Source: Elusimicrobiota bacterium (GTDB taxonomy: Bacteria > Elusimicrobiota > Elusimicrobia > Elusimicrobiales > UBA9959). Taken from it: a stretch of DNA of 23,797 nucleotides. Below the pieces are notes generated by a model, which worked only from the letters and a program-made list of their open reading frames with translations, was not told where the DNA came from and made no database searches. The DNA is taken from positions 1 through 23,797 of the forward strand of contig JBAXKK010000035.1 in assembly GCA_037137395.1 (NCBI GenBank), given 5' to 3'. The position numbers and the translations under genes are program-made. Within the stretch, counting starts at the first letter, position 1. Each line of letters begins with the position of its first letter. Shown here piece after piece: positions 1 through 23,797 of the stretch.

Positions 1-45
1 ACACCTATAGCTATCTGTCCGCAGCCCACACCCTATGCACGGCGC

Positions 46-1320
46 TTATTGGAGCAGAAATTTCCAGGCCGGCACGATACTGATCTTTACTCCGTCCATT
101 CTTATCTCTTTTTCTTCATCCAAAGAAATAAGCAGGCCTTTCTTCTGGTTCAACCATTTACAAGCCGCAACCAGGCCGGCCAGTTCACGCTGCTGATTTT
201 GCGGGCCCAGTTCCAGGCACACCTGAATGGGCTTAAGATCTCCATCCTGATTTTTAGCGATAAAATCGCATTCAACTCCCTCGTCAAAATAAAACACTTC
301 CTTGCCGGCTCTTTTCAGCTCCAGGAATACCGCGTTTTCCAGCAGACGCCCCTCGTCAGCGGATGTAACCCTTCTGGAAAGAGCATTATCAACCAGGTAG
401 ATCTTTGAAGGATTACGCATCCGCTTATAAGTGGATTCCGAGAATTTCTTAACCTCAAACACTAGCATACTCTGGATAAAATATTTGTAATAACGGAAAA
501 GCAGGTCCTTTGAAAAAGGGAACTTATCCTGATATTGCTTATAAAATGAGGTAAGGGAATATTTTAAAGCGAAAGACGAGAAAAGCCTGTCGCTAAGCGC
601 TTCGAAAAGGTGTATATTGGAAACTCCATATTTTTCCACCAAATCCCTGAAATACATAGCGCTCATATATTCTTTTACCAGCTTGGATTTTTGAGTGTCG
701 CTATCCAGCTCAGCCACTTCGGGAAAGCCCCCCCAGCGCAAATAGTCCTTAAAGTGTCTTTTCAACGTGCTTTGTGCCCTGCCGTACATTAGGCCGGCGG
801 GCTTTACGCCTTTGGCATTCAGATATTCCTTAAAAGAATAGGGAAGGACCTCCACGCTCCAGGCGCGGCCGCGCAGTTCGGTGGCTATCTCAAAAGGCAT
901 CATCCTAGACGAGGAGCCGCTTACATATACACCGATATTCTCCCGTTCTACTACCCTACGGCAGAATTTCTCCCAGCCTTTAACATTCTGAACCTCATCA
1001 AGAAAGAAAACGGGGTTCTTATCCAGGCAGTTCGGTTTCAACTCAAAAAAAACGTTTTTCAACTTTTCAAAATCGGAGGCTTCAAAGCCGTCAAGACGTT
1101 CATCCTCGAAATCTATATACAGCGCCCGGTCAGAGCACTTTTTATAAAGGTCATAAAGGATATAAGTTTTACCGCTCCTACGCACGCCGTAAACGACAAA
1201 AGCCTTATCCAGATTATCCGGGAAATTCTCTACGGTTCTTTTAACTATTTCTCCGGTATTGGCCAGTATGAATTTCTCGTTCGCGACCAGTATTTCCTTT
1301 AGCACTGCGTTGGTTATCAT
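46..1320 (-). CDS. AAA+ ATP-binding protein (AAA_14 + DUF4143 type)
   Basis: 424 aa; Walker A GVRRSGKT, Walker B FFLDEVQ, SGSSS, YLRWGGFPE, KIYLVDN, LLENAV and C-terminal ECDFI..IQVC (PD-(D/E)xK-like), typical of AAA_14/DUF4143 proteins. Confidence 0.9.
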   Translation of the reverse strand: MITNAVLKEILVANEKFILANTGEIVKRTVENFPDNLDKAFVVYGVRRSGKTYILYDLYKKCSDRALYIDFEDERLDGFEASDFEKLKNVFFELKPNCLDKNPVFFLDEVQNVKGWEKFCRRVVERENIGVYVSGSSSRMMPFEIATELRGRAWSVEVLPYSFKEYLNAKGVKPAGLMYGRAQSTLKRHFKDYLRWGGFPEVAELDSDTQKSKLVKEYMSAMYFRDLVEKYGVSNIHLFEALSDRLFSSFALKYSLTSFYKQYQDKFPFSKDLLFRYYKYFIQSMLVFEVKKFSESTYKRMRNPSKIYLVDNALSRRVTSADEGRLLENAVFLELKRAGKEVFYFDEGVECDFIAKNQDGDLKPIQVCLELGPQNQQRELAGLVAACKWLNQKKGLLISLDEEKEIRMDGVKISIVPAWKFLLQ

Positions 1321-1324
1321 ATTG

Positions 1325-1372
1325 TCCTTTTAATAAGGATATATTATCTATATTCCATCCTTTTGTAAAGGG
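1325..1372 (-). promoter_or_regulatory. Predicted sigma70 promoter with two palindromic operator-like sites upstream of the AAA gene
   Basis: Minus strand TTTACA (1364-1369), 17 bp spacer, TAATAT (1341-1346); near-palindromes TCCTTTTAATAAGGA (1325-1339) and TCCTTTTGTAAAGGG (1358-1372). Confidence 0.55.
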
Positions 1373-1409
1373 CGAACCGGAATATGCTCTACGCGCTGAA
1401 CGGCACTGA

Positions 1410-2858
1410 TTACAGGCCGTCAGTTGTACAATCGCCTGCGGCTTTACGATAAAGCAGGTACTGCGCGAACAGGAAATAGGTTCCCAGGGCAAGTAAGACC
1501 GCGCAGGATATCAGGATCGAAGATTCACTATTTTTAACCAGCAAGCCAAGCGGGAAGGGCAGCGCCAGTAATACTGCCATTTTTATCGCCTTGAAGCTTA
1601 CAGTAAATTTCATTATGCGGCGCATACCGGTTATCATAAAGAAAAGCGTTACAAAACCTGACAATACCAGAGCGGCAGGGATCCAGAACGCGTGATCCGG
1701 TGAAAGCGAAGCGAAATAAACACCGACAGCGGTCAAGATGCCCCCCAGCGCGTAGGGTTTTGCCAAAGGCCCGGTACGCATTTCCGAATGCGCCACCGTG
1801 GAGAAGATATTTGTGACAATTCTGCCGAATTCAACCCACGCCCCGAAAACAGTGAATATCCAGACCTCACGAAATTTAACGTCCACCAATACCGTCACCA
1901 GGTGCCAGGCAAGAAAAGAAACGAACAAAGTGGTAAGCAGATACAGCGGAATAATAAAGCCGGACATTTTGTTCCAGGCTGATTTGCGGATCTCGCCGTC
2001 GGGCGTGTTTATCTCGGTATAATAAATGGGATAGTAGATCTGCTGCACAAGCGCTTCGGCGGCCGTGGCTACAGCCGCCGCTATCCCCAGCCCCACAGCC
2101 ATCTGACCCAAGAAATCAAGACCGATGTTTTTTTCAACTACAAGACGGTAAGACTGATTCTGCATCCACATGAAAAATGTCATCACCAGCAGCGGAAAAC
2201 TGAATTTAGCTATCCCCTGTAGACGCGGTTTTCTTAAAACTTCCCAAACTCTGCCAAAATTTACGTTATAACTCACCTTGCGTCTGAAATATAATAGAGA
2301 GACTAGCGCCGCAATCATAAAGCCCAATATCTGCCCAGCTATCCACATAGCGGCGGATGAACTATACAATTTTACCAGGAAGACTGAAAAAAACAGGGAT
2401 AACAGAAGAGTCAGCATGGAAAAAACCACAAAACTGAGCCTGTGGTGCAGCATATTCAGAGCGGAGATAATTGTTGAATTCCAAGTGCCGGCGTAAATAT
2501 ACCCGGAAGCGAGCAAGCAAAAACCTAAAGTGCTGATACCCGCTGCTATACCAAAAGCACCCTTTACAATAAATAAAATCGGGAAAACAGACAGTGAAAC
2601 CCCTAAGACATAAACATTGTAACAAGCGAAACGATCAAGAAGGATTCCCCCTTTATGCCAATCATTCAGCCGCCGCGTAACATACAAACCGACAGGGCTC
2701 ACGAACACAAGCGAAAAATATGAGATTATTGAAAGGACCAAATAGACATTCCCGACCTCACTGCTTGAAAGGAGATGTGTCAAAAGCCGCATAGCCGCAA
2801 GCGCTATCAAAATCTGGAGAGCGCGGCCAGCGCCGATTATTATGTAGTTTCTGTTCAT
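1410..2858 (-). CDS. wzx: Oligosaccharide flippase (Wzx/MOP family)
   Basis: 482 aa, roughly 12-14 hydrophobic segments, N-terminal RLLTHLLSSSEVG motif typical of Wzx, located in a sugar cluster. Confidence 0.8.
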   Translation of the reverse strand: MNRNYIIIGAGRALQILIALAAMRLLTHLLSSSEVGNVYLVLSIISYFSLVFVSPVGLYVTRRLNDWHKGGILLDRFACYNVYVLGVSLSVFPILFIVKGAFGIAAGISTLGFCLLASGYIYAGTWNSTIISALNMLHHRLSFVVFSMLTLLLSLFFSVFLVKLYSSSAAMWIAGQILGFMIAALVSLLYFRRKVSYNVNFGRVWEVLRKPRLQGIAKFSFPLLVMTFFMWMQNQSYRLVVEKNIGLDFLGQMAVGLGIAAAVATAAEALVQQIYYPIYYTEINTPDGEIRKSAWNKMSGFIIPLYLLTTLFVSFLAWHLVTVLVDVKFREVWIFTVFGAWVEFGRIVTNIFSTVAHSEMRTGPLAKPYALGGILTAVGVYFASLSPDHAFWIPAALVLSGFVTLFFMITGMRRIMKFTVSFKAIKMAVLLALPFPLGLLVKNSESSILISCAVLLALGTYFLFAQYLLYRKAAGDCTTDGL

Positions 2859-4249
2859 TGACGAAAGATAAGCTGTCTAAGCTTGCGCAGCCTGGGAACA
2901 ACTTTCCCGGCTGTCTGTATCGGATGCAGTAGTTCGATAAACATACGTTTTATCCATTGCCGCCACGGCATGCAGGCGAGGGTGATCCTGGTAACCATGC
3001 GTTCCAACTCCTGCGCGGTATGCTCAAGCGTGAAGAACGGCACATCCTTGTCCGTAAGCCAGTAACTATCGTCTATACAGCCACTGGCGCGCATAACCTC
3101 GTAAACCTCGGTGTTAGGATAAACCCAGAGGCGGGCGACGCCAGCGAATTCAAAATACTTAATATTTTGCAGCTTTTTTATAAGGTCAATAGTTTCCGCC
3201 ACAGTATCGGCATTCTCGCCCGGGAAGCCGACCATCAGGTAAGTGGATATGCGTATATTTATATCCTTCAGCATTTCAAAGGTTTTAAGCACGTCCTCAC
3301 GCGTAATGCTTTTGTGTATGGATAACAGGAGCTTCTCACTCCCGGTTTCAAGGCCGAAACCTATTGATTCGAACCCTGCTTCCTCCATGATCTTAAACAG
3401 TTCCACGCTGGCCGGTTTTATGCGCGCCGAGCAGAGAAACCGCATTTTTATCCCGCGCCGGATTATTTCGCGGCATATCCCAATGGCCCGAGGCTGGTCA
3501 AGCGTAAAAGTGTCGTCCGCTATCTGCAGGACCTTTATCTGCGGGAAGTGTTCTACAATATAAGCGATTTCATCTACCACATTTTTTATTGAGCGTTTAC
3601 GGAATTTGCGCCGGGAAATAGTGTGGAGACAACAGAAACTACACCGATACGGGCAACCGCGGCTTGTTAGTATACAACCCATCTCGCGAAGGGGTTCATC
3701 TTTTATAAAAAGTTCATGGCTTGGGAACGGAAGGGCATCCAGGTCCTCGATCAGCGGCCTTTGCGGAGTTAGGACTACCGCGCTGTCTTTGCGGTAGGCT
3801 ATCCCTTTTACCGCCCCTAAATCTCCATCTGAAGCCATAGTCCGGAGAAGTTCAACTATCGTAGCTTCTCCTTCACCAATAACTACGCAATCCAACGGAT
3901 AATTATCAAGCAGTTGAGCCGGGTATATGGAAGCGTGTACCCCTCCGGCAATTATGCGCGCATCAGGAAGCAATTCACGGGCTTTTTTTATGGCTTTAAA
4001 ACTCTCCACCCGATTCATTGTAAAAATCTGCACCAGAAAGAAATCAGGCTTAAACCCGATTAATTCCGCCGCAAGGGCGGCCGCTGCTGCAGCCGGAGCC
4101 CAATTATTGTAGCTTTGCGTGCGAATTTCATACCCCTCCTTCTCCAACACGGCGTGAAGATACGCTAAACCCAGACCGTAGGAATTGTCCTTGGAGTGGG
4201 CCTGGGCGTTGACCTGGAGCGGCGGACTTACCAGCAAAACTTTTTTCAT
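2855..4249 (-). CDS. B12-binding domain radical SAM protein (class B methyltransferase-like)
   Basis: N-terminal cobalamin-binding region (GLGLAYL, IIAGGVHAS, VVIGEGE); TSRGCPYRCSFC CxxxCxxC motif; DDTF, GLETGS. Confidence 0.92.
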   Translation of the reverse strand: MKKVLLVSPPLQVNAQAHSKDNSYGLGLAYLHAVLEKEGYEIRTQSYNNWAPAAAAAALAAELIGFKPDFFLVQIFTMNRVESFKAIKKARELLPDARIIAGGVHASIYPAQLLDNYPLDCVVIGEGEATIVELLRTMASDGDLGAVKGIAYRKDSAVVLTPQRPLIEDLDALPFPSHELFIKDEPLREMGCILTSRGCPYRCSFCCLHTISRRKFRKRSIKNVVDEIAYIVEHFPQIKVLQIADDTFTLDQPRAIGICREIIRRGIKMRFLCSARIKPASVELFKIMEEAGFESIGFGLETGSEKLLLSIHKSITREDVLKTFEMLKDINIRISTYLMVGFPGENADTVAETIDLIKKLQNIKYFEFAGVARLWVYPNTEVYEVMRASGCIDDSYWLTDKDVPFFTLEHTAQELERMVTRITLACMPWRQWIKRMFIELLHPIQTAGKVVPRLRKLRQLIFRQ

Positions 4250-5280
4250 ATTTTTCCTAAAAGCGTTTTTACTATAGTTTCAGCGAAGTACCTGTCGCTG
4301 AATTGATAGGCGGCCGGGCTGGAGAGATACGCGCGGGCGGCCTCAATATACTTTAACAAATCGCTGTCGGAACGACCTTTCATATAAGCATAAAGCTGCT
4401 CATGACTGGCAAAATCCCGCCGGTCTATAAAACAATCCCGCGGTATGTATTTTTCGATATCAGGCGCGCCCCAATAAACCGGAATATTTCCGGCAAAAAA
4501 ACAATCAAATATCTTCTCCGTGATATATCCGGGGATCTCGCGGGCGTTCTCGTAACATATCGAGAACCTGTATTTTTCTATCACCGGCTTTTTTTCCGCT
4601 ACAACTCCGCGATAGGACGGATACTTAGTGGCGGTCAGTCGCGCCAAGGCACCGAAACGATTGAGCGCCCTCACCAGTTTCGGGCCGGTGAATATACGGC
4701 GATCCCAGCCCATGCCGTATAGATTGAACTCCCCCGGATGGCTACGCTCAAACCATCTGACAGTCTTCTCCCGCTCCGAGTAAAGCTCCAGAGGGTGACT
4801 GCTTTTTTTATTTGCCGTGATCATAACGCAAAACCCGGATTTATTCAATGGGTTTGCCGTTGTGCTATCCGGGAACGGGTTTGGGAAATTAATCTTAAAA
4901 TATTTACAATTATCAATATACTTTTCATCCCAGGTGAAAACCGTATCAAAACCATTATGGCTGCCTGGAAGCCAATTCTGCGGCTTTATTACAGCACACT
5001 CCAGCAATACCGCCAGCTTGCGCACGCGCCCGCTCCAGTCCCCCAGAAGCGTATCCGGACGGACTTTGGGCATGTCCGTGAATAATACCGCGTCAGGAGT
5101 GATCCCACCCGCCTTATAAACGTCGTGCGTCCGGCATTCCCAACCTCCGGCCTGAAGCTGGTCCTTTAACAGCCTGTAGGCCGAAAGGCAGTTATCCCGG
5201 TTCAACGGGCTTAGCGGGTCGAATAAAGCGTCGTTGCTGTACGCGGCATCGACCCATATAGCGAGGCGTTTTATGGCCAT
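4246..5280 (-). CDS. Glycosyltransferase family 10 (alpha-1,3-fucosyltransferase-like)
   Basis: GT10 motif YRFSICYEN..PGYITEKIFDCFFAGNIPVYWGA. Confidence 0.88.
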   Translation of the reverse strand: MAIKRLAIWVDAAYSNDALFDPLSPLNRDNCLSAYRLLKDQLQAGGWECRTHDVYKAGGITPDAVLFTDMPKVRPDTLLGDWSGRVRKLAVLLECAVIKPQNWLPGSHNGFDTVFTWDEKYIDNCKYFKINFPNPFPDSTTANPLNKSGFCVMITANKKSSHPLELYSEREKTVRWFERSHPGEFNLYGMGWDRRIFTGPKLVRALNRFGALARLTATKYPSYRGVVAEKKPVIEKYRFSICYENAREIPGYITEKIFDCFFAGNIPVYWGAPDIEKYIPRDCFIDRRDFASHEQLYAYMKGRSDSDLLKYIEAARAYLSSPAAYQFSDRYFAETIVKTLLGKI

Positions 5281-6281
5281 ATTTCGGAAAAAACCTTTTC
5301 CAGACGACGAAGATAGGTGTGCTCAGCGGCAGCCCTTGCATGACCAGCCGCGGTAATAGAAGCGCGCTCAGTCTCATTCTGGAGATAATACTTTATCTGT
5401 TGTACACATTCCTCTGGAGAGGAAAAAACGGCCACCTCTTCCCCTATTTTAAGATACCGCTCTATTCCCGCCACATAGTTGGTAAGCTGGAAGCCGCCCG
5501 ACAACGGAATTTCAAAATTCCGGGCCTTTATCTGTTCGGAAGTCTTATCAGCGATCATATAACTGATCAAATTCCTGGGACTTGCAAGCAGATACCGAAA
5601 ATCCGGGGTTGCGCTGTTGGAAAGATTCAGGTTTACTTTGCTTTCTCTGAAAATCCCGGCCATTTCGTCGCGAGAAATCTGGCCGTTGGGCCAATCGTGA
5701 CCGAAGCATTCCACGGAAATCCCTTTCCCACGCAGAACGTTTATGAACCAATTCCGAACGCTATTTCGCGCGCCGACGAAAGAAACTTGGTACCGATGTT
5801 TTTCTCCGGCTTGCAGCGGAGCAACCGGGGTGGCAAGCGGCTGTGCCGCCCATTGCGTAAGGATGGGTTTCACTCCTATCTTTCTGTATTTTTCCACGCT
5901 GAATATGTCCGTGGTACAGACATGGGTGAAATGAGGAGCCAGTTTTGACGAAAAAGCCGAAAACCGCCAGGTGTCATCACCGAACCAAGCGCAGGTGGGC
6001 CAGTCTGATTTTAAAAGATCCAGGGTTTTGGAGTCAAACTGGCCGGTATAGGGCAGGAAGAATATAAGGTCCGGGTTAAAGCTTCGCGCCTTTTCTATAA
6101 GGGCATTGCGTAAGCCGGGAATATCATGAACATAGGCATCATACCAGAAAGGCTCCACCACCGAAGCCAGTTTGGCGAAATTATCATAAAACCAGGCCTT
6201 ATCATTAGAGGGCCCGCGCTTGGGGTCGCAATAATCCCACTCCATGAGCACCGTAAGTATTTTTTTATTCCATTGTGTCAT
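5271..6281 (-). CDS. Glycosyltransferase, CgeB/GT-B type
   Basis: WFGDD, VSFVG, SKVNLN, QIKARNFEIPLSGGFQLT, EHTY..RL motifs; ATG at 6281 (MTQWNKK, preceded by GCGGGA) preferred over the ORF-track start at 6299. Confidence 0.82.
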   Translation of the reverse strand: MTQWNKKILTVLMEWDYCDPKRGPSNDKAWFYDNFAKLASVVEPFWYDAYVHDIPGLRNALIEKARSFNPDLIFFLPYTGQFDSKTLDLLKSDWPTCAWFGDDTWRFSAFSSKLAPHFTHVCTTDIFSVEKYRKIGVKPILTQWAAQPLATPVAPLQAGEKHRYQVSFVGARNSVRNWFINVLRGKGISVECFGHDWPNGQISRDEMAGIFRESKVNLNLSNSATPDFRYLLASPRNLISYMIADKTSEQIKARNFEIPLSGGFQLTNYVAGIERYLKIGEEVAVFSSPEECVQQIKYYLQNETERASITAAGHARAAAEHTYLRRLEKVFSEIWP

Positions 6282-6379
6282 ATAAATTCCCGCAACCAAA
6301 CAATGTACTTTTCCGGTCTATCACTGATGCCCCCTAGCCGGGGGTAATGGCGCATTGTGCCGGATCGAAAACAAAGCTT

Positions 6380-7108
6380 CTATGAGCATTTATCCGCTGA
6401 AATAAAAATTGACTGAGAGAGGCGGTTTATAACCGGCAATTTTTCAATTATGCTCCCGACTGCAATAACGGGCTTGATCATATAATCAGGAATCCCGGGC
6501 ACAAGAAAATCCCGGAACGATATCTCTATATTAGAAAAACCCGCCGTTTGCATTTTTTTTGTTATAAAATCTGAAGTAAAAGTCATCTCCCCTGGTTCCA
6601 GCTTCGCCATTTTCCTGAATGCCGCCACATTGAAGATCAGCAGGCAATACGGATTGTAAAAGTTTGGCTCAAGAAATATTATTTTTCCCCTGTAGTTAAG
6701 GAGTTTATAAATATTCAAAAGGGAATTATCCAGATTATTATACAGGTGATGTAATATCCCGTCTCCGAATATATAATCAAAAGTTTGCCCCTGTAAAACA
6801 GACACGACATCGCTCTGGCTATTAAAATCAAGTTTTTTATACTTCAGATTGGGCAGAGAATATCTAGCGCGCGCTTCATCTATAAACGGGCCGCATATAT
6901 CAGTTCCAAGAATATGCTTTCCTGTTTTTTTTGCCAGGAGATACGAATGTCTTCCCACACCGCATCCGATTTCCAATATACGGGTTGACTCCTTCAATGC
7001 CATTCTGCTTATGATATAATCACATCTTCTATCTGTCCTTATTTCCACAGATTTTGACTCTTTATAGCCCTGATTATACCCACGGTCATCCAGCATGCTA
7101 GGCATCAT
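6380..7108 (-). CDS. Class I SAM-dependent methyltransferase
   Basis: ILEIGCGVG motif I, GTDI, FDYIFGDGILHHL, IIFLEPN. Confidence 0.9.
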   Translation of the reverse strand: MMPSMLDDRGYNQGYKESKSVEIRTDRRCDYIISRMALKESTRILEIGCGVGRHSYLLAKKTGKHILGTDICGPFIDEARARYSLPNLKYKKLDFNSQSDVVSVLQGQTFDYIFGDGILHHLYNNLDNSLLNIYKLLNYRGKIIFLEPNFYNPYCLLIFNVAAFRKMAKLEPGEMTFTSDFITKKMQTAGFSNIEISFRDFLVPGIPDYMIKPVIAVGSIIEKLPVINRLSQSIFISADKCS

Positions 7109-7119
7109 TACCTCGTTCG

Positions 7120-9147
7120 CTATGCTTCAATTTCTTTATCGCTCTTAATTTTGCTGATTATATTCAATATGGCGGTTGCATCGCCATAAATTTTACCATT
7201 GTAAGTAATATTGTCCCTTATATACTTAGGCCGGTTTTTAACTTCTTCAGTTATTTTCCCGATATAATCACCGATAAGGCTCAGCGAGATGATCTGTATG
7301 CTGCTTAAGCCCAGAAGCAACAGGATAATAGTAGTTATCCCACGCGCGCCTTCCGGCGGATTTACAAAATAGTTTATCGCGTAAAAAACGCCTAGTGCCA
7401 GCGTAAAAAGCAGTGTGGCGACACCGAACACCTGTATATACTGAAGCGGTTTTGTGCTGAAAGAAAAAATACCTTTTTTTGCCCACCATATGTTTTTGTA
7501 AAAACTGTTGGTGCTCTTGCCGAATAAGCGTTCCGGCCTCAAATAAGGTACGCCTGTCTGCTTAAAACCGACCCAAGCCCTTAAACCTCTCATAAAAATA
7601 TCTTTTTCAGTAAATTTCAGAAGGTGGTTTACGGCTTTTTCATCAATCAGAGAGAAATCACCGGCATCCACCGGGATAGAGATATCTGAAAGCTTCCTGA
7701 AAACACGATAGAAAAGCTTATAGAACATCTGCATATAAAAAGGAGCTTCTCTTTTTACCCTCTGACCGTATACAACCTCAAAGCCTTCTTCCCACTTCTT
7801 TATAAAATCAGGTATTATCTCCGGCGGATCCTGTCCGTCGCCGTCCATGAGAACTACCGCGTCCCCCGACGCTATTTCCATGCCGCTCACAAAAGCGGAC
7901 TGTGATCCAAAATTCCTGGAGTGAGAAACACCTATTACATGCGTATCCCTCAGGCACAGTCCGTTTATCACCTCTCCGTCATTATCCGGACTGCCGTCAT
8001 TAACAAAAATTATTTCAAAATCGTAGCCAGTGCCCCGGAGTACATTTGTGAGCCTTTCGTGCAATATTGGTATAGAATTATTGTCCTTGTAGCAGGCGAT
8101 CACTGCCGAGATCTTTTTTGTCCTTTTCGGAACAAAAACATACTTCAACAAGTCCACCGCCGCCTTTTCCCACTCAATATTCAGTCTTAGCCCTTCTTCA
8201 AATGAGGTTTTTGCCTTCCAATCCATGAGTTTAACCGCAAGCTCCGGATTGCCATACCAGTTCGACAGATCCCATTTACGATTGACCATAGAGCCGAAAA
8301 CAGGCTCTTCTTTTATGCCGAAAGCTTTCTTCGCCGCAAAGGCGACATCTTCAAGCGTAGTTTTAACACCTGAGGCGATATTCAGAGATATCCCCGGATT
8401 AGTTTTACATATAGTCAGCGCTGCTTTGACTACCGCTTCGTTGCAGTCATCGACATATACAAAATCTCTTGATATATGCTTATCCACAAAATTAGAATAT
8501 TTTCCCTGCGCGCCGTTTAAAATCAGCGTCGGAATAAGCCTATCCTTTTCCTCCCAAGGACCATAAACCGAATAGAGTCTTAAATTCACACACGGGAAAT
8601 TCAATATCTTTCCATAATATTTAACCAGGTAGCCTGCCCCGGCCTTTGCCGCCGCATAATCACTGTTTGGAATAAGCTCCGAGTTTTCATTTGAATAATC
8701 GCAGTTCAGCCCATATTCAGAAGAGCTGCCCGCTTGTATAAACGCGCCACATCCCGTCTCAGAAAGGATCCGCAACAAATTCAGCGTTCCCATATAATTA
8801 GTCTGGTGTATCTTGTTAATATCCAATTGGCGCGCGTAGGAACCGTAGGCCGCCATATTAAACACGGTCATCGGTTTAATATTCCCCATAACCCTTCTGG
8901 CACTATCAAAATCTGTTATATCACAATTTATGAGAGTATTATCAGCTTTGGCGTTTATCAGCCGCCAACTGCTCCGTGGAGCCCTGGAACACCCGTAAAC
9001 ATCCGGCCGGATATTGCGTAGGCTGAAAAAAAGCTTCGCGCCGATAAACCCGGAAACCCCCACTATCATTATAGGCCCAGGTAGTCTTCTCACTTCTTCC
9101 ACCGTGTCTTTTGTCCAGATATCTTTGTACAGGATATTCTTATTCAT
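7120..9147 (-). CDS. Fusion of NAD-dependent epimerase/dehydratase and GT2 polyprenol-phosphate glycosyltransferase (GtrB/ArnC-like)
   Basis: N-half GVSGFIG, GSSSEYG, YAAAK, RLYSVYGP; C-half EIIFVNDGSPD, SRNFGSQ, MDGDGQDPPE, AGDFSL, two TM helices, GDYIGKITEEVKNRPKY. Confidence 0.88.
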   Translation of the reverse strand: MNKNILYKDIWTKDTVEEVRRLPGPIMIVGVSGFIGAKLFFSLRNIRPDVYGCSRAPRSSWRLINAKADNTLINCDITDFDSARRVMGNIKPMTVFNMAAYGSYARQLDINKIHQTNYMGTLNLLRILSETGCGAFIQAGSSSEYGLNCDYSNENSELIPNSDYAAAKAGAGYLVKYYGKILNFPCVNLRLYSVYGPWEEKDRLIPTLILNGAQGKYSNFVDKHISRDFVYVDDCNEAVVKAALTICKTNPGISLNIASGVKTTLEDVAFAAKKAFGIKEEPVFGSMVNRKWDLSNWYGNPELAVKLMDWKAKTSFEEGLRLNIEWEKAAVDLLKYVFVPKRTKKISAVIACYKDNNSIPILHERLTNVLRGTGYDFEIIFVNDGSPDNDGEVINGLCLRDTHVIGVSHSRNFGSQSAFVSGMEIASGDAVVLMDGDGQDPPEIIPDFIKKWEEGFEVVYGQRVKREAPFYMQMFYKLFYRVFRKLSDISIPVDAGDFSLIDEKAVNHLLKFTEKDIFMRGLRAWVGFKQTGVPYLRPERLFGKSTNSFYKNIWWAKKGIFSFSTKPLQYIQVFGVATLLFTLALGVFYAINYFVNPPEGARGITTIILLLLGLSSIQIISLSLIGDYIGKITEEVKNRPKYIRDNITYNGKIYGDATAILNIISKIKSDKEIEA

Positions 9148-10052
9148 CAGGCAAGTTCCTTTATGGTTATGGCCAGGGCTTCGCTATCAAGCCCGCATAG
9201 TTTCTGGTGATACGACTGACTGCCGTATAATCCGCCGGGATAACCAAGGGCATGCCGGTGGATTATTGCGCAACCGATGCTTTTTTTCATCAGGAGAAGT
9301 GATAAATATTCTCCCAGGCCGCCTCTGGCCACATGTTCTTCTATAACCAGAAGTTTCTTGGTTTTTTTTACACTGTCTAAAAACTCTCTAGGGAGTTCCG
9401 GCAGCGGAACCTCCCGGATAACAAACAAGTCAGCGATGTCTTTCTGCTTTGATACTTCAAGAGCCTTAAAAGCGTTTAATGCCACCGGTCCCATGCACGC
9501 AATTGTCAATTTGTTACCGCGGGCGATCAGTCCCGCTGCTTCATAAGCCGGCATTTGCAAAGAAGCGGGTTTCACTCCGTATCCAAGCCTGAGGTAGGCG
9601 GGGCCCTTTCTTTTCATTGCCGCGTCCACACCAGCTTCCACATCCTCATTACAAAATGGAATATAACATCTCATGTTCTGATAACTTGATAAAACTGCTA
9701 TATCCTCTATCGCATGATGAGTGGCGCCCATTACCCCATAGCCATAACCGCCGCCGTTTCCCACTATCTTAACGTCCATATTGTGAAGACACACATCCAA
9801 TCTTATCTGTTCCGCCGGCCGGAAAACCGCAAACGGCGCTATGCTATAGCATATCACCGTGTGCCCCTGTAATGCCAGACCCGCGGCCATCGTCACCATA
9901 TTCTGTTCGCTCACCCCAGCATTTATAAACCGCTTACCAATGGCTTTCCGCACATCTTCAAGCGCCATAAATCCTAGATCCCCTGTTAAAAACAGGACCT
10001 CCGGCCTGGCGACAGCTATTTTTTTTATTGCTAGGGAAAATTCTTTACGCAT
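9147..10052 (-). CDS. Transketolase C-terminal subunit (pyrimidine-binding + C-terminal domain)
   Basis: LTGDLGF, RFINAGVSEQNM, GATHHAIED, EEHVARGGLG; overlaps both neighbours. Confidence 0.9.
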   Translation of the reverse strand: MRKEFSLAIKKIAVARPEVLFLTGDLGFMALEDVRKAIGKRFINAGVSEQNMVTMAAGLALQGHTVICYSIAPFAVFRPAEQIRLDVCLHNMDVKIVGNGGGYGYGVMGATHHAIEDIAVLSSYQNMRCYIPFCNEDVEAGVDAAMKRKGPAYLRLGYGVKPASLQMPAYEAAGLIARGNKLTIACMGPVALNAFKALEVSKQKDIADLFVIREVPLPELPREFLDSVKKTKKLLVIEEHVARGGLGEYLSLLLMKKSIGCAIIHRHALGYPGGLYGSQSYHQKLCGLDSEALAITIKELA

Positions 10053-10851
10053 CTTGTAATCCGTTTTCTTTTAAGGCTTTTTTATATTGTTCATCGCTCA
10101 TAGGCAGATAGTGCCACTCCATTTTATCTGCCATATAGGAAACCCCACTACCCTTTATCGTGTTTGCAATAATACATTTAGGCCGCCGCGATCTTTTTAT
10201 GGCCAATTTTTTAAAAACCTTATCGATAGCGGCAAAATCATTCCCATCCAGAGCTGTCGCAACATCAAAATTGAACGCTTCCCACTTTTTTCCCATAGGG
10301 TCCAGGTTGATAACATCTCTCGTTTTTCCAAAGCCCTGCAAATTATTTTTATCAATTATAACAACTAAATTATCCAACTTGTGTTGCGCCGCGAATAAGG
10401 CCGCTTCCCAGGTGGAACCTTCGTTACAATCGCCATCGGATAATACGCAATACACTTTGAATTTCTTCTTACTGAATCTTGTCGAAAACGCTATACCAAC
10501 AGCAAGAGATAAACCATGCCCCAAGCTACCTGTTCCGAACGGAATATCTTTGATCACGCCATTGCACGGCGGGTGAGCCGCAAGAAAAGTCCCATCTTTG
10601 TAAAATGTTTCAAGCGCCGCTTTATCCATCCTGCCCGATTCACCCAGAACGACATATAATCCGACCGCGGCATGGCCTTTTGAAAGTATAAATTTGTCGG
10701 CGGGGCTAATTTTCTGAAAAAAAAGATATATCAGGATATCCAGGCACGATAATGAAGCCCCTATATGCCCGGCGTTGGCTTTTTTATACATGCTAAGAAT
10801 TTTTGCAAGGCACTTTTTCTTAATGCCGACCAATTCTTTAATTTTTGCCAC
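10045..10851 (-). CDS. Transketolase N-terminal (ThDP-binding) subunit
   Basis: AGHIGASLS, FILSKGHA, TGSLGHGL, SDGDCNEGSTWEA, TIKGSG; GTG start with GGGGAG RBS. Confidence 0.92.
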   Translation of the reverse strand: MAKIKELVGIKKKCLAKILSMYKKANAGHIGASLSCLDILIYLFFQKISPADKFILSKGHAAVGLYVVLGESGRMDKAALETFYKDGTFLAAHPPCNGVIKDIPFGTGSLGHGLSLAVGIAFSTRFSKKKFKVYCVLSDGDCNEGSTWEAALFAAQHKLDNLVVIIDKNNLQGFGKTRDVINLDPMGKKWEAFNFDVATALDGNDFAAIDKVFKKLAIKRSRRPKCIIANTIKGSGVSYMADKMEWHYLPMSDEQYKKALKENGLQDA

Positions 10852-10928
10852 AAGACTCCCCTAAACTCTTATTTACATCCCCGAAACCATCATAACAAGG
10901 CGTGACAGAATTAAATTTTCTCATAAAA

Positions 10929-13064
10929 TCACGCCGCTGATTTTGCATCTTTTAATTTCACAATTACTACCCAAACAGCGAGTATCAACAGTGTTAGACA
11001 ACTGATGAACACCGCGATATAAAATGATTTGGGACGGAAGGAAAACATAACTTTATGCGTTCCCGCTTCCAGATAAACGCCTTTAAAACAGAGATTGGTT
11101 TTTACAATCTGTTTCTCCACGCCATCAACGAAAACTTTCCAGCCGGGATAATATTTATCAGTAAGCACGAGTAAAACAGGGTGTGCGGTTTTGACATCAA
11201 CCTTTAATTCATTCGGGGCTATTGAAATATTGGACAAATCGGCCTGTTCCGACTCCTCCTTGTTCCACTTGCCTCCCCCCTCCTCCTTCTCCCAGTCTGG
11301 CATCTTATCGACTATTGTCGCGCCGTTTTTTTGGGATAGAACCTGAGCGAGCGAAGCTGCAACAAACTCGTTGTCGGTTTTGTATTTTGCGCGGACAATC
11401 CCAGCGTCCTCTGCCGCTATGTTGCGCGTAGTATAAAAGAAATGTTGAATCGATCTGTGATTTTTAAGATACCAGTAGGGAACCGTATCGGCCGTATAAT
11501 ACCCCTGATTTATGGGTATTTTATTGAAAACCCAGCTGTTCACGGACCAGGGCTCGGCACTTACGGTCACATCACGAAAATTAGCCTTATATATCACAGA
11601 TGTTACCCTGGATTTGGTCGCATCAGTGTTATAACTAATTTCATCCACATAGCGATGCCTGCCCGGGACAGCCTGAGTGAAAAGACTCAGCACCAGGCAA
11701 CCGATAAAGATATTCCCGGAAATTCTCCCTTTAAGATACTGAAACGATAACATTGTAAAAGCGATCCCCGAAATACCTATAAGAAGAAAGGGTTTATATA
11801 AAAAAGCGGCGCACATAAGAAAGAATGACATCAAACCCAATATTTTCACCTTTCGTAATTCCCAGTCGCGCCCTTGCTCATTTGTCCTGATCATTCCCCA
11901 AAAAGCCAGATAATGGGCGGAGATAACCAATAAAACCGCTTTAAACATCAACAGACCGATTAAAGGATACCTGTTATTGCCGAATATCGGAACATAATCG
12001 AATACAAACTCATAAATGATACCGCCCCGCCCATGAGTGTATGAGATAAACACAGCAAGCAATAAAAACAAAGACCTCAACAGGGGATCTCCCAGAAACC
12101 TGGTCAGCGCCAGAACACCCAGAAACAACACAGCCACTCCGGAAACCTCTGACCAACCGACCGGTGACACGAACGATTTTAAATAGTTCAATAGATTGGC
12201 GTCATAACCGCAAACCGGATCGGTTTTTTTCAGGAAAACTCTCACCCATGGGTCCGGAGCGGTAAATTCCCCCTGCAGATCATGCGCGACATAAACCCTG
12301 TTCTCCACCAGAGGGATGGAAACAAAACTTGAGCACAGACCCGCTAAAACACAGATCAGCAGTATTTTTTTTACAACCGCGAAAATAGCAGGCCCGCGGC
12401 GCAATTCAGTGTCAACGGAAAACTTATAAATCCCCCAAGAACCTAAAAGTAAAGCCACCAAAAAGATCATAACCGGGTACGCGGTGATAATAAAACAGCA
12501 AAGGATAAGGGCGCACACTACGATCTGATTAACGCTGATCCGCCCCTGGCGATTCAGAATATTATTTAGGCCGTACAATCCCCAGGGGGCAAACGCCACA
12601 GCGTAAGCTATATTGTATTGGCCTAACAACATGCCATACATAGTCAGAGAAAACGCCAAAGAACCAAACCATGAAACATTTTTGGGGTAATTTAAACTAT
12701 TAAGGAAATTATAGGTTCCAGCGCCGCCAACAACCACCAGAGAAAGAAGCATAAGCTGGAACACATAAAGCGGATTAAATATCTGGGCAAGCGCCACAAA
12801 AATAAAATTTATAGGATTAAAAAGAAACCCGTTCCAGGGGATAAATGGCACGCCGGACAGTTCGAATGAATTCCATAAAGGGAAATAACCGGACTTGAGG
12901 CTGTCCACAAAATATAAGAATTTGGGATAAAAATAATAATAGGAATCCCAATTCATATATCGCCGGCCGCTTACAATGCTCAGATTAGCCAGCGCGACAA
13001 CCGCGCACAAAGCGGTATAGAAAACCAAGTTTGGATGTTTTTGGACGAGATCCCTGATTTTCAT
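10929..13064 (-). CDS. YfhO-family multi-pass membrane protein (putative GT-C glycosyltransferase)
   Basis: 711 aa; N-terminal D..YFYP..GYFPLWN..SGVP; C-terminal LVLTDKYYPGWKVFVDG..GVYLEAGTHKVMFSFRP followed by a TM helix. Confidence 0.82.
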   Translation of the reverse strand: MKIRDLVQKHPNLVFYTALCAVVALANLSIVSGRRYMNWDSYYYFYPKFLYFVDSLKSGYFPLWNSFELSGVPFIPWNGFLFNPINFIFVALAQIFNPLYVFQLMLLSLVVVGGAGTYNFLNSLNYPKNVSWFGSLAFSLTMYGMLLGQYNIAYAVAFAPWGLYGLNNILNRQGRISVNQIVVCALILCCFIITAYPVMIFLVALLLGSWGIYKFSVDTELRRGPAIFAVVKKILLICVLAGLCSSFVSIPLVENRVYVAHDLQGEFTAPDPWVRVFLKKTDPVCGYDANLLNYLKSFVSPVGWSEVSGVAVLFLGVLALTRFLGDPLLRSLFLLLAVFISYTHGRGGIIYEFVFDYVPIFGNNRYPLIGLLMFKAVLLVISAHYLAFWGMIRTNEQGRDWELRKVKILGLMSFFLMCAAFLYKPFLLIGISGIAFTMLSFQYLKGRISGNIFIGCLVLSLFTQAVPGRHRYVDEISYNTDATKSRVTSVIYKANFRDVTVSAEPWSVNSWVFNKIPINQGYYTADTVPYWYLKNHRSIQHFFYTTRNIAAEDAGIVRAKYKTDNEFVAASLAQVLSQKNGATIVDKMPDWEKEEGGGKWNKEESEQADLSNISIAPNELKVDVKTAHPVLLVLTDKYYPGWKVFVDGVEKQIVKTNLCFKGVYLEAGTHKVMFSFRPKSFYIAVFISCLTLLILAVWVVIVKLKDAKSAA

Positions 13065-13114
13065 ATTTACACAAGTATCATGAGACGCAGCTTTCCTTTA
13101 TTTCACACACGCGG

Positions 13115-14290
13115 TTAATACTTACGCAGGCAGCTTTTCAGCATGTCCAGATCGGATCCGGTAAGCTCCGGGTAATTGCCGAAGTAAAATCCGCATTCGT
13201 GCAGGAATTGGGCGCCCTTCAGATCCCAGTCACCTTTGACATATTTGGCGAAAAAGGGCTGGTGCTGCATATTGCCGGCTATTACAGGACGAATCTCCAC
13301 TCCGTCTCCTGAAAACTGCTCTATGTACTTACTGCGCAGCTCTTTTGTTTTGCATATAACAGGAAAGGCGAAATTGGAGAGAAAAGAAAGATGTCCCCTT
13401 TTTAGCGGGAGGAAATCCGGATTATTCTTGGCCTCCTCCTCCAAAGCGAGATAATTTTTCTGACGTATCACGCAGTTTTCATCAAGGTATTTAAGCTGTG
13501 TCAGACCGAGGAATCCGGTTATCTCGGTGGGCCTGAGATTAAAACCCAGATCGTAGAAAGTGTACTTCGCTTCAAATTCACTTTTTATACCATGCTTTTC
13601 CCTTAATCGGCGCTGCGCCGTAAAATTCAGGTTACGGTCCCAGCCATTAGCGCGGGTAATGCGCAGCATCTCGTCCATTTCGTCGTCATCCGTGCAGGCG
13701 CAGCCGCCCTCAATAGTTGACATATGATGCGCGACAAAGAAAGAGAAGGTTGAAGCCAGACCAAAATTGCCGGTCTTACCTTCCGGTAAAGCCGTGCAAA
13801 GAGATTCGCAGTTATCCTCTATAAGCAGGACGCCGTTTTTTTTGCAGACATCACGGATCGCACCCAGATCGCCTGCAAAACCCAGCGCATTGGTAATAAA
13901 GAACGCGTTCAGCTTTACCTTCTTAAGAGTTTCAGAGAGATTAGCGGCCATACAATTAAGCGTCTGCGCCTCGCAGTCTACCGGAACTGCCTTCATACCC
14001 AGCTGGAGTATCGGCATGACATTCGTGGACCAGGTAAGAGCTGAAAAGCCGACAGTGTCGCCATCCTTAAGCCGGCCAAGGTTCTTAAGGGCCTGAAGAA
14101 GGGCCAGATTGGCGCTGCCGCCGCTGTTAAAAAGCACGCAATACTTCCGCCCTTGCGCCTTGGCAAAGGCCTTTTCAAACTCGGCGCATTTCTCGCCCAT
14201 GCTTAGGATCTTGGCTTTAAGTATAAAATCCACCAGCTCTTTTTTGGTTTCATACTCGTTAAGAAATGTGTTTTTCATTAATGGGATCAT
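13115..14290 (-). CDS. colD: DegT/DnrJ/EryC1/StrS-family PLP enzyme, likely GDP-4-keto-6-deoxy-D-mannose 3-dehydratase (ColD-like)
   Basis: NSGGSANL, IEDNCES, SFFVAHHMSTIEGG (His in place of the Schiff-base Lys, as in ColD), no Fe-S cysteine motif; GGAGG RBS at 14301-14305. Confidence 0.75.
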   Translation of the reverse strand: MIPLMKNTFLNEYETKKELVDFILKAKILSMGEKCAEFEKAFAKAQGRKYCVLFNSGGSANLALLQALKNLGRLKDGDTVGFSALTWSTNVMPILQLGMKAVPVDCEAQTLNCMAANLSETLKKVKLNAFFITNALGFAGDLGAIRDVCKKNGVLLIEDNCESLCTALPEGKTGNFGLASTFSFFVAHHMSTIEGGCACTDDDEMDEMLRITRANGWDRNLNFTAQRRLREKHGIKSEFEAKYTFYDLGFNLRPTEITGFLGLTQLKYLDENCVIRQKNYLALEEEAKNNPDFLPLKRGHLSFLSNFAFPVICKTKELRSKYIEQFSGDGVEIRPVIAGNMQHQPFFAKYVKGDWDLKGAQFLHECGFYFGNYPELTGSDLDMLKSCLRKY

Positions 14291-14314
14291 AATATATTTT
14301 CCTCCGGAAAATAT

Positions 14315-14595
14315 GCCATAGGCTATAAGCTTTAGGCTTTACACTTTACGCTTTACGTTTTCCGCTTTACGATTTAAGCCATAGGCTACAAGCGAATAAC
14401 TACGCCATAAGCTATAGGCTTTAGGCTTTAGGCTTTAGGCTTTAGGCTTTAGGCTTTAGGCTTTAGGCGAATAACTACGCCATAGGCTATAAGCTTTAGG
14501 CCATAAGCAGAATAAAGATCGCTCACTATTTACGCTTTACACTTTACTTTTTCCGCTTCACGCTTTACGCTTTCCGATTGCCGATTTACGCTTTA
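14315..14595. repeat. Modular heptamer tandem-repeat array A
   Basis: Units GCCATAG/GCTATAA/GCTTTAG/GCTTTAC/GTTTTCC; 7 perfect GCTTTAG at 14418-14466; linkers GCGAATAACTAC and GCAGAATAAAGATC; runs into the last codons of the AAA gene. Confidence 0.95.
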
Positions 14596-15722
14596 ACCCC
14601 GCCTATAAAATCTTTGTAATTTTTTGAGGTCACCAGCGAAACTTCCGCGTCAGGATATGCCTGTGAAAACACTTTCGGGATCCTGAATTTTTCTTTTCTC
14701 CATTTTACTTCAAACGCCCACAAATGTCCCCCGCCTTCTTCCAGATAATCTATCTCCTGTTTTTGGGCTGTCCGCCAGAAATACCCTTTTCTATCAAGGG
14801 CAGTATTGGCGAGGAATTTCCGTCTTTCAGATATAACAAAATTTTCCCACAAAGCCCCCACATCCTGGCGCAGATCAAGCGGATTAAGATTGTTTATAAG
14901 AGCGTTGCGGAGCCCGGTATCGTAGAAATAAATTTTACGGAGTTTTTTAAGTTCGTTGCGCAAATTCCTGCTGAACGGCCCCACTCTGAAAATGATAAAC
15001 GCCTTCTCAAGGATCTGAATATAGGACGCCACGGTATTCTTGTCTATCCCCAAAAGGCCGGCCAGCTCATTATAAGACACCTCATTGCCGACCTGGAGCG
15101 CCAAGGCCTGCAGGAGCTTTTCCAGCAGATCCGGGTTTTTTATATTCTGGTATTTAAGAACATCCTTGTACGAATAGCTCCGCGCAAGACTTTTAAGATT
15201 CACCTCGGTATTTTCTTTACCGGCCACTATTTCAGGGTACATGCCATAAATAATACGGCGCTCAAGCAGCCTGTCCATCTCAACTTCCGAATAGAAAGAA
15301 GCTAATTCATGAAAAGAGAATGGATAGAGCAGAAACTCCCTCTTTCTTCCGGTTAAAGGCTCGGCTATTTTGTCTGAAAGCTCAAAAGAGGACGAGCCGG
15401 TGGCAAGGATCTGCGTGGACGGCAGATTGTCGGCTATTATTTTGAGCGTATGGCCGATATTTTTGACCTGCTGGGCCTCGTCAAGAACAATAAACTTTTT
15501 TCCCTTAAAAAAAACTTTAAGCTCTGTAGAAGTCTTGTCTGTCAAAGCGGCACGGATGTCAGGTTCATCGCAATTTAAATACGCTGACTGCCCCGGATGC
15601 TTTTTAAGTATCTCCCGGACCAAAGTAGTCTTACCCACTTGCCGCGCGCCATAAAGTATAAGGACCTTGTTTTTAAAAAGGCTCTTTTCAATACTCGCCT
15701 GTATAGTTCTCTTAATATGCAT
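14586..15722 (-). CDS. AAA+ ATP-binding protein (AAA_14 + DUF4143 type), second copy
   Basis: Walker A GARQVGKT, Walker B VLDEAQ, TGSSS, LTGRK, GMYPE, KIYFYDTG, LWENF, EIDYL..FEVK; ATG at 15722 (MHIKR) preferred over GTG at 15743. Confidence 0.9.
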   Translation of the reverse strand: MHIKRTIQASIEKSLFKNKVLILYGARQVGKTTLVREILKKHPGQSAYLNCDEPDIRAALTDKTSTELKVFFKGKKFIVLDEAQQVKNIGHTLKIIADNLPSTQILATGSSSFELSDKIAEPLTGRKREFLLYPFSFHELASFYSEVEMDRLLERRIIYGMYPEIVAGKENTEVNLKSLARSYSYKDVLKYQNIKNPDLLEKLLQALALQVGNEVSYNELAGLLGIDKNTVASYIQILEKAFIIFRVGPFSRNLRNELKKLRKIYFYDTGLRNALINNLNPLDLRQDVGALWENFVISERRKFLANTALDRKGYFWRTAQKQEIDYLEEGGGHLWAFEVKWRKEKFRIPKVFSQAYPDAEVSLVTSKNYKDFIGGVKA

Positions 15723-15728
15723 GTTTTG

Positions 15729-15784
15729 GGTGAATCCATTCACCTAATATTACATATATTAGGATATTTGGAGGTAAATATCAA
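15729..15784 (-). promoter_or_regulatory. Predicted sigma70 promoter with palindromic operator-like sites upstream of the second AAA gene
   Basis: Minus strand TTGATA (15779-15784), 17 bp spacer, TAATAT (15756-15761); palindromes GGTGAAT-CC-ATTCACC (15729-15744) and CCTAATAT-N5-ATATTAGG (15743-15763). Confidence 0.55.
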
Positions 15785-15787
15785 CAC

Positions 15788-16205
15788 GCCATAAGCCGTT
15801 TGCCATACGCAGAATAACGATCGCCATAGGCTATAAGCTTTAGGCCGTAAGCGAACTACGCCATAAGCTATAAGCTTTAGGCCATAAGCAGAATAAGAAG
15901 CGCTATTTGCCATTAGCCGTTTGCCATTTGCAGAAAAAACTGCCATTCGCCGTTTGCCATATGCCATTCGCAGAATAAAGATCGCTCACTATTTACGCTT
16001 TACGCTTTACGTTTTCCGCTTTACGATTTAAGCCATGCGCAGAATAAGAAGCGCTATTTGCCATTAGCCGTTTGCCATATGCAGAAAAAACTGTCATTCG
16101 CCGTTTGCCATACGCAGAATTGCTTACTATTTACGCTTTACGTTTTCCGCTTTACGATTTAGGCCATTTGCAGAATTGCTTACTATTTACGCTTTACGTT
16201 ATTTT
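15788..16205. repeat. Modular heptamer tandem-repeat array B
   Basis: Blocks of 3-6 heptamers (GCCATAA, GCCGTTT, GCCATTT, GCTATAA, GCTTTAG, GCTTTAC) separated by GCAGAA(T/A).. linkers; internal 74-bp and 31-bp duplications. Confidence 0.95.
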
Positions 16206-17141
16206 CTAATCCTTTAAGCCTTTAAAAAACTCATACGCTTTGGCTATTCCCTCTTTCAGGGTGGTTTTCGGCTGCCAGCCCCAGGCGGTCTGGCGGGTCG
16301 TATCTATCAGCTTCTGCTTCATGCCGGCCGGTTTGGACAGGTCATGAGTGAAGGCGCCCTTGTAGCCCACAACTTCAGCCACGGTCAGGTAATAGTCGTT
16401 AACTGAATTATCAAGCCCCAGGCCAACATTCATCAGAGCCGGCAGGGTGTCAAAATCAGTTATGGTCCGGTGGATACAGTCGGCGATATCTCCGGCGTAC
16501 ATAAATTCCCTCCGGGCCAGTCCGTCGCCCCAGATCTCCACCGTTTTTTCCTTGTTCAGCTTGGCGAGATGGAGTTTGCGTATGACCGCCGGTATCATGT
16601 GTGAATTTTCAGGCGCGAACTTATCCCAACGGCCATAGAGGTTGCAGGGGATAAGAGTCTTATAGCGGAACTCGGGAGCCTCTTTTGAAATATAGGCGGC
16701 CAGCCTTGATACGACGGTCTTTGCAAGGGCGTAGCCTTCGTTGGTAGGTTCAAATTCGCCCTGCAGGACCATTTCCTCTTTAAGGGGATTGGGCGCGTTG
16801 CGCGGATACATGCAGGAACTGCCGAGATTTATAAACTTCTTTACGCCGCAGTTGCAGGCGGCCCAGACCGTATTACGGCCCATATCCAGATTCTCCAGCA
16901 GAAAGGCCACGGGGTGGGCCATATTGGCCTGTATACCGCCCACGCGGCCGGCTGCGTGGATAACGATGTCAGGCTTGATCCTGGCTATATAAGCCCTGAC
17001 GGCGTTATAGTCAAAAAGATTCAATTCCGGGATATCCGGCGAGAAGATCTCAAGTTTCGAGGCCGCGGGATGTTCCAGGATATTATGTCCGACCATTCCC
17101 GAACCGCCGGTTAAAAACACGCGGAGTTTGTTGTTTGTCAT
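16206..17141 (-). CDS. colC: GDP-L-fucose synthase family protein, likely GDP-colitose synthase (ColC-like)
   Basis: TGGSGMVG, AAGRVGGIQAN, LGSSCMYP, EPTNEGYALAK, IWGDG..RREF; nearest sugar gene downstream is the ColD-like enzyme. Confidence 0.75.
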   Translation of the reverse strand: MTNNKLRVFLTGGSGMVGHNILEHPAASKLEIFSPDIPELNLFDYNAVRAYIARIKPDIVIHAAGRVGGIQANMAHPVAFLLENLDMGRNTVWAACNCGVKKFINLGSSCMYPRNAPNPLKEEMVLQGEFEPTNEGYALAKTVVSRLAAYISKEAPEFRYKTLIPCNLYGRWDKFAPENSHMIPAVIRKLHLAKLNKEKTVEIWGDGLARREFMYAGDIADCIHRTITDFDTLPALMNVGLGLDNSVNDYYLTVAEVVGYKGAFTHDLSKPAGMKQKLIDTTRQTAWGWQPKTTLKEGIAKAYEFFKGLKD

Positions 17142-17142
17142 A

Positions 17143-18069
17143 TTATGCCGTCTTGCAATTTTTAAGATACGGGTCCGCCTTTACCGCGGCAAGATCCAAT
17201 TTTTCAAGGTTTTGGCTGTAGTAGGCGTAAAGTTTTTTAATAGCCGGCAGATAAGGCGTAAATTTGAGATCCGGCAGTTCGGCTATCAGCCGGGTATTAT
17301 CGCCGGTATATTCCCTGTTAAGCCCGGGGGTAAGAACTTTAATTTCGCTCTTTGTTTTACCCGCCATGTTCACCATTTCGGCGAGCGAGACAAGGTCCGC
17401 TGACTCGGTTGGAGTTATATTATAATGCGGATGCCGGGGTTTCATATTGATAAACTGTCCGACTATCTCGCAAAAATCCTCTATCCACAAATAGTCAAAC
17501 CTGACATTCTGGTTTATAACAATGGGCAGGCCTAAAAGATTTTTAACAATGGCGTTGGATATGAACTTGAAGGTGCAGTCTTCATATTTACCGTAAAGGC
17601 CGAAAATTCGCAGGCAGGTGATATTGTCAGCTTTTTCCGCATACTTTGAGATCAGATATTTGGCATAGCCATAGTCGTCAGCCGGAACAAAAGCATCGAA
17701 ACTATTTTCCGGAACTTTGCGCAGCTGGCGGCGTTTGTCATATTCCGCTCCGCTGCCCATAGCGATCATGCGCATGCCCGGCTTAAGAGACCGCGCCAGA
17801 TTAAAGAATATGCGCAGGTTAAGCGCGAAAGCTTTATTGGCGGCAGCTACATCAGACTCGGAGGCCCTGGTGCCGCCTACATTGGCGCAATTTATAACAA
17901 CTTCGGGCGAAAATTCATCAAAGGCCGCCTTAACAGCGGCTTCATCGGTAAGATCAAGCCCGGGCAGATCCGCCTGGAACACCTGCTGTCCTTTAGCCGA
18001 TAGATGTTCGGTAAGATTGCGGCCGATGAACCCGGAAGCGCCGGTGATCAATATCCTGCTTTTTTTCAT
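17143..18069 (-). CDS. NAD-dependent epimerase/dehydratase/reductase (extended SDR)
   Basis: ITGASGFIG, GSGAEY, YGYAK, LRIFGLYG; 4-bp overlap with the ThDP enzyme. Confidence 0.88.
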   Translation of the reverse strand: MKKSRILITGASGFIGRNLTEHLSAKGQQVFQADLPGLDLTDEAAVKAAFDEFSPEVVINCANVGGTRASESDVAAANKAFALNLRIFFNLARSLKPGMRMIAMGSGAEYDKRRQLRKVPENSFDAFVPADDYGYAKYLISKYAEKADNITCLRIFGLYGKYEDCTFKFISNAIVKNLLGLPIVINQNVRFDYLWIEDFCEIVGQFINMKPRHPHYNITPTESADLVSLAEMVNMAGKTKSEIKVLTPGLNREYTGDNTRLIAELPDLKFTPYLPAIKKLYAYYSQNLEKLDLAAVKADPYLKNCKTA

Positions 18070-19841
18070 ATTTTCCGTTTAGCCGGGGACGATTTCATTA
18101 TCATCTCTCTTTCCAGCGCTTCGCGGGACAAATGCGGAGACATATCCTCTATGGGGCAATTAACGGTCAGCTTAGGGTCAACGGTAGTATTCGCCCCGAG
18201 CTTTACGTCAATCAAAACCGGCCCGTTATATTTTAAAGCGGAATCAAGGACTTTCCCCGCCTGACTCATGGAGCTTATGGTGTAGACCTTGAGGCCATAG
18301 GCAACGGCTATTTTTTTTATATCGGGGCAATGGTAGCCGATCTCCGTGGATTGCCGTCTGCCGCCGAAATATATATCCTGAAACTGCCTGACCATGCCAA
18401 GGCAGCCGTTATTCATGATTATCAGCTTGATCGGGAGCCGGAGTTTCACAAGGGCGTCCATGTCCTGAATATTCACCTGTATACCGCCGTCTCCGCAGAT
18501 CGCCAGCGCCCGTCTGCCGGGAGCCGCGAGAACGGCGCCTATTGCCGCCGGCATCGAAAAACCCATTGAGCCCATCCCGCCTGAAACCAGCATCCTTTGC
18601 CCCTTCTTGACTTTATAAGACTGAGCGGCCCACATCTGATTCTGTCCTACGTCAAGACAAACGATGTCGCTGCTTTTAGCGCGGGAGGACAGAAAATCCA
18701 TAAAATTGTTGGGCTGAATATCGCCGCCGGGGTTTTTGCTTTCGGACGCCGGATACCTGAGGCGGCAGCTTTCTATAACTTTGTGCCAGGGCGCAAGCGC
18801 CTCGCGCGGACGGGCGTTTAGCGCGGAATTAAGAGCTTCAAGAAAAACGCGGACATCGCAATTAAGAGCGATATCCGCTTTAACCTTGGCGTTAAGTTCT
18901 ACGGGGTCAATATCAACATGGATCTTAACGGCGCCGCGCGCGAAAGTTCCGGGCTTTGTGCCGGTCTGCCGGTTATCAAGCCTGGAACCGAGGATGAGCA
19001 GCAGATCGGAATTGGCTAAGGCCAGATTTGCATAGCGGTTGCCATAAGCCCCTATCATGCCCGAAAACGAGGGATCATCGTGGGCGAAGGAGTCCAACCC
19101 CATAAGGGAAGTAACCACTGGAATACCGGTTTGTTTCACCAAAACTTCCAATTCCGAAGTGGCACCGGAAGTTCGCACTCCTCCGCCGGCAAGTATCACC
19201 GGGCGTTTGGCGGAGGAGATCAATTTCACTATCCTGGCGATGACAGACGGCGGCAGCGCATGGATCTTCAACAGGCGCTTATGCTCCGGGCTGCCGAAAA
19301 AACCCTTAAGTTTTTTTGGGTTTATCTCGGAGCGTTGGATATCCATCGGTATATCCAGCAGCACGGGGCCCGGCCTGCCGCTCTGGGCGAGGAAAACGGC
19401 CTTTTCCAGGCAGTAACGTATCCGGGACGCGTCGCCGACCATTTCCGCGTATTTGACAAGGGGCTTAACAACGCTGACTATGTCGGTTTCCTGAAAACCT
19501 ATCTGCCGCACGGGTCTTTCAAATTTATATTCGTACGTGTTAACCTGCCCGGTTATAAACAGGCAAGGGACAGAGTCGAAATAACAGCTGCCGATAGGCG
19601 TCAGCATGTTAAGGGCCCCGGGGCCGCTGGTAGCCATGGCCACGCCAAGCCTGCCGTTGATCCGCGCATAGCCTTCAGCCGCGAAAGCGGCGGCCTGCTC
19701 GTGATGCATTGAGACGCAGATTATGTCTTTGCGCCCGTGCACGGAATCCAGGAGATGGGTGATCATCCCGCCCACCATTTCAAAGACATGGCCGACCTTT
19801 TCCTTTACTATAAAATCTATGACATAATCCGACAACTTCAT
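18066..19841 (-). CDS. Thiamine-pyrophosphate-binding protein (acetolactate-synthase-like, YerE-like)
   Basis: HHEQAAAFAAEGYAR, ATSGPGA, SGRPGPVLLDIP, DVGQNQMW, GDGG..NNGCLGMVRQ ThDP motif. Confidence 0.9.
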   Translation of the reverse strand: MKLSDYVIDFIVKEKVGHVFEMVGGMITHLLDSVHGRKDIICVSMHHEQAAAFAAEGYARINGRLGVAMATSGPGALNMLTPIGSCYFDSVPCLFITGQVNTYEYKFERPVRQIGFQETDIVSVVKPLVKYAEMVGDASRIRYCLEKAVFLAQSGRPGPVLLDIPMDIQRSEINPKKLKGFFGSPEHKRLLKIHALPPSVIARIVKLISSAKRPVILAGGGVRTSGATSELEVLVKQTGIPVVTSLMGLDSFAHDDPSFSGMIGAYGNRYANLALANSDLLLILGSRLDNRQTGTKPGTFARGAVKIHVDIDPVELNAKVKADIALNCDVRVFLEALNSALNARPREALAPWHKVIESCRLRYPASESKNPGGDIQPNNFMDFLSSRAKSSDIVCLDVGQNQMWAAQSYKVKKGQRMLVSGGMGSMGFSMPAAIGAVLAAPGRRALAICGDGGIQVNIQDMDALVKLRLPIKLIIMNNGCLGMVRQFQDIYFGGRRQSTEIGYHCPDIKKIAVAYGLKVYTISSMSQAGKVLDSALKYNGPVLIDVKLGANTTVDPKLTVNCPIEDMSPHLSREALEREMIMKSSPAKRKI

Positions 19842-19897
19842 ATACAGAGGCCTCCAGCGCCGATTCTAATGCGTAGTGAAAATAGTATACGTCAACT

Positions 19898-20950
19898 TTA
19901 CGCGTGAGAAGAGAGATACCACTCGTAGCTTTGTTTTACGCCGTCTTTTAAGGGGATCGCGGGCTGCCAGCCCAACGCCCGTATCCTTGAGATGTCTAAA
20001 AGCTTTCTGGGGGTGCCGTCAGGTTTAAAGGTGTCGTATTTTATGGCGCCGTCGTACTCAACCGCGTCTTTTATTATATGCGCCAGCTGTTTTAATTTCA
20101 GATCTTCACCCGTGCCGATATTCACTATCTCGCCGATGTCGGAATAATCGCATTTCTCCATCAGGAACAGGGCCGCTGCCGCCATGTCGTCCACGTGCAG
20201 AAATTCCCGGTAAACTTCGCCGGTGCCCCAGAGGAGGACGCTGTCCGCCGTAACGCCTATGGACTCCAAAGCGGCGGCAATAGAGCCTTCGTCCTTAAAA
20301 TTAATTTTTTTATCCAGACCGAAGCCTATGGGACGCTTCTGCAAATCTTTAGAGAGCGCGGAAAAATCCTTAAGCTTCAAAAGCTTTGCCAGATGGAATT
20401 TCCTCAGTATGGCGGGCAGCACATGGGCGGTTTCCAGGTTATAGTTATCATGCGGCCCGTAAAGATTGGTGGGCATCGCCGACAGATAATTAGTGCCGTA
20501 CTGTTCGTTGTAATACCGGCACATTTTTAAAGCCGCTATTTTTGAGATCGCGTAAGCCTCGTTGGTAGGTTCCAGCGCGCTTGTAAGGAGCGATTCCTCC
20601 TTCATCGGCTGGGGAGCGAGTTTGGGATAGATGCACGAAGAACCGAGGTTTAAAAGTTTTTTTACTCCCGTCTTATAAGCGGCGTCTATAACATTAAGGG
20701 AAATAGCCAGGTTGTCATAAATGAATTCGGCTTTATAGGTACTGTTAGCGAGTATACCCCCGACCCTTGCAGCGGCGAGGAAAACCCAATCCGGTTTGTT
20801 TTTTTTGAAATAGTCCTCGGTTTCCTTCTGCCTTTTCAAATCCAGCTTGTCGTGATTTTCAACCAGCAGATCGTGCTTTTTGCCGGCAGCCAGTTTCCGG
20901 TAAATAGCCGAACCGACCAAACCCGTGTGCCCCGCGATATATGTTTTCAT
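19898..20950 (-). CDS. fcl: GDP-L-fucose synthase
   Basis: AGHTGLVGSA, AARVGGILAN, LGSSCIYP, EPTNEAYAISK, MPTNLYGP, WGTG..REFLHVDD, KPDGTPRKLLD. Confidence 0.92.
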   Translation of the reverse strand: MKTYIAGHTGLVGSAIYRKLAAGKKHDLLVENHDKLDLKRQKETEDYFKKNKPDWVFLAAARVGGILANSTYKAEFIYDNLAISLNVIDAAYKTGVKKLLNLGSSCIYPKLAPQPMKEESLLTSALEPTNEAYAISKIAALKMCRYYNEQYGTNYLSAMPTNLYGPHDNYNLETAHVLPAILRKFHLAKLLKLKDFSALSKDLQKRPIGFGLDKKINFKDEGSIAAALESIGVTADSVLLWGTGEVYREFLHVDDMAAAALFLMEKCDYSDIGEIVNIGTGEDLKLKQLAHIIKDAVEYDGAIKYDTFKPDGTPRKLLDISRIRALGWQPAIPLKDGVKQSYEWYLSSHA

Positions 20951-20958
20951 AATGATCC

Positions 20959-22449
20959 TTACCGGCGATCAAAAAAAGATTTAAAGCTATCCGAGATATA
21001 CTTCAGCATTTCTCCGGTCATACCGGGGTAGACGCCTATCCAGAAGGTGTCGCGCATGATCTGGTCGGTGACGGGCAGTGAAGAGGCAAAGCGATTTAGA
21101 GGCAAGGACGCATGGCCTACGACGCGAAAGCCTTTGCCGGAGCGGCGCATTTCGTCGAAGCAGGGGTGCTTTATAAGGTTACCGGCGAACAGCACGCGGG
21201 TCTGTATTTTATTGGCCTCAAGATGGCTGACCAGATCTTCGCGGGTAAAGCCGGCGTTTGCCTTGACCGTCAGCAGGAAGCCGAACCAGCTTGGGTCGGA
21301 ATTATCGGCGGGCTCGGGCAGTATAAGCTTGTCCGAAAAAGCGTTAAGGGCTTTGCGCAGGTATTGCCAGTTCTTTTTTCTGGCCTCTATGAATTTGGGA
21401 AGCTTCTCAAGCTGGGCCAGGCCGACGGCCGCCTGCATCTCGGTGGCTTTGAGGTTATAACCGAAATGGGAGTAAACATACTTATGGTCGTAGCCCAAAG
21501 GAAGTTCGCCGAACTGCCGGGTGAATCTCTTACCGCAAGTGTTATCTTTGCCGGAAGGACACCAGCAGTCGCGTCCCCAGTCACGAAAAGAATCCACAAG
21601 CCTTTTAAGCTGGGGGTTATTAGTATAGACCGCCCCGCCCTCGCCCATGGTCATATGGTGAGGCGGATAGAAGCTGGAAGTGCCGATATCGCCGAAGGTT
21701 CCGGTGTATTGTAGAGGTTTAGCAGCCTGGAGGCAAAGCCGTTTAGCGGGATGGCCCCCTGTACCCAAGCTGCCTTGCATCCTAATCGCTTTGCATCCAA
21801 GCTGCTTTGCCTCTAAATCGCTTTGCATCCTGTACCGACTGCCCAGAGCGTCGCAGTTATCCTCAATTAGCCAAAGGTTATGTTTGTCGCAGAAAGCACG
21901 GACTGCTTTCAGGTCGAAGGGGTTGCCCAAAGTATGAGCCACCATTACGGCCTTGGTCTTTTTTGAAAGAGCTTTTTTCAGCAGGGAACAGTTGATATTA
22001 TAGGATGGCAATTCAACATCCACGAATACGGGGACCGCGCCATACTGGATTATAGGCGTAACAGTGGTAGGAAAGCCGGCGGCTACGGTTATAACTTCAT
22101 CACCGGGCTTTATGCGCTTTGCGCCAAGTTTTGGGGAAGTCAGGGCCATGAAAGCCAGAAGATTGGCCGAGGAGCCGGAATTTACCAGAGAAACATGCCT
22201 GACGCCAAGGAATTCACCGAACTTTTTCTCGAAAGCGTCAACATAGGGGCCGGAAGTAAGCCAGAAATCAAGGGCGGAATCGACAAGATTGCACAATTCT
22301 TTCCCGTCGTATATCCTGCCGCCGTAAGAGACAAAAGATTTGCCGGGCTCAAAGTCCTTTTTTTTATGGAAAAGGCGATGGTACTCCGAAACCTTACGGA
22401 GTATCTCTTTGCGCATTTTTTTATCGGTTTCAGCAGTTTTGAGGCTCAT
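20959..22449 (-). CDS. rfbH: CDP-4-keto-6-deoxy-D-glucose 3-dehydrase (RfbH/DdhC) carrying two in-frame repeat insertions
   Basis: LDFWLTSG, NSGSSANL, AHTLGNPF, SFYPPHHMTMGEGG, Fe-S motif GRDCWCPSGKDNTC, YDHKY, TFWIGVYPG. Confidence 0.93.
   Translation of the reverse strand: MSLKTAETDKKMRKEILRKVSEYHRLFHKKKDFEPGKSFVSYGGRIYDGKELCNLVDSALDFWLTSGPYVDAFEKKFGEFLGVRHVSLVNSGSSANLLAFMALTSPKLGAKRIKPGDEVITVAAGFPTTVTPIIQYGAVPVFVDVELPSYNINCSLLKKALSKKTKAVMVAHTLGNPFDLKAVRAFCDKHNLWLIEDNCDALGSRYRMQSDLEAKQLGCKAIRMQGSLGTGGHPAKRLCLQAAKPLQYTGTFGDIGTSSFYPPHHMTMGEGGAVYTNNPQLKRLVDSFRDWGRDCWCPSGKDNTCGKRFTRQFGELPLGYDHKYVYSHFGYNLKATEMQAAVGLAQLEKLPKFIEARKKNWQYLRKALNAFSDKLILPEPADNSDPSWFGFLLTVKANAGFTREDLVSHLEANKIQTRVLFAGNLIKHPCFDEMRRSGKGFRVVGHASLPLNRFASSLPVTDQIMRDTFWIGVYPGMTGEMLKYISDSFKSFFDRR
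21084..21107. repeat. Three octamer units inserted in frame near the rfbH 3' end
   Basis: AGGCAAAG CGATTTAG AGGCAAGG; 22/24 match to the reverse complement of 21805-21828. Confidence 0.8.
21715..21828. repeat. In-frame octamer-repeat element with inverted arms inside rfbH
   Basis: Right arm of 8 octamers at 21765-21828 (CCAAGCTG CCTTGCAT CCTAATCG CTTTGCAT CCAAGCTG CTTTGCCT CTAAATCG CTTTGCAT); left arm of 4 inverted units at 21715-21746. Confidence 0.88.
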
Positions 22450-22540
22450 TTCAGTCCCTCAGTATAAAATCGCTTATTATATAGTTAACCTGGTTGCAGT
22501 TGGCGCGTTTTGTCGCCGCGGGTAGCCCAGATTTTCCTAT

Positions 22541-22638
22541 TCCGTCTTTCCGGCGAAAGCCGGAATCCAGGTATTCTTGATGCTGGATACCGGCTTTCCC
22601 CCCAGTTTCACGGTGGGGCAGGCTGCCGGTGAGACGGA
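22541..22638. repeat. REP/RPE-like palindromic element with a nested hairpin
   Basis: Left arm CCGTCTTTCCGGCGAAAGCCGGAATCCAG (22542-22570); right arm CTGGATACCGGCTTTC[26 nt]GCCGGTGAGACGG (22583-22637). Confidence 0.75.
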
Positions 22639-22723
22639 CCAACTGAAGGTTAATTATAGCAATTTGCTGGAGAGGATTAGAGGGCCAAAGGACTGGCAAA
22701 TGCACCCAAAGGACCCACTTGGC

Positions 22724-22871
22724 TCGAACGATGGATGCCGGGGGATCTGGGTTAGCGAAACCGTACCGGACCGTGCCACTTGCGTAGCGTGGCGCGGGAG
22801 GTCCGGAAGTGCGGCCACGGTGTGGCCGACACTGATTTCGCGTTCCAGTCCCACGGCAGCCAGCGAACCGA
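22724..22871 (+). other. Structured intergenic element (candidate MITE-like element or ncRNA)
   Basis: About 30-bp imperfect closing stem (22729-22760 with 22836-22865) enclosing stems CCGGACC/GGTCCGG, GTGCCAC/GTGGCGC and CGGCCAC/GTGGCCG. Confidence 0.55.
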
Positions 22872-22949
22872 AAGATGATAACTAAGCGACGGATTTGGGT
22901 GACGAAACTTCGAATCTTATGTGTAAGTCTCGCATACAGATTGCTGGAA

Positions 22950-23693
22950 TTAGATCTTTATGCGCAGGTCATCAACGGCGGCCTGGGTGTTTTTGAAGGT
23001 TTTCCTGGCTATTCTTTGGGCGTTTTCACGGTCTTTCATGGCGGGGTATCTGTCGGCGCCAAAATGGACAAGGACCAGCTTTTTGACGCCGGCTTCTTTG
23101 GCCAGCGCGGCCGCGCTTTCCGGGTTCATGTGAGGCCAGCCCGGATTCTCTTCCCCCGGCCTGTGGGCGCACTCACTTATAAGCAGGTCCGCGCCCGCGG
23201 CCAGTTTTAATGAATTCGGGCAATAGCCGGTATCGGTGCAATAAGTCACTATTTTGCCGTCTATATTAAATCGATAGCCCAGCACGGGATCGGCGTGGAC
23301 CAGGGGGAGGCATTTGACGTCAAACGGGATTCGCGCGATCTGCGCCGGCAGCTCCAGAACGCCGGTTTTGGTCTTTAAATTTTTCAGCGGTATGGTGAAC
23401 GGGCGGCGAAGGATTGAATTTAGTGTTTTATTGGCGCCTTTACCGGCGCAGATAGTCATGCCCTTTTTAAAATTAAACTTTGTCAGGATGTGAAGGCCGA
23501 CTATGTGGTCCAGATGAAAATGGCTTAAAAAAAGATAAACAGGTTTTGAACCGTCCACATATTGGTCCAGCTTATAGATGCCGTTGCCGGCGTCCATAAC
23601 GATGTCATATTTTTCGGTTTTGAGAAGCACGCAGACAGCGTTACCGAGTTTTGTATCGTACCAACCGTTGGTGCCGAGGAATATTATTTCCAT
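22950..23693 (-). CDS. MBL-fold metallo-hydrolase (ribonuclease Z/BN-like)
   Basis: IIFLGTNG start, DAGNG, SHFHLDH (HxHxDH), YCTDT, ADLLISEC, H..P..AA, LVLVHF. Confidence 0.88.
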   Translation of the reverse strand: MEIIFLGTNGWYDTKLGNAVCVLLKTEKYDIVMDAGNGIYKLDQYVDGSKPVYLFLSHFHLDHIVGLHILTKFNFKKGMTICAGKGANKTLNSILRRPFTIPLKNLKTKTGVLELPAQIARIPFDVKCLPLVHADPVLGYRFNIDGKIVTYCTDTGYCPNSLKLAAGADLLISECAHRPGEENPGWPHMNPESAAALAKEAGVKKLVLVHFGADRYPAMKDRENAQRIARKTFKNTQAAVDDLRIKI

Positions 23694-23717
23694 ATAGAAT
23701 CAATATCGATATAGTTT

Positions 23718-23797
23718 GCCATAAGCTATAGGCTATAGGCTATAGGCTTTAGGCTTTAGGCTTTAGGCTTTAGGCTTTAGGCGAATAACTACGCCAT
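23718..23797. repeat. Heptamer array C (truncated by the window end)
   Basis: GCCATAA, GCTATAG x3, GCTTTAG x5, GCGAATAACTAC GCCAT; 78/80 identical to 14404-14483. Confidence 0.95.

Follow-up and report, generated by a model that had tools for sequence, protein, structure and literature searches.

A candidate defence ATPase gene inserted at a colC-colD junction of an Elusimicrobiota bacterium, between arrays of a dispersed and fast-changing heptamer repeat

Integrons depend on a dedicated integrase and on attC hairpin recombination sites. Insertion with long target duplication has been described for restriction-modification genes, and in the available text of that study 'chance insertions between repeated sequences' are set apart as a separate class (Furuta et al., 2010, PMC2853133). 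Dispersed heptameric repeats are known from Xanthomonas and Nostoc and, according to the accessible part of the source, those of Xanthomonas are linked to stable loci (Rehm et al., 2015, PMC4692102). PDC-S01, a one-gene system whose ATPase carries a fused PD-(D/E)XK-type domain, is listed among candidate defence systems of which most still await validation, as the available portion of the publication has it (PMC12988326), and the accessible part of one preprint does no more than mention a DUF4143-related nuclease. No account of heptamer arrays as cassette sites, or of PDC-S01 mobility, was found in open-licence text.

The window analyzed here, which is the whole 23,797-nt contig JBAXKK010000035.1 (C35) of the Elusimicrobiota bacterium GCA_037137395.1 (G000), carries a nucleotide-sugar and glycosyltransferase cluster on its minus strand. 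Within this cluster a PDC-S01 gene for an AAA_14 plus DUF4143 ATPase-nuclease (14586-15722, minus strand; 378 amino acids from the ATG; Pfam and PADLOC) lies between a colC-like gene on its upstream side (16206-17141, minus strand) and a colD-like gene on its downstream side (13115-14290, minus strand). The match to the PADLOC profile of PDC-S01 is close to complete (residues 8-380 on profile positions 1-373 of 375, E 5e-157). The names that the initial annotation gave to the neighboring genes fit: the top PDB matches of the 13115-14290 product, a DegT-family (Pfam DegT) PLP dehydratase, are ColD/WbdK (E 2e-59), and it has His-His at the PLP site, His standing in place of Lys in ColD. The upstream gene encodes an fcl-type epimerase/reductase, GDP-fucose-synthase-like with a score under the NCBIfam Fcl cut-off, for which its adjacency to colD suggests the name ColC. 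Also in agreement with that annotation, no transposase or integrase family was found by Pfam among the 18 ORFs of the window that were scanned. A second PDC-S01 gene (46-1320, minus strand) stands at the far end of this cluster and has no array upstream, and the rfbH-like gene contains two in-frame tracts of 16-nt period (21083-21115 and 21760-21830), which are mutually inverted.

The ATPase gene, which has a GC content of 44% (versus 52% for the genome), is by its sequence a common candidate anti-phage gene with a predicted defence function. It is preceded by a sigma-70-like promoter, TTGATA-N17-TAATAT (15756-15784, minus strand), matching the consensus at 9/12 positions, sites of that quality numbering 8 in the region against 3.5 in shuffles. 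Two palindromes at 15729-15763, GGTGAA-N4-TTCACC and CCTAATAT-N5-ATATTAGG, are probably a putative operator for self-repression; comparable TTCAC/GGTGAA motifs are found upstream of the homologues L321-L324.

The gene and its promoter are bracketed, as had been noted, by two heptamer arrays of the same orientation, which a recheck of coordinates and strands bore out. Array A (14315-14596, approximate) is a composite of the units GCTTTAG, GCTTTAC and GCCATAG, and its end lies 9 bases from GGAGG (14301-14305, minus strand), which serves the colD-like gene as ribosome-binding site and recurs in several short empty spacers of other alleles. Array B (15788-16199, approximate), in which heptamer units and GCAGAA anchors form higher-order modules repeated in tandem, abuts the colC-like stop codon at a distance of 6 bases. 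The direct repeats reported between the two arrays (39/39, 42/43 and 34/34 bp), arranged in a different order in A and in B, were reconfirmed exactly. Not all of these blocks are exclusive to the two arrays. The 39-mer has exact copies only at A and B, with copies at up to 2 mismatches on contigs C75 and C126, and exact outside copies exist of the 43-mer of array B (on C75) and of the 34-mer (on C126). Array B has up to 57 exact bases in common with arrays on other contigs, which is more than the 39 it has in common with array A, and 12 of the 265 other period-7 hits share at least 39 (at most 57) exact bases with A or B, several of these belonging to one composite array. A and B were rejected as hairpins or attC sites because their folding is no better than that of shuffled sequences (30 each; z +1.5 and +1.3). 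A third array stands at the end of the contig (23704-23797), with 98% identity over 80 nt to part of array A, and an array is also present at the equivalent junction of the closest relative, G001.

Comparison of the colC-colD junction across relatives drew on 58 candidate loci, which, with 17 duplicates, 3 loci lacking colC and 1 lacking colD left out, gave 37 distinct alleles. In 25 of these colC and colD overlap by 4 bp, and in 8 a spacer of 27-104 bp separates them; the ATPase gene is present in 3, and 1 (L023) holds a GT87 gene, the sole other cargo at the junction. The three ATPase alleles, i.e., the window, L018 (the corresponding stretch of G001) and L098, form one clade on the colC plus colD tree (FastTree support 1.0). 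Since 25 of the 37 alleles overlap and the three carriers are a single clade, the ATPase gene is an insertion that took place once, in the ancestor of G000 and two close relatives, between colC and colD genes that are normally coupled. The promoter is kept in L018 and L098 and marks the left edge of the cassette in all three alleles.

Across these three lineages the cargo stays put, with 98% identity among the ATPases, and it is the arrays that are rebuilt or replaced. The length of array A is 282, 90 and 216 nt; array B is 412 and 261 nt long in two alleles and absent from L098, in which a REP-like palindrome, the same as that found at many G000 sites, takes its place. L098 also keeps an extra TTCACC upstream of the promoter, and no direct repeat flanks its ATPase gene (score 8). 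The stop codon of the ATPase gene (14586-14588) lies within array A, and in all three alleles the stop is supplied by the array right after the natural C-terminus, close homologues ending in FIG/FIGG. Empty alleles, which the initial annotation had proposed to look for in relatives, were found, and with array-like sequence: the sister of the ATPase clade, L019 (the nearest empty allele, its colD 92% identical), has a spacer with a heptamer-like run and a remnant of an array-B module, which aligns weakly to the arrays (scores 9-12), and L031 and L113 have short arrays of other units. The expected variety of cargo at the same arrays did not materialize, as 3 of the 4 filled alleles hold the same gene and the fourth, with GT87, is free of arrays. 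The last codons of the colC-like gene (window 16206-16230, compared with L018, L019, L031 and L098) are of two types, LQHA.. and KGLE/K.., which are discordant with the tree, the KGLE/K.. type having the look of a heptamer-like run turned into coding sequence.

On balance we lean towards insertion with target duplication into an array-bearing colC-colD junction, followed by turnover of the arrays, as the somewhat probable origin of this arrangement. In the course of events that we infer, as regards the duplication, the order of the steps and their mechanism, the junction would already have held a short array before the ATPase gene arrived. A solitary PDC-S01 gene with its own promoter was then inserted once between colC and colD, and the insertion would have duplicated the resident array, as members of the PDC-S01 family often duplicate the sequence in which they land. 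The two array copies, which demonstrably changed, may have grown by slippage and acquired modules that further arrays also contain, and one of them was replaced in a single lineage, all by processes that would be of the same kind as those acting on arrays elsewhere in the genome. The arrays would on this account be a passive target and a by-product of insertion, and neither a site-specific recombinase nor an ordered exchange of cassettes would be required. The restriction of exact 39-mer copies to A and B, the array-supplied stop in all three alleles and the remnant in the sister allele L019 argue for the duplication, and the shuffled order of the matching blocks, the closer resemblance of array B to arrays on other contigs than to A, and the weak L019 alignment argue against it, as does the absence of any unique non-array sequence duplicated on both sides.

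Further evidence, on both sides, comes from relatives of the ATPase. G000 encodes 16 PDC-S01 paralogues, of which 2 are bracketed by arrays according to the strict detector and 14 are not, and none of 11 further homologues, from a search of 401 genomes, is bracketed by heptamer arrays; several of these 11 are placed at other sugar-pathway junctions and possess a promoter and palindrome of their own. Three of the 11 lie between direct repeats of a different kind (71, 39 and 38 bp for L322, L325 and L327, with the 3' end of the upstream gene duplicated in L322), and the paralogue on C126 has a flanking direct repeat of 32 bp; the genome-wide rate at the same score is 22 of 1971 genes. On the opposite side, 8 of the 11 homologues and 10 of the 12 scorable paralogues have no flanking repeat at a score of at least 25. 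The cleanest case of insertion into an array is a 493-aa AAA gene on C8 (L331, G000:C8:16626-18107), which is situated within one arm of a heptamer hairpin beside a tRNA-like sequence and is flanked by exact 33-bp direct repeats, and this 33-bp duplication likewise counts in favor of the duplication reading. The hairpin is empty in G001 (L264), where a single repeat copy can be recognized at the level of the repeat family only.

A less probable, yet live, alternative is that the gene was inserted without any help from arrays, which later colonized the two new junctions, non-coding junctions of glycan loci being attractive to them. It remains a live rival because of L098, where another repeat family occupies the 5' side and the additional TTCACC precedes the promoter; since this allele is without any direct repeat, its state could be the ancestral one, which also counts against target duplication. 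Insertion of the C27 paralogue took place without arrays, and arrays bracket 33 of the 1957 internal genes of this genome, roughly double the chance expectation of 16, most of these genes being resident. Against later colonization, the ATPase has no stop codon of its own and ends within an array in all three alleles, the exact 39-mer is private to A and B, and the empty sister allele L019 already possesses heptamer-like sequence.

The wider setting of both readings is the distribution of the heptamers. The genome contains 271 period-7 hits, compared with 50 of period 8, 148 of period 14 and 2-16 each for periods 4, 5, 6, 9, 10, 11 and 13. These hits are largely intergenic (246/271), and arrays are found at 194 of 2120 junctions, 174 of the 194 being co-directional (174 of 1749 co-directional junctions versus 6 of 184 divergent ones). 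Among 30 of the 33 bracketed genes that were scanned, 24 belong to resident families (NuoD/E/F/L, RlmN, RelA, PtsI, Mur ligase, NAD kinase, ExbD, TonB, microcompartment and glycan enzymes), 2 are PDC-S01, 1 is S23p and 3 have no Pfam match, and the tie between arrays and cargo genes for which a mapping of all arrays had been proposed is thus not borne out: the arrays are placed largely regardless of cargo. Degenerate heptamer repeats form a dispersed family in this genome; they settle in junctions and change fast in place, and, as arrays are present at 194 of 2120 junctions and mostly around resident genes, they do not have the look of a dedicated gene-swapping system. The S23p gene, for a four-helix bundle, lies between inverted heptamer arms (L195:2504-2851 on G000:C76, and L277 in G001) and is kept in both genomes. 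S23p was considered as a local driver and rejected, as the only gene above the Pfam cut-off genome-wide is on a different contig. A weak Avd/S23p-like gene on C52 (13584-13994) is flanked by a 110-nt direct repeat pair with one AAC-rich copy, an arrangement resembling the pair of template and variable repeats in a diversity-generating retroelement.

On C75, C49 and C17, long composite arrays are concentrated next to genes of the PDC-S01, AbiE and nucleotidyltransferase-HEPN types. On C75 (L194), C49 (L192) and C126 (L333), strings of AbiE, nucleotidyltransferase-HEPN, PDC-S27-like and PDC-S01 genes are interspersed among glycosyltransferases and parted by long composite arrays and other short repeats; on C75 an array leads, twice, straight into a TATAAT box ahead of cargo. 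A tentative proposal, which we regard as doubtful, is that a feedback loop without a recombinase operates in the glycan loci: PDC-S01, AbiE and nucleotidyltransferase-HEPN genes would insert into heptamer arrays with long target duplication, their gain and loss would leave tandem modules, and the longer arrays would offer more homology to the next arrival. If so, past cassette traffic would be preserved, fossil-like, in the composite arrays that are longest in this genome, and the arrays would direct defence genes into surface-polysaccharide operons while leaving these operons intact. Such a loop would explain a pile-up of defence genes in surface-polysaccharide operons that is free of integrases and would give the degenerate heptamers a testable role.

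The more ambitious proposal of the initial annotation, in which the arrays are dedicated landing pads for repeated entry and exit of cargo in polysaccharide loci, integron-like without attC sites, appears improbable to us. In its favor are the rank of A and B, first and third in array coverage among the junctions of the genome, the location of the longest arrays on contigs with PDC-S01, AbiE and nucleotidyltransferase-HEPN genes, and the frequency of arrays at junctions beside PDC-S01 genes (8/24 versus 262/2096; odds ratio 2.7, p 0.04, for gaps of at least 40 and cases that are not independent). The same cargo in all three array-bearing filled alleles, with the alternative GT87 gene lacking arrays, argues against it, as does the absence of a recombinase from the window. 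A more general test is provided by the comparison with G001, which is limited to one genome pair, 1.51 Mb of about 2.6 Mb and an ORF caller of our own (1041 orthologues, median identity 94.8%). Gene-sized indels touch an array in 6 of 32 cases, compared with 144 of 826 conserved junctions (sensitive detector), i.e., there is no enrichment, and only 9 of 151 G001 genes absent from G000 adjoin an array, compared with 156 of 869 shared genes (odds ratio 0.29, sensitive detector; 3/151 versus 101/869 with the strict detector). Accessory genes are depleted next to arrays, and the view of arrays as general entry and exit sites fails on both counts. However, the cargo-rich contigs C75, C49, C126 and C110 have no counterpart in the compared part of G001 and so fall outside the indel test, which leaves the landing-pad proposal some room.

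The performance of the two detectors bears on these numbers. The strict period-7 detector finds 0 of the 32 indels bracketed and misses the left array at C8; with the sensitive, vocabulary-based detector, which gives false hits in 18 of 1642 coding pieces, C8 and C28 come out bracketed, the unit types at C28 differing between its two sides and no direct repeat being present. Some of the 32 indels may be gene-calling artefacts, and the one at C91 is a reading-frame difference rather than an insertion. At conserved junctions, arrays vary in length, occur in one genome only or swap their unit type, a swap of unit families at the same junction being confirmed by eye for C21, C74 and C84; typing of units by regular expression is crude, as only C21 and C74 proved true among the 7 of 41 pairs flagged, and C84 was found separately.

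A further point raised in support of transfer between arrays is the low synonymous divergence of the ATPase gene from that of G001 (17 of 156 fourfold sites, the genome median being 0.218, which places it among 899 genes between the 1st and 5th percentile). This was dropped as proof of array-bounded transfer because the tract of low divergence between L018 and L098 starts and stops within the ATPase coding sequence, and colD too is a mosaic, as expected of ordinary homologous recombination. What stands of the claim that the arrays are recombination sites for cargo is its local part, namely one insertion at this junction, empty alleles with arrays and the C8 case; it does not hold as a genome-wide system.

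That the arrays or their junctions are assembly artefacts, a suspicion that could be raised by the near-copy of part of array A at the contig end and by the fact that none of the listed contigs from the sequencing run X1 covers the full stretch, the link from array A to colD being unbridged, is very improbable, given that the gene order recurs in two independent records, L018 and L098, each with arrays of its own, and that one X1 contig (X1 may be the source sample) runs free of differences from inside A through the ATPase gene into B (14511-15838). The uncertainty is limited to the unit counts inside the arrays. Four sequencing runs were compared, all as contigs; depth in X1 over colD, the ATPase gene and colC (9.1, 10.1 and 11.9) gives no copy number, and joints that skip the ATPase gene have sides of 24-39 letters within array sequence, mostly with other letters between them, and are other array copies, therefore uninformative on excision.

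Compared with integrons, the locus is alike in holding an accessory gene between repeats, as are the strings of defence and toxin-antitoxin-like genes between the C75 arrays, but differs in the absence of an integrase from the window and of an attC-like hairpin, in a cassette that brings its own promoter and in repeats that bracket core genes too. The 18 scanned ORFs of the window, which include no recombinase, the folding of the arrays, the bracketed core genes and the lack of cargo variety at the same sites all speak against the integron-like behavior first suggested. The arrays resemble the heptameric repeats of Xanthomonas and Nostoc: as in the available description of these (Rehm et al., 2015, PMC4692102), the period is 7, the repeats are intergenic, co-directional junctions are preferred, length varies between relatives, loci are conserved rather than unstable and no tie to mobile elements is seen. 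With their period, their intergenic and co-directional placement, their length variation and their independence from gene gain and loss, the arrays of this genome belong among dispersed heptameric intergenic repeats. In contrast to the Xanthomonas and Nostoc repeats as described in that text, several unit families coexist in one genome and are swapped at the same junction, the units are not of the GGG-rich G4 type, and A and B, which are composite and direct, show no more folding than shuffled sequences do.

As for the gene, the protein shows no difference from PADLOC PDC-S01, an AAA_14 plus DUF4143 single gene, and paralogues of it are numerous within this one genome. Its setting recalls insertion with long target duplication, as set out in the accessible text of Furuta et al. 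(2010, PMC2853133), in which a defence-type gene likewise lies between direct repeats of more than 30 bp, with no mobility gene and with empty alleles in relatives; here the repeats are 39, 43 and 34 bp, the insert is about 1.2 kb (below 20 kb) and a mobility gene is absent. The locus departs from that class, as the available text presents it, in two respects: it involves a single PDC-S01 gene rather than a restriction and modification pair, so that it works alike without being a restriction-modification member, and the repeated sequence, instead of being a unique target, is an array of a dispersed and fast-changing kind, for which reason a collinear duplication is not demonstrable. The class of chance insertions between repeats that the same source distinguishes also fits the ATPase locus. 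Both ingredients, dispersed heptamer repeats and insertion of PDC-S01-type genes with direct repeats, are of known kinds, and the case is another instance of a very common candidate defence gene between direct repeats, in a genome full of fast-changing heptamers. Its value lies in an allele series in which the cargo is fixed and the repeats change, and in a two-genome test that speaks against such repeats as general sites of gene exchange.

Follow-up and report, generated by a model that had tools for sequence, protein, structure and literature searches.

The ORF-bearing intervening sequences of 23S rRNA enclose a gene of the four-helix-bundle family PF05635 between complementary arms. Rickettsia palindromic elements (RPEs) are hairpins of ~100–150 nt that lie both between genes and in frame within conserved enzymes; as far as the accessible text of the reports goes, they consist of a fixed 105–146 bp sequence encoding a conserved peptide, and the copy in Gmk is translated and tolerated (PMC2229807, PMC10969869). 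Tandem heptamers make up the arrays of Xanthomonas and Nostoc (PMC4692102) and the TAACTGA repeats of Beggiatoaceae (PMC4679880), which the available portions of these papers describe as mostly intergenic near stop or start codons, often arranged as inverted pairs, intragenic in a minority of cases and unexplained in function. REP/BIME and REPIN sequences with their RAYT are, in the part of the source at hand, dispersed palindromic repeats found downstream of genes, sometimes intragenic and tied to a gene that the repeats flank (PMC3733652), and the tandem repeats of Borgs are described, again in the accessible part, as fast-evolving sequences within ORFs that create disordered regions at conserved hotspots (PMC9879509).

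Here, we describe an in-frame repeat insert in the rfbH gene of an Elusimicrobiota bacterium (Elusimicrobiales; UBA9959) whose 2.7-Mb genome (herein referred to as G000) is assembled in 174 contigs. The window, that is, the whole stretch of DNA that was analyzed, comprises 23,797 nt (positions 1–23,797, forward strand, of contig JBAXKK010000035.1, assembly GCA_037137395.1). Its minus-strand ORF at 20959–22449 matches NF011936 at 729 bits (cut-off 423), which identifies it as RfbH, and PDB entry 3BCX with an E-value of 5.8e-163, and its nearest homologues carry the labels Elusimicrobiales or Elusimicrobia. A previous sequence-only reading of this DNA had described the frame and the catalytic motifs as intact, and this holds: the ORF is unbroken, and H265 and C295/C305 are invariant among 64 homologues, H265 presumably being the counterpart of the catalytic histidine described for E1 in the accessible part of PMC8987622. 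The following features are relevant, with word A denoting the octamer word of the inserts:

20959–22449, minus strand: rfbH, the host gene, encoding CDP-4-keto-6-deoxyglucose 3-dehydrase (E1), 496 aa in an intact frame (NF011936, 3BCX)
21079–21114, minus strand: in-frame insert at site 2, residues 446–457, C-rich arm only, word A (alignment with homologues)
21709–21831, minus strand: in-frame insert at site 1, 123 nt, residues 207–247 (41 aa) (alignment with homologues; pLDDT < 50 at 217–243)
21712–21746, minus strand: four octamers that form the C-rich arm of site 1 and complement its G-rich counterpart (repeat scan and fold)
21747–21764, minus strand: spacer and hairpin loop of site 1, holding the inner CCTGTACC (21758–21765) (fold and relatives)
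21765–21831, minus strand: G-rich arm of site 1, eight octamers with a 16-nt higher-order unit, word A (repeat scan)
22950–23693, minus strand: metallo-beta-lactamase-fold (MBL) gene upstream of rfbH (orthologue context)
23709–23793, no strand assigned: heptamer array at the contig end, matching the downstream arm of the PF05635 cassette of a sister genome (G001)

Elsewhere in the window, the intergenic stretch 22490–22950 holds two other dispersed repeats (~190 nt and ~135 nt) with many genome copies, and one relative (L150) has a 1.5-kb insertion at 22822–22824 with a 339-aa transposase-like ORF. An AAA_14/DUF4143 ATPase gene (14586–15743) is inserted in the sugar cluster between mixed heptamer arrays that are long and of equal orientation (14309–14599 and 15983–16164), and a second AAA_14/DUF4143 gene lies at 46–1320. 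The GDP-fucose synthase gene (19898–20950) has an internal stretch of ~40 aa outside the family model match, in which no repeat array was found.

The site-1 insert is flanked by DALGSRY and YTGTFGD, between which the sequence-only reading had noted 41 residues in place of the usual few; alignment with homologues, which have 3 or 7 residues here, upholds this claim and defines a net insertion of 34–38 aa with an unconserved peptide, at the place where a short link joins residues 201 and 205 of the 3BCX chain. On the gene strand, eight G-rich octamers are followed by a short spacer and four complementary C-rich octamers. As had been described, the G-rich octamers stand in register at 21765–21828 with 16/32 periodicity, and the four inverted units at 21715–21746 match 21781–21812 at 23 of 32 bases (82% complementary as an inverted pair). 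The proposed ability to fold back is likewise borne out by prediction, with a free energy of −53.3 kcal/mol (z −3.98) that none of 200 shuffles equaled and that only 2 of 500 synonymous recodings of the peptide matched. Contigs of two sequencing runs, X1 (possibly the source sample) and X3 (from the same study), bridge the insert with zero differences, and the insert is therefore not an assembly artefact. The octamer CCTGTACC, reported on both sides of the eight-unit block, is indeed present at 21758–21765 and 21829–21836, but does not stand as a boundary signal: one of the two copies belongs to the native flank, and the near-identical insert of a related genome (G025) lacks the duplication, which is altered in other relatives. 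Because the pair spans one arm only and is lost in relatives, we reject it as a target-site duplication; no such duplication flanks the whole element, which speaks against a MITE. In the structure model, pLDDT is below 50 over residues 217–243 and the remainder matches the E1 fold; the insert is disordered in the model, and its translation into a floppy loop is likely.

Word A is widespread in the genome. A scan of all 2.7 Mb with a 13-base consensus (at most one mismatch, clusters of at least two units) found 37 clusters versus 2 in the reversed-genome control, and after one cluster (C90) had been dropped as chance, 36 arrays remained, which refutes the notion that the octamers occur nowhere else. 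All except one (35 of 36) are intergenic or overlap a gene end, and they most often begin at a stop codon (by crude ORF calls); the arms run G-rich then C-rich in 32 of 36, and the detected spans range from 29 to 218 nt. Scanning for periods de novo yielded at least 192 period-7 arrays (at least 14 inside long ORFs), at least 29 period-8 arrays (at least 7 inside long ORFs) and at least 35 period-16 arrays (at least 7 inside long ORFs), the last overlapping the period-8 set. Since there are many further array words, some of them inside long ORFs, in-frame repeat tracts are a genome-wide habit, and the rfbH locus, as one of roughly 20 such tracts, is alone of modest weight. There are also ORFs (C11:36254–36386, C1:103887–104023 and C50:16817–18444) in which two different words are adjacent in frame, as if arrays already present attract new ones.

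Set beside the described systems, the word-A hairpins share with RPEs their occurrence both between genes and in frame in a conserved gene, and the earlier view that a protein loop here tolerates a small repeat element, after the manner of an RPE, is well founded given the 36 arrays, the unconserved peptide and the loop modelled as disordered. They differ from RPEs in consisting of tandem octamers of variable span with no fixed unit, and in that the rfbH site takes many different words across phyla; by analogy, the rfbH insert would work like an RPE, yet it is not an RPE. The arrays of the rfbH family resemble the published heptamers as these are portrayed in the accessible text, differ in the 8/16 period of the rfbH insert, and have no parallel there as regards a link to PF05635 cassettes or word swapping at one coding site (PMC4692102, PMC4679880). 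With REP/REPIN sequences, to the extent that the source describes them, the word-A arrays share dispersal, a position downstream of genes, occasional intragenic location and association with a gene flanked by the same repeats; we nevertheless rejected this assignment, since just 5 of the 36 word-A arrays have a GTAG/CGTC tag no more than 12 nt from an end, and a RAYT link was also rejected, with none of the 4 Y1_Tnp genes sharing a contig with a word-A array in the 174-contig assembly. Borg repeats, in the part of the report available, are similar in being fast-evolving, within an ORF and disorder-forming at a conserved hotspot, but are direct repeats of archaeal extrachromosomal elements, whereas the rfbH arrays are inverted, lie on a bacterial chromosome and have a unit not divisible by three. 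A covariance-model scan of 20900–23797 against Rfam (E ≤ 1) gave no match over the element, which speaks against a group I/II intron or a known RNA family. Within the open literature searched, we found no description of octamer arrays inside rfbH or of a link between such arrays and PF05635. New in the present work, besides the survey for cargo with its negative outcome, are the exchange of words between sister genomes, the lateral movement of an insert between divergent alleles, an allele in which the insert has collapsed, and a long-range complement that is unique in the genome.

Both the presence and the wording of the inserts turn over rapidly. Long site-1 inserts occur in 38 of the best 120 homologues and site-2 inserts in 58 (a tally that mis-parsed rows make about 3 too high), and in an alignment of 64 of these 120, the two sites are the only internal variable regions of at least 4 columns. 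The site-1 inserts are found in Elusimicrobiota, Nitrospirota, Geobacteraceae and their class, and one Bacillota-labelled record; at least three phyla have different 7- or 8-mer words in the same rfbH loop, and the site-1 peptides of different alleles are unrelated. Between G000 and its sister genome G001, identity is mostly 86–97% in the flanking blocks but falls to 28–33% at site 1 and to 46% at site 2, where the words are unrelated; both words are nevertheless present in either genome (with 35 and 7 pattern matches). In a 93%-identical allele the insert has collapsed to 30 nt, the normal loop length. The rfbH of G025 belongs to another clade (support 100), and its insert region is 80–86% identical to that of G000 versus 33–77% elsewhere, which indicates that the insert has moved between these divergent alleles, in either direction. 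A FastTree phylogeny of insert-free cores (leaving out rows P0043 and P0055, with L013, L014 and L016 also absent) implies 22 changes between insert and empty states among 139 rows and, with word classes that are rough peptide patterns, 21 word changes among 48 insert rows. Two ordinary junctions bearing word A in G000 likewise have other words or none in relatives (30 and 18 loci listed); the genes there we take to be atpG, atpD and efp. A record labelled Margulisbacteria (L081) has an unrelated palindromic repeat in frame in the same rfbH loop; the site thus accepts other hairpin elements too.

The sequence-only reading had missed the second in-frame word-A tract at 21079–21114. Its positions 21086–21105 are a perfect 20-nt complement of 21807–21826 in the G-rich arm of site 1, and this core has no match beyond 16 nt elsewhere in the genome. 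When 785 nt spanning both sites are folded, the two sites are predicted to pair (21830–21807 with 21082–21105, ~24 expected pairs), leaving the inner hairpin intact. Relatives have two mismatches in the site-2 complement, at 21093–21094. Across the 15 two-site alleles, only 2 have a complement of at least 20 nt between the sites, and we accordingly reject a conserved long-range stem as a general rule; the low count leads us to read the long complement as a sign of local copying rather than of conserved structure. Over these 15 alleles, sites 1 and 2 share words (permutation p 5e-5, a value that overstates the case since it includes kin).

A likely source of these words lies close by. In G025 and G032, the MBL–rfbH pair is immediately preceded by a PF05635 gene whose inverted arms consist of word A, a cassette position that also holds in G001 (directly upstream of the MBL orthologue in all three), and the heptamer array at 23709–23793 in the window is probably the arm of such a cassette cut by the contig end. 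As in the 23S rRNA intervening sequences, a PF05635 gene thus stands in complementary arms, and the arm word is the insert word in G025, G410 and G411; the rfbH site differs from them in being in mRNA, with no ORF between the arms and the frame kept. In four genomes (G409, G410, G411 and G025), the insert shares 25–41 8-mers with the cassette adjoining rfbG or rfbH versus at most 2 with the other cassettes of the genome; sharing of this kind is absent from G413, G001, G021 and G004 and weak in G032. One word often fills the rfbF/rfbG junction, the internal rfbG sites and both rfbH sites of an operon. Of the 13 insert-bearing clusters, 9 have a PF05635-type gene (labelled by motif, and Pfam-confirmed for six) between rfbF and rfbH and 4 have no cassette; of the empty clusters, 0 of 27 have such a gene there. 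In 6 of 9 cases, the insert finds its best match in the arms of the local cassette (p 5e-4, a value that overstates the case since the clusters were chosen, not random, and include kin), the exceptions being G001, G720 and G934. In G000, only one PF05635 gene exceeds the cut-off, and its arms consist of heptamers instead of word A; a word-A-armed cassette was not found in this assembly, from which rfbG and its neighbourhood are missing, and no GxxExxY-type gene (PF13366) exceeds the cut-off. To our knowledge, the PF05635 family lacks an assigned function and its gene has no known nuclease or transposase activity, and no enzyme for array copying was identified. As separate observations, rfbG also bears in-frame repeats, at one to three sites, and their word is often that of rfbH (L284–L289, L415, L417, L418), and a weak PF05635 hit in G000 (L032, C52:13350–14400) stands beside a pair resembling a variable region and template repeat, presumably like the accessory gene of a diversity-generating retroelement.

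The sequence-only reading had also proposed that the insert is the empty form of an element that elsewhere carries a gene. The existence of a PF05635 cassette with word-A arms (G025, G032) fits this proposal; the search for cargo at the rfbH site itself came out negative. The 79 genome and 82 metagenome loci (161 in all) given by frame-blind pattern scans and a set of 234 distinct DNA loci contained no gene, PF05635 or other, between arms at site 1. Of the latter, 233 run in frame across the site, 206 of these without a long insert, and all 27 long inserts seen as DNA are stop-free multiples of three, as against 21 stop-free frames of 210 among intergenic word-A copies; the 27 include three inserts that are not repeat-derived (L076, L200, L205) and the other kind of palindrome in L081. 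Searches with the C-terminal half matched 168 of 401, 20 of 301, 75 of 301 and 14 of 251 genomes, and no unexplained split rfbH was present among the matches listed (one match, G520, is uninformative, as its contig begins at the site). Candidate cargo alleles with short frames were traced to contig ends (G326, G119), assigned to contig ends by position (G009, G536, G958) or attributed to a frameshift upstream of the site (G643), and a further locus (L183), which we did not count as cargo, runs into unrelated sequence without a repeat arm. Among the best 120 of 1555 short N-terminal proteins there was no filled allele, with P0134 and P0218 leaving the frame after a repeat-like stretch (protein records only). 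The PemK-like domains of long RfbH homologues were rejected as site cargo, being N-terminal fusions instead: P0060, P0069, P0071, P0084, P0086, P0095, P0107 and P0119 have an N-terminal PemK/MazF-like domain (PF02452) fused in frame, and most of the homologues so fused also bear repeat inserts. One rfbH (L024:1483–3540, G020) contains an intein-like insertion at EDN|C, which precedes the repeat site by nine codons, with Cys at its start, His-Asn at its end and PF14890 below cut-off; several other phylum matches have open frames of 660–945 aa, and the four such loci that were read have an empty repeat site.

We hypothesize that the insert is a gene-less copy of the inverted octamer array found throughout the host genome. 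It occupies a loop of RfbH without disturbing the frame, is probably translated into a disordered segment and probably derives, by copying in cis, from the repeat arms of a PF05635 cassette belonging to its own operon, an account that we regard as probable, if well short of certain. Under this account, the arrays would be arm sequence, either selfish or passive, that was copied in cis to places able to tolerate it, and a few such places in the rfbF–rfbG–rfbH operon would persist as array sites; array content may be rewritten by recombination or template switching between period-7/8 arrays, length may be resized by slippage, and selection would retain only stop-free lengths divisible by three. 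The spreading or copying step is something we infer, as is any role of PF05635 in it. Removal of the hairpin from the mRNA, which had been suggested earlier, or its bypass by the ribosome, in the manner of an intervening sequence or intron, is recommended by the stable stem and by the naming of the PF05635 family from 23S rRNA intervening sequences, but we consider it highly improbable: all 27 DNA alleles with long inserts remain in frame and free of stops, which argues for translation and against removal, no Rfam model matches the element, and neither its ends nor its words show the conservation expected of a splice signal. Contigs of eight DNA runs do have joints across the site; these have other letters and are the empty alleles of other organisms, and hence say nothing on splicing.

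Alternatively, the hairpin could be the scar of a whole cassette that inserted at the rfbH site and was excised by recombination between its arms, so that the frame was regained, with repeated cycles changing the word. Word A flanking a PF05635 gene in G025 and G032 and the wholesale replacement of words would both fit insertion and excision, and filled alleles would be short-lived because they break rfbH; still, no filled allele was encountered in the 161 pattern-scan loci, the 234 distinct loci or the genome matches listed, and the single-arm tracts at site 2 and in rfbG are unlike the outcome of excision between two arms, making this history rather improbable. An unlikely explanation, though less so than the scar, is that the arrays are functional RNA elements, serving as binding sites for the PF05635 product of the operon itself or as stems that adjust how the polysaccharide mRNA is processed or stabilized, retained even within coding loops and changing with the cassette. 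It would account for the recurrence of one word within an operon, at as many as four or five sites, for the predicted stem between 21830–21807 and 21082–21105 with its ~24 expected pairs, and for the repair, in the G000 allele, of the two mismatches seen in relatives, and a regulatory role has been suggested for the Beggiatoaceae heptamers in the accessible part of PMC4679880. Against it, 206 of 233 in-frame loci do without the long site-1 insert, the hairpin is lost in a close relative, the complement of at least 20 nt is confined to 2 of 15 two-site alleles, and the bases changed at 21093–21094 vary freely among family members. Copying in cis into tolerant sites is the reading that we retain. 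A bolder reading, which we consider rather unlikely, is that PF05635 cassettes make up a cis-acting system, so far undescribed, in which each cassette would write or maintain a 7/8-base word of its own at fixed hairpin positions along its operon, enzyme loops included. If this were so, a change of cassette would rewrite distant positions jointly, its targets would include the rfbH inserts and the stem that pairs them over a long range, and the abundant heptamer and octamer repeats of many bacteria would have an explanation.

Arrays of 7- and 8-mers are common in bacteria and unexplained, as the available text on the heptamers makes plain (PMC4692102, PMC4679880), and the rfbF–rfbG–rfbH operon offers a compact test system in which several fixed sites and many words are combined with a cassette in cis and with natural alleles that are empty, collapsed or swapped. 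Insert peptides of this kind in protein databases should be recognized as repeat read-through. The locus shows that disordered loops are repeatedly made and replaced in a conserved PMP/[2Fe-2S] enzyme.
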